In this document: positions 1-64,000 of the stretch, in pieces | How positions within the stretch are numbered: the stretch's first letter is position 1 | Layout of the letters: each line of letters begins with the position of its first letter | From: a virus | DNA: 64,000 nucleotides | Reading direction: 5' to 3' (one strand) | Virus record (IMG/VR): IMGVR_UViG_3300026484_000110 | Notes under the pieces: model-generated | What the model was told of the DNA's origin: nothing | The model's input: the letters and a program-made list of their open reading frames with translations, nothing else | Databases searched by the model: none | Made by a program: the position numbers and the translations under genes

Positions 1-2
1 AA

Positions 3-656
3 TATAATGGTAAATTACAGTTAAACAGGTTAATTTTTAATAAATTAATTTTAGATAATGATGACAGTTTTCTATTAAGTATAAATAATAAATTAAATCT
101 ATTATTTGGTAACATAATAGGTACTATTGTAACAGTGATGACATATGATAAACAATTACAAGAAGCAGTGACTGTTTTAGCAATGATTCACTATCTTACA
201 ATGGATATGGAAGATAGTGAAATAACTGATAAAGAAGATATTATAGATGCTTTACCTGATCCTTATCCTAGAAGATTAATGAATGGCGACTTAACAGATA
301 TAGATGACGGAATTCTCTATAACCAAGATTTAATCATACCTAGTAGATACATTACCGACCTTACGCATAATATAGGTGCCTTAATAGATAGTAAAAGAGC
401 TAGAGGTATTACTGCTGATATGTTAGTCCAAGCATTAAGTAGGACATTTTTTGCAATAAATGCTAAAGAATTGGCCTTAGCAATGACTGAACATTTACCT
501 ACTTATTTAGCAATTGTTTTATCAGTAATAAATGAAGGAATAAACAATAGAAGTATGATAAGAAAATTATTAGAAGGTAAAAAATCTCTTTATAAAACAA
601 AAGAGATTAAAAAGGTATTAAATACCGTAATAGATGATAATCTAAATTTACTATAG
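3..656 (+). CDS. Hypothetical protein, 5'-truncated by the window edge
   Basis: Frame 3 is open from base 3 through the tracked ORF (135..656), so the GTG at 135 is internal. Ends at TAG inside a 13-bp hairpin. Confidence 0.75.
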   Translation, partial: YNGKLQLNRLIFNKLILDNDDSFLLSINNKLNLLFGNIIGTIVTVMTYDKQLQEAVTVLAMIHYLTMDMEDSEITDKEDIIDALPDPYPRRLMNGDLTDIDDGILYNQDLIIPSRYITDLTHNIGALIDSKRARGITADMLVQALSRTFFAINAKELALAMTEHLPTYLAIVLSVINEGINNRSMIRKLLEGKKSLYKTKEIKKVLNTVIDDNLNLL

Positions 657-676
657 GGTATGTCCCTATAGTAAAT
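646..676. terminator. Intergenic hairpin overlapping the stop codon
   Basis: atttactataggg-tatgt-ccctatagtaaat, 13-bp stem. Confidence 0.7.
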
Positions 677-680
677 ATTT

Positions 681-697
681 TTCATTTATATATTATT
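681..697 (+). promoter_or_regulatory. Early (virion RNAP-type) promoter motif
   Basis: ttcatttatatattatt resembles the phiKZ early consensus TATATTAC and recurs at 48341 and 55179. Confidence 0.7.
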
Positions 698-727
698 CAA
701 ATGCAAATACCAATTTAAAGGATTAAT

Positions 728-1345
728 ATGGAAAACATTATGTCATTTAGACAATACATCGAATTAGCTAAAAGAACAGAATCTACTATAAATCCATTAA
801 AAGATTCTGTAAACGAATTAGGTTTAAACCATAGAATGTTGCATGCTATTTTGGGTGTAGAGTCAGAATGGATGGAATTTTTAAATGCAGAAGACTATGT
901 GAATGGTGTTGAAGAGTTAGGCGATATTTTATGGTTTATTGCAATCTTAACTGATGCAATAAACGATGATAATTTCACAAATGAGGTAGATGAATTTTAT
1001 AAGAAATTGTATGTAGGTGATATAGACGCTGATGATTTTTCTAATTTTGATACTGATAGCGGTGAAGTCATATCTGCTATTAAAGCTACATTATTCTATG
1101 GTAAAAAACTAGATTTAAATATTATAAAAGATTATATAAAACAAAATATCCAATTAGTAGAATTTAAACTACAAAACGATATTAATCTAGATTTACCTAA
1201 AGATGTAAAAGATTTCGAATTACCTACTATATGTAGAATCAACATCGAAAAATTACAAGCTAGATATCCAGAAAAATTTACTGTCGAAAATACTCTAAAT
1301 AGGAATCTAGAAAAAGAAAGACAAATCCTAGCAGGTAAAAAATAG
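728..1345 (+). CDS. mazG: MazG-like NTP pyrophosphohydrolase
   Basis: HAILGVESEWME and EELGDILWF acidic metal motifs, plus C-terminal NIEKLQARYPEKF typical of phage MazG-like proteins. Confidence 0.8.
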   Translation: MENIMSFRQYIELAKRTESTINPLKDSVNELGLNHRMLHAILGVESEWMEFLNAEDYVNGVEELGDILWFIAILTDAINDDNFTNEVDEFYKKLYVGDIDADDFSNFDTDSGEVISAIKATLFYGKKLDLNIIKDYIKQNIQLVEFKLQNDINLDLPKDVKDFELPTICRINIEKLQARYPEKFTVENTLNRNLEKERQILAGKK

Positions 1346-1371
1346 TATAGTAGGAAACTTCCTACTATACT
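1344..1371 (+). terminator. Hairpin terminator
   Basis: agtatagtagga-aact-tcctactatact, 12-bp stem at the MazG stop. Confidence 0.7.
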
Positions 1372-1406
1372 GATTAATCTAAATTTTAAATTAAAGGAGA
1401 ATAAAA

Positions 1407-1769
1407 ATGATTTTAGCAGCTATTTGTACTCTAGAAGACTCTCTAATAAGTGAGTCCATAGAAGATATAACTTACCATATCAGAAAACAATTAAAACATA
1501 TACCAGCTCTAGAAAGACAAATAAACGGTATTCCACTATACAAACATTTAACTGGATATGAAATTGTATCAGATGTATCAGAAAACACTATCAAATATAA
1601 ATACAAATACATACCTGGTAAATTAATACTAAAAATAGAAAATAAAAAATTATTTATTTACTTAAAAAATATAAATCTAACTATTTCAGAATTAGAAGAA
1701 ATATTGTCTAAGTTATGTCTTAAACACATTATAGCTAATTATGAAATTACAACAGAATTTAAATTATAA
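1407..1769 (+). CDS. Hypothetical protein (120 aa)
   Basis: AAGGAG RBS upstream, ends at a shared hairpin. Confidence 0.75.
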   Translation: MILAAICTLEDSLISESIEDITYHIRKQLKHIPALERQINGIPLYKHLTGYEIVSDVSENTIKYKYKYIPGKLILKIENKKLFIYLKNINLTISELEEILSKLCLKHIIANYEITTEFKL

Positions 1770-1770
1770 T

Positions 1771-1801
1771 ATCTAGATAGGATTTAATATCCTATCTAGA
1801 T
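1771..1801. terminator. Bidirectional hairpin between convergent genes
   Basis: atctagataggat-ttaat-atcctatctagat, 13-bp stem. Confidence 0.75.
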
Positions 1802-2269
1802 TTGATCTCTTTCATTATCCATATCTAATATTTTATTTAACGCATCCTCAAATATGGCTATATTTTCATTCTTTTTTACTTTTAAATATAAATACTTATT
1901 TTCATACTTCATTTCCTTTTCTAATATTTCTATATTTAATTTTTTAATCAAATTTAAAATTAATTCTTTTATCAGTTTACTATGTAATTTAATTTCATAC
2001 TCTCTACAATTACAATTTTTTTCTTTTTGTTTTGTACTCCATTTATTATACAACTTGTAATCAACTATTGTAATATCTTCATTACCTATATTTAATATTT
2101 CTACATCACGATTTTCCTCTATAAATTCTTTTCTTAACTCTGAGTCTAATGTAGTGGATAAGTAGACATTACTTAAATAATCTTTACCTATTCCTAATGT
2201 CCTTATTACTAATTTATCTTCTTTTTTAATATTTAATTTATTCATAAATAATTTTACTAATTTCTTCAT
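1796..2269 (-). CDS. Hypothetical protein (157 aa)
   Basis: AAGGATG RBS on the minus strand, converges on the 1771 hairpin. Confidence 0.7.
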   Translation of the reverse strand: MKKLVKLFMNKLNIKKEDKLVIRTLGIGKDYLSNVYLSTTLDSELRKEFIEENRDVEILNIGNEDITIVDYKLYNKWSTKQKEKNCNCREYEIKLHSKLIKELILNLIKKLNIEILEKEMKYENKYLYLKVKKNENIAIFEDALNKILDMDNERDQI

Positions 2270-2320
2270 ATATCATCCTTTATTTATATATATGTCTCAT
2301 TATTATATATTTATATAATT

Positions 2321-2520
2321 CGGTACTACATGCTGTCGCATTACCCACCCTCCGCCCAGCGAGGGACTCCCGCTCCTCTGCTCCTCCCAGATTCCATACC
2401 AGCTAATATGGTCCAGACCACTCCATACCTGTAGCCCTTACCTCATGGAGGCAGGTACTACAGGTATAAAGCATGTACTGACTGGTCGTATAGCCCCTCG
2501 CTACAGCTATACTAGTAGAG
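2321..2520. ncRNA. Candidate structured non-coding RNA/DNA element (family and strand unknown)
   Basis: 108/200 G+C by hand count in an AT-rich genome. Nested stems 2327-2334/2470-2477, 2348-2365, 2425-2467 and 2488-2512. No tracked ORF. Confidence 0.55.
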
Positions 2521-2672
2521 TGATCGCAACTATCTCAATCTTGAGTAGTATTTTGATATCGTACCTACAGTACAATTTAAGGTCCTAATAGCTTTTGCTA
2601 TCATACATATTGCATTTGTCTAAAATTTTTTCATTAAGAACATTATTTTAGAAAAGGACATAAAGGAAAAAA

Positions 2673-4841
2673 ATGTTTGAAGTATTTAAATTAGAGAAAG
2701 ATAAATATACCACCGATATAGATCCTATTAACCACTATATAGAGCAAGCTAGTAAATACATAGCAACACAAAATCATTTACCTATAGAAGAAGCAAAAAA
2801 GAAAGTTAAAAATGTTTTAAATAAATTAAAACAAGAACATCAGATTAGAAATCCTAGAGTGAGATATAGGGAAAGAACATTAGATGGTAAAATAATTAAT
2901 AATCAGTATACAACTATATTAGGATATATAAATTATGTAAAACAGAATGATGATATTTTAGTACCATCTTTTACAGTATATTTTAATCGTAAAAAGAAGA
3001 AATCACTGCATGCTGAATTTATTAGTGAAAATATTGCCTTAAGATCTAAACATAAAAAATTGGCTTTTAAGTATAAAATGGATGGTGATAAAGAAAAATC
3101 CAATTATCATAATACATTGCAAAAATCTATGAAAATTAAAAACAATAGTTTATCAGGAGCATATGCTAGTGCAGGTACAGTACTATATAATCCATCGGCA
3201 CACTATACACTAACATCTATTACAAGATGTGTATCAGGAATAGGTAATGCTATATCTGAATCAATGATTACAGGTAATAGACATTATAGAGATCCTAATG
3301 TGACATTAAACCATTTAACAGCTATTGTAACAAATATAGACATGGATAACTTTAAACAGATAATGGATAAGTACGAATTATATTATCCTACAGCTGAAGA
3401 AGTATTAAATAAAGTAATATTAAAGTCTAGTAAATATTACTGGAGAAATACTTATAGAGAACATAGAATATTAGAATTTTTGAAAAGATTATCTCCCGTA
3501 GAAAGAGCAGCTATTACATATGTGAATGATTTATACCAACTAAGAGAATTTAATCCTGAATTTGTAAGGAAGTTATTAGATAGTATACTATTTAAAGAAG
3601 CAAAAATAAATACTGTCGAACAAGCTATAGAAGTCTTAAAATCTTTAGAAGATTGGATAATAAACTTATTACTACATCTGAAAGCTGATATAGTACGTGG
3701 TAGAAAATATGTTTTAGAGGGGGAAGATAAATTACCAGATGAGGTAATAATAGATTTAGCTAAAGCAGGTTTAAATGCTCAAAGAGTATTTCATAATTAC
3801 AAAGACTTAATACAGACATTATTTGTTACAAAGGTATTTCCTATCTCTATAGCATATATAAGAGATATGTTAAGAGAAGTAATTGTGTTATCAGATACAG
3901 ATAGTACATGTGCTACATATCAAAATTGGATAGAATGGTATTTTGGTAAACCTGTGATAAATTCTACAGCAATAGGTCTGACTGCTATAGTGATGACATT
4001 TAATACACAAGCAATAGACCATTATATTAAAGTACTAGGTGCAAATATGAATATTGGTTACGAGGGAGCTAAGAATTTACAAATGAAAAATGAATTTTTC
4101 TGGGATGTATTTGTAAATACAGATGTATCCAAACACTATTTCGCTAATGTTAGAATACAAGAGGGTAATGTATTTAAAGAACCAGACCTAGAGAAGAAAG
4201 GTGTGCATCTTATAGCATCATATGCTTACCAACCGGTAAGAGACTTAGCTGAAAAAATGATGAGAGATATTATGGATACTATCTCTAGAAACGAAAAATT
4301 GTCATTAACAAAATATTTGAAACAAGTAGTAGAAGCAGAACAAATGATTATTAAAGCAATTAAATCAGGTAGCCCTAATGTATTAAAATTAGAAAAAATA
4401 AAAGAACCTACAGCATATAAAGCAGAAATGGATAAATCTCCTTATTTACAATATTTATTATGGCAAGATGTCTTTGCAGATAAATATGGTAATGCACCTG
4501 ATCCTACTTATATGGCTGTTAAAATTCCTACCATAATTAATAGTAAAAAAGATATGGAAAATTGGTTATCTAGTTTAGAAGATCAAGAATTTACTAATAA
4601 GTTTAGAGAGTTTATGAAAAAATATAACAAAACAGAAATTAAGACATTCAAATTTCCATTAGTAAATTTACACAATAAAGGTTTCCCTAAAGAGATAATG
4701 GATATTATAGATATTAAGAAAGTAGTAAAAGATAATTGTAATATGTTATATATTATTTTAAACAGCATGGGATATTATGTTAAACCAAACTTAATATTAT
4801 CCGAAGAATTACCATTTTTAAAGGATGCTGAAAAAAAGTAA
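2673..4841 (+). CDS. polB: Family B DNA polymerase, polymerase-domain subunit (phiKZ gp50-like split PolB)
   Basis: Motif B QKSMKIKNNSLSGAY and motif C VIVLSDTDST. No 3'-5' exonuclease domain evident, as in split phiKZ-type PolB. Confidence 0.9.
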   Translation: MFEVFKLEKDKYTTDIDPINHYIEQASKYIATQNHLPIEEAKKKVKNVLNKLKQEHQIRNPRVRYRERTLDGKIINNQYTTILGYINYVKQNDDILVPSFTVYFNRKKKKSLHAEFISENIALRSKHKKLAFKYKMDGDKEKSNYHNTLQKSMKIKNNSLSGAYASAGTVLYNPSAHYTLTSITRCVSGIGNAISESMITGNRHYRDPNVTLNHLTAIVTNIDMDNFKQIMDKYELYYPTAEEVLNKVILKSSKYYWRNTYREHRILEFLKRLSPVERAAITYVNDLYQLREFNPEFVRKLLDSILFKEAKINTVEQAIEVLKSLEDWIINLLLHLKADIVRGRKYVLEGEDKLPDEVIIDLAKAGLNAQRVFHNYKDLIQTLFVTKVFPISIAYIRDMLREVIVLSDTDSTCATYQNWIEWYFGKPVINSTAIGLTAIVMTFNTQAIDHYIKVLGANMNIGYEGAKNLQMKNEFFWDVFVNTDVSKHYFANVRIQEGNVFKEPDLEKKGVHLIASYAYQPVRDLAEKMMRDIMDTISRNEKLSLTKYLKQVVEAEQMIIKAIKSGSPNVLKLEKIKEPTAYKAEMDKSPYLQYLLWQDVFADKYGNAPDPTYMAVKIPTIINSKKDMENWLSSLEDQEFTNKFREFMKKYNKTEIKTFKFPLVNLHNKGFPKEIMDIIDIKKVVKDNCNMLYIILNSMGYYVKPNLILSEELPFLKDAEKK

Positions 4842-5239
4842 TTTACAAATGGGCTAGGAGAGTAAATAGAGGTGAACCCTATTACGAAGTATCCAGTAAA
4901 GGTGATAAAAGATATTCAGCTCTCTATGCTCGTTTAAGTAGTTATAATAATAAATCCATAGAAGAAATTTACCAACTAGATATTAAGGGTTACAGAGATA
5001 AAGTAAAACATTGGAAAGAAGCTAAAGGTAAACCGCCATTAAATAATAAGACAGAAAATGAATTATTTAAAGAGTATGTAATACTATGGGAACAATATTT
5101 TAAAGAAAATCCTACATTGCTAAAAGAAATAAAAAATAAAGCAAAAGGTAAGACAATTACAGATATGTTCGGAGTCACATCTATCAATCAAGCCAGAGCA
5201 ATTTGTTATATTTTAAACGACTACAAAGAATATGATTAA
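4838..5239 (+). CDS. Untracked conserved-looking phage protein lacking a canonical start codon (tentatively NADAR-like)
   Basis: Open frame VIYKWARRVNRGEPYYEVSSKGDKRYSALYARL...SIEEIYQLDIKGY...KGKPP...TDMFGVTSINQARAICYILN fills the gap exactly. Fold assignment is a guess. Confidence 0.7.
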   Translation, partial: VIYKWARRVNRGEPYYEVSSKGDKRYSALYARLSSYNNKSIEEIYQLDIKGYRDKVKHWKEAKGKPPLNNKTENELFKEYVILWEQYFKENPTLLKEIKNKAKGKTITDMFGVTSINQARAICYILNDYKEYD

Positions 5240-5253
5240 GAAAAGGAGAGATC

Positions 5254-5733
5254 ATGAACGAAAAAACTGAAAATAAAATTTTAATAATAGTATTTGCTTT
5301 AAGCGCCATTTTAACTGCATTATCTGCACTTTATATATCTGGTTTAATACCATTGGTCATATTTGTTATATTAATTATTGCGTTTGTAACAGTAGATGAT
5401 ACAGTGGGTAATGATTTGTTAGGAGCTATAATAGCTATTAGTTTATTTGGTATTTTATTAGGAGGAGCAATTCCAACATTTTTAGGCATGTTTGACAAAA
5501 CTAAAGTTACTAATTACTATGTTGTAAAAAACGCTAAGGAAGTAAATAATGAAATATGTGGTTTAGTAAAGGGAAATGTTAAATGTTTTTATCTACAAGA
5601 TACGACTAATGAAGACTATTATAGATTAGAACAAAAACTTAAGAATAACGAACCTATTACAATTATAGAGAAGACTACGTATAATGTAGTAGGTAGAGCT
5701 ACTGATAAAGATTACTATCTTAAGGATAAATAA
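5254..5733 (+). CDS. Membrane protein (about 3 N-terminal TM helices, soluble C-terminus)
   Basis: Hydrophobic segments in residues ~8-75, AAGGAG RBS. Confidence 0.8.
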   Translation: MNEKTENKILIIVFALSAILTALSALYISGLIPLVIFVILIIAFVTVDDTVGNDLLGAIIAISLFGILLGGAIPTFLGMFDKTKVTNYYVVKNAKEVNNEICGLVKGNVKCFYLQDTTNEDYYRLEQKLKNNEPITIIEKTTYNVVGRATDKDYYLKDK

Positions 5734-6311
5734 TGTTTATAATTGGAATTGTAGGATTAGATAGATGTGGTAAAGATACATTTGCAAAAATGTTAGTAAA
5801 AGAGTTTAAAAAACATAAGAAAGAGGTAGCTATACGATCGTTTGCAGATAAACTAAAAGATGTAACAGCAGACATAATGAAAGTAGATAGACACCTTTTA
5901 GAAAAAATGAAAAATGATAATATTTTAGTTAGTAATGGAATTGAAATTATGACTACTAGAGATTATATAATAAGAGTAGCAGATAGTATTAGAAAAAACT
6001 TAGGAGAAGACGTTTTTATAGACGCACTTAAGAAAGAATTAAACAAAATAGAAAATATAGATATTGTAATATTACCAGATACAAGATTCGTGTTAGAAGC
6101 AGAAATGATAAAACAAATGAATGGACTCGTGGTGAGGTTGCATTCTGATACTAGTAACTGTGGTAAGAATGGAAAAAGATATGAAGTAGATAAAATTAAA
6201 CCTGATGTAAACGTAAAAAATAAAAAAGGACAATTAACAGTTATGGAAGATGAAGCAGATAGATTAGTTAAATATGTAATCGAAAAGAAGTTAAAAAATA
6301 TTTATGATTAA
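5733..6311 (+). CDS. Deoxynucleoside monophosphate kinase
   Basis: P-loop variant IIGIVGLDRCGKDT, RSFADKLKD, ILPDTRFVLEA (D-x-RF-x-x-E). Confidence 0.85.
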   Translation: MFIIGIVGLDRCGKDTFAKMLVKEFKKHKKEVAIRSFADKLKDVTADIMKVDRHLLEKMKNDNILVSNGIEIMTTRDYIIRVADSIRKNLGEDVFIDALKKELNKIENIDIVILPDTRFVLEAEMIKQMNGLVVRLHSDTSNCGKNGKRYEVDKIKPDVNVKNKKGQLTVMEDEADRLVKYVIEKKLKNIYD

Positions 6312-6355
6312 TTTATCAGATTGATATAATAAAGAAACTAAAAAAGGAGGTATCT

Positions 6356-6526
6356 ATGAACAATATACCGTTAGATGTACTCATTACACTGGATGGTAGA
6401 TATAGCAAAAATGAATCTGTACAGATTCTAAAAAATATATTAATGGAAAAACTCAATTTGAGAGGTAAAGAAGCTAAAAAGTATGCAAAGATGTGGAAAA
6501 AAATGATGAAAGATTTAAAGGAGTAA
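6356..6526 (+). CDS. Small basic hypothetical protein (56 aa, below track cutoff)
   Basis: GGAGG RBS then MNNIPLDVLITLDGRYSKNESVQILKNILMEKLNLRGKEAKKYAKMWKKMMKDLKE. Confidence 0.7.
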   Translation: MNNIPLDVLITLDGRYSKNESVQILKNILMEKLNLRGKEAKKYAKMWKKMMKDLKE

Positions 6527-6529
6527 ACA

Positions 6530-6997
6530 ATGAAAAAATATAAATGTATTAAAGTAGTAGAAGCGGAACCAATGACGTATCATGATGCTGGAAGTTTAGG
6601 ATTGGTTAGAGATTATGAACCAGATGCAGAAAACCAACCCGGATTTAGAGTAAAGTATAGTGATAATTATGAAAGTTGGTCACCTTATGCTGCATTTGTT
6701 AATGGTTATAAAGAACTTAGTAATGAGAACATGACATTTAGCGAAGCTATAGAGGCATTAAAGCAAGGTAAAAAAGTAGCCAGAAAAGGTTGGAATGGGA
6801 AAGGTATGTGGTTAATATATGTACCAGGTAACGAAGTAGAAATAAGAGAAAATACACCTTACTGGAATGCTGGTTTAAGAGGTAAAATTAGAATTGATGG
6901 ACACATTGATATGTATACAGCACAGGGAACATTGCAACCTGGTTGGTTAGCTAGTCAGACAGACATGACAGCTGAAGATTGGATGATAGTAGAATAG
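6530..6997 (+). CDS. DUF2829 (Tad2-like signalling-nucleotide sponge) domain fused to an N-terminal small module
   Basis: MTFSEAIEALKQGKKVARKGWNGKGMWL and GWLASQTDMTAEDW are DUF2829 signatures. N-terminal module KKYKCIKVVEAEPM...YESWSPYAAFVNGY. Confidence 0.8.
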   Translation: MKKYKCIKVVEAEPMTYHDAGSLGLVRDYEPDAENQPGFRVKYSDNYESWSPYAAFVNGYKELSNENMTFSEAIEALKQGKKVARKGWNGKGMWLIYVPGNEVEIRENTPYWNAGLRGKIRIDGHIDMYTAQGTLQPGWLASQTDMTAEDWMIVE

Positions 6998-7005
6998 AGA
7001 AAACC

Positions 7006-7035
7006 ACTAATAGGCAGGATGTTCTGCCTATTAGT
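7006..7035. terminator. Bidirectional hairpin
   Basis: actaataggcag-gatgtt-ctgcctattagt between convergent genes. Confidence 0.7.
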
Positions 7036-8035
7036 AATGGTTTACTTTAAAACCAGAATGTTCCATAGTTTTTATATAATCTATTAGTACTTCGTTACCA
7101 TAGGTAAAACTACCTGTTACTTCGGCTTTTATTTCAATTTTTGCATCGTTTGTTACAGATATGTTTTCTACTCTACCTATTTCTTTATGATTATTATATA
7201 AGATTATTTCGTTGTCCTTTATCAATGCTCCTGGCAATATTTCTTTTTTATCGTTTACAGGTATTTCAAAAATACCTAATGCTAAACCATTTTTTATTAC
7301 CATGCTATACACTTTAAATAATTTATTAGTAGATTTTACATTAGCTAGTCTTATAACGACATCATCCGCATTAAAGTTTAATACAAAACTACTATTTAAT
7401 ACATTCTTTAATTTAATTCTAGATTCGATATATTTATTTTTAATATTTACCTTATATAAAGACCAAATCATGCTGTTATGAAATCCTTGATCTTCACCAG
7501 TGCCTATTTTTAACCACCCTTCGACACCGTCATTTATTAAATCTATAAATTTATTACTAAAACTACCATTAATACCTTGTCCAAAATAAATCTTCCATTC
7601 ATCTGGATCTAGATAATCCACTAAAAAATCTTCTTTATAAACAGTATTATAAAACCATATATCTATAGGGTTATCATCTTTTTTAAATTCGTTTACTTGT
7701 ATTAGTTCATTCTTTTTGTTATATATTTTTTCTTTTACAAATTTATCCTTATCGTAAAATCTTACTATTTTACTTTTGTCAGGTTTTAATAAATACCAGG
7801 GTGATTCTCCATTGTCTGTATATAATTTCACTCTTGCAAATATATCTGTATCTTCTTCGATAAATTTACCATCCGGTAACTGCAAACTGTTGAACCATTC
7901 TGATAAATTTACTGTTACTATTTCATCTGTTATTATATTTTCAAATTTTTCATCTAACGCTACTTGATACCATGCTTTTTTGATATCAGTGAGTGTGTTA
8001 TAAATTAGATATTTATCTACATAAAATTTTGCCAT
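7031..8035 (-). CDS. Probable virion protein: N-terminal FN3/Ig-like module plus beta-rich, lectin-like C-terminus
   Basis: Start moved to MAKF after the AAGGAG RBS. WYQVALDEKFENII resembles WQVAEDEDFQNIV in 52577..53488. Confidence 0.55.
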   Translation of the reverse strand: MAKFYVDKYLIYNTLTDIKKAWYQVALDEKFENIITDEIVTVNLSEWFNSLQLPDGKFIEEDTDIFARVKLYTDNGESPWYLLKPDKSKIVRFYDKDKFVKEKIYNKKNELIQVNEFKKDDNPIDIWFYNTVYKEDFLVDYLDPDEWKIYFGQGINGSFSNKFIDLINDGVEGWLKIGTGEDQGFHNSMIWSLYKVNIKNKYIESRIKLKNVLNSSFVLNFNADDVVIRLANVKSTNKLFKVYSMVIKNGLALGIFEIPVNDKKEILPGALIKDNEIILYNNHKEIGRVENISVTNDAKIEIKAEVTGSFTYGNEVLIDYIKTMEHSGFKVNHY

Positions 8036-8094
8036 AAGTTCTCCTTTAAACATACTTGTTCACTTGAAGAAATTACAATCATTAAGGAGAAAAG

Positions 8095-8610
8095 ATGTTT
8101 TATTTGGTAGCTAACGATAAAAAAGTACCTTTATTCGTGGATAAAAAGTTTAATAAAGAAATTTTGACAAGCATGTACTTACCTACTGCAAACTATAAAA
8201 GTGCAATAGATAACCTTACAAGAATATATGAGACTAATACAGATAACTCAATTATATTATCAGCAATAGCTGTTGCAATAACTGATTTTATCAAATTCAA
8301 ATTGGAAGAAGTAGATATCGATTTTGAAAAAGAGAGCTATATTCTAGGATTTAAGCAGGTTGTAAGGTATATCTTAGATACAATGGGTGTTATTTATCAA
8401 TCCGATTATAACGAAGTAGTTAATAAAGCCAATTTATTATTTAAAGCTAGATTTAGTTCGATAGTAGCTGAAGATACATATGGTCTTAAAGATCTATTAA
8501 CATTAAAAAATGATATTTTACCAGAAAATATGTATGGGGAAAAACTCAAATTGTTTAATAATGTAAACGATATTACTGGATTTATTTTACGTGGTATTAG
8601 AATTTCTTAA
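8095..8610 (+). CDS. Hypothetical protein (171 aa)
   Basis: AAGGAG RBS, divergent from the previous gene. Confidence 0.75.
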   Translation: MFYLVANDKKVPLFVDKKFNKEILTSMYLPTANYKSAIDNLTRIYETNTDNSIILSAIAVAITDFIKFKLEEVDIDFEKESYILGFKQVVRYILDTMGVIYQSDYNEVVNKANLLFKARFSSIVAEDTYGLKDLLTLKNDILPENMYGEKLKLFNNVNDITGFILRGIRIS

Positions 8611-8644
8611 TAGATATCACTAGCTTATAAGCTAGTGATATCTA
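8611..8644. terminator. Perfect 34-bp palindrome between convergent genes
   Basis: tagatatcactagctta|taagctagtgatatcta. Confidence 0.7.
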
Positions 8645-11480
8645 ATTTAATATCTAATTCAGGTCTTAACGTACCGTCATTTGCTTGTGTTAAAATTTTA
8701 TTTATCACTATTTGACTACTATTAGTTGTATATTTTTTAATATCTACATCGCCGGCTGAATCTAGATTTGTAATTTTTACAGATACTATTGATTCTCCTA
8801 ATGTATTAGCAATTTCATTTGCTATTTCAGATACACGTTTATTATCTCTTAAACCTTGTTGTAGAATTTTACCTGCTACTGATTTAAAATTAATAATTAA
8901 TTCAGGAGTAACAGTTGTATCTACTACATATATTGTAATTACTGGCGTTACAAAATTAGGAGAAACATAAACTAGATTATTAACAGTTAATTTTACATCC
9001 TTTAAATTGTTTTTAGGTTTGTACTTAATGACAGTGTTTTCTAATAATCTGCTGTTTATGTATTCTAATTCATCTACAATTGATCTTGTTAATTCTGTGT
9101 ATAAATCAATTCTATAATTAATGTATTTATTATTGTTAGCTGCCCTATAAGGATATTCTAAAAATAAAATATCTACATAATGTTCTATTCCTAAGTCGAA
9201 ATCTATAATAGGATTACCATCTTCGTCTAGTATTACATCTCCCTTTTTATGGAGTATTATTGGATTACCGTCTTCGTCCAATACTGGATCTCCCTTTTTA
9301 TGTAACACGACTAATTTAATGTCGTCATTTATATCATCGCCGTCAGTGTCTACTTCTTCATATTTAGGAGTACCAGATTCATCTAGTTCATATATATCTT
9401 CTGCGTATGTTAAATAAATATCATTTTCATATTTTTTATATTTTCTATTTGTATAATTTACATCGTAGTTACTATATAGATATTTTAAATACTTACCAAA
9501 TTCTAATACAAGACTTTCTTGGTAGATAGCTGATTTTCCATCTATGTCTAATATTTTATTTTTCATATTTGTATCAGTATCATTTGGTATAGATTTTGTA
9601 GAATAAATTAACAGGTGTGCGTTATTTATTAAGTCTATTTTTCCCACGGATACTTTTGATAAAAAGTCTTTTATTAAGATTTTATTTTCATTATCTATGT
9701 ATCCTGTGGTAGAAATTTTAATTTTACCTATTAAACCTATATTATCACTATAGACATTACCGAAGAATGTAAAGTTTATATCTTTGTTATCTGTTAATAA
9801 AGTTAATTGTAATTTTATATTTTCTAAATCCATACTAAGAAAATTATCATCCGGATTTAGTCTAAAATATAAATAGTAGTCATCTTTTACTCTACTTAAT
9901 CTATAATCAGATAGAGTTACTAACATATCAATGGTATCGTTTAATTTTGTATCTTTGTTACCAAATACTCTAGGTGCATTTAAATCATATGCTCTAACTT
10001 TCAATTCGTCATCATAGTCAGTTATATATTTGTAAATATTGTAAAATAATTTTTTATTATTTAATAATTCCATTAAACTAATTGCATCTGTAGTATTTAA
10101 TAGATTATCTAATTCTGAATTGTTTAATGGAATAGGATTTCCATTTTCCAATTTAAAAATAGTAAATGGATTAATGATTACACTGTTATTAAAAGTTTTA
10201 ATTCTTTCACCATCGATTACGCCGGCATCTATTTTTAGAGTATCCATAAAAATATCCGCTAGTGAATCTACATCATTACCTAGATCACCTATTTTTTTAT
10301 TAGCTATGTAAATCCTATCTAGTATTGTATCTACTTTACCTACTAAATCATAACCTAATTGATTTAACTCTTCCATTATCTCATCTTCTGTAATTGGTAT
10401 TTCGTTATCACCAGTAGTATGGTAGATAATCTTATTTTTTAATTCTTCAAAACCTATTTCGTTTCTGCCACCATATGTAAAACCAAGACCTTTACAATAT
10501 ATCGCAGTATTCTGTAATGCTTTAATTCTATTATCGGTAGCATCTGTAAAATCTGGATACTGTATTTCAATGTCTTCAGGTTTATAGTCTTGTAAAGGTA
10601 ATATTAATTCACCTTTTGTAGTAAACATATCTATTATTATATCGTTTGCTACCATATTATCTAATATATAATTTAATGGTATCTCCACTAAAACTTTATT
10701 ATCTATAGGTTTTATAAATGCTGTAACTACGTTAGGATTGTAAACAAAATTACTATATGTTTTACGTAATGTAAACATATCGTTTAGATTCGGGGAATAT
10801 GCTTTAATATCTGTATAACAGTACTGATCATTAATTAGAATTTCTTTACTATATGGTTTACTAGACACTATGTTATCTAAAATTTTAGTATATAATAATT
10901 GCTGAATAGATACATCGAAGATAATCCATTCTACTAAATTACCATCTGTTATTATACCAGAATTTAAAATTAAGTCATTATCATGGCTGATACCTAAATC
11001 ATTACCTACTAATCTTACAAACGTTTTATTAGTATCATAAAGACGTATATCAATGTCGTTTAACAATGTAAAACTGACATCGTTTACTATTATTTTTGTA
11101 AATTTAGGCATTATTATTTCTATATAACTGCTACCTCTTATCCCATATGTTAATAATTCTTTTTTATTTATAAAGAATCTAAAATCACCAGTAGCTGGAG
11201 TAGCAAAAATATCTTGTAATTCATTATCTGCTAAATGGTGATAAAGATCTTCTTTGGTGGTAGCTAATTGAGGATACATTTTTTTAATATTATATGCCGA
11301 CTCCATAACTACTGCGCTACCTACTAACGCATTACTTTCTACTAAAAATACGAAAGGATTATTTGGATCAGGTATATTGATTTTACCTTTGGTATTTTCT
11401 TCTAAAATAGATAATACTTTACTTTGTATTGCTCCTGGGTTATAAAGCAATGGTCTTAAATCATCTAACATATTTGCCAT
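8625..11480 (-). CDS. Large virion structural protein, probable baseplate wedge subunit (phiKZ gp87-like)
   Basis: N-terminal NPGAIQ...DPNNPFVFLVE...YPQLATTKEDLYHH and HKKGDPVLDEDGNPI repeat recalled from phiKZ-like structural proteins. Position beside a tube-like gene. Confidence 0.65.
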   Translation of the reverse strand: MANMLDDLRPLLYNPGAIQSKVLSILEENTKGKINIPDPNNPFVFLVESNALVGSAVVMESAYNIKKMYPQLATTKEDLYHHLADNELQDIFATPATGDFRFFINKKELLTYGIRGSSYIEIIMPKFTKIIVNDVSFTLLNDIDIRLYDTNKTFVRLVGNDLGISHDNDLILNSGIITDGNLVEWIIFDVSIQQLLYTKILDNIVSSKPYSKEILINDQYCYTDIKAYSPNLNDMFTLRKTYSNFVYNPNVVTAFIKPIDNKVLVEIPLNYILDNMVANDIIIDMFTTKGELILPLQDYKPEDIEIQYPDFTDATDNRIKALQNTAIYCKGLGFTYGGRNEIGFEELKNKIIYHTTGDNEIPITEDEIMEELNQLGYDLVGKVDTILDRIYIANKKIGDLGNDVDSLADIFMDTLKIDAGVIDGERIKTFNNSVIINPFTIFKLENGNPIPLNNSELDNLLNTTDAISLMELLNNKKLFYNIYKYITDYDDELKVRAYDLNAPRVFGNKDTKLNDTIDMLVTLSDYRLSRVKDDYYLYFRLNPDDNFLSMDLENIKLQLTLLTDNKDINFTFFGNVYSDNIGLIGKIKISTTGYIDNENKILIKDFLSKVSVGKIDLINNAHLLIYSTKSIPNDTDTNMKNKILDIDGKSAIYQESLVLEFGKYLKYLYSNYDVNYTNRKYKKYENDIYLTYAEDIYELDESGTPKYEEVDTDGDDINDDIKLVVLHKKGDPVLDEDGNPIILHKKGDVILDEDGNPIIDFDLGIEHYVDILFLEYPYRAANNNKYINYRIDLYTELTRSIVDELEYINSRLLENTVIKYKPKNNLKDVKLTVNNLVYVSPNFVTPVITIYVVDTTVTPELIINFKSVAGKILQQGLRDNKRVSEIANEIANTLGESIVSVKITNLDSAGDVDIKKYTTNSSQIVINKILTQANDGTLRPELDIKLDITSL
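9205..9306 (-). repeat. Two imperfect 51-bp (17-aa) coding tandem repeats
   Basis: LHKKGDPVLDEDGNPII / LHKKGDVILDEDGNPII. Confidence 0.85.
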
Positions 11481-11481
11481 T

Positions 11482-12573
11482 TTATACTCCTTTAATTTTT
11501 TCTTCTAATGTTTTATAAGTAGCACTAGATTTAGGTAATAACCACTTGAATCTATATGTTTTAGGATCTATATAAGGATAACCTCTAAAATTCACTATTT
11601 CCAATAATTCATACGGTATTTCAACCATCACGTCTTTATTTCCTGCTAGATATGATCTATAGGCTGGATTGAATATACCATGGACGGCATTAAATTCCCT
11701 TATTAAAATATCATCGTTATAATTGGCACCCATACATTTAAATCTGATATTTATTTCTTTTGTTTGGTCTGAATAAGGTCTATCATTACTAAAGTCAAAG
11801 AACTTACCTGTAGGTACATTTATTGGAAATGCAGCACCAGTAGCTGCTATTCTTTTTATATATTTTAATGTTGGGTCTAATACTACTCTATATATTCGAG
11901 TATTATAATCTATTTCGTTTTCTAATACAAAGTCCCAATATGGTGCTATCATTCCTTCAAATACTAATGAAGCATATTGTATCCAAGTTTGAAATAATAA
12001 CAATATTGGATCTGTCACTAAGTTTTTAAACGTAATATCTAAATCAAATACATCATTTACTTCATAAGTACCATCTATATATGAAACTTGTTCTCTCCTC
12101 AGACCAGAAGAACTTGTCCATTCTGGTACTACGATATCGGGCCAACCACTTACGTTTTGTATAGTATTAGTTAGGATAGGTATGAAAGGATTAAATTTGT
12201 CTACTAAAGGACAGTCTATTGTTTCACTACCATAATATTTATCTTCTAATTTACCATTTACATATAACTTAAATGGTAATCTAGGATCCAACATTACTCT
12301 CACGTATCTTTGTATAGTCATTGGGTCTTTAGTTAACAAAGGATAAAATTGCCTAATGTTTCTTAAATTAGTAGATCTTAAGTTTAGTTGTGGTCTAGTA
12401 AAAAAGGTAAATCCTTGATAATCTAAACTGGATTTTACAGGAGGTAAGAGTCTTGTATGCTTTAGACCATATAACATATTGCTTAAAGACTTATCCATAG
12501 CTCCTAAATTTGTATTTTCCAAAAAATCGTTTATATTGCCATCATAAATAGGTTTCATAGTTTTATCATTCAT
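11482..12573 (-). CDS. Tail-tube-like baseplate protein (phiKZ gp88-like)
   Basis: GFTFFTRPQLNL, SGWPD, IDYNTRIYRVVLD motifs. Start moved to MNDK after the AAAGGA RBS. Confidence 0.65.
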   Translation of the reverse strand: MNDKTMKPIYDGNINDFLENTNLGAMDKSLSNMLYGLKHTRLLPPVKSSLDYQGFTFFTRPQLNLRSTNLRNIRQFYPLLTKDPMTIQRYVRVMLDPRLPFKLYVNGKLEDKYYGSETIDCPLVDKFNPFIPILTNTIQNVSGWPDIVVPEWTSSSGLRREQVSYIDGTYEVNDVFDLDITFKNLVTDPILLLFQTWIQYASLVFEGMIAPYWDFVLENEIDYNTRIYRVVLDPTLKYIKRIAATGAAFPINVPTGKFFDFSNDRPYSDQTKEINIRFKCMGANYNDDILIREFNAVHGIFNPAYRSYLAGNKDVMVEIPYELLEIVNFRGYPYIDPKTYRFKWLLPKSSATYKTLEEKIKGV

Positions 12574-12657
12574 GCCTTTTCCTTTAATCATATATCGCAT
12601 TTTCAAGAAATCCAGGAATCGTTTGAATTGAATATCTATTATATTAAGGAGAAAATA

Positions 12658-13752
12658 ATGTTGAGTATTAATTCAGTGCTTACTGTTTTACAAAATCTTT
12701 CTGAAAAAATAACTTTGGATAATACTAGTTTACCAGTCACCGTTAGCAATGATGTTGTTACATTTATGGAGGATTATGTTATTACGCCAAATGTAGTTTT
12801 GAGTAACAATTTGAAATACATGGACGAAAAAAATTTAAGAAGCTTAATAAAGGCAGAGTTGGCTGTATTTGGTTCAATTGTAGCTGAATCAATTAGAGTA
12901 ATGGCAGACGTTTATAATTTAAGTCCTAGGGTAATTATTGAAAAAATAAGAGACGTGAGAAGTGCCAGTGTAACTAGTGCTGCTAATAATTTATTTTCTG
13001 GTAATGAAGAAACTGATTTTATTACGAATATGTTTGACATTGAAGGTCTAGTATCCACTGGTTTTGAAGCTAAAGACAATGAAAAGAAAAAACAAACTGT
13101 TATTGATAAAAAAGACGTAATGAAAGATACAGGAATATTTGTTAGTAAATATGAGGTTAAGATAGAAACTAAAATAGGTGATACTACCAAGTTAGTAGTA
13201 ATACCTTTATTTATACAAGCTAATATTATATTCACAGATACCAAAGCGTTATTGGATGGAGTAGTTGAAAAAGATGTAGGATTTTTTGCTAGATTAGACG
13301 AATGGAGAGCAGGAGCTATCAGTTTAGCAGAATTTTTATTTGCCACAGATTTAGTAAAAGAGTATAAAAAGAATAGAATCAAAAATCAATCAGATATAGT
13401 CAAGATTTTGACAGAGAAAAAATCAAATAACATGTTAAAATTATTAAGCGGTAGAGGCAGAAGTTTTTCTGAATATTATAACATATTTAATTTTGACATT
13501 AATGAAAAATCAATGATAGACAATATTATAAAAGGTGACGTAATTAAAAGTAGTAAATACAAAGATAATTTATTAGAGGCATTGAGAGCATTTAGCGTAT
13601 CGTTTGTAGATAATAACAAAGAAAGAATATTTTATTTAACAAAGTTAAGTAAAATACCATCAGTAATTACGTTTAAGATGTTAGGTAAAGAAAAAGATAC
13701 AGATGCAAATGAAATATTTAAAAATCTATTATCTGGTAGACCACCATTTTAA
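12658..13752 (+). CDS. Internal head protein (phiKZ gp89-like)
   Basis: Position, SGNE/TGFE processing-type sites, WRAGAISLAEFLFATDLVKEYKK. Start after AAGGAG. Confidence 0.6.
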   Translation: MLSINSVLTVLQNLSEKITLDNTSLPVTVSNDVVTFMEDYVITPNVVLSNNLKYMDEKNLRSLIKAELAVFGSIVAESIRVMADVYNLSPRVIIEKIRDVRSASVTSAANNLFSGNEETDFITNMFDIEGLVSTGFEAKDNEKKKQTVIDKKDVMKDTGIFVSKYEVKIETKIGDTTKLVVIPLFIQANIIFTDTKALLDGVVEKDVGFFARLDEWRAGAISLAEFLFATDLVKEYKKNRIKNQSDIVKILTEKKSNNMLKLLSGRGRSFSEYYNIFNFDINEKSMIDNIIKGDVIKSSKYKDNLLEALRAFSVSFVDNNKERIFYLTKLSKIPSVITFKMLGKEKDTDANEIFKNLLSGRPPF

Positions 13753-13766
13753 AAAAGGAGAAAGTT

Positions 13767-14681
13767 ATGCTATCAAATTTATTTAAGAAAACTTATAGTA
13801 AAGATAATCTTGTAAAAGCTTTAGAACATGCAGAAGATTGGTTAAACAATGTTACAATACTCGAATTATCTAAATTAATCAAGTTGTTGTCCGGATTACC
13901 TAAAAAAGAAAGAACAGAAATAATTAAACATGTTTATTTTAGGGATTTAGGTTATAAGGATGATATTGAATTACTTACAGACATTAAAAAGTTAATTATG
14001 AAAATATCTGATGTTATTCCAGAACTAGAGACTAAAATAGTAAATGATTTACCAGAATCAATACCTTTGGAAACTAATGATCCAAATATTAATACAGCGC
14101 TTACGATGGTATCAATGTCAACTTTCTTTGCTTACTATATACCTGATTTTATTACATGGGCAGTGGATGGTTTATATTTGAAAGAGGCATTTACAGAAGA
14201 CCAAGTTAAACTCTATAATAAAGTAGTTGAAAGTATGCCTACATTAGTTTATTTTCTAGATTATGTAAAAGCCGATTTAAACGAAATAGTATCTAATATT
14301 GGGAATTTACCTACACCAAAATCTAAATCAGGATTCATGGCTAGTTTAATTGCCAAATTTATGAAAAATGAATTAAATGTAAATAATAATTTTACATTAG
14401 GTTTAACGACAGGTTTACTTTCATGGTCAGCAGGAGATTTAAAAACTAATTTTAAATATAATCCTATATATCATATTAGAAAATTTTTAGTGGATGTAGA
14501 ATTAAACAAATTAGAATCTTTAAAAGATAAAAAGAGATTGTTAGAATTAAAACTATTGGAACTAAAGAATAAATTAAAGGATAATCCTAATGATGAAAAA
14601 CTTAAAAAACAAATTGAGTATTATGAAAAGAAACTAGCCAAAACAGAAGAAAAAATAGAAGCTATTATGGATGTAGAATAA
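13767..14681 (+). CDS. Internal head protein (phiKZ gp90-like)
   Basis: NFKYNPIYHIR followed by C-terminal coiled coil RLLELKLLELK...QIEYYEKKL. Confidence 0.65.
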   Translation: MLSNLFKKTYSKDNLVKALEHAEDWLNNVTILELSKLIKLLSGLPKKERTEIIKHVYFRDLGYKDDIELLTDIKKLIMKISDVIPELETKIVNDLPESIPLETNDPNINTALTMVSMSTFFAYYIPDFITWAVDGLYLKEAFTEDQVKLYNKVVESMPTLVYFLDYVKADLNEIVSNIGNLPTPKSKSGFMASLIAKFMKNELNVNNNFTLGLTTGLLSWSAGDLKTNFKYNPIYHIRKFLVDVELNKLESLKDKKRLLELKLLELKNKLKDNPNDEKLKKQIEYYEKKLAKTEEKIEAIMDVE

Positions 14682-14745
14682 TCGTGGATAGGTTTTCCTA
14701 TCTGCGAGATTTCTTTGAATTTCTGTATAATTAAGGAGAATAATA

Positions 14746-16317
14746 ATGGATAGAATAAATAAATATGAAGGTTTTGAGGTTGAAACAACTAATAATGAGT
14801 CTAGTAAAGAAGAATCGTATATCGATTATATAGACGCTGTAGAAGATTTAAAACAAAACTTAGTTAAAGCTAGTAAAGTCTCTACTGCTAGTAGTGTTAT
14901 AAATAATACCACACAGACTGATGATTTGTATGTAGCTACTGAGTATGTTAAAATCAATTTACAAATGTTGGGAATAAATATAAATACAGTTGATCCAGGT
15001 TTCGAGGGAGTGTTAGATACCAGTATAAATGCTATCAAAAACTTTTTTAAAACAATTATAAATACAATAGGTGAATTATTAAAAGCTATTTATAAATTTC
15101 TAGACAAATTGATAAATACTATTATATCATGGTTTAAAAAAGATAAAAAGACTGTTAAAGAAGAAGTAGAAGAAAGTTATGAAAAAGCTAAAAAGAAAGC
15201 TGAAAAAGAACATAAAAATATCGATGAAGAATTAGATAGAATTGTAGAAAATGATGAAGATTATGATTTATTAGATAGAATAAAAAATGAGACATTGATG
15301 AGAATGCCTATGGTCTTATATATGGCAGGACATATCGATTCTTATAATGTTATAGACGTAATGAGAGCTTTATTAGAAGTATTTTATAAATTAGAAAATT
15401 TACAGATACCTGAAGCATTAGATATGATATTCCCTATGGATACACATATGTTTATATTTAAAAATAAAATTATGGAAAATATTAATACAGTTGTATTGTC
15501 TAAAGATTATGAAGTACTAGCTAATGAAGTAGATGTTATTAAAAAACTATATAGAGATGATTTAAAAGAGCTACATAAATTACCATTACTATTTGATGTA
15601 AAATATGATAGTGATTATTTAATAAAAGTTTATAAAGACATTTTAACGTATGAAGATATAAAAGATACTGACAATAATAAAATAATTATTACATCTATTG
15701 GACCTAATGAGATTTCATATTTAAGATTAACAATAAAACCTGATTTTGAGAAATGTTATAAAGACATGATGGAAATATTAAAACGTTCTACTAAAGCTGA
15801 TGAAAGAGCGTTTGATGAATTATTAGAGGTGTTTAACAGTATTTATAAAACTTATCTAAATATTAGTATTATGCCTGGTAGGTTAACAAAAGATATAGTA
15901 GAATCTTTAGGATATAAATTTAAAGATATGTTGGATGAATCCGACATAGTTACTAGAGGACAATTAGAGAAAGTAATAAAAGCATTAGCTACATATGACG
16001 CTGTTACTGAAAAATTTAAAATAGGTATATATAGAGAAAAAGAATTAAAAAACAAAATAAATAAGTTTATGAGAAGTTTTAAAACTATGAATGAAGTGAT
16101 GAAACAATTTTTAAATAATAGCGATAATCCAGACATGAAACGATTAGGTAAAGTTTGGTTTAAATATAGTGAACTCATCTTACATACATTACAAATGATG
16201 AGTAATACTGTGCACAGTATTAGTAAATACTATAGGGACTTTATCTTTAACAAGAAAGGTATGTCTTTATTTATAAGAATATTATCTGATTATTATACAA
16301 AAATGCCAGTTAGGTAA
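14746..16317 (+). CDS. Internal head/ejection protein paralogue 1 (phiKZ gp93-like family)
   Basis: Acidic propeptide with GFE sites, NLQMLG motif, amphipathic helix IKNFFKTIINTIGELL. Confidence 0.7.
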   Translation: MDRINKYEGFEVETTNNESSKEESYIDYIDAVEDLKQNLVKASKVSTASSVINNTTQTDDLYVATEYVKINLQMLGININTVDPGFEGVLDTSINAIKNFFKTIINTIGELLKAIYKFLDKLINTIISWFKKDKKTVKEEVEESYEKAKKKAEKEHKNIDEELDRIVENDEDYDLLDRIKNETLMRMPMVLYMAGHIDSYNVIDVMRALLEVFYKLENLQIPEALDMIFPMDTHMFIFKNKIMENINTVVLSKDYEVLANEVDVIKKLYRDDLKELHKLPLLFDVKYDSDYLIKVYKDILTYEDIKDTDNNKIIITSIGPNEISYLRLTIKPDFEKCYKDMMEILKRSTKADERAFDELLEVFNSIYKTYLNISIMPGRLTKDIVESLGYKFKDMLDESDIVTRGQLEKVIKALATYDAVTEKFKIGIYREKELKNKINKFMRSFKTMNEVMKQFLNNSDNPDMKRLGKVWFKYSELILHTLQMMSNTVHSISKYYRDFIFNKKGMSLFIRILSDYYTKMPVR

Positions 16318-16358
16318 CTTTGTATTGAAAAAATAAATCAAAATTGAAGGAGATTTTA

Positions 16359-17717
16359 ATGGGACCATTAGATAGAGTATTAGGATTTGAAGAAGCAGAT
16401 GAGCTTACTGGTAACGGAGTAATTGACTTCGGTAATGCAGAAGTAGAACCAGAAGAAGCAATGATGGAAGCAGTAGAAGCTTTTGAAGAAGTAACTACTG
16501 TGGCAACCGATTTAGAAGTATTGACAAACGGATTCGAAGCTATCGAACATAGCATAGCTATCGATGCTGAATTGATTGCAAAAGGTAAAATGACACCCGA
16601 AACAGCAGTAGTAGGATTTGAGTCTTTTAAAGCAAACCTAAAAATGTTAGGTGTAGATCCTGAGTCTGTAGCTGTAGCGGGATTTGAAGAAGATGGTGGT
16701 AAAGGTGAAAAAGAAGGATGGCTAGGTAAAATCTGGGGAGCTATTAAAACCGGACTTAAAAAATTATGGGAAGCTGTAGTTAGATTCGTAGAAAAAGTAT
16801 CTGATTTTATAGCTAGCCTATTCGGTAAAAGAGCTAGAAGTGCAGATAGTCTTAAAAAACTACTTGAGAAAGTAAAAGAAGCAGGTAAAGATTTACCTAA
16901 AGATGCTAAATTTAGCGAAGGTGATGCTAAAACTCTAGCCAATAATCTAGCAGTAATTGAAACAGTATGTAAAACTGTAGATGTAAAAGGAATTGAATGC
17001 TTCCTAAAAGAAGCAGAGGATATATTTGCAACTACAGTAGACGGCTATGAAATATTGTCAAAGACGATAACAGATAATAAAGATGAAAAGAAAATTAAAG
17101 CATCTTTATTGGGTACTATTTCTAGTCTTAAATCAGGTAAGATCGAAGGCGTAGCTGGTGAAGTAGTTAAAAATAAAATAAAACTTGATAATAAATACGT
17201 TTATGGTACAGTTAGTGAAATTAGACCTAATTTAATTAAGGTAGTTGTTTTATCGGCCGATAAAAAAAGAATAGATGAAATTGAAACAGAACTTAATAAG
17301 GACGATGCTAACCTTACAAAAGTTATTAATGATTTAAGAAAAGCAATAGCATACAATGTAGTAGAAGTAAGACCTGATAAAAAGCAGGTAGAGGCTCTTG
17401 CTAAGAAAATTCAACCTGTAGATGTAAAAGAAGCTGAGCAAATTGTGACAGCTCTTGAGAAAGCGTCTAAACCTATTAGTAAAACAGTAAAAGATATTAA
17501 AAAAGTTGTTAAAGAAACAGATAAACAAATTAAAGATTTAATTAAAATTGCTGAAAAAGATGACTTATATAAAACATACTTAGTATTTCTTAATAAGGTA
17601 ATAATACCGATGAGCAGGGCAGTTGCTACGGGAGCTATAAATACGGCAGCTGAACTTACTAAATCTAGAATTGCTATGTTAGTTACATATAGTGTTAAAC
17701 TATATACTAAATCTTAA
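16359..17717 (+). CDS. Internal head/ejection protein paralogue 2
   Basis: Four GFE sites, NLKMLG, IKTGLKKLWEAVVRFVEKV. Start at MGPL after the RBS. Confidence 0.75.
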   Translation: MGPLDRVLGFEEADELTGNGVIDFGNAEVEPEEAMMEAVEAFEEVTTVATDLEVLTNGFEAIEHSIAIDAELIAKGKMTPETAVVGFESFKANLKMLGVDPESVAVAGFEEDGGKGEKEGWLGKIWGAIKTGLKKLWEAVVRFVEKVSDFIASLFGKRARSADSLKKLLEKVKEAGKDLPKDAKFSEGDAKTLANNLAVIETVCKTVDVKGIECFLKEAEDIFATTVDGYEILSKTITDNKDEKKIKASLLGTISSLKSGKIEGVAGEVVKNKIKLDNKYVYGTVSEIRPNLIKVVVLSADKKRIDEIETELNKDDANLTKVINDLRKAIAYNVVEVRPDKKQVEALAKKIQPVDVKEAEQIVTALEKASKPISKTVKDIKKVVKETDKQIKDLIKIAEKDDLYKTYLVFLNKVIIPMSRAVATGAINTAAELTKSRIAMLVTYSVKLYTKS

Positions 17718-17728
17718 GGTATTAAATA

Positions 17729-17755
17729 ATTCACTAGGGAAATTCCCTAGTGAAT
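17729..17755 (+). terminator. Hairpin terminator
   Basis: attcactaggga-aat-tccctagtgaat. Confidence 0.7.
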
Positions 17756-17795
17756 CACTTTTTTCCATGAATGAGATTAGACTAAAGGAAAAAAG

Positions 17796-19166
17796 ATGGA
17801 TTTAATAAAACAATACACGTATAATGTTGAATGTGAGGTGAGCGTTGAAAAAGATGATGAACTATCCATTGGGTTAGAGGAAATGGAATATATGGATCTG
17901 ATAGATGAGCAAATACAAATTTCTAAAGCTACAGACTTAGCGTTAAATGCTTATAATGTAAATAATGACATAGTGACAAACGGTTATGAGGACATGCTAA
18001 GCAATCTTAAAATATTAGGTATATCTGATATTAGAACAGGTAATGAAGATGCTAAAACTCTTTTAAAAAAGACATGGAGAATAGTAAAGACGGCTATAAT
18101 AGAATCTATAAGAATTACAGCTGAATTAATGGTAAAAGCAGTTAATTTCTTGTTTAGAGTAATTACAGGTAAGACTGTGTTTATCTCACAGATGAGAAAA
18201 AGAGTGAATGAAATACGAACAAAGCGATTATCCAGAGCTTCTACAGCATTATCGGATAAAGTTGCTGATAAAATAAGAAAACAATTATTTGGTGTTGGTA
18301 TTGTGTCTAACGAAATTAGTTATGTAGGGTTATTTAGGTATTTTAATGTAGTTAAAGGTTTAGATGTTAAGGAATACAATAACGTAGCCTTAATTGCAGC
18401 ATTAGAGGATAATCCTAGTGAGATAGCCAGTAAAGTAAAAACTATTTTTCAAAAGTTAACAGGTATTCGAATTATAAAACAGAAAAATATAAATATACCT
18501 GATGATCCAGATGAAATATTAGATATTTTCGAATCACTTTTATTATTTTCTTATTATAATAATAAAATTGGATTATCTGAAATAGACAAAGTTTTAGACA
18601 AAATTTTACCAAGTAACTTAGACAAGAAAATAAACATTATTTCCTTAAATTATGATAAAGTAGTATTAGGTGTACGGATGTATAAAAATCCGGATACTAG
18701 TAATATTATTAAAAATATGGTCTATAGTAAAGGTGATGAAAACTTAACATTGTTAAATGATGCTATGAATAAATTAAAATCTTTAACAAAGTATGAAAAA
18801 ATTTCTTTAAATCCTACAAATACAAATTACAAGAATTTCACTGTTAAAGTACTAGACGTTGATGAAGTAGATGGAACAATACGTGAAATAGAATTAATGG
18901 CTAAACATTATAAGGGTATCTTAGATAAGTATAAAAGACAGTTTAGTAAGTTTAATAAATACGTTAACAAACTATTAGAACACGGTGATAGTCTTCAAAA
19001 ATTAAAGGGTGAAGTATATAGAAATATGGTGTCCTATTTACTAAATACAGAATTTAAATTCATTATAGATAGTTTTAATGGACTTATTAGTATGTCTAGA
19101 AATGTGAACAATTATGCTATTTATGATTACTTAGATGAATGTTTAAAACTATATGAAGTATTTTAA
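17796..19166 (+). CDS. Internal head/ejection protein paralogue 3
   Basis: GLE/GYE/GNE sites, NLKILG, amphipathic helix. Confidence 0.7.
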   Translation: MDLIKQYTYNVECEVSVEKDDELSIGLEEMEYMDLIDEQIQISKATDLALNAYNVNNDIVTNGYEDMLSNLKILGISDIRTGNEDAKTLLKKTWRIVKTAIIESIRITAELMVKAVNFLFRVITGKTVFISQMRKRVNEIRTKRLSRASTALSDKVADKIRKQLFGVGIVSNEISYVGLFRYFNVVKGLDVKEYNNVALIAALEDNPSEIASKVKTIFQKLTGIRIIKQKNINIPDDPDEILDIFESLLLFSYYNNKIGLSEIDKVLDKILPSNLDKKINIISLNYDKVVLGVRMYKNPDTSNIIKNMVYSKGDENLTLLNDAMNKLKSLTKYEKISLNPTNTNYKNFTVKVLDVDEVDGTIREIELMAKHYKGILDKYKRQFSKFNKYVNKLLEHGDSLQKLKGEVYRNMVSYLLNTEFKFIIDSFNGLISMSRNVNNYAIYDYLDECLKLYEVF

Positions 19167-19193
19167 TAAACTGATAAAAAAAAGGAGCAAATT

Positions 19194-20750
19194 ATGAGCA
19201 TTTTAAGTAAATACACTGAAAATAGTAATCAGACAACATCAGTAGATGGTGATGAGATAGAGATAGGTTATGAGTTGGTGGATTTGTTGGATAATGTAGA
19301 AAAAACAAAACAAATATCTACCGATTTAAATATCCTATATATAGGTTATGAAACAGTATCCAAATTAAATACAGGATTTGAATCTAATTTAATTATGTTA
19401 GGCATAGATCCAGATACAATAAGATTAGGATACGAAGGCAAAGATAATATTTTATCTAAGACTATAACTGCTATAAAAACTGGTATAAAAAAATTATGGG
19501 ATTTTATAGTAGGTATGGTAGAAAAAGTAGTTAACTGGTTTAAGAAAGTATTTAAGAAAATATTCGGTAAAGACAGTGAAGGACTAGAAAAAGTAAAAGA
19601 AGAAAACAAAAGGAAAATAGAAGAATTAGAAGCAATAATTAAGAAAAAAGATCAAGAACTTAGAGAATTAAATATAAATCTTGAAGGTCTTAAAAACAGG
19701 ATTAATAATTATAAAGAAATAATAAATAATCTGGAATCACATAACGCGGAATTACAAGAAAGAATTAATAACGCACGTGAGGATGAAAAAATTCTATCCG
19801 AAGAGAATAAAAAATTATCTCAAGAGCTTCAAAAAACTAAGAAAAAATTGGAAAACTTGGTAGCTAGTTTAAATGCTGCCAATCGTGAGAAAGATTCGTA
19901 TAAAAAAGATTTAGAATTCTATATAGAATTGTTGGAGAAATTCATAGATATTTCCGGTAAAAAAGCTCTTACAATAAGATCAAGGTTAAATAATTTTCTA
20001 GATGAGAACAAACTCGCAAAGTATTGCATGTTGAATGGTGTATCGCCAGTTATAATATTGGATTTTATATCTAGAGTCAGAATGTTGTATAAATACTTAC
20101 TAATGCTACTTGCAGGTAAAGAAGCAGATAGCAAATTAATAGCGATGGCATCTCGATTACCAGCAATAGAAGATGTCGAGAATAGCATTGCACCTATTTG
20201 TTTTAAAGATACATATTTTACTGGAATTAACACAGAAGTAATTGATGAAATAATAAAGCTAGTAGAAAATAAAAATCTAGAAGACATAATGAAAGATACA
20301 GTATTAAAAAATGAATTACAAATTAAATTAGAAAAGGTAATATCAGATTTTCCATATTCTAATTTTGATGTAATAGGAAAAACTACATCTAATACCAAGC
20401 TTTTACTTAATGAATTTGGAAACTTATATGACTTTTTAATAAATATTAAAAAGCACAAATTACTAGATCCATATATAAAAACTTTGGAAAAAGATACAAG
20501 AAGTATAAAGAATATAGTAGATAGCGCATTAAACGGAGAAGCTTTAAGCGATATGCAACTAACTTTAATTAGAAAAGTTTCTAACGATTATAATAAAATA
20601 GTAAATTGTTTTAATAATAATCTAAATTCCATTACAAAAATTATTAACGAGGTAAATAAGTTAGTATTGGAAGAAAAGATTTTAGGTGAAAATACAGATT
20701 TTATACTTAAAAATATAAGTAGTTTAGGTCATCTTTTAGATCGCATATAG
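19194..20750 (+). CDS. Internal head/ejection protein paralogue 4 with a long coiled coil
   Basis: GYE/GFE sites, NLIMLG, IKTGIKKLWDFIVGMVEKV, then a ~110-aa heptad region. Confidence 0.7.
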   Translation: MSILSKYTENSNQTTSVDGDEIEIGYELVDLLDNVEKTKQISTDLNILYIGYETVSKLNTGFESNLIMLGIDPDTIRLGYEGKDNILSKTITAIKTGIKKLWDFIVGMVEKVVNWFKKVFKKIFGKDSEGLEKVKEENKRKIEELEAIIKKKDQELRELNINLEGLKNRINNYKEIINNLESHNAELQERINNAREDEKILSEENKKLSQELQKTKKKLENLVASLNAANREKDSYKKDLEFYIELLEKFIDISGKKALTIRSRLNNFLDENKLAKYCMLNGVSPVIILDFISRVRMLYKYLLMLLAGKEADSKLIAMASRLPAIEDVENSIAPICFKDTYFTGINTEVIDEIIKLVENKNLEDIMKDTVLKNELQIKLEKVISDFPYSNFDVIGKTTSNTKLLLNEFGNLYDFLINIKKHKLLDPYIKTLEKDTRSIKNIVDSALNGEALSDMQLTLIRKVSNDYNKIVNCFNNNLNSITKIINEVNKLVLEEKILGENTDFILKNISSLGHLLDRI

Positions 20751-20804
20751 GAGAGAATTCTCCTATATGTGTTCTCATGAATTATTAATTATAAGGAGTA
20801 ATAG

Positions 20805-21368
20805 ATGAAAAAAGAATACATAGAAACACTTTATTCAAGAGCAAAAAGATGTATTATGGAAAACAAAATCGACTGTCTTGATTTAGAAGAAAATAAAATG
20901 TTATACATCGTAATGTATATTGTTAATTTCCTAAAGGAGAATGAAAAAGATGTTAGTATAGGAGAATTAAGTAGAATATCAAAAATTTATATAGACAGAC
21001 CAGATAATTGTATATTGAAGCCAGTAAACGAATTATTAGAAGATTATTCAGAATTTAAAGATAGTTTTAATTTAGAGAATATCGATAATACGAATAATTG
21101 TCAATTAGTAGATCAGAATCATAGAGATATTATTGCCTTTATGTATAAAAACATATTGTCTAATAATGAATGTTACGAAGAGTTAGTGTTTGATATTAAA
21201 GAATTTGGTGAAAAGACATCTGTTAACTTTACTAATTCTGATAAAGTAAGTGATTTAATAATATTCGCATTTACATTTTATGGATTAACCATAGGTACTT
21301 TATTGTCAGTAGGATTGTTAAAAATATTAGGAATCTACGATGATAACAAGAATAGTATTACTGAATAA
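20805..21368 (+). CDS. Hypothetical protein with a C-terminal TM helix
   Basis: LIIFAFTFYGLTIGTLLSVGLLKILGI near the C-terminus, AAGGAG RBS. Confidence 0.7.
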   Translation: MKKEYIETLYSRAKRCIMENKIDCLDLEENKMLYIVMYIVNFLKENEKDVSIGELSRISKIYIDRPDNCILKPVNELLEDYSEFKDSFNLENIDNTNNCQLVDQNHRDIIAFMYKNILSNNECYEELVFDIKEFGEKTSVNFTNSDKVSDLIIFAFTFYGLTIGTLLSVGLLKILGIYDDNKNSITE

Positions 21369-22755
21369 TACTGAGTTTACAATAGATAGACCTATAGTAA
21401 AATCGGCAATAGATAAGATAAAAAATGATTTATTAAAAAATAAGGAAATGCCTGTTTATTTTATAACTGATAAAGAAGAGGCTAATTTTGAAACAGATTA
21501 TAATATTAAAGATAATAAAACTTATTCTACCCATATGGAAGTAAATGTAGAAAAGATACAAGAATCGGATTACATGTTTAATAATACTGCGGTATATCCA
21601 GATAGTAAAGCTATATTAATGGATAACAATATAGGTTATTTAGTAAATAATAACATCATAAATACTACTTTTAACTTAAATATAAGATTATATAGTAAGA
21701 ATAGAAATGAAATAGTGAGATTAATTAGTTTATTAAAATCTACAGCTATTACAGATAGTAATAGATTAGTAATGGATGTAGAATATTATTATACAATTCC
21801 TGTTCCTGTGTTAGCTTTAACAATTAATATTGCAGAATTATTAAATAAAAAACCTAGTGAATATTTGTTGGAAATATCACGTGTACCTATTGATTATATT
21901 AAATCGAGAACAGATGATTATAAGGTACCTATTGTAAGGGAAATACAACCTAATGTGTTTATTTATTTAATGTCAGAGCCATATGATTTAAAACCTGAAA
22001 AAGATGAAAAAGGTTACTATATAGAATTACAATTTAGTTTTGATATTGAAATACCGAGTTCATTATTTTTAAGATATCCTATTACAGTAAATAACAAACC
22101 TATAGATAAAAAGTTTTTACCAGATGAAATTACGAGAATACATGTAGATGCAAATAATTATTTCACAGAAGCAATGGAAAAGATTAAAAATAATGTAGAT
22201 ATGTATGTTAGGGAATCGGATGTAATTATTAAGGTACCAAATTACGACAGTTTTGATTTTAATAGAATAGCTAAGAAACCTGGTATGGTAAGATTAGTAT
22301 CTATACTGTTAGAAATTTTACCAGAAGATCCTAATTTAATTTTAACACTTGAAGAATTAAAAGCTCTGGGTATTAATGAATTTGTTTTAGATTATCTAAA
22401 GACTAGGATAGGCGATTCATTATTTAAACCAGGATTTGATATTTTTCATTTTGAGTTATTTGAAAATCAAAACTTAAGGGATTTAGGACTTTATTTAAAT
22501 ACAGATGGAGAAATTAGGAGTAGTAAGGAGTTGGATTTAAATAAGACGTATAGGATAGTATTAAACGTAGTAGTGGATTTAAATATAATATTTAGCCCGG
22601 ATGGTTTAAATTATAATTTAGCACAACAATATATAGAAATGTTGAAAAAATTAAATTTACAATATCATTATGAGACTGACAATATCATGTATACAGTAAT
22701 GTTGATGAAGATTATAACAATGACTTTGAATGATTTTAATAAAAATAAGGAGTAA
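21340..22755 (+). CDS. Probable virion structural protein (phiKZ-like core gene)
   Basis: 471-aa ORF in the structural block. LFLRYPITVNNKPI and KVPNYDSF resemble phiKZ-like structural proteins from recall. Confidence 0.5.
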   Translation: MITRIVLLNNTEFTIDRPIVKSAIDKIKNDLLKNKEMPVYFITDKEEANFETDYNIKDNKTYSTHMEVNVEKIQESDYMFNNTAVYPDSKAILMDNNIGYLVNNNIINTTFNLNIRLYSKNRNEIVRLISLLKSTAITDSNRLVMDVEYYYTIPVPVLALTINIAELLNKKPSEYLLEISRVPIDYIKSRTDDYKVPIVREIQPNVFIYLMSEPYDLKPEKDEKGYYIELQFSFDIEIPSSLFLRYPITVNNKPIDKKFLPDEITRIHVDANNYFTEAMEKIKNNVDMYVRESDVIIKVPNYDSFDFNRIAKKPGMVRLVSILLEILPEDPNLILTLEELKALGINEFVLDYLKTRIGDSLFKPGFDIFHFELFENQNLRDLGLYLNTDGEIRSSKELDLNKTYRIVLNVVVDLNIIFSPDGLNYNLAQQYIEMLKKLNLQYHYETDNIMYTVMLMKIITMTLNDFNKNKE

Positions 22756-24228
22756 ATGATGAATATTTTAGAAAAGTATGATGAAATAAATAAAACTGAA
22801 TTTATTTATGAAGAAAGTAAAACTGAGTATGGTTTTGAAGATTTAGATTTAGTTACTATAATTGAGAAAGTAAGAGATGCAGAAGTTGGTTATGAAATGT
22901 TAGCAAATATTGATGATGTCGATAATTTTGAAATTGGTTTTGAAGAAGGGTATCGGTATTTAGAAACTAATTTAAAGGCACTTGGAGTTACATATAGTCC
23001 AGGTTATGAAGGCGTGAAAGATACCATTAAAAACATGGGTGAAAGAATAGGTGATGTTTTACTAAAACTTTAGTACAGTATTAAAGATCTAGTTTCTAAA
23101 GTACTAGATTTTATTAAAAAATTATTAGGTAAAAAAATAGATTCATTTAGTAGATTGGAAGAAACATATAATAAAGTTAGTGAAAATGGTAAGAAAAAAT
23201 TAGTTTTAGAAAAGAATGAATTTGACGATAAAACTAAACAAATTCTAGCATCTAAACTATCATTACCTGTCATATTTAATAAAAACCATTTAGACGGTAA
23301 AGGTTTATTAGAATACTATACTGCAGTAGAAGACAAAATGAAAAAGAATACTAAAAATATTGAGAATTATTTTGGTGTTTATGTTTCAACTTTGTCAACA
23401 TTTAATCTTAATGATATTAGAGAAATTGCATACTATTCTGATAAAAAAGGATTTGGTGCGTTAATAGAAAGATTAAAAGACGGTAAAGTAGAATCTAAAA
23501 ATAACGGTGAATTAGATAAGGTAATAAATGATTATTTACAAATGAAGAAGTTATTGGGATTACCTGGATTTGTAGATATTACAGGCGTGAAAGATGATAT
23601 TATTTACGTAACTGGTATAGTTTATAAAGGCGATGTTAAAGAATTGGAAAACGCGTTTAATGATTATAAAGTTTTCTTTAAAAAGATGATTGCTGGTGAA
23701 AAAATTAGTAAAGAAGATTTCAAGTTGAAGATGAAATTTAAAAATGAAGTAGGAAAATTAAGTTTAATTTCGGAAGAAATAATAATAAGAAAAGATTATA
23801 TAAAAAATGCCGAAGTTAAACCTTTAGATCCTAATAAGGAAATTTTACCTCTTATAAAAACGGGTAAATCATTGATAAACGATTTAACAAAAGAGTTGAA
23901 TAACGGTGAAAAAGAATTAGACAAAGTTACAAAAATGATGAAAAAAGTTAATAAAGATTTAAAGACTTTATATATAACTAAAGAAAAGAAGATGGATCCA
24001 GTTAATAGTGCATTGATTATGGGCGTGTTTTATCCTGAAGTATTAAGAGCTATTAAGGTTTTAGATAAAGTAAACGGTGGTGTTATTAGAAACTTTTTAA
24101 AACACAATACAAAATCATTAAACGGTCTTATTAAATCAAATATTTATACATATGGTGTAAAATCTTTAAACTTGTGTAAAGGAATAGAAATTAAATTGTC
24201 AGATAGTAAAGACTTAGTAGTTGTGTAG
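22756..24228 (+). pseudogene. Internal head/ejection protein paralogue 5 interrupted by one in-frame TAG (23071-23073)
   Basis: Tracked ORFs 22756..23073 and 23155..24228 share a frame with no other stop between them. Reads LLKL*YSIKDLVSKVLDFIKKLLGK where paralogues have KLW. Confidence 0.7.
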
Positions 24229-24264
24229 TGGATAATTTGATTAAAAAAAAATGAAGGAGAAATA

Positions 24265-25491
24265 ATGGGTATTTTAGATAGATATGAAGCTTTTGAGGAA
24301 ACAACTGAACCATTTACTGCACCTGGCTATGAGGAGATAGTCGAAGTAGGTACCGGGCTTTTAGAAGCAGAAATGAATAATGTTTCGGCTGGTTTAGAGA
24401 TGATATATGGAGCAACTGTTGCTATGGAAGAAATGCTAGTTAAGATAGAAACTAAACATCAAGAAGGTAAACTTACAGAACTAGATATTGCTAAAGGTTT
24501 TGAAGTAGTAGCTAATATAGAAAGAACTATTTTTGGTAACGAAAGTGTAACTATACCTGGTTATGAATCTGTAGAAGCAGGCTATGAAGGTCTACAGGAT
24601 ATGGCTAAAAAAGTATTAGAAAAACTTAAAGCAGCTATGAAAGGTGTATTTAACGGTTTAAAATCGGTACTTAAAAAACTAGGTAAAATAAGAAGATGGT
24701 TCATGGGTTATAATAAACACCTAGACGATATAGTTAAAGAACTAGAGGAAATGACTGATGTGAAGTCTTTTAAAGTAAAAACTGATAACATCGGACTTAA
24801 TCTTTATTTTAATATTTACAAAGATCTAAATTTTAAAAATATGGAGGACTTTGTGAATACTAATGCTGATCAACTTTTAGATGGAAGTATTAGCGAGGGT
24901 ATACGTAAATTGTATGTCGAGTTGATGAAAATCAAAGGTCCTAAGGACGTTTCTAAATCATTTCCTAAAAATACTACAGTATTAAAAATGTTGGATAAAA
25001 TAGATTGTAGAATGTTGAACGAATTAAAAAGTTGGAAACCTGATTTAGTATTGGCACCTATAGGTTTTAGTAATAAAAAAGTCGAAATAATTGGTTATAA
25101 ACCTTCTGAAAATAATGAAAAAGTTGATTATAAAAGAGCAATGTGCTCAGGTATAGTACCTAAAGTAGATGAAATTACTATTAAAAGAGAAGATCTTATT
25201 AAACTTGTAAAAGATAGTAAAAAACTTTATAAAGTTATGAAGGAAATAGATGATTACTATAGTAAAGGAGTAGCTGAAAACTGGTTAGACGGTATGATAG
25301 ATGACGCAGCTGAAGTAATGGGTGGTCTACCAGGAGCAATAGTAAAATTAGCTAAACAGTTAAAGATTGGTGCAGGAATGCAGCTTATGATAAATACGTA
25401 TTTTGATTCTTTAATTACTTTGTATAACGGTATTGCAAGTTTACCTATTAGGTATGAAGCAATAATTAAAAAATCTGAAAAAATTAAATAG
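24265..25491 (+). CDS. Internal head/ejection protein paralogue 6
   Basis: Five G-[YLF]-E sites in the first ~110 aa, then an amphipathic helix. Confidence 0.7.
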   Translation: MGILDRYEAFEETTEPFTAPGYEEIVEVGTGLLEAEMNNVSAGLEMIYGATVAMEEMLVKIETKHQEGKLTELDIAKGFEVVANIERTIFGNESVTIPGYESVEAGYEGLQDMAKKVLEKLKAAMKGVFNGLKSVLKKLGKIRRWFMGYNKHLDDIVKELEEMTDVKSFKVKTDNIGLNLYFNIYKDLNFKNMEDFVNTNADQLLDGSISEGIRKLYVELMKIKGPKDVSKSFPKNTTVLKMLDKIDCRMLNELKSWKPDLVLAPIGFSNKKVEIIGYKPSENNEKVDYKRAMCSGIVPKVDEITIKREDLIKLVKDSKKLYKVMKEIDDYYSKGVAENWLDGMIDDAAEVMGGLPGAIVKLAKQLKIGAGMQLMINTYFDSLITLYNGIASLPIRYEAIIKKSEKIK

Positions 25492-25516
25492 TAAAGAGGA
25501 AATATCCTCTTTACTA
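25489..25516 (+). terminator. Hairpin terminator overlapping the TAG stop
   Basis: tagtaaagagga-aata-tcctctttacta. Confidence 0.7.
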
Positions 25517-25557
25517 ATATCCCTTTCTTTCTGTGAAAGAAAGTATTTAAGGAGATA

Positions 25558-26817
25558 ATGATGCCTATATTTAGTGTAAAAGAAGATATAAAGGTAAACG
25601 TTGAAGAAACAAAAGTAGATAATACTAGAATAATGGAAACAGATGAACCTAATACTATTATTTTAAATCAGATAGGCGGTTATAAATGGAAGGTAAATTA
25701 TTTTAATTTAATTACCAACATAACTGATTACCAATCTGATTTTGATTTGTCGTTAGATTTACCGATTACCGAGTATAACGAAATAAAGGACTTAATTATA
25801 TTTTTAAATTCACCATTAGATAATAGCAAGCCCGACGATATTACGGGAGAAGGTATTATCCTATTATCTGTCTTGCCTAAATTAGGAGATTTATTTATAG
25901 CGAATTTAATGGATGGAAGAAAAGGATTGTTTATTTTAACTGGTGTTACTAGAGGCGTATACAATAATAGAGATGTATATAAAATTAACTTTAAACTATA
26001 TTACATAATAGACAATACAAACATAGAGATAGTGAAAAGATTAAAAGAAAAAACCGTTAATAGTTTTTATTATAACGACAGATATGGAATAGAAAATAAC
26101 CAACAAATATATACTACTGAACAGTATGTAGATGTAAATTTCTTTAAAGCAGAATTATCTAACTTAATATCATTTTTTAATAGAAGAATGATTTTACCTA
26201 CTAATTACAACATAATAGGTTATAAAACACTTAATGGAATTATCTATGATCCAAATTTAGAATACTTTATTAAAAGAGTCATTGGTGTATCCAATTTAAA
26301 AAGAGATGTTTATCTTTATGATTTAGATAAACAGATATCTATATTAGACTATATGATAGATGATTCTATTATGATAGAAGAGATTAAACGATACAGGAAC
26401 TTAAAGTTCGTTACAGAATACGGTAATAATGTTTATTTAAAACCTATTAGATATAGTCCTGTAAATTGGGTAGTGAAACTAGAAAATGTCTATAACACTC
26501 CGGAAATTGATGAAAATTTCGAAAATAATGAAAATGAATATTATCCGCCATTGAATAAAAAAAGTTATATATTTTCAGAAGACTTTTATGATGTTTTATT
26601 TGGTATTAAAGTAATAGAAGATACTAACTTAACGTTATTTGAAAATGTGATATTAAAATTAATAGATAAGGAACCTATTGATAAAAATGATATTTTAACT
26701 TTAATACGTAGTAAAGAGGATTTGAGTGTTGTACAACAATTATATTTTATACCTATTTTATATTTTATTATAAAATACTATTTAAACAGTTTTACTACTG
26801 TTAGTATAGGAGAATGA
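25558..26817 (+). CDS. Virion structural protein (phiKZ-like core, possibly neck/head completion)
   Basis: GYKWKVNYF, LPKLGDLFIANLMDGRKGLF, YDPNLEYF motifs recalled from phiKZ-like structural proteins. Confidence 0.55.
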   Translation: MMPIFSVKEDIKVNVEETKVDNTRIMETDEPNTIILNQIGGYKWKVNYFNLITNITDYQSDFDLSLDLPITEYNEIKDLIIFLNSPLDNSKPDDITGEGIILLSVLPKLGDLFIANLMDGRKGLFILTGVTRGVYNNRDVYKINFKLYYIIDNTNIEIVKRLKEKTVNSFYYNDRYGIENNQQIYTTEQYVDVNFFKAELSNLISFFNRRMILPTNYNIIGYKTLNGIIYDPNLEYFIKRVIGVSNLKRDVYLYDLDKQISILDYMIDDSIMIEEIKRYRNLKFVTEYGNNVYLKPIRYSPVNWVVKLENVYNTPEIDENFENNENEYYPPLNKKSYIFSEDFYDVLFGIKVIEDTNLTLFENVILKLIDKEPIDKNDILTLIRSKEDLSVVQQLYFIPILYFIIKYYLNSFTTVSIGE

Positions 26818-26818
26818 A

Positions 26819-27322
26819 ATGAATGGTTATGTTAGTCCAGTTACTATAAAAATGCAAGCATACGAGAAATTAAACAAAAGATTGATTTTAGTAAGAGTAC
26901 CCCAAGTAGCACTATATTCAGAAGAAGAATTAAAAGTTATGGGTATACCAATTAATATTGTAGATGGTAAAGAGGATAAGAAATCAATTACACAATATAC
27001 TACAGTAATGTTACCTTTAAGTAAAATATTAGATATTTACAGTAATGGATTTACAATTAGAATAGTGAATTCGGATGAAATACCTGCTATTGCTGAATTC
27101 TTAACAGAAGTTTTAGATTTATTAGAATATAGCTTAAATGTAACCGATACTGAATTGAAAGATAAAATTAAAATGTTTTTAGATGGAGTAATAGATTTGA
27201 ATAAAGATTACATTGTTAATAAAATTAATGAGCAAATTAATGATGATGGACTAGAAGATGACTTATTTATGTCTTCTGAAAGAATTAGACCAAAAATTGA
27301 CATTAGTAAATTAGAAGTTTAA
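26819..27322 (+). CDS. Conserved phiKZ-like hypothetical/structural protein
   Basis: Coupled to the previous gene, LVRVPQVALYSEEELKVMG motif. Confidence 0.55.
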   Translation: MNGYVSPVTIKMQAYEKLNKRLILVRVPQVALYSEEELKVMGIPINIVDGKEDKKSITQYTTVMLPLSKILDIYSNGFTIRIVNSDEIPAIAEFLTEVLDLLEYSLNVTDTELKDKIKMFLDGVIDLNKDYIVNKINEQINDDGLEDDLFMSSERIRPKIDISKLEV

Positions 27323-27333
27323 AAGGAGAAATA

Positions 27334-28599
27334 ATGAATTTTTTAACAAAACATTTAGAAGATGAAGTTAAATCAGTATTAGGGTATGAAGAAAGTGACA
27401 AACCAGTCAATCCGTGCGACTTAATAGATTCTATAGAAGTTATGAAACAAAATGAATCGGACACTAGATTGTTAACAGTAGCTTATGAAGATATAGATAA
27501 GATAACTGAATCTAATTTGATTATGTTGGGGATATCACCAGATAGAATTACAACAGGATATGAAGTAGATGCTAAGAAAATGTTATCAGGTATTTTAAAT
27601 ACAATAACTAGACTGATAAATTCCATAGTAGATTTTTTTAATAAGGTATTTGCGTTCTTTTTAACCAGATTAAAGAATAAGAATACTACGCTATATAAAA
27701 TTAAAAAAATACTAGATGAAGCAGATAAAAAAGGGAATATTGTTCCAGAAGGTAATTTTTCAGAACCAGTCAGGATTTTAATTGCTAAAGAAGCAGTCGC
27801 ATTAGACTGGTTCGAAGTAGAACCGAGTGCTAAGGGTATGATAAAATTTTATGATAAAATTGAAAGACAATTAGAAAATAGTTATACAGAATTAGAAGAT
27901 AAATATAAACAGTTAGTATCCGGAACATTAAATAAGAGTTTAATAATGTTTATATTAAGATGGACTTTAGAAGGTAGTAAAAATGCAATATACGATAGAA
28001 CTTATAGTAAATTTTTAAAGAATTTTAAAACTAATGATAAAATAATTAATGTAAGATTAAAAAAGATAGATAGAGTATCTATTAAGTTACAAATAGTTAC
28101 AATCCCTAAAGATAAACTTGATGAAGCAATAAATGCAGCTAAAAACGGAGATATTAAAAAGACAAAACAATTGTTACAAAGTATTAAAAAGCATGACTAT
28201 AGTGTGGAGATTACGAAAGAACTTTATGAAGGTCTTTTGAAAAAAATAACAGAACCTTTAGATTTTGTAGAGGTCGGTGAAGTAGTAAATACAGGTATTA
28301 AAAAATATTCAGATGTAGAAAAAATTGTCAATAAGTCTAATAAATTAATTAAAGATGTTAAAGTAAAGGTAGAGAAATTTGTTAAATCAGCTGAAAAAGA
28401 TGCTGATGAAGACATGGTCGCAGTAGCTAGTATTCTGTCAAACTACATAATAGGTGATGTAAGAGATGATTTAAATAATGTAGTTAAGTTATCTGAATAT
28501 ATTATAAAACCACCATTTACAAATTGGCTAATAGAATCCATTAAAACATGGGGTAATTATTATAAGAAAAAGTTAAATGAAAGATTTAAAAAATATTAG
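27334..28599 (+). CDS. Internal head/ejection protein paralogue 7
   Basis: LGYE, AYE and TGYE sites, NLIMLG, amphipathic helix ILNTITRLINSIVDFFNKVF. Confidence 0.7.
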   Translation: MNFLTKHLEDEVKSVLGYEESDKPVNPCDLIDSIEVMKQNESDTRLLTVAYEDIDKITESNLIMLGISPDRITTGYEVDAKKMLSGILNTITRLINSIVDFFNKVFAFFLTRLKNKNTTLYKIKKILDEADKKGNIVPEGNFSEPVRILIAKEAVALDWFEVEPSAKGMIKFYDKIERQLENSYTELEDKYKQLVSGTLNKSLIMFILRWTLEGSKNAIYDRTYSKFLKNFKTNDKIINVRLKKIDRVSIKLQIVTIPKDKLDEAINAAKNGDIKKTKQLLQSIKKHDYSVEITKELYEGLLKKITEPLDFVEVGEVVNTGIKKYSDVEKIVNKSNKLIKDVKVKVEKFVKSAEKDADEDMVAVASILSNYIIGDVRDDLNNVVKLSEYIIKPPFTNWLIESIKTWGNYYKKKLNERFKKY

Positions 28600-28663
28600 T
28601 TAAATTTTCTAGTCAGATATTTTTCTGACTAGAACATAATTGTTTCTTTTAAAGGATTATAAA

Positions 28664-29971
28664 ATGTCATATACAGTAAAATTATTAGAAAACGAAGTAT
28701 CAGAAGTTTTAAGCAACAGTAAAAAGTTTGAATTTCCAGATATAAAATTGTATTTGCATGGTGAAGACTTTGATATGCCTATTACATATCCTATTTTTTT
28801 AGATATAAATAAAAACTATAATTCTAACTTATTTTCAGAAATTACAGTAGAATTTGGTATAGGTATGGGTGATTATGTAAATTATATTTTTAAAAATAGA
28901 GATAATTTGGAAATGACTATCCAGATAGATTATCCAGAATTTTCAGATATAAAGAGGTATTCATTCATACCGTTGAATGTAGATAAAAAATCAGATACTA
29001 CTAGATACAGCCACATGGACGGTGAAGATTTAAATAAAATGGATATGGTAACTGTTAAAGGTCAATGCGTAGATCCTATTGTTTTAATTTATAAACAATT
29101 GTTTGTTTCGGGTATTTATAAAAATGTAAATGTAGAAAAAGTTATAAAAGGTTTGTTTAGTAAAAACTTTAAGGATATTAAAATAGCAGGTAGGTCTATT
29201 GATTTTGCTATAGATATGAGAAAACCAGATAATGACAGAACTTATGACCACATTATAATAAAGAGTAATACTAAATTAGCAAAATTATTACATTATTTAC
29301 AAGATTACGACTATGGCGTATATAATGGTGGTATAAACCATTTCATAGAACAAATTAAAGAAAATACATATAGGATATATATTTACCCATTGTTTAATTA
29401 TGAATTATTCGATACATTATTAGAAGATAAAATTATTTTCTATAACAGTAGAATTGTATCTGCCGATTTAAACGATGTCTCGTTTTGGAAAGAGCCTAAC
29501 ACTAGATTATATAAATTAGTAACGTCTTCGATAGAAATAGAAAACAGAGGCAGTATGAATTTGATAGAACACGGAAATGCTTTAAAAGTCACATATCCAA
29601 TAGCCGCAATTAGTAAAGATATGACATTAGTAAACGATAAACAAATAATGTTTGACGTTTATGGTTGTAATGAAATTAAACTTTTAGGAGTTAAATCTAA
29701 CAATATTATAAATCCTATATATACAAACTTTGATGATAATTTATTCAAGTACAGATCTAACATAATTAGGAACAATTTATTAAATGCTAAATTAAAATTA
29801 AACATGGTGGATACTAGGTTTATTAGACCAGGTATGTTAGTAAAATATATACATCAAAGAGGTGATGAAGTAGTAGAAAGGAGAGGTGTGTTGCAATCGT
29901 TATATGAAAGTTATAATTTTATTAAAAAAGAGAATGCTATTTTATTAAACTTTATGATAGAAAGGAAGTAA
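28664..29971 (+). CDS. Probable baseplate hub-like protein (phiKZ gp101-like)
   Basis: DHIIIKSNTKLAKLLHYLQDYDYGVYNGG and RFIRPGMLVK resemble hub-type tail proteins. Start moved from TTG 28640 to ATG 28664. Confidence 0.5.
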   Translation: MSYTVKLLENEVSEVLSNSKKFEFPDIKLYLHGEDFDMPITYPIFLDINKNYNSNLFSEITVEFGIGMGDYVNYIFKNRDNLEMTIQIDYPEFSDIKRYSFIPLNVDKKSDTTRYSHMDGEDLNKMDMVTVKGQCVDPIVLIYKQLFVSGIYKNVNVEKVIKGLFSKNFKDIKIAGRSIDFAIDMRKPDNDRTYDHIIIKSNTKLAKLLHYLQDYDYGVYNGGINHFIEQIKENTYRIYIYPLFNYELFDTLLEDKIIFYNSRIVSADLNDVSFWKEPNTRLYKLVTSSIEIENRGSMNLIEHGNALKVTYPIAAISKDMTLVNDKQIMFDVYGCNEIKLLGVKSNNIINPIYTNFDDNLFKYRSNIIRNNLLNAKLKLNMVDTRFIRPGMLVKYIHQRGDEVVERRGVLQSLYESYNFIKKENAILLNFMIERK

Positions 29972-29974
29972 AAA

Positions 29975-30316
29975 ATGTTAATAAAAGATATTAAACATAT
30001 CAGGGATAATATCTATAATCTAGATATTTCTTCGGAAGATCTTAAAGAAATGTTAGATATAATACATACCACAATAGGTGATATAGGTATAGGAATTAAC
30101 AAATTAAATACGGCGAATTTTAACGAAGGATTAATTCTGAGGTTACTAGTAACTGATGTAATAAAAAATTATAAAGATAAGTTATCAGAAAGACCTGTTA
30201 TTTTTAATTTTATGTTTGGTGGTAGTAGGTACAGTTTTTACGTAGGTAAAGTGGATCAGGTAAACGATATGCTAGATGGTTATACATACGAATATATAAG
30301 TCCATTAGATTACTGA
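29975..30316 (+). CDS. Hypothetical protein (113 aa)
   Basis: Coupled to the previous gene, ends in a hairpin. Confidence 0.7.
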   Translation: MLIKDIKHIRDNIYNLDISSEDLKEMLDIIHTTIGDIGIGINKLNTANFNEGLILRLLVTDVIKNYKDKLSERPVIFNFMFGGSRYSFYVGKVDQVNDMLDGYTYEYISPLDY

Positions 30317-30340
30317 GAGTGTTTACTCTCAGTAATCTAA
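30305..30340. terminator. Bidirectional hairpin, 16-bp stem
   Basis: ttagattactgagagt-gttt-actctcagtaatctaa. Confidence 0.75.
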
Positions 30341-30342
30341 TA

Positions 30343-30951
30343 TTATTCATAATCTAAAAAATCACTTATGCTGTCTTCAGGTTCAGTTTGTTTTAATGTC
30401 TCTTTATTTTTGCTTTTCTCATTACTTTCAAAGTTTATATTATAACGTTTAAACATTTTAACTACTCCATCCAAATATTTTTTTAATTGTTCTTCGTCTG
30501 GTTTTGTAGCTTTTGCAATTCCTTCAGTAGCTTTACCTAAAAACTTTTCAGCTTCGAATGGATTATTGTCTGAAATTTGTTTAAACATATTTACCATTTT
30601 ATAATAATCTACGTTTTTAGCCACGATGGAGTCAGGATCGATATCTAACATAATAGGCGGTAATACAAATAATTCTTCTTTAGTTTTATCATCGATTACT
30701 TTTATCCCTCTATAATAGCTACCAGTAGCGTTATACATATTTTCTATGTAAGTTTTTATGTTTTCTTCATTTGGTTCAATATCGCCTTTTAATAATGGTA
30801 AAAAGTATTTAATAAAATCACTTTCTACCAGTGGTTCATCTTCATATTTTAGAACTTCGCTTACGATGTTGCTAGCTTCTTCTAAGTATTCTATAATGCT
30901 TCTTTCTTGCATTTCCTTTAGCTTTAATAAGGCATTTTGATTTTCTTCCAT
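30343..30951 (-). CDS. Conserved phiKZ-like hypothetical protein
   Basis: AAGGAG RBS, FIKYFLPLL...LFVLPPI motif, acidic tail. Confidence 0.65.
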   Translation of the reverse strand: MEENQNALLKLKEMQERSIIEYLEEASNIVSEVLKYEDEPLVESDFIKYFLPLLKGDIEPNEENIKTYIENMYNATGSYYRGIKVIDDKTKEELFVLPPIMLDIDPDSIVAKNVDYYKMVNMFKQISDNNPFEAEKFLGKATEGIAKATKPDEEQLKKYLDGVVKMFKRYNINFESNEKSKNKETLKQTEPEDSISDFLDYE

Positions 30952-30961
30952 AATTTACTCC

Positions 30962-31372
30962 TTATAGTAATAATAATTTACTCAATAATTCATCTAGGTT
31001 AGAAATAATATTGTTTGCAATGTGTGCTGTTTGTGTTAATTTATAGACATTACCATTGTAAGTAGCTTCTATTTCAATGGTAATACTGTATTTCTTTTTC
31101 TTATTCTCATCTTCTTCTTTAATCTCTGTAGTCACATCTACTGTATCATAATACCGCTTGTAAAGTTCTGTTAAACTAGCATTTATATTACTTTTTAATT
31201 CTGTAAAATCATTACTCGATTGCATTAATATGTATTTAAGACTATGAATTTTACCATAATAAATTACAGTCTGCGAATAGTCTGATGTAAGAAAATATCC
31301 AAACAGTTTATATATCATTACACCTCTGTCTTCTGTAAAACCAGATAATGTTAGGGTGGGTAAGGTTGCCAT
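30962..31372 (-). CDS. Probable baseplate wedge protein (T4 gp25-like fold, tentative)
   Basis: True start MATLPTL after the AAAGGA RBS (tracked start overlaps sbcD). FLTSDYSQT motif and size fit a gp25-like protein. Confidence 0.5.
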   Translation of the reverse strand: MATLPTLTLSGFTEDRGVMIYKLFGYFLTSDYSQTVIYYGKIHSLKYILMQSSNDFTELKSNINASLTELYKRYYDTVDVTTEIKEEDENKKKKYSITIEIEATYNGNVYKLTQTAHIANNIISNLDELLSKLLLL

Positions 31373-31415
31373 GATAATTCCTTTAAAATAAATTTTCATC
31401 AAATCAGGAGGACTA

Positions 31416-32543
31416 ATGAAAACTAGTATCAAATATCCAGTAATTTCATATTTATTGTTATCAGATTTACATTTGGGACATGATAAAAATAAAACAGAAT
31501 ACATAGTAAGAAATTTAGATTTGTTTTTTAAAAGAAATTTAGATACAATATTAAAAACAAGAATTATTTTTATAGCAGGAGATGTGTTTGATAGGCTATT
31601 ATCAAACAGTAATAAAGATAGTATACTAGCATATAGCTGGTTATCCAGACTATTAGTATTTTGTAAAAATAATGATATTAAGTTAAGAATTTTAGAAGGT
31701 ACACCTAGTCATGATAGAAAACAGGTAAAACAATTGACAGAAATTATAAAATCGTTAGGCATAGAAGATGAAGTAGATTATAGGTACTTTGATAAATTAG
31801 ATATTGAGTTCATGAAAGATTTAGGTTTATCAGTTTTGTATATACCTGACGAATGGAAGGAAAATGCTGAGGATACGTTAAAAGATGTGAAGAAGATTTT
31901 AATTACACATGGTTTAGATAAAGTAGATATAATAATTATGCACGGTGCATTCAAGTATCAAATACCTAATATAGAATCACCAGCATTTCATAACCAAGAA
32001 GAGTATGTTAAATTGGTAAATTATACTGTTAACTGCGGTCACGTGCATAATCCTTCTGTATATGAGAAAATTCTAGTACCTGGTAGTTTTGATAGATTAA
32101 ACCATTCTGACGAAAAAGATACAAAAGGTGGATTGATAGTAAATCTTTTTGAAAATGGTACTTTTGATTTTAAGGTATTAGAGAATAAAACAGCCATGAT
32201 TTTTAAAACATTCGATTTGAGTAAAACAGATTGGAATAAAATAGAAAAAGAACTTAAAAAATTAAACAATAACGAATTAGCATTTGTAAGGTTTTTGACT
32301 ACAGATGAAATAAAAATAAAAGATAATCTTTTTGAATTAAAACAACTCTATCCAAACTTAAGATTCACTGTTACAAAAAAGGATAAAGTAAAAAATGAAA
32401 TTAACAATATGGAATTAACAACAGATATAAATATAGATATTGTAAAGCTAGATGAAGAGGCTATTAAGAATTATATTATGGAAAATATACCTAACGATAT
32501 AGATGAGAAATTATTGTTAGAGGAATTAAATAATATACTCTAA
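31416..32543 (+). CDS. sbcD: SbcD/Mre11-family metallophosphoesterase nuclease
   Basis: LSDLHLG, AGDVFD, EGTPSHD, MHGAF, CGHVH motifs. Confidence 0.9.
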   Translation: MKTSIKYPVISYLLLSDLHLGHDKNKTEYIVRNLDLFFKRNLDTILKTRIIFIAGDVFDRLLSNSNKDSILAYSWLSRLLVFCKNNDIKLRILEGTPSHDRKQVKQLTEIIKSLGIEDEVDYRYFDKLDIEFMKDLGLSVLYIPDEWKENAEDTLKDVKKILITHGLDKVDIIIMHGAFKYQIPNIESPAFHNQEEYVKLVNYTVNCGHVHNPSVYEKILVPGSFDRLNHSDEKDTKGGLIVNLFENGTFDFKVLENKTAMIFKTFDLSKTDWNKIEKELKKLNNNELAFVRFLTTDEIKIKDNLFELKQLYPNLRFTVTKKDKVKNEINNMELTTDINIDIVKLDEEAIKNYIMENIPNDIDEKLLLEELNNIL

Positions 32544-32582
32544 TATATTATTTAAAGGATGATATACGAAAAGGAGTCTAAG

Positions 32583-33437
32583 ATGAAACCAAATCTACCT
32601 AGTGATAGAAAGAGCTATACTGGTATTAATTCAGCAACTGGTGTAATAATAGAAAAACTAATAGAAAAAGAATTATTAAATTCTTATCAAAGATACTTGA
32701 TAAATGTTCATACATTAGTTAGAAACCTAATAGCTATGATGGATGGTAAGACCGGTGATAAAATAAGATATTTGAAATTAGATAATAACTTAATTGATTT
32801 TACCAAATATTTGGTAGAAGAAATGAAATTGATAATAGAAAACTTTAATAACAGCGATACAGAAATAGTGTTTTACATACCTAATTATAAACAGGTATCC
32901 AGTAAGTTAGGTAATAGGTTTAAAACCATTAATGATTTTAAGTCGTTGAAATACTATACATTAATTACACAAGAGGTAGTATCTAAAGCCATTTTGGAAT
33001 ATCAAGATTTACCTGTAATTAAAACGGGTTTTAAATTACCTAAGTTTGATGATGATTACAGTAAAACATTAATTACGACACATAATGGTATAGACTTATT
33101 AAATTATGTGTATAATACAAGAGTAGATTTAATAGAGTCTTTTACAGGTGAATTTAAGAAATATAACAAATGGTATACTAAGTATAAAAAGTTAGGAAAA
33201 AAAGATATGAGTATTTTACCATTTAACGAATTCATTTATTATATATTTGGAGATGATTATTTTGTTAAACCTATGAATATACCAATAAGAGAAAAGATAT
33301 ACGATATAGCACTTAAAAAACACTGGAATTATAGAACAAAAATAGAGAAAATTAAAAGAGACATTTTACATACCGACTTAGATTTTTATACAAAGTTAAA
33401 ACGAGAAATACCGTATGTCTACCGTTCAATACGGTAG
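32583..33437 (+). CDS. phiKZ-like core protein, possibly PIN/FEN-like fold
   Basis: LINVHTLVRNL, THNGIDLL, LIESFTG..KKYNKWYTK. Early motif at 32540-32552, AAGGAG RBS before ATG 32583. Confidence 0.45.
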   Translation: MKPNLPSDRKSYTGINSATGVIIEKLIEKELLNSYQRYLINVHTLVRNLIAMMDGKTGDKIRYLKLDNNLIDFTKYLVEEMKLIIENFNNSDTEIVFYIPNYKQVSSKLGNRFKTINDFKSLKYYTLITQEVVSKAILEYQDLPVIKTGFKLPKFDDDYSKTLITTHNGIDLLNYVYNTRVDLIESFTGEFKKYNKWYTKYKKLGKKDMSILPFNEFIYYIFGDDYFVKPMNIPIREKIYDIALKKHWNYRTKIEKIKRDILHTDLDFYTKLKREIPYVYRSIR

Positions 33438-33486
33438 ACTACAATGTTTTTTAACCATATATCATTCATGAGGAAAGAATATTCCT

Positions 33487-33506
33487 AATGTTTTCCGGAA
33501 AACATT
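33487..33506. promoter_or_regulatory. Perfect palindrome in the leader of the SSB-like gene
   Basis: aatgttttcc|ggaaaacatt (22 bp with flanking t/a). Confidence 0.5.
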
Positions 33507-33528
33507 AAATTAAATTAAGGAGTTAAAA

Positions 33529-34176
33529 ATGTGGGACAAAGATAAAATCTTTGGAAAGGTAACATTATATAATCAGCACGGAGAAAAAGAGGTCAGACTA
33601 AGAATAGGCGGATGGAAAAATTTTTTAAGATTCTATGTATATATAAACAAAATCTCAGAGAGAGATAAATTTACAAAACCTGTTTTTAATTTACCTGTAA
33701 ATAGAATAGGTGTTGAAGTACTTGTAAATGAATTATATATACTAAATGAACAACCCAATGATTATGTAAGATTTATAGAGGTATCTAGACCTATCTGGGA
33801 TGAAAAAACTAAGAAGATGACAGATGAAAAGGCTTTAGCAGGTTATTTAGTTGTTGGTAGAAAAGAATTTGATGGTGAAGTAGTAAACTTTATAGGTGTT
33901 AAAACACCTGAAGGTAAAAGGTATTATTTTAAGTTATTACCTACACCATATTTAAGATTATTAGATAATAAAGGTAATCCTTTACCAGATAGCGAGGCTA
34001 GCAAGAGATGGACTATGGCGTATGCCAGTACATTTGATAAAGTACTTTCAATGTTTCCAGAAGTGTTGCCTGAACCAAATGAAAACGACAATGGAAAAAC
34101 AACTACAAAATCTTATAAGAAAGAAGACAAAAAATCATCATCAACACCTAGTGAGTTAGAAGAGTTTGATTTTTAA
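33529..34176 (+). CDS. Putative single-stranded DNA-binding protein
   Basis: beta-rich core, disordered linker, acidic-aromatic tail ELEEFDF, located directly upstream of the gp68-like gene. Confidence 0.45.
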   Translation: MWDKDKIFGKVTLYNQHGEKEVRLRIGGWKNFLRFYVYINKISERDKFTKPVFNLPVNRIGVEVLVNELYILNEQPNDYVRFIEVSRPIWDEKTKKMTDEKALAGYLVVGRKEFDGEVVNFIGVKTPEGKRYYFKLLPTPYLRLLDNKGNPLPDSEASKRWTMAYASTFDKVLSMFPEVLPEPNENDNGKTTTKSYKKEDKKSSSTPSELEEFDF

Positions 34177-34199
34177 GAATACTATAAAAGGAGTCCAAT

Positions 34200-35738
34200 A
34201 TGTTTAAATTGTCGGATTTATTAGCCAATACAAAGGTGTTAGTAGAACATAAAAATAAATCTATAGAATTCAGCATTGAGTCTATAATTAATAGGAGATT
34301 GAAAGATGGTTTAGATAAGGAGGGTACGTTTTATATTTTAAATCGTTATCTGGATTATAAAGGCAAAGAATTTAAAGATGAATTATTTAAAAGAGAAGAA
34401 GAGGCTAAAGAAGGAATGCTTTCTGTATTCACGACTAGATCACTAGATCCTCTGCCTGTTGAATACGTGCATCATATTTTGGATATGTTTGATTTGCAGG
34501 ATGTCTATAATTTCATTAAACAAACAGGTATTGTAAGAGCACCTGAAATGTTAAAAGATGAATTTAACGATGAAATAATAGTCAATGATGAGGGATCTAG
34601 AGAACAAACTTATCTTAAAGAAGATTATTATCAACTGGTATCTCTCATCACTGTCTTAAAATCGACACTAGGTGTAGTAGGTGAATTTGCAGCTGTAAAA
34701 GAATCACAAATACCCCAACTATATAAAGAGTTTATATTGTTAAACTTTTATGTAGGGCATCCAATATTTAAATCGCCTCCATTTCAAAAGTTATTGGATT
34801 ATATTACTAAATTAACAGATATTAGCTTCCTTAATGAAGAAGAATCCAGTATTAGGATTATAGAAAAGATAGTATCTAAAGACGATATGCCTTATTATGT
34901 GTTAGGTAGCGCGTTATTTCAGAGATTACTAGTTAGTAACGAGAGAGCAGATATCAATGAGAAAAACTTAGTAACTAAACTTTATAATTTTGTAAAGAAT
35001 AAAATTAAACTAAAAGACATTACTAGTAGTAGTAATGTAAGAATTAAGAAACAAGCTTTTGGTGGTAGTAGTGAAGAAGATAATGAATCTACTATGGAAA
35101 CATACAGGGTACCTACTGATATAACTGAAGGCTTTGCGGTAGAATTTAAATTCGTATATGAAAATTTAGATTATTTAATCAGAGATATGGGAATTAAAAA
35201 TCCAGATAACGTATATAAAATAAGACAGGCTATAGAGCCATTAGCTAGCGAGTTAATACCAGTAGAAACAATTAAACTAATTGCTATTATTTTAAAGAGG
35301 ATAATAGATCCTAGATCAGTAGATTATATTCCTATTGATTTATTATTAAATGGTCTAGCTGTGGCTATTGAATGGTGTCTTGAAAGAGGACATAAAGAAT
35401 TGGCATTAATTATGGGTAGTTATAAGGTAAAAGACGATTTACATCAATTATCCATATCACTTAGAAATAAAGTATCCAAAGATTTGGAAGAAAGGTTAAA
35501 CGAACTTTATCCATATCATAGAGGTATTAAATCTAAAAATGAAATTAAGTATGTTTCCTATATAAGAGAATTCATAGATACCGTAGCGATCGAATTAAAT
35601 AAATACAACCTAATTACGACACTACCCGTGGAAGAAATGTTTGAGGATGTCACATCGAAACATGTTAGAATAAATGAAGATATTAAAAATCAGTTAGCTA
35701 GATTGCTAATTGACGTAGAGGAGTTTGCACAAGCATAA
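34200..35738 (+). CDS. Non-virion RNAP promoter-specificity subunit (phiKZ gp68-like)
   Basis: EQTYLKEDYYQLVSL motif, size, and position before PicA-like and RNAP genes. Confidence 0.75.
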   Translation: MFKLSDLLANTKVLVEHKNKSIEFSIESIINRRLKDGLDKEGTFYILNRYLDYKGKEFKDELFKREEEAKEGMLSVFTTRSLDPLPVEYVHHILDMFDLQDVYNFIKQTGIVRAPEMLKDEFNDEIIVNDEGSREQTYLKEDYYQLVSLITVLKSTLGVVGEFAAVKESQIPQLYKEFILLNFYVGHPIFKSPPFQKLLDYITKLTDISFLNEEESSIRIIEKIVSKDDMPYYVLGSALFQRLLVSNERADINEKNLVTKLYNFVKNKIKLKDITSSSNVRIKKQAFGGSSEEDNESTMETYRVPTDITEGFAVEFKFVYENLDYLIRDMGIKNPDNVYKIRQAIEPLASELIPVETIKLIAIILKRIIDPRSVDYIPIDLLLNGLAVAIEWCLERGHKELALIMGSYKVKDDLHQLSISLRNKVSKDLEERLNELYPYHRGIKSKNEIKYVSYIREFIDTVAIELNKYNLITTLPVEEMFEDVTSKHVRINEDIKNQLARLLIDVEEFAQA

Positions 35739-35752
35739 GTTTATATATTATT
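35737..35752 (+). promoter_or_regulatory. Early promoter motif
   Basis: aagtttatatattatt upstream of the PicA-like gene. Confidence 0.6.
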
Positions 35753-35782
35753 AAGATACAAAATAATGAAAAGGAGTCTAAA

Positions 35783-37240
35783 ATGGAATTCAGTCCAAAT
35801 CCAACCCAACAATTAGAACAACCAGTTAAAATAACAAAATTAATTTTATCAGAGGTACAAGGTTATAAAGACCAATTCATTAGGTCTTTTGAAGTAAACG
35901 CAGGACACGAACAAATTGAAAGATTAGAAAACGTAGTGGATAAATCAAGAAGTCTAGGTACTAAGAATATCAAACCCATTGATATTGCTAATTCTGTACC
36001 TGACATAATGTTGCCGTCTGCTGTCCCTGTTGGTAAAGTAGATATCCCGTATGGATGGGGAGAAAAAAGGTATAGATTTTTTATGGAAGTAATTGAACCA
36101 AACCCTACAGGGTATGGTGAGAATGTAGTAATTTTACAAGGGTATACTGAATATCCTGGGGTAATTCTAGATAAAGATCTGGTGGATGACAGAATGAGAT
36201 TTTATGTAAACAGTCTGTATAAACTACACAGAGCTTTTGATCCAAATACCGGCACACTAATAGCTAGAGTGTTACTTCAGTTAAGCATACTACATCTTCC
36301 AAACGGAGGATTAGAAATAAACGATTTAACACATCAACATTATCCAGGAATGCTTCCTAATCAAAACCATGCAGTAGCTATCAGACCTGAAGATTTATTA
36401 GTAACAATAAATGCTCAGTATAGTATGGATATACCCAAAACAAATATCGTACCACAAGGTACATTAATTCAACCAGTAGATACAGACAAAACATTGAGTT
36501 TACCTGCTTATCATATATCCAAAACAATTACTGGTGTTTTGAATGCTAGAGAAATATCTGAACAAACTTATTCAGATGCAGATATTTTAGATAACAGCAT
36601 CTCATTTGTGAGAAGCGATAACAGGTTTAAATCTAAATTTATGGGGATAATATCTACCATGTACGGAATGCGTGAAACAAACACATTCACATTTGCAGAC
36701 TTGAAAAAGATTGATCCTAACGTAGATAGGATAAAAGAAATTTATGCTAGGGGACCAGGAGTAGTAACTAGTCAACAACCTATCATGGATAGTGAAGATT
36801 TATACCTCAGCAATATTGAGAATAGACTGGCTACTATGTTAGTGGAGTCATTGTCTTCATTGTTATCTGAAAATTTACTTTCTAGCATAACGTTGACATT
36901 TACTAACGAAACAGGACAATTTGATACTAGAGTTTTCGGTGCTGAGACTTTTGTAGATGGTATTATTACATCCGAATTTGCAGAAAAGGTAAGAATAAAA
37001 TTTGAGAGCATGGTGGCTCCTGTCCTAACACAAGGTAATCAAATGTTAGTAAATGTAATTGTAAATGCTAATATTTTAGGAGATACCATTGTAGATATAT
37101 CTGTAAATAATAATCCGAATGTAGTTTTCAGAATTCCTACATTTGCAGATTCTACATTTAGTCCATTGATTGCTGATAAAGCTACATTTGATAACGTAGC
37201 TGATCAGTATAGAAATCTAATCGACATAGTAACAATATAA
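35783..37240 (+). CDS. picA: Phage-nucleus import factor PicA/Imp1-like (phiKZ gp69-like)
   Basis: KLILSEVQGYKDQF, MLPSAVP..KVDIPYGWGEKRYRFFMEV, FRIPTFADSTFSP motifs, synteny gp68-gp69-gp70-beta. Confidence 0.7.
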   Translation: MEFSPNPTQQLEQPVKITKLILSEVQGYKDQFIRSFEVNAGHEQIERLENVVDKSRSLGTKNIKPIDIANSVPDIMLPSAVPVGKVDIPYGWGEKRYRFFMEVIEPNPTGYGENVVILQGYTEYPGVILDKDLVDDRMRFYVNSLYKLHRAFDPNTGTLIARVLLQLSILHLPNGGLEINDLTHQHYPGMLPNQNHAVAIRPEDLLVTINAQYSMDIPKTNIVPQGTLIQPVDTDKTLSLPAYHISKTITGVLNAREISEQTYSDADILDNSISFVRSDNRFKSKFMGIISTMYGMRETNTFTFADLKKIDPNVDRIKEIYARGPGVVTSQQPIMDSEDLYLSNIENRLATMLVESLSSLLSENLLSSITLTFTNETGQFDTRVFGAETFVDGIITSEFAEKVRIKFESMVAPVLTQGNQMLVNVIVNANILGDTIVDISVNNNPNVVFRIPTFADSTFSPLIADKATFDNVADQYRNLIDIVTI

Positions 37241-37252
37241 AAGGAGTGTAAA

Positions 37253-38578
37253 ATGGTTAAGAATCTAATAGATTTTTATAAAGACCTTTTAGAGGTCTTT
37301 GATATAAAAACTGATAACAATGGAAAACTATTCATAGAGAGTGATAAACGTGGTAAGTTAATGGTAGAGTTAGATGGTAAACCGTTAGTATTACCTACTA
37401 CTGAAAATATAAGAGCTAGTGTAGAAATTGATAACAATGGGAAACCAGTTCAAGTTCTAGCATTATTTAATCCAGTAGATGAGTCTGCTATCAAAGGAGA
37501 AAATAAATCGTTATTAAGATTAAGAGAAATTATGGAAAGAAAGATAAATAATAGTTTTGCAGTTATGGGTGAAGTATTGTTTACTATTTTAGCAGATAAA
37601 AAAGATATTGAAGATCCAAATCTAATCACATTTATTCAGGAGCTTAATAAATATAAAGCACCTGGAATTAAGCATTTGGTAGATGAGTCTACTGTTAAAA
37701 ATTGGGTAGACATTTATAAAGCTATTTTTGGTCTAGAAACTAATAAGCTGTATATACATACATTTCTAAAAAGAGGAGGTAAAATAGGAGATAAAAAATA
37801 TACGAGAGTAGCTACTGTTACGTTTCCTGTGTATGAAGGATTAAACAATCTGAAAAAGAACGAGACATTCTATAATGTAAAAATCAGAAATAAAGATAAA
37901 CATGCGTATATGGTGTTTCATCAGTACGTCTTTAATAAGACACATGAAGAAATTTTAAGTGGTATTCAACTAGGTACCGAAAATAAAAAATCTCCGGCTT
38001 TTATAATATTGTTAACAGCTTATGAGTTAATAAAGAATAATATTAACTCTATGATTGATATTATAAAAGCACAAGGTTATGATGTAGATTATTTGGAATC
38101 TGCTAAATTAAAAGATTTACCTATTGATATTAAAAGCTTAGAAGAATTTATAGAGCAAGTCTGGTATGAGGTAAAAGAAATACCTAGCGATAATGAACTA
38201 ATGTTTAGCGCACAAACATCTACAACAGTAGAACCAACAATAACTAATGAAACACCACAGCAACAACAAACCATTAATAATACTCAACAGGTAGAAGAAG
38301 ATGAAGATCCTATTAATAAAATTTTAAACAATATAGGGTCTCCTATGCCGAATCCTATGGGCGGAATTCTTCCTCAACAGCAAATGATGCCGCCTATGCA
38401 ACAACAACCTATGATGCCAAATTATCAACAAACAATACAGCCTATGCAGCCTCAAATGGTGAATCCAGGTATAGGTTTACCACCTATGCAACAACAATTC
38501 ACCCAGCAACAAACTAATCCACCACAAGGCATGAATCCAGGAATGAATATGGGATTTCAGTATCCATTTGGATACTGA
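37253..38578 (+). CDS. phiKZ gp70-like core protein with a Q/P/M-rich disordered tail
   Basis: GKPLVLPT, LFNPVDES, FLKRGGKIG..KYTRVATVTFP, then a low-complexity C-terminus. Confidence 0.65.
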   Translation: MVKNLIDFYKDLLEVFDIKTDNNGKLFIESDKRGKLMVELDGKPLVLPTTENIRASVEIDNNGKPVQVLALFNPVDESAIKGENKSLLRLREIMERKINNSFAVMGEVLFTILADKKDIEDPNLITFIQELNKYKAPGIKHLVDESTVKNWVDIYKAIFGLETNKLYIHTFLKRGGKIGDKKYTRVATVTFPVYEGLNNLKKNETFYNVKIRNKDKHAYMVFHQYVFNKTHEEILSGIQLGTENKKSPAFIILLTAYELIKNNINSMIDIIKAQGYDVDYLESAKLKDLPIDIKSLEEFIEQVWYEVKEIPSDNELMFSAQTSTTVEPTITNETPQQQQTINNTQQVEEDEDPINKILNNIGSPMPNPMGGILPQQQMMPPMQQQPMMPNYQQTIQPMQPQMVNPGIGLPPMQQQFTQQQTNPPQGMNPGMNMGFQYPFGY

Positions 38579-38581
38579 ATC

Positions 38582-38914
38582 CTATTTCTTTTTTTGTTTC
38601 ATATAACCTAATATAGCATCTATTGTATCCGGAGAAATAATGTAAATTTTTCTATCACCTTTATAATCTAAAGGATTTGTTAAATTATTAATAATCATAG
38701 TAGGTACCCAGACATCCATAGGTATATTTAATTCATTACTTAGTAATCCAAAAAAATTACCGATATAACTATTACCTACTGCTTGTGATATTTCAGTAGG
38801 ACTTATATTATTTTTAACAAATTCAGTATTTACTATTTTATCCCAGTCTTGAATCAATTTACTATCGATTTCAATAACAGGATTATTTAGTGTCCTTAAT
38901 TTTTCTATGTCCAT
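38582..38914 (-). CDS. Small conserved protein, possibly LysM/gpX-like baseplate component
   Basis: GNFFGLL...IPMDVWVPTMIINNLTNPLDY...IYIISPD pattern. Confidence 0.4.
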   Translation of the reverse strand: MDIEKLRTLNNPVIEIDSKLIQDWDKIVNTEFVKNNISPTEISQAVGNSYIGNFFGLLSNELNIPMDVWVPTMIINNLTNPLDYKGDRKIYIISPDTIDAILGYMKQKKK

Positions 38915-38926
38915 TTTCTTTCCTTT

Positions 38927-39526
38927 TTATTTTTTAACTTCCATCAAATGTCCAAACATCATCTCTCTGACGCGATCTAATTTATCATCGAGTGTATTAA
39001 AGTCTCTGGTCAATCTGGCTACTTCAGCTTTTAAGACTTTATATTCGTGAAAAACTTCACTGTGGGATTGAATGTATTCAATACTTTTATCTAATGTCAG
39101 AATTTGTGTTTTTATACCAGTTACAATTTTATCATTTTCAGAAATTAAATCACGTAGTGTATCATATTTACTAAATAAGAGTTTAGTTCTATTTTCCATT
39201 TCCAATTTATCATCGTTTATTTTAACTGTTAAATCATGTTCGATCTTTTCGTTTATTTTTGTAAAATTTTTTTCTACCTTTTCTAATTCTGTTTTGATAT
39301 CGGATATGTTTTTATTTAATTCTTTTTCTACTTTTAGACTATGTTCTTTTATAGTAGTATTAATATAATGTTTTAAATTATCATTTTCTGTTTCTAAATC
39401 TTCTATTCTACCAGTTAATTCATTAATTTTACCTTTAATAGAATAAATAGCACCTAATCCCGCTACTGCGGAACCTATTAAAGAAATAAGAATTTCGGTA
39501 TCTATTTCTATTCCATTTATATTCAT
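38927..39526 (-). CDS. N-terminal TM helix plus long coiled-coil protein
   Basis: ILISLIGSAVAGLGAIYSI then heptads to the C-terminus. Confidence 0.7.
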   Translation of the reverse strand: MNINGIEIDTEILISLIGSAVAGLGAIYSIKGKINELTGRIEDLETENDNLKHYINTTIKEHSLKVEKELNKNISDIKTELEKVEKNFTKINEKIEHDLTVKINDDKLEMENRTKLLFSKYDTLRDLISENDKIVTGIKTQILTLDKSIEYIQSHSEVFHEYKVLKAEVARLTRDFNTLDDKLDRVREMMFGHLMEVKK

Positions 39527-39608
39527 GGCTCAATCCTTTCTCCCTTTTGAAAAAGAGATTACGAAATATTATATAATTTATCTAAATAATCAATGGAAAT
39601 TCAATATT

Positions 39609-39627
39609 TTTTAGATAATATATTATT
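39609..39627 (+). promoter_or_regulatory. Early promoter motif
   Basis: ttttagataatatattatt upstream of RNAP beta. Confidence 0.55.
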
Positions 39628-39667
39628 AATTAGGATAGATTAGAAATTAAGAAAAAAGGAGTCCAAT

Positions 39668-41926
39668 ATGTCCAAAAAAAGATTACAAGTGTCTAACGAA
39701 ATTAAAAGCATGTTTGATAAGTTTAAAGAACATGATCCTGATTTAAAAATTGATAATAGGTTATTAGCTACTTCAGGATTAAATCCATTCATCATTTATA
39801 ATAGTAGTCCTAGAGGTTTGATGATGTCTAGTCATGTAGCGCAAATATTAGTATTAGAAAAACCAGAAAAAAGAATTGTCTATACTGGTCTAGAAAATGA
39901 ATTTGGTAAATATGCGATTACAAAAGAGTTTGAACACGATAGTGAAGTTATATCTATAGTACATAGATATAATAAAACCACATTAGGTAAAGAACCTACT
40001 GAGTATGTTGTAATTTATAAAGATTTAGAAACAGGTAAAATTGACTCTATGTCGATTCCATATTATAACAAGTTTCATCCATATTTTGGATTTAAGTATA
40101 ATATTAATAAAGATTTGTTAGACAATCTTTTTGCAGGTGATGTTATACCAGCAGGTACAAAAGTAGCATGGCCTAATACTGTGTTAGAAGATGGTTACGG
40201 CATCGGTGTCAATATGAATATGGCGCTTATGTCTTTAGACGGCGTAGCTGAAGATGGTTTTATTATTAGTAAAAGTGCTTTAAAGAAGTTGATGTTTAGA
40301 ATGTTTGAATCTAGAAGTATAACGTTTGGTGAAAATGCTTATCCGTTAAATATTTACGGAGATAATGAGCATTTTAAAGCTTTTCCTGAACTATATGAAG
40401 AAATTAATGAAACATCCGTAGTAGCTGCTAGTAGGAAATATAGGGACGATTTAGTACCAGGTTTAATGGGTATAGAAGATATGAAATCTTTTAATCCTAT
40501 TTTTGACAATGTAGTTTATGTAAGCGGTGAAGGAGGTAAAGTCGTAGATATTAAAGTCTACAAAAATCCTAAGAAAAAGAAAACACTACCTAAAAATACT
40601 GATGAACAGTTAGAAAGATATGGAGAAGAGTTATTAAACTTTTATAAACAGATTGTATCTGTTTATAATAACTTAAATCAACAACATAAAAGTCTTACTG
40701 GTAATAGTTTGGTAGTGGGACATGAGTTTAATAGATTAGTGGTTGAAGCTATGAATATTTTAGGTAGTAGTAAAGAAAATGCTAGGATTAAAAAGACTTA
40801 TCGTAAAGAAGATATGGATTTGTATAGAGTAGAATTTGTTATCGAATATTTAATGGAATCTACCATAGGTATGAAGCTAACCGACTATCACGGTGCTAAA
40901 GGTGTAATAGTACAAATCTGGGATGATGAGAATATGCCTGTGGATGAAGATGGTAACAGAGCTGATATTATTGCTGACCCAGCATCTACTGTTTCTAGAT
41001 TAAATATAGGTAGACTCTATGAAAGATATTTTGGAGCAGCTAGTAGAAAAGCTAAGAAGATTATAAGACAAGATATTGCTGAATTTTTAAACAAAAAAGA
41101 AGATGAAATTACTGGAGATGATGTAGACAAACTGTCGTTAGAACAGATAGGTGTAATTTGGAATCATGATGTCTTAGAGTTTCTAAAACTAATTGATACA
41201 CCACAGTATGAGATATTTAAAGAGGCTTATGAAAATAACGAGATTGAAGAAATCAAAGTTACGTTAAAGGATATTGTAGAAAATGAATTTTATATCCATT
41301 ATAATAATGAAATGGAAAAAAGAGCATATGAAGTAGTATTGGATATTGAGAATAGTAAGTTCAAGCCACCGTATGGTCCTGTGAAATATAAAGAATATGG
41401 GAAAACATATGTAACACAAGATCCTGTAATGATTGCACCGCTATATATGATGTTGTTAAATAAAATCGCTGATGGCATGTTAAGTTGTGCATCTGCAAAA
41501 TTAAATCATTTTGGATTACCTATTGGGGTATCTAAATCCGATAAATATAGATTGCCTTGGAGAAATTCACCTACTAGAACAATCGGTGAAACTGAATCTA
41601 GAATATTTGCTAGTTATGGTGGTAGAAAGTTACTAGCTGAGTTAAAAGATAGAGCAGCATCTGTAGAAACACACTCTAAGGTATATGAAAACATACTGAA
41701 AGCTGAAAAACCTACCAATATTGATGTCTTAATAGATAGAAATAAACATCCATATGGTGGAGACAGAGCATTAGTAAATCTAGAGACACTGTTTAATTCA
41801 GTAGGATTGGATTTAGAATTTGTAGAAGATAAGCACAGATATTACGAACCTATTGAAAAAGTAGATAATAAAATTGATTTAGATTCTGTGGAGCATATAG
41901 AAGACGACCACACAGATGACGAGTAA
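39668..41926 (+). CDS. rpoB: Non-virion RNAP beta subunit, C-terminal half (phiKZ gp71-73-like, uninterrupted)
   Basis: NSSPRGLMMSSH, GMKLTDYHGAKGVI, ADIIADPASTVSRLNIGRLYE, PLYMMLLNK, RTIGETESR. Confidence 0.92.
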   Translation: MSKKRLQVSNEIKSMFDKFKEHDPDLKIDNRLLATSGLNPFIIYNSSPRGLMMSSHVAQILVLEKPEKRIVYTGLENEFGKYAITKEFEHDSEVISIVHRYNKTTLGKEPTEYVVIYKDLETGKIDSMSIPYYNKFHPYFGFKYNINKDLLDNLFAGDVIPAGTKVAWPNTVLEDGYGIGVNMNMALMSLDGVAEDGFIISKSALKKLMFRMFESRSITFGENAYPLNIYGDNEHFKAFPELYEEINETSVVAASRKYRDDLVPGLMGIEDMKSFNPIFDNVVYVSGEGGKVVDIKVYKNPKKKKTLPKNTDEQLERYGEELLNFYKQIVSVYNNLNQQHKSLTGNSLVVGHEFNRLVVEAMNILGSSKENARIKKTYRKEDMDLYRVEFVIEYLMESTIGMKLTDYHGAKGVIVQIWDDENMPVDEDGNRADIIADPASTVSRLNIGRLYERYFGAASRKAKKIIRQDIAEFLNKKEDEITGDDVDKLSLEQIGVIWNHDVLEFLKLIDTPQYEIFKEAYENNEIEEIKVTLKDIVENEFYIHYNNEMEKRAYEVVLDIENSKFKPPYGPVKYKEYGKTYVTQDPVMIAPLYMMLLNKIADGMLSCASAKLNHFGLPIGVSKSDKYRLPWRNSPTRTIGETESRIFASYGGRKLLAELKDRAASVETHSKVYENILKAEKPTNIDVLIDRNKHPYGGDRALVNLETLFNSVGLDLEFVEDKHRYYEPIEKVDNKIDLDSVEHIEDDHTDDE

Positions 41927-41939
41927 AAAAGGAGCCAAA

Positions 41940-43976
41940 ATGAACCCGATCCCAGTAAGAAATCTATTCAATCTCAAACCTAGTGAAATAGTAAATCTAA
42001 AAACAGGATTTCCTATCCTGTTTGAAGATGGTGTGGTAATTGATGCTAAACCTAGAGAAATTATTGTCTTTAGATATTTTATGGATTTTGTTACAAAACT
42101 AAAAGAAGCTAAAAAAATGCCTATTATATCTGATATGTTTATTAGTAAACATTATGAAGAAGGTTATTTTAATAGCGGTACATATACAGGAATGTTTAGT
42201 GTGGTGTTTAAAACATTTACAGAGCATGTAGCTAAAAAGTATTCAGATGGTAGAATACTAATTAGAGAGTTGTTAAAAGAAATATATAAAGCCACAAATA
42301 AGATTACAAAAGATTTAGTACCTCATCTTGGAGAGTATGTAATTGGTGTAGAAGTACAAGACATTTTAGAGGTACAATTTCACAAAGAATTATTGGATTC
42401 AATAGTAGAGGTAACTAAACACCCAGATCAACACCATATTGAACAAACATACAATGTCTTGGATGATATTGTACGTAATAAATTAGATAATAAAAATATA
42501 ATCAGATTGATTTATCTTAGTAAGATGGTAAATCTGGATCAGTTAAGACAATTGTTTGGTAGTAGAGGATTTCTTACAGAAATTAATTCTAGAATATTTG
42601 CTTTACCGATGACAAATAGTTTTACCTTAGGTGCTAAAAATATCTATGAATTAGCTATAGAATCTAGAGCAGGTGCTAAAGCTTTATTCTTGTCATCTCG
42701 AGCTATTCAGGATTCGGAATATATGGCAAGAGAATTACAGTTAGCTACTATGGTAGCTGAAAACTTAGTAATAGGGGATTGTGGTAGTAAAGAATATGTA
42801 GACTATTATGTAACTCCTAAAGAAGTAGATCCAGTTACTGGAAAACTTATTTATAAAGGAGATTTGAAAAATTTAATAGGTAAACGATTTTTAAATCCTA
42901 ATACTGGTAAAGAAGAAGTAATCACAAAAGATCATACTTGGTTAGAAGGGCAAACAATTAAATTACGTTCAGCGGTGAATTGTAAGTTAAGAGATAAGAA
43001 ACAAATTTGTAGTGCATGCTATGGTGAATTAGCATATTCGCTGTTCCCACATCAAAACGTAGGGCATGTAAATACTGTAAATATTACTAAGCCTATATCG
43101 CAATCTATTATATCCACTAAGCACTTAACAAAGTCAGCTAGTAGTGGTGCTGTAGAGATAGACAATAGTGCTAAAAAGTATTTTACTGTAAAAGATAAAA
43201 ATAAATTGGTATTTTTAAGTAAGTATTTCGGTAGGAAAACAAAACATCTCAGAATTCATATACCGCAAGAACAAGCTTTTGGTCTAAAAGATGTACTACA
43301 GATAGGTAACATTCTTAAAATTAACCTTAATAAGGTATCCAGGTTATCAGATATTTTAATAGAAGAAACAGGTAATAAGGCACCTGTATTTGATCCTATC
43401 AATTTGAAATCTGGTAATAAGTTTGGATTCTTTACAACATACTTTTGGCAGTATGTGATTAAGCACGGATATGAAATAGATGAATTTGATAACTATGTAG
43501 TAGACTTAGAAAATTGGGATTATAAGAAACCAATTATCCAATATGAAAAAATGGAATTCGATTTTGCTACATTGTCTAAAGAATTTAAGAAACTAATTAA
43601 GACAAGGAAATATTATAAAGTAAATGGCGTTAAAAGAGCAGAATTTACACCAGATGTATTAGTCCAGAAATTGTTCGATTTAGTAAATAAGAAACTGGAT
43701 ATTAATATTGCATTATTAGAAGCTTTAGTGTATCCTTTTACTGCTTGGGATATTAATAATGAAAATTATGATCTGGGTAGAAATAGTCCAAATAACGACC
43801 TAGTAGGGTTGAAGTATGCAATTGATTATAGGTCAATAGGTGGTAGCTATGGCTGGAGTAAATTACAAGCCAAAATAGCTGATCCAGCGCTACATGAGAA
43901 AAATTTCAAACCAGATCATCCGCTAGATGTATTATTTAAACCTAATGAAGTTATTAAAATAGTAGGAGAGAAGTAA
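41940..43976 (+). CDS. rpoC: Non-virion RNAP beta-prime subunit, C-terminal half (phiKZ gp74-like)
   Basis: GDCGS, CKLRDKKQICSACYG zinc motif, SIISTKH trigger-loop region. Start after AAGGAG at 41940. Confidence 0.92.
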   Translation: MNPIPVRNLFNLKPSEIVNLKTGFPILFEDGVVIDAKPREIIVFRYFMDFVTKLKEAKKMPIISDMFISKHYEEGYFNSGTYTGMFSVVFKTFTEHVAKKYSDGRILIRELLKEIYKATNKITKDLVPHLGEYVIGVEVQDILEVQFHKELLDSIVEVTKHPDQHHIEQTYNVLDDIVRNKLDNKNIIRLIYLSKMVNLDQLRQLFGSRGFLTEINSRIFALPMTNSFTLGAKNIYELAIESRAGAKALFLSSRAIQDSEYMARELQLATMVAENLVIGDCGSKEYVDYYVTPKEVDPVTGKLIYKGDLKNLIGKRFLNPNTGKEEVITKDHTWLEGQTIKLRSAVNCKLRDKKQICSACYGELAYSLFPHQNVGHVNTVNITKPISQSIISTKHLTKSASSGAVEIDNSAKKYFTVKDKNKLVFLSKYFGRKTKHLRIHIPQEQAFGLKDVLQIGNILKINLNKVSRLSDILIEETGNKAPVFDPINLKSGNKFGFFTTYFWQYVIKHGYEIDEFDNYVVDLENWDYKKPIIQYEKMEFDFATLSKEFKKLIKTRKYYKVNGVKRAEFTPDVLVQKLFDLVNKKLDINIALLEALVYPFTAWDINNENYDLGRNSPNNDLVGLKYAIDYRSIGGSYGWSKLQAKIADPALHEKNFKPDHPLDVLFKPNEVIKIVGEK

Positions 43977-43992
43977 TCTCCTACTATTTTTT
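43957..43992 (+). terminator. Intrinsic terminator with U-tract
   Basis: aaatagtaggaga-gaagtaa-tctcctactattt followed by Ts. Confidence 0.8.
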
Positions 43993-44021
43993 CTACATTG
44001 ATGTGAAATATCTTTAAAAAG

Positions 44022-44426
44022 GTGAAGATGATGAGTAGACTAGATAGAGATGGATTAAACGCGGACATACGTAAGCATAAGAGAAATTTATATTATTTAT
44101 CTGGACTAACAGCAGTGATATCTGCTGGTATAATGACTGTGGTATCTACTAAGGTAAGTTGTGAATCTAATGTGTTGTTTCCATTATTAACAATTGCCTT
44201 TTTTATATTAACTCTTATTATTTTAGAGTTAAACAATAGAATACTGTTGACTAGATCTCTAGAAGCTTTACTGGATGGTTATGAATATGAGATGGGGGAT
44301 GAAAAAGAACATTTTTTTAGAAAAATTTCTGCTTTTATCAGAATCCATTTTAAAGAGTTTAGCAAACATCTTAAAGATAAAAAATACTACGATATGCTAA
44401 ATTTAGAAAGGGACGCTCATGGGTAG
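44022..44426 (+). CDS. Two-TM membrane protein
   Basis: Hydrophobic YLSGLTAVISAGIMTVV and VLFPLLTIAFFILTLIIL. Real start is probably ATG 44028 or 44031. Confidence 0.75.
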   Translation: MKMMSRLDRDGLNADIRKHKRNLYYLSGLTAVISAGIMTVVSTKVSCESNVLFPLLTIAFFILTLIILELNNRILLTRSLEALLDGYEYEMGDEKEHFFRKISAFIRIHFKEFSKHLKDKKYYDMLNLERDAHG

Positions 44427-44871
44427 TAAAATACAATTATCTCCTACGGAGATATTAAATTATTTAAAATATGTAAGGAGTGAAGTTTCTAGAGTCTACA
44501 GAAAAACAATGATAAAGGTAACACTAGTTTTAACAATATTATTATTAACAGCAATATTAATACCTACTATTGAGAAAGCGATTGTTAACGCTACTGCATC
44601 GGAAGCAGCTATAGTAGTAGTATATATTTTTATACTGATTTTAGCAATTTTGTCTATACACTATTTTGCAAAAATATCTGATTATAAACAGATTATATAT
44701 AGTGTAGATAGATATATTAAACGTACTAGTAATTCATATTTAAAAAATGAACCAGAAGAACTTAATTATATCTTTGGCAAATTTATAAAATCAATTTGTA
44801 GAACATTGAAAATAAATAGAGAGAAGATGATATCGTATCTTGTAAATCATGATTTACAAAAGGCGCTATAG
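44419..44871 (+). CDS. Two-TM membrane protein
   Basis: VTLVLTILLLTAILIP and AAIVVVYIFILILAILSI, overlaps the previous stop. Confidence 0.75.
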   Translation: MGSKIQLSPTEILNYLKYVRSEVSRVYRKTMIKVTLVLTILLLTAILIPTIEKAIVNATASEAAIVVVYIFILILAILSIHYFAKISDYKQIIYSVDRYIKRTSNSYLKNEPEELNYIFGKFIKSICRTLKINREKMISYLVNHDLQKAL

Positions 44872-44951
44872 GAGAGTAGAATCTCCTATAGTCTATTCAT
44901 TATTTTCACCGCTCTATATATCAATGACAGTTTGATCCTAAGGAGGAAACA

Positions 44952-46463
44952 ATGATAACTATTAATAAATTTAAACAATTTTTCACAATTACTTCCGATA
45001 TGTTCGATAAACTAATTTTTGATTTATTTTTATTTAATAAGAATTTAAAGACTTTTAAAAGACCTAGTAAAAGAAGTAGAAATCAAAAAGTACAAGTAGA
45101 TAAAGAATTTTTTGTAATAGATTATAGAAATAATGTAATAAGATATCCAATTACTGTACTGGGAGATATGCTAACTACGTTACAAACTCTTTATCCTAAC
45201 GAAGAAATAAAGATAGATGATGTAAAACCTGTAATAGGTAAAAATATAGAAATAGAGACAACACATGGATTTGAATTAAGAGATTATCAGAAAACTTATA
45301 AAGAATCTATGTTAAAGAATTTTAAAGATAAGCATACTACAATTGTAAACCTAAGAACAGGAGGGGGTAAGTCTATTTTAGCATTAGAGATGTTAGCTGA
45401 AATAAAAAAGAGATTTCTAATACTGGTATTACCTATGTATATAGAAAAATGGATAGGGGATGTAACTAGTAACACTAATATAAAACCTGAAGAAATTTAT
45501 GTAATAAGAGGTAGTGATAGCTTAAGAAAACTATTTGAATTACCTAAAGAAGAAAAAGATAAAATAAAGTGTTATATTGCATCTATGTCTACTATTAGTA
45601 AATATATAAGAGAATGGTTAAATGTGGACGAGATATTTAGTTTTTCTGTATCTCCAGATAAAATAGCAGAAGAATTAGATTTTTCAGTAGTATTGAACGA
45701 TGAGTCTCATTTGGAATTTCATAATGTGTTTAGATTTATGTTATTTGCTAATGTAAATTTCTTATTAGGACTCACAGCTACTTTAGATACGAATGATTAT
45801 AGATTAAAGAAAATGCATGCATTGTTATTTCCTGAAGAACATAGATTACAAAACTTAGTAGATAAACGCTATATAAATGTGATATCCATTAAATATCATT
45901 TTAGAAATCCTAAACGTATTAGATTCGATAGAGGATTTGGATATAATCAAGCTACATTTGAACAATCTATTATCAGAAACTCAGATATGTTAGAGAGGTA
46001 TTTAAAAATGATTTTTGATATCTATTTAGCTGGTTATGCTAAATATAAAACAGACGTAGATAAGTTATTAATATTTGCAGGTACTATAGAAATGTGTACT
46101 TTAATCAGAGATTACTTTAAAGATAGAGTTAAGGATTTAAACATTATAAAATATAATAGCGGGGAAGACGAATATAGCAGCATTGAAACAGCTGATATAA
46201 TCGTATCTACTATTAATAGTTTAGGCACAGCTGTAGATATTAAAAATCTGAGAGCAGTAATACAAACAGTAGCGATAGATAGTCCTGCAGCCAATAAACA
46301 ATCTATAGGTAGATTAAGGGACTTGAAAGATAGAGATGTTTACTTTTACTATTTATGGTCTGGTGATATAAAATCCCATAGACGATATAATTACAATCGA
46401 ATTAAATATTTTAAAGATATTGCTAAAGATGTAAAATTTGTAGTCTATAAGAACAATATTTAA
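44952..46463 (+). CDS. SF2 (UvsW/XPB-like) helicase (phiKZ gp75-like)
   Basis: LRDYQ, NLRTGGGKS, LNDESH, GLTATL, STINSLGTAVDI, QSIGRLR. Confidence 0.9.
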   Translation: MITINKFKQFFTITSDMFDKLIFDLFLFNKNLKTFKRPSKRSRNQKVQVDKEFFVIDYRNNVIRYPITVLGDMLTTLQTLYPNEEIKIDDVKPVIGKNIEIETTHGFELRDYQKTYKESMLKNFKDKHTTIVNLRTGGGKSILALEMLAEIKKRFLILVLPMYIEKWIGDVTSNTNIKPEEIYVIRGSDSLRKLFELPKEEKDKIKCYIASMSTISKYIREWLNVDEIFSFSVSPDKIAEELDFSVVLNDESHLEFHNVFRFMLFANVNFLLGLTATLDTNDYRLKKMHALLFPEEHRLQNLVDKRYINVISIKYHFRNPKRIRFDRGFGYNQATFEQSIIRNSDMLERYLKMIFDIYLAGYAKYKTDVDKLLIFAGTIEMCTLIRDYFKDRVKDLNIIKYNSGEDEYSSIETADIIVSTINSLGTAVDIKNLRAVIQTVAIDSPAANKQSIGRLRDLKDRDVYFYYLWSGDIKSHRRYNYNRIKYFKDIAKDVKFVVYKNNI

Positions 46464-46475
46464 AAGGGTTGAATA

Positions 46476-47777
46476 ATGAAAAACGTATTAGAAATTATTG
46501 AAGAACTACGTAATACCAACAAAAGAAACGATAAGATTGAGATTTTAGAAAAATACAGGAATAACAAAGATTGGATTAAATTGTTAAAATATACATATGA
46601 TACAAATAGACATTATCAATTTTCAAAAATTGATAATGTCTCAGAATGTTCTAAAATTGAATTGGAAGATTATCTAAATGCTATATTTAGTATTCTGGAT
46701 CTTTTAAATAGTAGAGAGATTACTGGTAGTAGTGCTTATGAAACTTTGTCTTGTCTTAGATATAATTTACCAGATGAATATAAAAATTTGTTGGATTTAA
46801 TACTTAGAAGGAATTTAGATATTGGTGTGTCTGTAAAAACTTTTAATAAGGTATATGATAACTTAATTCCTGAATTTCCTGTACAATTAGCTGTAAAGAA
46901 ACCTTTAAAGAAAAAAGATTTTCCTGTTTATTTAGAAGAAAAACTAGATGGTGTTAGAATACTAGTAGAAATAGGTAATGAGGAAATAATAGGTGTCTAT
47001 ACTAGAAAAGGAAATGAAATCTTACTACCTAGTCTCAATAAGGCATTAAATTTATTTGTTAGATTTAATGCTAAATACAGAAACTATATATTAGATGGTG
47101 AATTAATAAGTAAGAAGTTTTCTCGTAAAAAATTATCAGGTTTTTTAAATAGCCAAATGCAAGATCCAAAACTTGACATAGACGATAGTCATTTAGTTTA
47201 TTATGTATTTGATATAATAACCAAGGAGGAATGGGAAACTAGAAAATCTGTAATTTTATCAGAAAGAAAGAAAAGGTTAGATGCGTTATTCGATAGATAC
47301 TATTCTGATACCATAATAAAGGTACCATATGAAAAAGTAGATTATACAAATAGAGAACGTATTGATGAAAAGTTCCATGAAGTCTTGCAAAATGGTAAAG
47401 AAGGTATAATGATTAAACCTGTTAATAGGGAATACGAGTTTAAACGTAGTGACGCTTTTAGAAAATTAAAAGCAGAAAACACAATTGATTTAAGGGTAGC
47501 GGGCGTTACTGAGGGCAGTGGTAAATATAAAAATATGATTGGTAGTTTACAATGTGAAACAGATGACGGTAAACTAAGAGTATCGGTTGGTAGTGGTTTA
47601 ACAGACAAGGATCGTGATTTGCCTAAAGATTATTATATAGGAAGAATTGTAGAAGTAAAATATAACGAGTTTATTACTGATGATAACGGTAATTTATCGT
47701 TATTTTTACCAGTCTTTAATGGTATCAGATTTGATAAAGATGAAACGGATTTAATAAAAGGAGTCAAAAATGATTAA
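46476..47777 (+). CDS. lig: ATP-dependent DNA ligase
   Basis: EEKLDGVR (motif I), LDGEL, YYVFDII, EGIMIK, FRKLK, SVGSGL, LFLPVFNGIRFDK. Confidence 0.93.
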   Translation: MKNVLEIIEELRNTNKRNDKIEILEKYRNNKDWIKLLKYTYDTNRHYQFSKIDNVSECSKIELEDYLNAIFSILDLLNSREITGSSAYETLSCLRYNLPDEYKNLLDLILRRNLDIGVSVKTFNKVYDNLIPEFPVQLAVKKPLKKKDFPVYLEEKLDGVRILVEIGNEEIIGVYTRKGNEILLPSLNKALNLFVRFNAKYRNYILDGELISKKFSRKKLSGFLNSQMQDPKLDIDDSHLVYYVFDIITKEEWETRKSVILSERKKRLDALFDRYYSDTIIKVPYEKVDYTNRERIDEKFHEVLQNGKEGIMIKPVNREYEFKRSDAFRKLKAENTIDLRVAGVTEGSGKYKNMIGSLQCETDDGKLRVSVGSGLTDKDRDLPKDYYIGRIVEVKYNEFITDDNGNLSLFLPVFNGIRFDKDETDLIKGVKND

Positions 47778-48327
47778 AATTAATAACTTAGAATTTACAA
47801 TTAATAAAAAGGAACAAGTAGATGCTTTAAACAATGGGGAACTTTCTGTAATATATGATGGTGTTGATGAAACATGGAAACCTTACGTAGAGTTTACTGA
47901 AGAGTATCTTAATAAACTTGAAGAATTTAGATATTTACCAGATGAGCTAATAAAATACGAAGAACAGAATAAAGATAAAATAAAATACTTTAGACCTATA
48001 ATTGAAGTATCTTGTAGGAATGGAACTATTAGATACATGTCTGCTATTCTTAAGGAGATTGAATTAATAGATAATCCGAGAATTAATCCTGAACTTAAGA
48101 AACCGTATCCTATTAATGATCCAAATTGGAAAGATACCGCCATAGTAAAAAATAGAGAAGAGAGAGTAATTAAACTAAACCTTGAATTAGGTAATCCTTC
48201 TATAGTGTCTTTAAAAGAAAAAAATAAAGATAGTAAGGTTATCTTTGAACTACATAATCAGTTTAAATACGGGATTCCTGCTTTACCAAAATATGTTTAT
48301 AAATTTATAGAGAATAAGTCTCTATAA
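47770..48327 (+). CDS. Hypothetical protein (185 aa)
   Basis: AAAAGGAG RBS, ends in hairpin 48302-48330. Confidence 0.75.
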   Translation: MIKINNLEFTINKKEQVDALNNGELSVIYDGVDETWKPYVEFTEEYLNKLEEFRYLPDELIKYEEQNKDKIKYFRPIIEVSCRNGTIRYMSAILKEIELIDNPRINPELKKPYPINDPNWKDTAIVKNREERVIKLNLELGNPSIVSLKEKNKDSKVIFELHNQFKYGIPALPKYVYKFIENKSL

Positions 48328-48340
48328 ATTTCCAATTTTT

Positions 48341-48357
48341 TTCATTTATATATTACT
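48341..48357 (+). promoter_or_regulatory. Early promoter, exact TATATTAC
   Basis: ttcatttatatattact, identical to 55179-55195. Confidence 0.8.
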
Positions 48358-48391
48358 AATACGAGAATAAAACAAATTAAAGGAGTCTATT

Positions 48392-48538
48392 ATGAAATTT
48401 ATATTAATGTTCGCACTTATCTCGCTTATAAGCGTTAGTTTAGGTGTACAATTTGGTGAAGTTGCTTGTGGGTTGAGCTGGATAATAGGTCTGTCAGTCC
48501 TATTTCTAGAAGAAAGATTAGAATTAAGTAAAGATAAA
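48392..48538 (+). CDS. Small hydrophobic protein (48 aa, below track cutoff)
   Basis: AAAGGAG RBS, MKFILMFALISLISVSLGVQFGEVACGLSWIIGLSVLFLEERLELSKR (two short hydrophobic segments). Confidence 0.7.
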
Positions 48539-48549
48539 AGGGATCTATC

Positions 48550-49182
48550 ATGTCAGCATTAATAAAAACAAATAATAGAAATGAAAAAGGTACATTATAT
48601 ATTGCGTTAGTTGAAGTTACCAGCAGAGGTGGTGGGTTATATGACGTAGTGCAATTTTTTAAAAGGACAGGGTCCGATAATGCTGCACTAAACTGGTTTG
48701 AAAAACTTGAGAGAGATGCTCGTAGAGGAAAGTGGAATATCCATAATACCGGTAAAATACCGGGAATATGGGATTTTATTACTAGAAATTACATCCTGAT
48801 CTCAGCAGCGACTGCTGGGCAGGATACACTTGAGATTGGGTTTCACAAGAGAAATCCGACTGTTAAAGACTGGGTGGAATTTGACGAAAAAGGAGGTTGT
48901 ACATACAAGAAGCAGGTATCGTGTACCAGCGAGATAGTGCCAGACATTCTAATAACTGGTGGATGGGATCCTGCATTAACCTGTAATCCAAAGGGGGGTG
49001 TCTGTAATCTCAGTTGGAATTGCGGTACAAGGAATAACCCGGAGGATTGCGAAACAAAAATCAGTTATAGAGATGTTCCGGTCATATTTCATATTCACCC
49101 GGAACCCGGAACGGTTTCTAGACAGTCATTTTACATCTGGAATTTACCACAAGGATGGGGATGGCTGGTAAAACCTGAATAA
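48550..49182 (+). CDS. Cys/Trp-rich hypothetical protein with anomalous GC
   Basis: About 40-47% GC in sampled 60-nt lines versus AT-rich flanks, six Cys in the C-terminal half. Confidence 0.7.
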   Translation: MSALIKTNNRNEKGTLYIALVEVTSRGGGLYDVVQFFKRTGSDNAALNWFEKLERDARRGKWNIHNTGKIPGIWDFITRNYILISAATAGQDTLEIGFHKRNPTVKDWVEFDEKGGCTYKKQVSCTSEIVPDILITGGWDPALTCNPKGGVCNLSWNCGTRNNPEDCETKISYRDVPVIFHIHPEPGTVSRQSFYIWNLPQGWGWLVKPE

Positions 49183-49238
49183 ATTCTCTCTTCCCCTTTT
49201 TCTTTTTTGTCTGAAAAGTTAAAATTAAGGAGTGATGA

Positions 49239-49709
49239 ATGGCTACAGTAGAAAAAGGTAGTATAGACTTATGTGATATGAATGTTACCTTTACAGCAAA
49301 AGATATAGTAGAATTACAACAAGTTATTGTTAATAACAATATTTATACCATTGAGGGCCTAGTAGAATATTTTAACAATAAATTTACTTGTAATAAGGTA
49401 ATAGATTTTTTAAAACTTTTATACAGAGAAGGAATTAAATTAACACCTAAATTAGAATTTAAACCTATAACAGAAAAATGCCTAGTTACAAATGGTGAAT
49501 TTAAATTAAAAAGACGACCTTTAGCAATGGACGATAGTTATTTTATTAATAACCTCGTAGTGGTCAGACTATTTAACGAGGATGGTGAATTAACCAATAT
49601 GTACGAATTCTACGATGACGTAGATGTAGATTTAAATAATTTAAAATGTAAACTATCTAAGGATACAGTGAATGGAATAGCTAGTGTGTCCTACTTCACA
49701 TTTTCATAA
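49239..49709 (+). CDS. Hypothetical, probably virion-associated protein
   Basis: C-terminal domain resembles that of 49790..50611 (ends ASVSYF). Confidence 0.6.
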   Translation: MATVEKGSIDLCDMNVTFTAKDIVELQQVIVNNNIYTIEGLVEYFNNKFTCNKVIDFLKLLYREGIKLTPKLEFKPITEKCLVTNGEFKLKRRPLAMDDSYFINNLVVVRLFNEDGELTNMYEFYDDVDVDLNNLKCKLSKDTVNGIASVSYFTFS

Positions 49710-49789
49710 TCTTTTTCTATTTTGATATGATGTATTTAATACATTTATAAATGGGTTATTACCTATTAGAATATTAGAAGGAGATTGTC

Positions 49790-50611
49790 ATGCCACAAAT
49801 CATGTTTAAAAAAGATCTAGATCAAGACGCTAGTATACTTGATTTATATAATACTAAAGTAGATTTAACTGCATTCAATGCAGCCATTAATGATATTAAT
49901 ACAAATATTACAAATTTACAAAGTAAGCATGAAAGCGATATTAATGACTTACAAACATATATAGATGATCAAGTACAGAGTCTTAAAGATAATGAGATTA
50001 AATCACTTCAAGATGCAATAACATTATTAAATGCTGACAGTAATACTGAAGGTTCTGTAGATTACAAAATTAAAACTGCTTTGGATGCATTAATTAATGG
50101 TGCTGGAGAAGCATACGATACGCTTAAAGAAATAGTAGATTATATTAACAGTGAAGCGAGTGATTTCCAAGGTCTAATTGATAACCTAAATGCAAAAATC
50201 GACGCAATAGTAGGTAATGCATCTGATGATTATAATACATTAGAAAAAATTGAACAGAGAATTAAAGAGGTAAAAGACCAAGTTGCAGATATGCAAGGCG
50301 ATACTAGTAATTCTTTAGCAGACGTACAAGCATCTATTCCACAATATAATTTTGAAAAAGACTTAGCTGTAGCTGAAGGTAATAAAATTACACTAGCTAA
50401 AGTACCAGCAAGTGGAATTGTATTTAACAGCGAAGCAAAAGTATACATTACTGATAATGATGGAAATATGATTATTACAGGTATCTTTACATGTGTAAAA
50501 GATCCAGATGACGACAGTGGTAAAGTATTTAAAATCGAATGTCCAGTTGAAATTAGCTCTGATAGTAAAGCAATGGTATCATACTTCTGGAGAGAAGCAG
50601 ATCAAGCTTAA
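49790..50611 (+). CDS. Coiled-coil fibre/whisker-like virion protein
   Basis: Heptads with LINGAGEAYDTLKEIVDYI and IVGNASDDYNTLEKIEQRI, the fibre-type xxDTLxEI repeat. Confidence 0.65.
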   Translation: MPQIMFKKDLDQDASILDLYNTKVDLTAFNAAINDINTNITNLQSKHESDINDLQTYIDDQVQSLKDNEIKSLQDAITLLNADSNTEGSVDYKIKTALDALINGAGEAYDTLKEIVDYINSEASDFQGLIDNLNAKIDAIVGNASDDYNTLEKIEQRIKEVKDQVADMQGDTSNSLADVQASIPQYNFEKDLAVAEGNKITLAKVPASGIVFNSEAKVYITDNDGNMIITGIFTCVKDPDDDSGKVFKIECPVEISSDSKAMVSYFWREADQA

Positions 50612-50622
50612 TCTAATTATTA

Positions 50623-50650
50623 ATACTAGAGTCCTTAAGGACTCTAGTAT
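50623..50650. terminator. Perfect 28-bp palindrome/hairpin
   Basis: atactagagtcctt|aaggactctagtat. Confidence 0.7.
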
Positions 50651-50705
50651 CTATTTATTTTTATCTTTATATTATTAAATAGAAAACCATATGAAGGAGT
50701 GAAAA

Positions 50706-51440
50706 ATGAATGTAATTAATAAATTAAGAAATGCTACTGAATTTCTATATCAATTAGAAGCTTTATTAAGAAAGGGCTATAAAAGAGATGCTATTGAAAT
50801 GTCTAGGGAATATTGCAGTAGTGAACATATAGATTGTAGACAATGCGACGTAGTGTTAAAAGATGTATTTCAAGACGAAAAAGATATTAGTGGATTTGAG
50901 GTAGACTATATTATTGGAGGTTGTTGTTATCATGTTTTACAATATTTAGCTGCTTGCGAAAAAAATTATTTAGATCAAATATTAGGATATAGTTGGTATC
51001 ATAATTTTAGAGTAGTTGATAAACTATTCGATTATGAAGAACTAAAAAATATGAAGCCATTTGGTCCTGGTGTCTTATTTAATACTAAATTTGGTCATAG
51101 TTTTATTATCTCTGTAGAGAAAAGAAATAAGTTGTTAAAAGAAATGAATGGATGGGTAGATTTAAATTATCTAAATGGTATATCTATTTCTATAGAATTA
51201 GTAAATGGTAATATTAATGACATATCGACAAGGTTAACATATCCAATTATGACTGATGAAGTTGTTGCTTGTAATGCGAGTGTATTTGGTTTTGCTGAAA
51301 TTCTTTTGTCAAAAGCTAAACATAGTCCTAACATTTTAACTAAAGGAGCAGTAGAACATGTTCTAAATGAATACATTAGTGAACTAATGTGGACTGGTTT
51401 AGGTACAAAAGTAATGAAAGGATTAAACGATGAGGATTGA
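50706..51440 (+). CDS. Early hypothetical protein (244 aa)
   Basis: tttatattatt motif at ~50666, AAGGAG RBS, CxxxxxxCxxC and GGCCYH clusters. Confidence 0.75.
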   Translation: MNVINKLRNATEFLYQLEALLRKGYKRDAIEMSREYCSSEHIDCRQCDVVLKDVFQDEKDISGFEVDYIIGGCCYHVLQYLAACEKNYLDQILGYSWYHNFRVVDKLFDYEELKNMKPFGPGVLFNTKFGHSFIISVEKRNKLLKEMNGWVDLNYLNGISISIELVNGNINDISTRLTYPIMTDEVVACNASVFGFAEILLSKAKHSPNILTKGAVEHVLNEYISELMWTGLGTKVMKGLNDED

Positions 51441-51921
51441 CGTAAGATTAACCAAAAGAAAGACCGAGTTATTAGAGCATACGTATTACGAGGTTGATAT
51501 ACGTATAAAAACGTTGTTTTACTGGAAAAAATTAGATGGTCCGAAAGAAACAATTCAACATTTATTAAAAAGGAATTATTCTAAAGAAGTAAATGCAAAA
51601 TCTTTGTTGTACAATACTAACGTTATGTCTAAGCTAATACATGAGATAGACAATGAAAATGAAATTGTACTAACAAATGAAGACATCCTTTATAGAGGTA
51701 GTTGGGTATTATATTCTAGAAAGAAAGGAAATTGTTATAGAGGGGAAGAATGTCTAACTGATAATATAAATGATTTTTCCGAAGAACAACTAGAAATGAT
51801 AGCCACTAAACTGTTTAGAAAATTCATAGCCTGTACTCTTGGTAATATACCTGTATGGCGGACAATTAGAGATAAAAACAATTATGAAAACGGTTATATT
51901 AAACACATGATATGTGAGTAA
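51430..51921 (+). CDS. Hypothetical protein (163 aa)
   Basis: Overlap-coupled operon member. Confidence 0.7.
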   Translation: MRIDVRLTKRKTELLEHTYYEVDIRIKTLFYWKKLDGPKETIQHLLKRNYSKEVNAKSLLYNTNVMSKLIHEIDNENEIVLTNEDILYRGSWVLYSRKKGNCYRGEECLTDNINDFSEEQLEMIATKLFRKFIACTLGNIPVWRTIRDKNNYENGYIKHMICE

Positions 51922-51940
51922 GATTATGAAAGGAATAATT

Positions 51941-52177
51941 ATGTTAGAGGTGATAAAGAAAGGTCTAGTTTTAGACAAAGAAGGTAATTTAATTTCACCA
52001 TACGTTAAATTAAACAAAAAGGAAAAAATACAAATGATTTGGTTTATGACAGTATATTTTCCTATGCACCAGCATATAAACGTATGGGCTAAATGGATAA
52101 ATATCTTTAATAAAGGAGTAAATAATGAAAAAGATTACATGCGAACTTTTACTGGAAGTTATAGAAGAATTAAATAA
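51941..52177 (+). CDS. Small hypothetical protein
   Basis: AAAGGA RBS before ATG 51941. Overlaps the next ORF, so boundaries are uncertain. Confidence 0.45.
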   Translation: MLEVIKKGLVLDKEGNLISPYVKLNKKEKIQMIWFMTVYFPMHQHINVWAKWINIFNKGVNNEKDYMRTFTGSYRRIK

Positions 52178-52352
52178 AGAAGTGGAAAAAGTAAATGTAT
52201 TGGACAAAGAGCGTAGAATTGAAGCATTGGAAAAATTCCGTGGAGTAGTAACTAACATAGCTTTAGTCGTAAAACATAATAAAGGAGCAAATAATGGACA
52301 AAATCAGACAAAAACTAATAGAAGAATTAATCAGTCTACAACAAGAATATAG
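52125..52352 (+). CDS. Small hypothetical protein
   Basis: AAAGGAG RBS, coiled N-terminus. Confidence 0.55.
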   Translation: MKKITCELLLEVIEELNKEVEKVNVLDKERRIEALEKFRGVVTNIALVVKHNKGANNGQNQTKTNRRINQSTTRI

Positions 52353-52494
52353 AGCAGAAACGGATCCTAAAAAGAAAGAAAAAATATGGAGAGAAATAAG
52401 AACGGTACAGACTTTGGGAATTAATTCTCTCTACGGAGCTTATAGTAATTCTGAGTCCAAATTGTTTAGTAATAAAACATTAGATAGGAGATGA
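52294..52494 (+). CDS. 66-aa protein resembling the PolB fingers helices and motif B
   Basis: AAAGGAG RBS, VQTLGINSLYGAYSN resembles KxxxNSxYG. Confidence 0.6.
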   Translation: MDKIRQKLIEELISLQQEYRAETDPKKKEKIWREIRTVQTLGINSLYGAYSNSESKLFSNKTLDRR

Positions 52495-52576
52495 TTATCT
52501 CCTATTAGTTTTTCTTTTTTGCCCTCTTTTGAACATTTCATGAATATTTAAAGCTATAAGGTAATAAGGAGATAAT

Positions 52577-53488
52577 ATGTTAGTTTTATTCACAACGCCA
52601 CCTGTTCTAAGTCCAGGTTGGACACATGATGCTACAGATTGGCAAGTAGCAGAGGATGAGGATTTTCAGAATATAGTTTTAGAATCTCTAGGTGATACAG
52701 AAAATAAATTAGTTAAAATATTTGACGATAAAGATCTGGATATAAATAAGGTTTATTATGCTAGGTCTAGAATTGTATTTAATAAAGGTTTAGCAGAATG
52801 GTCTAATGTTGAAGTAATAAAATTAAAAGATAGAAATACAATTAATGTTACAACAGATATACCTACATTAGTAGGTCTACCTGAAGTAAACATAAACTTT
52901 AATCCTAATAATGTACCTAGTACATTTTTTACTATCAATACTAGTAATTTTACATGTACTAGTAATGCTAAACATATGTCCACTAGTTATATAATTGAAG
53001 ATAGTGATGGTAGAGTAGTGTTTTCTGATTTAAATAACAGTACCAATTTAACCAGTTTATTTGTATCAAACATAGTATTAAAAGAAGGCGAAGTCTATAC
53101 TGTAAAAGTGACTCATGAATCTAGTAGTAACGATGTTTCACCTATAGGTATGTTTACATTTACAGTACCTAAAATAAACGAAATAGAGGTACTGTCTGAT
53201 ACTACTAATGTAGACGTTAGCAATGATGATTACATATTAAAATTAAAACCGATAGATGATGTAAAGAGTATTAATGTTAAATTATATTCAGTAGCAGAAA
53301 ATCAAGTTGATGAATTAACAAATAAGGATAGTGATGTCTTTACTATTACTTTAGAGAGAGATTTGTTTAAAGATATTACTAGGTTTTATATTATTTCTGT
53401 AACCTATACAATGGATAATGACCGTATTATTGGTCCTAAATACATACCGTTAACTACTTATCAAACTTTAGAACAAGAAACTAATTAG
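52577..53488 (+). CDS. Virion structural protein with tandem FN3/Ig-like modules
   Basis: HDATDWQVAEDEDF and HMSTSYIIED repeats, beta-rich, recalled phiKZ-like structural family. Confidence 0.6.
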   Translation: MLVLFTTPPVLSPGWTHDATDWQVAEDEDFQNIVLESLGDTENKLVKIFDDKDLDINKVYYARSRIVFNKGLAEWSNVEVIKLKDRNTINVTTDIPTLVGLPEVNINFNPNNVPSTFFTINTSNFTCTSNAKHMSTSYIIEDSDGRVVFSDLNNSTNLTSLFVSNIVLKEGEVYTVKVTHESSSNDVSPIGMFTFTVPKINEIEVLSDTTNVDVSNDDYILKLKPIDDVKSINVKLYSVAENQVDELTNKDSDVFTITLERDLFKDITRFYIISVTYTMDNDRIIGPKYIPLTTYQTLEQETN

Positions 53489-53498
53489 GATTAAAAAA

Positions 53499-54233
53499 AT
53501 GATTAAACTAGATGTATCAGAATTAAAAAGAGATCCTGAATATTTTAAACCTATCTTAAAACAAACTGGAGAAACAGTAATTACTAAAAAAGATTTAGTG
53601 GTATTGTTTCCTCAGAAGTTTGTGGATAAGGGATTATCGGAATTAGGAACTACATGTTATGTGATGGGTATAATGGCTCTTGTAGACTTAGAAGCTAAAC
53701 GCTATACTGTAATTAAAGTACCTGGGAGAATTCAAATGCAACCTGCTGAAATAGATACCGCGGTTATAAACGATACCGAATATGTGCTTTTAGAATTTAT
53801 GGAAGATACCGATATAATATCTAATAATAACATAGTAAAAGAAGCAGGTTATATGTTTGATATTTTTGATTTATTATTAATTAAATCGAAAATACCTTGG
53901 TATCTTAATTATAAAGACGTAGTGGAAGTATTTGATAAGATTAATAAATATACAGGTAGTAAGGCAGCAGATAATAGAGCAGTTATTGAGCTTTTAACAT
54001 CCATAGTAGCCAGAATAAAAAAGAATAAAAAAATACAATATCGTAATTATGTAAATGAAATAGGTAAAGAAAACGAAAAAGAATTAGAATGGGTAGGGTT
54101 AGAAAATATTTTTTATAGTTTTAATTCTACCGTATCCAAGATAGCTGGTAGTTATATGGAGTTAGGATTGGTATCAGCTATTATTAATCCAGAAAAAGAA
54201 ATTTCGGATTTAGAACACGTCTTAAGGGAATAA
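53499..54233 (+). CDS. Head-associated structural protein (phiKZ gp174-like)
   Basis: VVLFPQKF, KIPWYLNY, SKIAGSY motifs, position just upstream of the protease. Confidence 0.55.
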   Translation: MIKLDVSELKRDPEYFKPILKQTGETVITKKDLVVLFPQKFVDKGLSELGTTCYVMGIMALVDLEAKRYTVIKVPGRIQMQPAEIDTAVINDTEYVLLEFMEDTDIISNNNIVKEAGYMFDIFDLLLIKSKIPWYLNYKDVVEVFDKINKYTGSKAADNRAVIELLTSIVARIKKNKKIQYRNYVNEIGKENEKELEWVGLENIFYSFNSTVSKIAGSYMELGLVSAIINPEKEISDLEHVLRE

Positions 54234-54234
54234 T

Positions 54235-54324
54235 ATGGGTGAAAAAATAAAAATAGATCCTTTATTAATTATTATATTTATTTCAGTATTTATAGTAATG
54301 ATAGCAGTTTATCGGTATATTTAA
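54235..54324 (+). CDS. 29-aa single-TM small protein
   Basis: MGEKIKIDPLLIIIFISVFIVMIAVYRYI, AAGGG RBS, followed by hairpin 54325-54349. Confidence 0.5.
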   Translation: MGEKIKIDPLLIIIFISVFIVMIAVYRYI

Positions 54325-54391
54325 ATAGACAGTAGTATAAACTACTGTCTATAGAGTAATTTCTCTGAGAGTATTTTTCTAAGGAGTAAAT

Positions 54392-55141
54392 ATGAATAAA
54401 ATGGTATTAGCTAGTAAAAAAGAAAAAAAGAATTTTAAAAATACAGTAATAAAAGATGAAAACGGATATTATAAAGTAACTTTTGGAGCATTTAATACGT
54501 TTAATAAATCAGGAATTTATTATAATGTGCCTGATATAAATGCTATTTTAGGACCAGGTAGTTTAGTAGCCAAAAGAATAAACGAAGGTATTTTAATAGC
54601 TGAAAAGGATCACCCTGATGTAGAGGGGTTTATTAGAAATGACGATATAAATGGACTTACAAAACGTACTATTAGATTAGACCCGGATAATAAATGCGCA
54701 CATATTAAGAAAATAGAAATAGAGAATACGGGTAGAGTAGAACCAGGATTTAAAAATCCTATTTATAAAATATATGGTTGGGTAAAACCAGAAGGACCTA
54801 AAAAAGCAGTATTGGAAGAAGCATTAGAAAATCCTGATGAGAATGTCTATTTTTCTGTAAGGTCATTGGTAAAACAAAAAACAGTAGGAAATTTAGTAAT
54901 TAGAGATGTATTGTTAGTATCTACGTGGGACTATGTATATGACGGCGGTGTGCATATGGCAAACCAATGGAATGCAGCTGGATTAGAATCCACAATGGAT
55001 GTAGTCCTATCTGATAATGATTTAAAAAATATAATTGTAGGTTATGAAGGCGGTTGTAAAGATGGTAAGTGCGTGATAGAGACTCTAGAGAGTGTATTAG
55101 CAAAAGATAAAGATGTAGTAGATATAATTATGAATTGGTAA
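54392..55141 (+). CDS. Prohead (head maturation) serine protease (phiKZ gp175/T4 gp21-like)
   Basis: AEKDHP (catalytic His), YFSVRSL (catalytic Ser), TWDYV, C-terminal AGLE/VGYE self-cleavage-type sites. Confidence 0.85.
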   Translation: MNKMVLASKKEKKNFKNTVIKDENGYYKVTFGAFNTFNKSGIYYNVPDINAILGPGSLVAKRINEGILIAEKDHPDVEGFIRNDDINGLTKRTIRLDPDNKCAHIKKIEIENTGRVEPGFKNPIYKIYGWVKPEGPKKAVLEEALENPDENVYFSVRSLVKQKTVGNLVIRDVLLVSTWDYVYDGGVHMANQWNAAGLESTMDVVLSDNDLKNIIVGYEGGCKDGKCVIETLESVLAKDKDVVDIIMNW

Positions 55142-55178
55142 TAGGAGTATTTACTCCTATTACTGATGTTTAAAAAAT

Positions 55179-55195
55179 TTCATTTATATATTACT
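55179..55195 (+). promoter_or_regulatory. Early promoter, exact TATATTAC
   Basis: ttcatttatatattact directly after hairpin 55139-55162. Confidence 0.8.
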
Positions 55196-55230
55196 AAGAT
55201 AGAAAACAAAACAAATAAAAGGAGTTTATT

Positions 55231-56271
55231 ATGTTAGTTTACGATACAATACCAGATTTAAATTCAGATTGGACAGGACAAAGACATAACTCTGTTCATC
55301 ATGCCGTATTAAAACTAGAAGAAATCATTTTTGATATAAGTGTATGTAAGGATGTGAAAGAGTTGTTTTTACATATAGAACTTAAAACAGGTGACTTGGT
55401 TAAATATGTGAAATCTTATGCATTAAATTCTTATAAGGTTTCATCAAGAAGCGGAAATTGTGTTTTTACGAATTTGGATCTACATGAATGGTTAGATAAT
55501 GTAAAGACTATTAATGATGATCTTAACAGGTTTGAAACTGATACACCTTATGGCAAATATATGGAAAGATTAGTAAAGTCTAACCATACTATACTTATAC
55601 CAGCTGCGAACTATAAACTTCTATTCGATAGGAGTACTTCGGCTACTGTTGAAACAATAAAGACCTTTTTAAAAGAATTTCCAGGCATTAAAACTACTTT
55701 TATCTCCTATGATAAAGAATTTCCTTCTGAAATCCTTTCAAAATCAGACGACGAGATCTACAAGTTTTTTCTGATAAGGGAAAGGGAACATCTTAAAGAG
55801 GATTTATATAAAGACTTAAATCAACTTTATAAAGAACTAAAGAAAGTAAATGAAGAAATTAAAACTGATGAAAGTTGTAAAAGTTTAAATGTTCGTTTAC
55901 TGACAAAAGCTAGAGAAGTAAAAGATGTTAAATTTAAATATCCGTATCTAAAAAGTTTTGGAGAATATTTAAAATTTGTAAAAAATAAAAAACACACTTT
56001 AAAGTGTGAACCTGAAAAGATCGAAAATTATTTAAAGAGGTATAAAAGATTATTAGAGTTAAAAGAAGACAGAGGCTATGCTTTAGATTATCTTGTTTGC
56101 AAAAGAGTTGAGATGCTTTATCGTGGACTACCTAGAGGATTACTTTTAGATACCAAATCTAGAAGTTTATTAAGAGAAAGGTCGCGTATTAGAAATCGTA
56201 TAGCTGAAATTAAAGAAATGATTTCAGCCATTAACGTAGAAATAGAAAACATGAATTCCGAGAACAATTAA
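55231..56271 (+). CDS. Early accessory hypothetical protein (346 aa, coiled C-terminus)
   Basis: Own promoter, RBS and downstream hairpin 56255-56281. Confidence 0.8.
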   Translation: MLVYDTIPDLNSDWTGQRHNSVHHAVLKLEEIIFDISVCKDVKELFLHIELKTGDLVKYVKSYALNSYKVSSRSGNCVFTNLDLHEWLDNVKTINDDLNRFETDTPYGKYMERLVKSNHTILIPAANYKLLFDRSTSATVETIKTFLKEFPGIKTTFISYDKEFPSEILSKSDDEIYKFFLIREREHLKEDLYKDLNQLYKELKKVNEEIKTDESCKSLNVRLLTKAREVKDVKFKYPYLKSFGEYLKFVKNKKHTLKCEPEKIENYLKRYKRLLELKEDRGYALDYLVCKRVEMLYRGLPRGLLLDTKSRSLLRERSRIRNRIAEIKEMISAINVEIENMNSENN

Positions 56272-56312
56272 TTCTCGGAATCTTCTTTTACGATTTGCAT
56301 ATTTATTTTTTT

Positions 56313-57803
56313 TTAAAATCCAAAATCTTCATCTACGTTTTCATTTACACAATTTGTAATACAATTACCATCTTCATCTTTTCTATCTTCAGGAATAGGT
56401 GCTCCTTTAGGAAATTCTAACATCGTATATAGTTTCTCTTCATCTATTACAGTAGGTATTCTATGTTTACCTCTTTGTACTGTTAAATAAGGTTTTCTAT
56501 TCTTATAAGCTTTAGCTAAAAAAATTTCTAAATCTACCTCTTGATCTAATTGTCCGCTATGCGCGTAATAACCCTTACCAGGTAAATGTTTTACAAATTC
56601 AATAGCAGGTATACCATTTCTAATTAATCTCTTGGCTTCAGTAGACAACTGATGTGGTGTCACAAATAGAATATTTCTTCTACTCATTTCGTTTCTCATT
56701 CTTTTATATAAGTCTTTATATTCCACACCTGCTGGACCGTTTTTCGTACATCCTTCCGTAGAAATTTGACTTAAGTAATCTGCAAATACTGCATGTATTT
56801 CAAATCCTTTTTTACCATATTCATCAATAATTTTTACAATTTTTTTATAAGTAGTCTGTGACGGATCCATTCTGATTACTTTAATATTATACTTAATATC
56901 CTCTTTTAGATATTTCCTTAAATAGTCCACCATTTCTTGTTTATCTATATTAGCTTTTTCCGGATTAATTGCTATACCTTCGTTTAAATATTTTAAATAT
57001 GCATAAAAAAATAACATTACCACGGATAATTCTTCTTCAAAACTAAAAAACAGCATCAATGGTTTTTTATTTTTATCATTCATAACAGGATCGTTTAATC
57101 TGGCTAATTGTAAAAATAAAGATTTTACAAATCCTGATTTATAGTTATGAGGTAAAGCTGAAATCATAACAAACTCGCCTCTACGTAAACCTCCTTGTAA
57201 CATCTCATTAATGCATTTCCAACCAGTTTTTAATACTGTACTAGTATTTAACAGATTGCTACTGGATTCTACTGCTTTAACTATATCATCTTCACTATCA
57301 AAATCTACTTCATTAATTATAGCCTCATCTTTTATATCTACAAATTCAATCACATCTTGTAATTCATTTATTACTTCATTAGCTAGTTTATAAATATTCA
57401 CATTCTTTCTATTTAATCTTTTTTCAGCTACTGAAATAATATTTTTTAATTTTAAAAAGTTTATAAAATTACCTATTTCTTTTTTTCTATTATAAATAGC
57501 TTTTGCATCTACTTCTTCTGTTAAATCTTTTAAAACTAAAGTTGATAAAGCAGGTCTATCTATTAAAATACTACCTAAACTACTAGCTAGTGAGTTTATA
57601 TCATTTATACCATTTTCTATAATATCGTTTAAAACATTTAAAAGACTATTAAGTAATTCCGCTTCACCATTAAAATGTTTATCTTTTTGTTTTAAAACAT
57701 GATCCCTGATAATTATAGCTAATTCTATAGATTCTATAGCACCATGCTTATATTCTGATGCTAATAATAGTATCGTTTTAACTAGAGCTTCTATTGCATT
57801 CAT
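56313..57803 (-). CDS. dnaB: Replicative DnaB-like helicase (phiKZ gp118-like)
   Basis: LKTGWKCINEMLQGGLRRGE, ALPHNYKS (Walker A variant), FSFEEE, FADYL, TPHQLS, QEVDLEI, QRGKHR. Confidence 0.9.
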   Translation of the reverse strand: MNAIEALVKTILLLASEYKHGAIESIELAIIIRDHVLKQKDKHFNGEAELLNSLLNVLNDIIENGINDINSLASSLGSILIDRPALSTLVLKDLTEEVDAKAIYNRKKEIGNFINFLKLKNIISVAEKRLNRKNVNIYKLANEVINELQDVIEFVDIKDEAIINEVDFDSEDDIVKAVESSSNLLNTSTVLKTGWKCINEMLQGGLRRGEFVMISALPHNYKSGFVKSLFLQLARLNDPVMNDKNKKPLMLFFSFEEELSVVMLFFYAYLKYLNEGIAINPEKANIDKQEMVDYLRKYLKEDIKYNIKVIRMDPSQTTYKKIVKIIDEYGKKGFEIHAVFADYLSQISTEGCTKNGPAGVEYKDLYKRMRNEMSRRNILFVTPHQLSTEAKRLIRNGIPAIEFVKHLPGKGYYAHSGQLDQEVDLEIFLAKAYKNRKPYLTVQRGKHRIPTVIDEEKLYTMLEFPKGAPIPEDRKDEDGNCITNCVNENVDEDFGF

Positions 57804-57873
57804 TAAGGATTCCTTTCATTTGTTTTTTCTTGAAATTTCAAGGTATCCAATCTTGATAAAAAAGGAATGAAAA

Positions 57874-58428
57874 ATGTATAAGAGTAAGTTTAACGGTATT
57901 AATAAGAAAAGTGTTCCTATTGGAGTAGTGACAGAAGATCTTTTAAATAATGAGAGTTTTATAAAACACTTAAAAGGTTATTATGAATCTGAGTTAAGAA
58001 AAAACGTAGAAGAAAGAGAATACCATCTTACGATGGTTAAAGAATCTGTAGACCGTTACAATTTAGGTATGTTCCTATTGTTAAATAGAAAAATATTCAA
58101 TTCGGGATTAAGAAATCTAGTAATAGCTAATTTATCTGGCTATTATACATTACTAGATGGTTTAATTACTATTGATGATATAAAAATAGATGAAAAAACT
58201 ACTGATGGTATGAATAATACTGTAAAGTTTGAAATAGTAGAAAAAGATGGTTACATGTTTATCGTAATTAAAAATACTAATGTTATAGAAAATTTACTAA
58301 CTAATGAAAAACTATTTGAGATGTTCATACTGGATGTGAGTAACGAGTTAATTAAGAAAAATGATGAAAATGTAGCATATAAGCTACTATTAATGAGAAA
58401 CATTAAACGTTTAATGTTTAAAGAATAA
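57874..58428 (+). CDS. Conserved protein upstream of the major capsid gene (phiKZ gp119-like)
   Basis: Position between DnaB and MCP. Confidence 0.55.
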   Translation: MYKSKFNGINKKSVPIGVVTEDLLNNESFIKHLKGYYESELRKNVEEREYHLTMVKESVDRYNLGMFLLLNRKIFNSGLRNLVIANLSGYYTLLDGLITIDDIKIDEKTTDGMNNTVKFEIVEKDGYMFIVIKNTNVIENLLTNEKLFEMFILDVSNELIKKNDENVAYKLLLMRNIKRLMFKE

Positions 58429-58489
58429 CAGTATAGAATTATATATACTGTAAATGATATGATATAAATTTAGAATTGAAGGAGAAACA

Positions 58490-60616
58490 ATGAGTCTTGT
58501 ACAAAACTTATTCGAAAAGATTAAAACAGAACTAAGCGTAAACGGTGCTGATAAAAAACAATCTGCAGCAATGACTGTAGTAGGATTTGAATCAGCAGAT
58601 GAATTCACAAAACAAGCAGCTAGAGACGCAGCAGCTAGTATTGAAAATGCAGTAGTAGCAGCTTTTGAATCTGCTAAGATGGAAGACGGTGTAGATATTA
58701 AAGATCACGTATTAGATGCAGTTAAAAAGGTAGCAGTACTAGCAACTGATCCTGTTACAGTAATTAAAAATCTTTCTAAAAATAGAAGAAATCCTGAAAT
58801 TACAGCAGGTAGTGAAGCAGTTACTATTGATTCTACAATCTTTGATGCAGATGATGCAATTGGTGTTGGGTATGAAGCATTTGATGGTCAAAACGTAACA
58901 CCTAGTATTCATTTCTCAGTATTATACAATGCTATGGTGATGCAACAAGATGATGTAGTAGAACTATTCTTCCCAATTATACCTATCGATCCAAAATCAA
59001 GTGGTGCTACTGTATCAATGGTAATCGATAGCGTAATGAGAGAAGTTACTAGAACAGTTGATGGTAATGTAAATAAACCTAAATTCGATAAAACACCATT
59101 AGTTAAAATCGTAAATGATCCAGATAAAATTGACGTAGATAAAAACAGATTAGTACCAGTACTAAGAGACCAAAATAAAACTAAATTTGTAGATACACTT
59201 TCTGAAACAGTAAATTACAATGGTGAGACCGTAACAACAGCACCTCTTAAAGTAAATGAAGAAGTAAACCTATTGTCAATTTCACAAACTGATAGCATGT
59301 TAGCTAGAGGTGTAATGGATGAAACTGATGCATTGGATGCAAATGTTAGAATTCTTGGACTATACGCTAGTCTAACAGGTAAAGATAGTGAAGGTAATGA
59401 AGTAACTGAGCAATTCAGATTTGATTTATCACAATTACCAGCTCACTTCACATATAGTACTAGAGACCATAACAAAGACATTATTCTTGGACTAGACACT
59501 GATAGTCTTGCTATGGTATTTGGAGAAACTAAAACAGCTCAAGGTGCAGATAGTGTGGTATTAGGTAATCTACCAGAAGGTTATACAGCTAAACTTAGAC
59601 TAGTATTGAATGGTGCGGGTAATACTCAATACGGTGACGTAGCTGTATATGTAAACAAATTAGAACTTGTTAGTGTATATGATGCAGCTGGAAGAGAACT
59701 TCCTAAAACATCTGATGTTTATAGCGATGTTAAAGCAGTGTTTGATACAATTAAACCACTTGGTTATGATGTAGAAGCATATTTAACGAATACAAACGCT
59801 AGAATGAGAGGATTGATTGTAACTTCTGACAGATATACAGAAGTATTCACAGTACCTTATAGAACTGGTATTACTATTCAAACACCAGTAGTTATTAATG
59901 GTGACGACGGTGACCTACAATATTTGAATTCACAAATCAATGCTGGTAGAGCTAAAATGAATATGGCTGGATTTAAAGTATTAACAGGAGTAATCGATTA
60001 TCTAAGATCAACAGACAGAATTGATCCACAAATGACTGGTCTAAGTACTAAACTAGTAAACAAATTCTTTGTAGAAGAAACACTAGACCTTACTAAACTA
60101 GTAGATTCTCTAAACAGTAATACTAGAGAAGAAGATGTAAGAAAAGCGTTAACATTAAAAATTAAAAATGCAGCAATCAGAGCTTATCTAGAATCAAATT
60201 ACGGAATAGCTCTAAGTACATTAAGACCTGATTTAAAACCAACAATCATCATTGGTACTGATCCTATTATAGGTGCATTCCTACTAGGAAACGGTGGTAT
60301 CGAAAATGATGCACAGTTTAATTATGAAATTAGAACATCTGTAAACCCAATGATGAGAGGTAAAATCGTATTCTCATTTGGTGTATTCGATGGTAACAGA
60401 AATAAAGAACCTAATGCACTAAACTTTGGTCAGTGTTTCTGGTCTCCTGAAATTGTAATTAACGTACTTAAAACAGTTAATGGATCAACTAGAAGCGAAC
60501 TTACTACAATGCCAAGATTTAGACATGTAGCTAACCTACCAATCGTAGGAGTATTTAACGTTACTAATGTTGAGTCTGTATTGGGTAAACTAGCAGTAAA
60601 TACAAAAACAGTTTAA
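58490..60616 (+). CDS. Major capsid protein (phiKZ gp120-like)
   Basis: 708 aa, propeptide with VGFE/AAFE/VGYE, QQDDVVELFFP, TAPL, NFGQCFWSPE, PRFRHVANLP. Confidence 0.92.
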   Translation: MSLVQNLFEKIKTELSVNGADKKQSAAMTVVGFESADEFTKQAARDAAASIENAVVAAFESAKMEDGVDIKDHVLDAVKKVAVLATDPVTVIKNLSKNRRNPEITAGSEAVTIDSTIFDADDAIGVGYEAFDGQNVTPSIHFSVLYNAMVMQQDDVVELFFPIIPIDPKSSGATVSMVIDSVMREVTRTVDGNVNKPKFDKTPLVKIVNDPDKIDVDKNRLVPVLRDQNKTKFVDTLSETVNYNGETVTTAPLKVNEEVNLLSISQTDSMLARGVMDETDALDANVRILGLYASLTGKDSEGNEVTEQFRFDLSQLPAHFTYSTRDHNKDIILGLDTDSLAMVFGETKTAQGADSVVLGNLPEGYTAKLRLVLNGAGNTQYGDVAVYVNKLELVSVYDAAGRELPKTSDVYSDVKAVFDTIKPLGYDVEAYLTNTNARMRGLIVTSDRYTEVFTVPYRTGITIQTPVVINGDDGDLQYLNSQINAGRAKMNMAGFKVLTGVIDYLRSTDRIDPQMTGLSTKLVNKFFVEETLDLTKLVDSLNSNTREEDVRKALTLKIKNAAIRAYLESNYGIALSTLRPDLKPTIIIGTDPIIGAFLLGNGGIENDAQFNYEIRTSVNPMMRGKIVFSFGVFDGNRNKEPNALNFGQCFWSPEIVINVLKTVNGSTRSELTTMPRFRHVANLPIVGVFNVTNVESVLGKLAVNTKTV

Positions 60617-60619
60617 TAC

Positions 60620-60647
60620 TACTTAGAGTCCAAATGGACTCTAAGTA
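60620..60647 (+). terminator. Hairpin terminator after MCP
   Basis: tacttagagtcc-aaat-ggactctaagta. Confidence 0.75.
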
Positions 60648-60701
60648 AAATATTTTTTCCTTAGAATACTTTGAAACATTACAATAATATAAGGAGATAT
60701 A

Positions 60702-61400
60702 ATGGGTAGAAGAACAACTAGAACTAGAAAAACTAAAGTAGAAGAACAGGAAATTAAACAAGAAGAGGTAAAAGCAGAAGAAACAGTTGAACAACCTAAA
60801 GAAGAACAACCTGCACCTGTAGAAGAGGAAACTAAAAAAGAGCAACCTAAACAAAATAAACCAAAAAATAAAAAAATAGATATCGAATCTTTGGATACAA
60901 ATAATCCTCAATATGTAGAAGCCGTTCTAACAGAGAGTAAAAGTCTAGATGATTTACTAGATAAACTTAGAAAATCACCGCTAACTAAATTAATAGCTGG
61001 TAGATTAAAAGCGTATATAGACGCGATGGGTACAAGCAAAGTATTAAATCCGAAAGATGGTGCAGCTAAAAACTATGAAATGTATAATTTAATTATCAGT
61101 ATAGCTAAGAATCCAGACTATAATAAATTCCAATTACAATTTAAAGTATTGAATAAAGCATTCCTTTTAGGTAGAAAAGGTGTGTTTAGTCCTATTAATC
61201 TAAGTAGATACGATTTTGAATGGAGATGGGGATTAAAATCTAAATCTCAATATGAAAAATTGGTAGAATTAATTACTACATTAGCTAATCCAGGTAATAG
61301 AAAACAAATTGGTAAAACAATTAGTTTAGAAAGTGCGCTATCTGATTTACCAGAAGCAGCCAGAGAAAACATTACTAGATTCTATACAACAAATAGTTAA
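60702..61400 (+). CDS. Conserved phiKZ-like protein with a low-complexity N-terminus
   Basis: Basic MGRRTTRTRKTK, EEQPK-rich linker, globular C-terminus, position after MCP. Confidence 0.65.
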   Translation: MGRRTTRTRKTKVEEQEIKQEEVKAEETVEQPKEEQPAPVEEETKKEQPKQNKPKNKKIDIESLDTNNPQYVEAVLTESKSLDDLLDKLRKSPLTKLIAGRLKAYIDAMGTSKVLNPKDGAAKNYEMYNLIISIAKNPDYNKFQLQFKVLNKAFLLGRKGVFSPINLSRYDFEWRWGLKSKSQYEKLVELITTLANPGNRKQIGKTISLESALSDLPEAARENITRFYTTNS

Positions 61401-61431
61401 TACATACTAGGGATAAACCCTAGTATGTATT
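61399..61431 (+). terminator. Hairpin terminator with T-rich tail
   Basis: aatacatactaggg-ataaa-ccctagtatgtatt. Confidence 0.8.
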
Positions 61432-61495
61432 TTATTTTTTTTCTAATTTTTTATAATAATATATTATTTAGTTAGTGAAGATGAAAGGAGATGAC

Positions 61496-62572
61496 ATGGT
61501 GGTAGATGATAAGATAATATCAGAAACATTTAATACTGAAGTAGAACAAAGAATCTTTCCAAAACCAACAATTCCACTACATACTGATGTAAATCCATTA
61601 GTAACGAAGATGGAAAGATTCGGCATAAATTATGGTAAACCACACCATCGAATGTATGTATATACAAATGTAGACGATAGAAGATTTTATTTTCTTAGAG
61701 ATGGTATGCTTTTACCAGTAGAATATAATTATGATTTAAACAATCTTATACCCAAGAAAAAAGATATGAGTAATGAAGGAATATTTGTAATCAGATACTA
61801 TACCATTTATGAAAAATCTATACAGTTAATTTTAAAGATTTTGGATTACCACAAGAATGTAAGTAAATTACTGAGACCTGAAGTAAAGAAGTACGTAATT
61901 GAAGAATTAGAAAATATACTAAAGAATTTTAACGAACAAAGTTATGAAATTAGTATTAGATTAATCGATTTTATACCATTGGAATTATTAACATCTACTA
62001 CATTAGTGGAATATACAGAAACAAACATGATATTTAGCGATAGCGTAGAAAATTTCGAGTTAATATCTAATCAATCTACTAAATTATTCGATACAGTAGT
62101 GGAAGTAGATACTGGAAATAAACTACTTTTGGAGATAGAATTTAATAGTAGAGCAAGTGAGGATAGGAGATATCTGAAAATATTAGGAGACGTGATGGAA
62201 ATTCGTCCTAATGTTTCAGATGTTAAACATCCTCAAGTACGTGTAGCATATTATAGAGATGGATACAAAATAAGAGAACGTTTAATTCTCAATACAGATG
62301 ATCCATTTAAAGAGTTATACGAAAATAAAAGTGATGTGAATAATGACGATTTGATTAGTCAAGTAGTAGATAGAGTAAAGCTCTCTACTGAAGTAGTAGC
62401 TGAAAGAATTAAACATGTTAGAGAATTAAGAGAGTATTTGATAAAAGAGAATTTACAATTATATAAGTTAATGGAACAATTAGTAAAAAATGAAACAGCA
62501 ATAAATGCGTTAGAACGTAGTAGCTTAAAAGACTTTACAGAATCTCTTAAGCTACTAAAAGGTATACTATAA
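61496..62572 (+). CDS. Early conserved protein (phiKZ gp122-like position)
   Basis: tatattatt motif at ~61460, AAAGGAG RBS before ATG 61496. Confidence 0.65.
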   Translation: MVVDDKIISETFNTEVEQRIFPKPTIPLHTDVNPLVTKMERFGINYGKPHHRMYVYTNVDDRRFYFLRDGMLLPVEYNYDLNNLIPKKKDMSNEGIFVIRYYTIYEKSIQLILKILDYHKNVSKLLRPEVKKYVIEELENILKNFNEQSYEISIRLIDFIPLELLTSTTLVEYTETNMIFSDSVENFELISNQSTKLFDTVVEVDTGNKLLLEIEFNSRASEDRRYLKILGDVMEIRPNVSDVKHPQVRVAYYRDGYKIRERLILNTDDPFKELYENKSDVNNDDLISQVVDRVKLSTEVVAERIKHVRELREYLIKENLQLYKLMEQLVKNETAINALERSSLKDFTESLKLLKGIL

Positions 62573-62618
62573 TTTTTGTAAAATTCATTATATATTGTAG
62601 ACCATAAAAGGAGTAAAA

Positions 62619-64000
62619 ATGAATTTAAATAAACGCGTATTCAAACACACTGAGAGTAAATCAAAATTTAATCCCCAAGTCGTAAGCGGTATGGGTAAAC
62701 TTTATTTAGATAAAGTACCTGAATATTTAGATAGTATTATTAGGACTGGTGTAGCTAACCTAATACCAGAAATACCATTCAGTTACAATGGATGGAGATA
62801 CCTATCTCCAGAAGAGGACTTTCATGACCAATTCAAATCTAGTAGTAGTAAAAATAGTATTGACGTAGCTAAAAACACACTGTATAAAATTGAATTCAGT
62901 TTTGAATTCAATGGACAAGAATTAAAAAGAGTATTACTACTACCATATGTAGAAAAAGGTAGCATAATGTATCTATCTGATGCTATATATTCAGTAGTCC
63001 CTGTGCTAACAGAATATGTCGTATATCCTACAAATAAAGAAGTCTTTGTAAGGCTATTGAAAGATAAATTAATATTTAAAAGAATGGAAAGAAATATTTT
63101 AATAGACGGAGTAAAAACACCTGTGCCAGTAATTCATAGTAGAGCTTATAAATTCACACAAGGAGTAAACGATAAGGTACCTATGGCGTTATATCTATTT
63201 GTTAGAAACGGTTTTTATGGTGTGTTTGAAAAGTATTTTAATACTAAACCAATTATAAAAGGACCAGACGACATGGTCACTGATAAAGAAAGAGAAAAAT
63301 ATACAGTGTTTGAGTCTACTGGTGTAAAACCTAGAATTCTACACGATCCAAATTATAGACCACATGGTATCAAAATTTTAGTAGAAAAAGATAAAGTAAA
63401 TCCATTTATGGAATCAGTAATAGGTGGATTAATTTATAGCTTTGATTTAATAAATGTATTTTCTAGACATTTACCAGATATATTAACAGGTAAGTCTAGA
63501 ATGGATGAAAATACATTTTGGAGAGTATTACTGGGTAAAGTAATATTTAGAAACAAGTATACCCAAGATAAAATATTAAATGCTATGCAGGAATATATAA
63601 GTGTAATTAATACTTATATAGATCCTATTATTGATGCTAAACTAAAAGAATCCGGAATTGTAATAGAAGACTTTTATGACTTGGTAGCTTATATTATTAA
63701 GAATTATAACGAACTAGTAATTAATTCAGAAAGGAGGAGCTCTAATTTAGAATTTAGATATATAGATGTGATATATTATCTAATGTTTGAAATCATTGCA
63801 GGTATAAATAAAATCTTTTATGGAATAAATAAGGAATATACCAAAAAGGGTGATAAATTAAGTTTAAGAGATATTGAGAACTTGTTTAACAAACATTTGA
63901 CTAGTAGGAAAATATTTAGTTTAATCAAAGGAGCTACTAACTTGGCATTAATGCCTATTGATTATTCTGGAGATAACTATTATCCTAAAATTACTGCTAT
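62619..64000 (+). CDS. rpoB: Non-virion RNAP beta subunit, N-terminal half (phiKZ gp123-like), truncated by the window end
   Basis: My translation: MNLNKRVFKH...GWRYLSPEEDF...LLLPYVEKG...SVVPVLTEY..FVRLLKDK. Early-like motif at 62584-62598. Not in the ORF track because it has no stop in the window. Confidence 0.8.
   Translation, partial: MNLNKRVFKHTESKSKFNPQVVSGMGKLYLDKVPEYLDSIIRTGVANLIPEIPFSYNGWRYLSPEEDFHDQFKSSSSKNSIDVAKNTLYKIEFSFEFNGQELKRVLLLPYVEKGSIMYLSDAIYSVVPVLTEYVVYPTNKEVFVRLLKDKLIFKRMERNILIDGVKTPVPVIHSRAYKFTQGVNDKVPMALYLFVRNGFYGVFEKYFNTKPIIKGPDDMVTDKEREKYTVFESTGVKPRILHDPNYRPHGIKILVEKDKVNPFMESVIGGLIYSFDLINVFSRHLPDILTGKSRMDENTFWRVLLGKVIFRNKYTQDKILNAMQEYISVINTYIDPIIDAKLKESGIVIEDFYDLVAYIIKNYNELVINSERRSSNLEFRYIDVIYYLMFEIIAGINKIFYGINKEYTKKGDKLSLRDIENLFNKHLTSRKIFSLIKGATNLALMPIDYSGDNYYPKITA

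Follow-up and report, generated by a model that had tools for sequence, protein, structure and literature searches.

The non-coding island at positions 2318 to 2606 is best read as a stand-alone gene for a structured non-coding RNA, the putative first member of a new family. The gene very probably lies on the minus strand of the window, the term used here for the whole 64,000-nt stretch of phage DNA that was analyzed. The predicted RNA begins with a short hairpin and a single-stranded linker, continues with three folded domains, A to C, and ends in a G-rich tail (Table 1).

Genomic setting

The window is the reverse strand of positions 63026 to 127025 of a phage record of 186,213 bp with 28% G+C. 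As an earlier sequence-only reading had stated, the island lies between divergent genes, an open reading frame (ORF) on the minus strand (1796-2269) and a DNA polymerase gene on the plus strand (2673-4841), which are 403 bp apart. The latter encodes a "divergent family B DNA polymerase" (PolB; PF20286, E 7e-192) that is complete from residue 8 of its profile. The minus-strand ORF, downstream of the RNA tail, encodes a 157-aa orphan protein, and no homologues of it were found. PolB is followed by 412 bp (4842-5253) without a called ATG-started ORF. The ribosome-binding consensus of the phage genes, AAGGAG, is strong. An RNase H domain (PF00075, 81 bits summed) is encoded at positions 28459-29007 of the plus strand of the record (G000:C1), within an open frame of 474 codons (L245/L246).

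Chimallin and PhiKZ_VTX genes accompany the relatives of PolB on their contigs, some of which come from hydrothermal-vent metagenomes. Because of these accompanying genes, the phage is taken to be a chimallivirus-like, probably nucleus-forming jumbo phage of an uncultivated A+T-rich host. At exactly 125 bp, the terminal direct repeat of the record has the look of an overlap left by the assembler on a circularly permuted genome; the record ends are therefore uninformative on the physical termini or the packaging site.

A recount of the segment 2321-2520, the extent originally given for the island, returns the reported 108 G+C in 200 nt, in a window and a genome that have only 28%. With a G+C fraction of 0.60 over 100 nt, the island is the top GC peak of the entire 186-kb genome, and 2318-2606 is its most GC-rich non-coding stretch. 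The view that it contains no coding ORF holds: only two ORFs, of 34 and 47 codons, cross it, and neither is kept in the relative. The substitutions lack a 3-nt periodicity (37/44/39). An assembly chimera, which would have refuted the earlier reading, is ruled out because the same module occupies the same place in independent assemblies.

Table 1. Predicted parts of the RNA gene and its flanking spacers (window coordinates)
Feature	Position	Strand	Remarks
Whole conserved RNA module, about 285 nt	2318..2606	-	Ends are where conservation stops
Short 5' hairpin, 4 pairs, tetraloop	2589..2600	-	4/4 pairs changed on both sides; 81% of cells paired
Single-stranded linker with invariant UUAAAU (2575-2580)	2566..2588	-	Identical in window, L002, and L003
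Domain A: stem, internal loop, inner 8-bp hairpin	2513..2565	-	Helices 2-4 94-100% paired
Domain B: 8-bp hairpin, variable loop of 9-11 nt, then conserved CGACC	2488..2512	-	
Domain C: closing helix around long bulged hairpin	2394..2485	-	Helices 6-9 85-100% paired
Unstructured purine-/G-cluster-rich 3' tail, about 75 nt, conserved GGAGCAGAGG core	2318..2393	-	
Nearly pure A+T spacer, tail to ORF 1796-2269	2270..2317		From sequence
Spacer of 66 nt, RNA 5' end to PolB start codon	2607..2672		

Copies and distribution

The module is known in four copies from three uncultivated phages: the window phage (G000), a 185-kb genome (G011) that carries two, and a phage represented by the contig L003. 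One G011 copy is located upstream of a PolB gene whose product is 67% identical to that of the window phage (loci L002, L004, L053, and L105). The L003 copy, cut by the contig end, also lies upstream of PolB, which is 63% identical in this case. The covariance model R1 matches the window at 2318-2601 with 282.6 bits and the relatives with 280.8, 189.1 (the copy cut by the contig end), and 81.3 bits. The lowest score belongs to the second, much diverged G011 copy (G011:5745-6047, E 3e-21), which is found away from PolB, with a 154-aa ORF on its divergent side, a 189-aa orphan on its convergent side, and a gene for an SF2 helicase two genes off. At all four copies, spacers of 90-120 nt lead to the divergent gene. 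The flanks of the module fail to align between the phages, and the upstream neighbor differs, being the minus-strand 157-aa orphan in the window phage and a plus-strand 95-aa orphan in G011.

The sequence-only reading had proposed collecting the regions upstream of PolB from related phages and testing them for covariation. This has now been done, and the four copies show both conservation and compensatory changes, which backs the proposal that the island is a functional structured nucleic-acid element. In relatives with PolB of ≤58% identity, the module is absent beside PolB, where merely 80-120 nt lie upstream of the gene. The second copy is missing from the syntenic site of the window phage, which has a gene for a 210-aa protein instead. 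This Cys-rich ORF, with a GC-rich middle (window 48550-49182; G000:77844-78476), occupies the site of both the second copy and the 189-aa orphan of G011, and the swap hot spot adjoins the conserved 154-aa ORF. Judged from these sequence comparisons, the RNA family is gained, lost, and duplicated among related phages, as an accessory element would be.

Database searches did not extend the family. A blastn search of the NCBI phage collection with the island gave no match, and nhmmer with the seed alignment found only the known copies in all fetched loci. A three-block pattern matched the same phage and chance sequences only, both in IMG/VR and, among the matches listed, in metagenomes. Nothing new came from a tighter pattern in IMG/VR and GTDB genomes or from tail and domain A patterns in IMG/VR. 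Model R1, run over 10 related records and, with filters off, over six more loci, returned only noise, as did model R2 over 48 related records, although R2 is a poor model, built on a MAFFT alignment that misplaces the 5' half of the second G011 copy. A pattern for the apex hairpin of domain C is matched in 56 IMG/VR contigs (loci L184-L238), all of them at intrinsic terminators sharing the stem; these matches were judged a coincidence because terminators are so numerous in the collection. The 8-bp apex stem with its tandem wobble thus recurs in U-tailed intrinsic terminators of unrelated phages, especially in a T7-like marine group.

Conserved fold

RNAalifold predicts 62 pairs from three sequences. 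In the four-sequence, model-based alignment, 61 pairs are 92.1% paired and 35 of them have changes on both sides, these counts being drawn from four sequences of three phages in an alignment fitted to the model. None of 500 shuffles reaches any of the five measures used, and sliding the partners by 1-3 columns leaves 36-41% paired. The second G011 copy, which was left out of the structure derivation, fits the fold with 54 of 59 cells paired (47 Watson-Crick and 7 G.U, in addition to 1 A.C and 4 other). In keeping with the original description of the island as heavily base-paired, its fold is stronger than chance: the minus-strand MFE z-scores of the four copies are -4.05, -3.45, -4.41, and -3.15.

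The invariant UUAAAU block of the linker is weaker in the second G011 copy, and the rest of the genome has no further copy of the motif. The internal loop of domain A consists of invariant AUAUCAAAAU and UGCGAUC strands, and 7 of the 8 pairs of its inner hairpin are compensatory. In helix 5 of domain B, 6 of 8 pairs are compensatory and 83% of the cells are paired. The G.U-rich closing helix of domain C joins 2479-2485 with 2394-2401; the long hairpin that it encloses (about 2418-2473) has about 25 bp and an invariant apex stem (2436-2455), with a G.U pair at alignment columns 188/202 in all four copies. Two of the hairpins first proposed from the window alone, this one and the hairpin at 2488-2512, are therefore real and covarying. 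A short stem proposed at 2348-2365 can be drawn in the window but in no other copy, and the element as such is larger than the earlier 2321-2520.

Hairpin loops vary freely, and the internal loops, junctions, and apex stem are constant in sequence, a combination that suggests partner recognition or tertiary packing. A search for a conserved pseudoknot found nothing convincing; its one candidate is an alternative pairing of 5 bp, in competition with the apex stem.

Coding strand, 3' tail, and promoters

In all likelihood, the RNA is read from the minus (G-rich) strand, back-to-back with PolB. The alignment folding energy is -47.1 in the G-rich sense versus -31.1 in the other, and the G-rich sense is better by ~15 kcal/mol on each of three independent alignments, whichever strand these were built on. 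The plus-strand z-scores (-2.31, -0.84, -2.87, and -2.16) are weaker than those of the minus strand in all four copies. Wobble cells comprise 34 G.U versus 3 A.C, and both the closing helix of domain C and the invariant apex G.U form on the minus strand only. The position of the module is ambiguous in this respect: on the G-rich reading each copy is divergent from the neighboring gene, and on the C-rich reading it is the leader of that gene.

G makes up 44% of the tail and purines 67%. The tail can be aligned between the window copy and the two from G011, the G-clusters being in register around the conserved 10-nt core; conserved pairing was not found in it. Nowhere else in the genome are GGG runs as dense on this strand, and the only G3(N1-12)x4 motif of the strand is located in the tail. 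The G4Hunter score of the tail is 1.24 in the window and 2.04 in the G011 locus L002, consistent with a potential for quadruplex formation, and the GC skew over the tail is about +0.5 on the RNA-sense strand. No intrinsic terminator follows the tail, the sole minus-strand site in the scan being at 1801-1771, past the ORF. Both G011 copies run on into a shared segment of ~75 nt (L275:6048-6125 and L277:5645-5725), which is 70-78% purine and includes a 13-nt identical core, so that the RNA may be longer in G011. This segment has no counterpart after the window copy, where the 157-aa orphan ORF starts instead.

The spacer between the RNA and PolB must hold the promoter or promoters, if the two are transcribed divergently as predicted. 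No early-type promoter was found there on either strand, the best PWM score being 2.4 versus >15 for real sites, and a stretch at 2618-2650 that by eye resembled a PolB promoter did not score. Just upstream of the 5' hairpin, the window has TATG motifs whose last letters are G2606 and G2602. The same motif is found just 5' of the hairpin in L003 and is lacking in the two G011 copies, that is, it is present in two of the four. TATG is the late-promoter motif of phiKZ (PMC4666361). Elsewhere in the genome, about 30 sites, almost always on the window plus strand, share an early-promoter-like consensus of a T-run followed by CATTTATATATTAYTAAGA. It resembles the A+T-rich early promoter class of phiKZ; one such site (window 660-705) precedes a MazG-like gene (728-1345), and none adjoins the RNA gene.

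Alternative explanations

The C-rich strand could instead be a 5' leader, the mRNA start of the downstream gene, with a role in regulation in cis; its targets would be PolB at three loci and the 154-aa ORF at the fourth, and it might act, for example, through an anti-Shine-Dalgarno CUCCU or as a polymerase-binding operator like that of T4 gene 43. At all four loci this strand is co-oriented with a start codon 90-120 nt downstream, Watson-Crick helices are possible on either strand, and the two CTCCT motifs previously seen on the plus strand are indeed there. A weak early-promoter-like match on the plus strand (2282-2327) would place the start at the left edge of the conserved block; however, it scores 2.4 versus >15 for true sites, chance alone would give about one match of this quality over the stretch examined, and it is not conserved in L002. 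With two unrelated downstream genes, a G000 homologue of the 154-aa ORF that has no such leader, the preference of alignment energy, z-scores (in four copies), and wobble cells (34 to 3) for the G-rich sense, and a domain C closing helix and invariant apex G.U that are impossible on the plus strand, a leader is improbable. Since DNA hairpins tolerate G.T wobble, covariation alone does not prove an RNA, and the element might act at the DNA level, with no functional RNA: while single-stranded or supercoiled, its DNA might form hairpins, a G-quadruplex, or an i-motif. Its role would then be to signal packaging, to bind a protein, or to promote recombination as a hot spot; its mobility or duplication speaks for such an element, and the record ends, with a terminal repeat of just 125 bp, are uninformative. 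Nonetheless, the 61 pairs are spread over several domains and include many wobble pairs on a single strand, as is typical of RNA, the conserved blocks are unique in the genome, and no iterons or repeated boxes turned up in the other regions that were scanned; a purely DNA-level role is quite unlikely. Two of the identities originally offered, a retron-like decoy or a CsrA/RsmA sponge, have hardly any probability. The inverted repeat 2327-2334/2470-2477, which in the window pairs at 8 of 8 positions and closes about 150 nt holding the long hairpin, retains 3 of 8 pairs in the orthologue and forms no conserved closure, as its 5' arm belongs to the conserved long hairpin. The 186-kb genome encodes no RVT_1 reverse transcriptase (PF00078, 0 matches; controls detected), and Rfam gives no match to retron RNA models, even at E≤10, or to Csr/Rsm models. 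The 8 GGA motifs counted on the minus strand in 2351-2424 are there, but the G3 runs in this interval number three rather than four, with more runs just 3' of it. GGA counts in the tails (6 and 4) are near those expected from composition (3.3 and 3.7), and the motifs sit in the unpaired tail, whereas the conserved hairpin loops carry none.

The tail also fits an origin of replication, another of the roles first suggested, in the form of a transcript-primed R-loop in which, by analogy, the minus-strand RNA would fold, stall in its G-cluster tail, and stay annealed to the C-rich template, in a hybrid possibly stabilized by an RNA-DNA quadruplex. The adjoining A+T-rich DNA would then open, phage RNase H would trim the RNA, and the divergent PolB would extend it; the folded 5' body would control hybrid formation, as in RNA II. 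In phage T4, oriF and oriG combine a promoter with an A+T-rich unwinding element and form a persistent R-loop that is processed by RNase H, and several non-homologous origins lie near points of transcriptional divergence (PMC3016281); in the mitochondrial CSB II, a hybrid quadruplex makes the primer (PMC3488243). Consistent with such a role are the GGG-run density, sole G3x4 motif, G4Hunter scores, and GC skew of the tail, the succession of a G-rich segment and an A+T-rich tract (2270-2317) without an intrinsic terminator, and the continuation of both G011 copies into purine-rich DNA. Moreover, three of the four copies abut PolB, and an SF2 helicase gene is found two genes away from the fourth; an RNase H domain is encoded in the genome, and no DnaG_N, Toprim_2, or Prim-Pol primase domain was found in it, in a search limited to these three families. 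On the other hand, cumulative GC and AT skew tracks gene orientation, with no switch at the island, and the tail keeps a specific 10-nt core, beyond mere G-richness. Relatives with this polymerase lack the element, and one copy was gained or lost between G000 and G011, a patchiness that points to accessory behavior, unlike that of a core origin. A 1.6-kb non-coding region of the same genome (G000:169506-171149) is at least as origin-like. On balance, we consider it unlikely that the RNA is an origin primer. If it were, this would be, to our knowledge, the first origin defined for phages of the nucleus-forming type, a bacterial-virus counterpart of the mitochondrial CSB II and ColE1 RNA II mechanisms, and a handle on how nucleus-forming jumbo phages start DNA replication. 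The term "replication origin" is absent from a 2026 review of jumbo phages (PMC13282480).

The 1.6-kb region (L240) contains two back-to-back early promoters inside a palindrome and could be an origin-like or an early-control region. It also includes an 88-nt near-perfect hairpin (L240:596-683), a 50-nt polypyrimidine tract, and a GC-richer stretch (170664-170855). The inner hairpin of domain A has a 22-nt near-copy at L240:247-268 (G000:169647-169668). For the G011 version of this hairpin, no matching second copy was found at ≤3 mismatches; as the near-copy is specific to the window phage, the idea of co-variation between the two loci was dropped.

Proposed function

Our tentative choice, held with rather less than even confidence, is a trans-acting RNA that binds a protein or serves as a decoy, a reading suggested by the pattern of conservation together with gain, loss, and duplication. 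Such an accessory RNA would be transcribed by the phage's own RNA polymerase. Its folded body would confer stability and would be where a sequence-specific protein docks; the tail, purine-rich and exposed, would be the working end and bind or titrate either a protein with affinity for G-rich RNA or a nucleic acid rich in pyrimidines. With its two or three GGAG-type motifs, similar to the ribosome-binding sites of the phage, the tail has a candidate target in the anti-Shine-Dalgarno end of 16S rRNA.

Several observations run counter to a trans-acting RNA. No promoter or terminator was identified for it on either strand, the ORFs that neighbor the RNA copies are orphans, and all four copies are placed 90-120 nt upstream of an opposite-strand gene, a placement that would also suit a 5' leader on the C-rich strand. 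An R-loop origin would account at least as well as a decoy for a G-cluster tail that leads into DNA rich in A+T or purines. A function outside all of those considered here has a modest probability.

We know of almost no non-coding RNAs of nucleus-forming jumbo phages that have a known role. These phages shield their DNA, which makes RNA biology a meeting point of host defenses and phage countermeasures. With about 285 nt, a clear fold, a G-cluster tail, and a history of gain, loss, and duplication, the predicted RNA is a tractable candidate for a new RNA-protein partnership. The seed alignment is supplied for this family, which is missing from Rfam.

Relationship to known RNAs

Rfam 15 has no match at the gathering threshold in the whole window and no meaningful one at E≤10 over 2200-2700; the best subthreshold matches are chance hits to microRNA or snoRNA models. 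A tRNA/tmRNA scan found none. A group I intron was rejected because there is no RF00028 match at E≤10 on the island, which lies between genes and not inside one. The other GC-rich non-coding gaps of the genome are group I introns (RF00028, 100.2 and 74.7 bits). They occupy 847-1115 and 178713-179088 of the minus strand of G000:C1, and a second unit in tandem reaches to about 179490 (L239, L241). Intron-internal repeats spaced 370-420 nt apart suggest two tandem introns that split a gene into ORFs of 445 and 71 aa. These introns share no sequence with the island, which is on the opposite strand.

The resemblance to the retron msr-msd layout, with short stems and a long hairpin between the arms of an inverted repeat, is confined to the window; the genome is devoid of a reverse transcriptase, the repeat is not kept in the orthologue, and the fold shared by the copies is closed in another way. 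Like the CsrB, RsmY, and RsmZ sponges, the window RNA is purine rich and has several GGA motifs, and the idea of partner titration is retained in the trans-acting reading favored here. In contrast to these sponges, its GGA motifs are outside the hairpin loops and are not enriched beyond composition, and it has no match among the Rfam models. The primer and R-loop RNAs, namely, ColE1 RNA II, T4 oriF/oriG, and the mitochondrial LSP/CSB II, share with it a folded 5' part, a G-rich non-template segment, adjacent A+T-rich DNA, the lack of a terminator, adjoining replication genes, and an RNase H in the genome. The window element differs from them in having no skew signal, no sequence similarity, and no conservation among relatives with the same polymerase.

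Small RNAs (sRNAs) have been mapped in phiKZ and 201phi2-1, and the sRNA conserved in giant phages is a fragment of a 5' UTR that precedes a tail gene (PMC11512511), a locus other than that of the window RNA. ROOL and GOLLD differ from the window RNA, which is far smaller (~285 nt), has a long unpaired G-cluster tail, and does not match these or other Rfam families. With ROOL, GOLLD, and the sRNAs of phiKZ and 201phi2-1, however, it shares the properties of being phage encoded, intergenic, and GC-rich relative to the genome, as well as a multi-domain covarying fold, a patchy spread, and an orphan function. By its sequence and predicted fold, the window RNA thus represents a new family within a kind already known, the structured orphan RNAs of phages.
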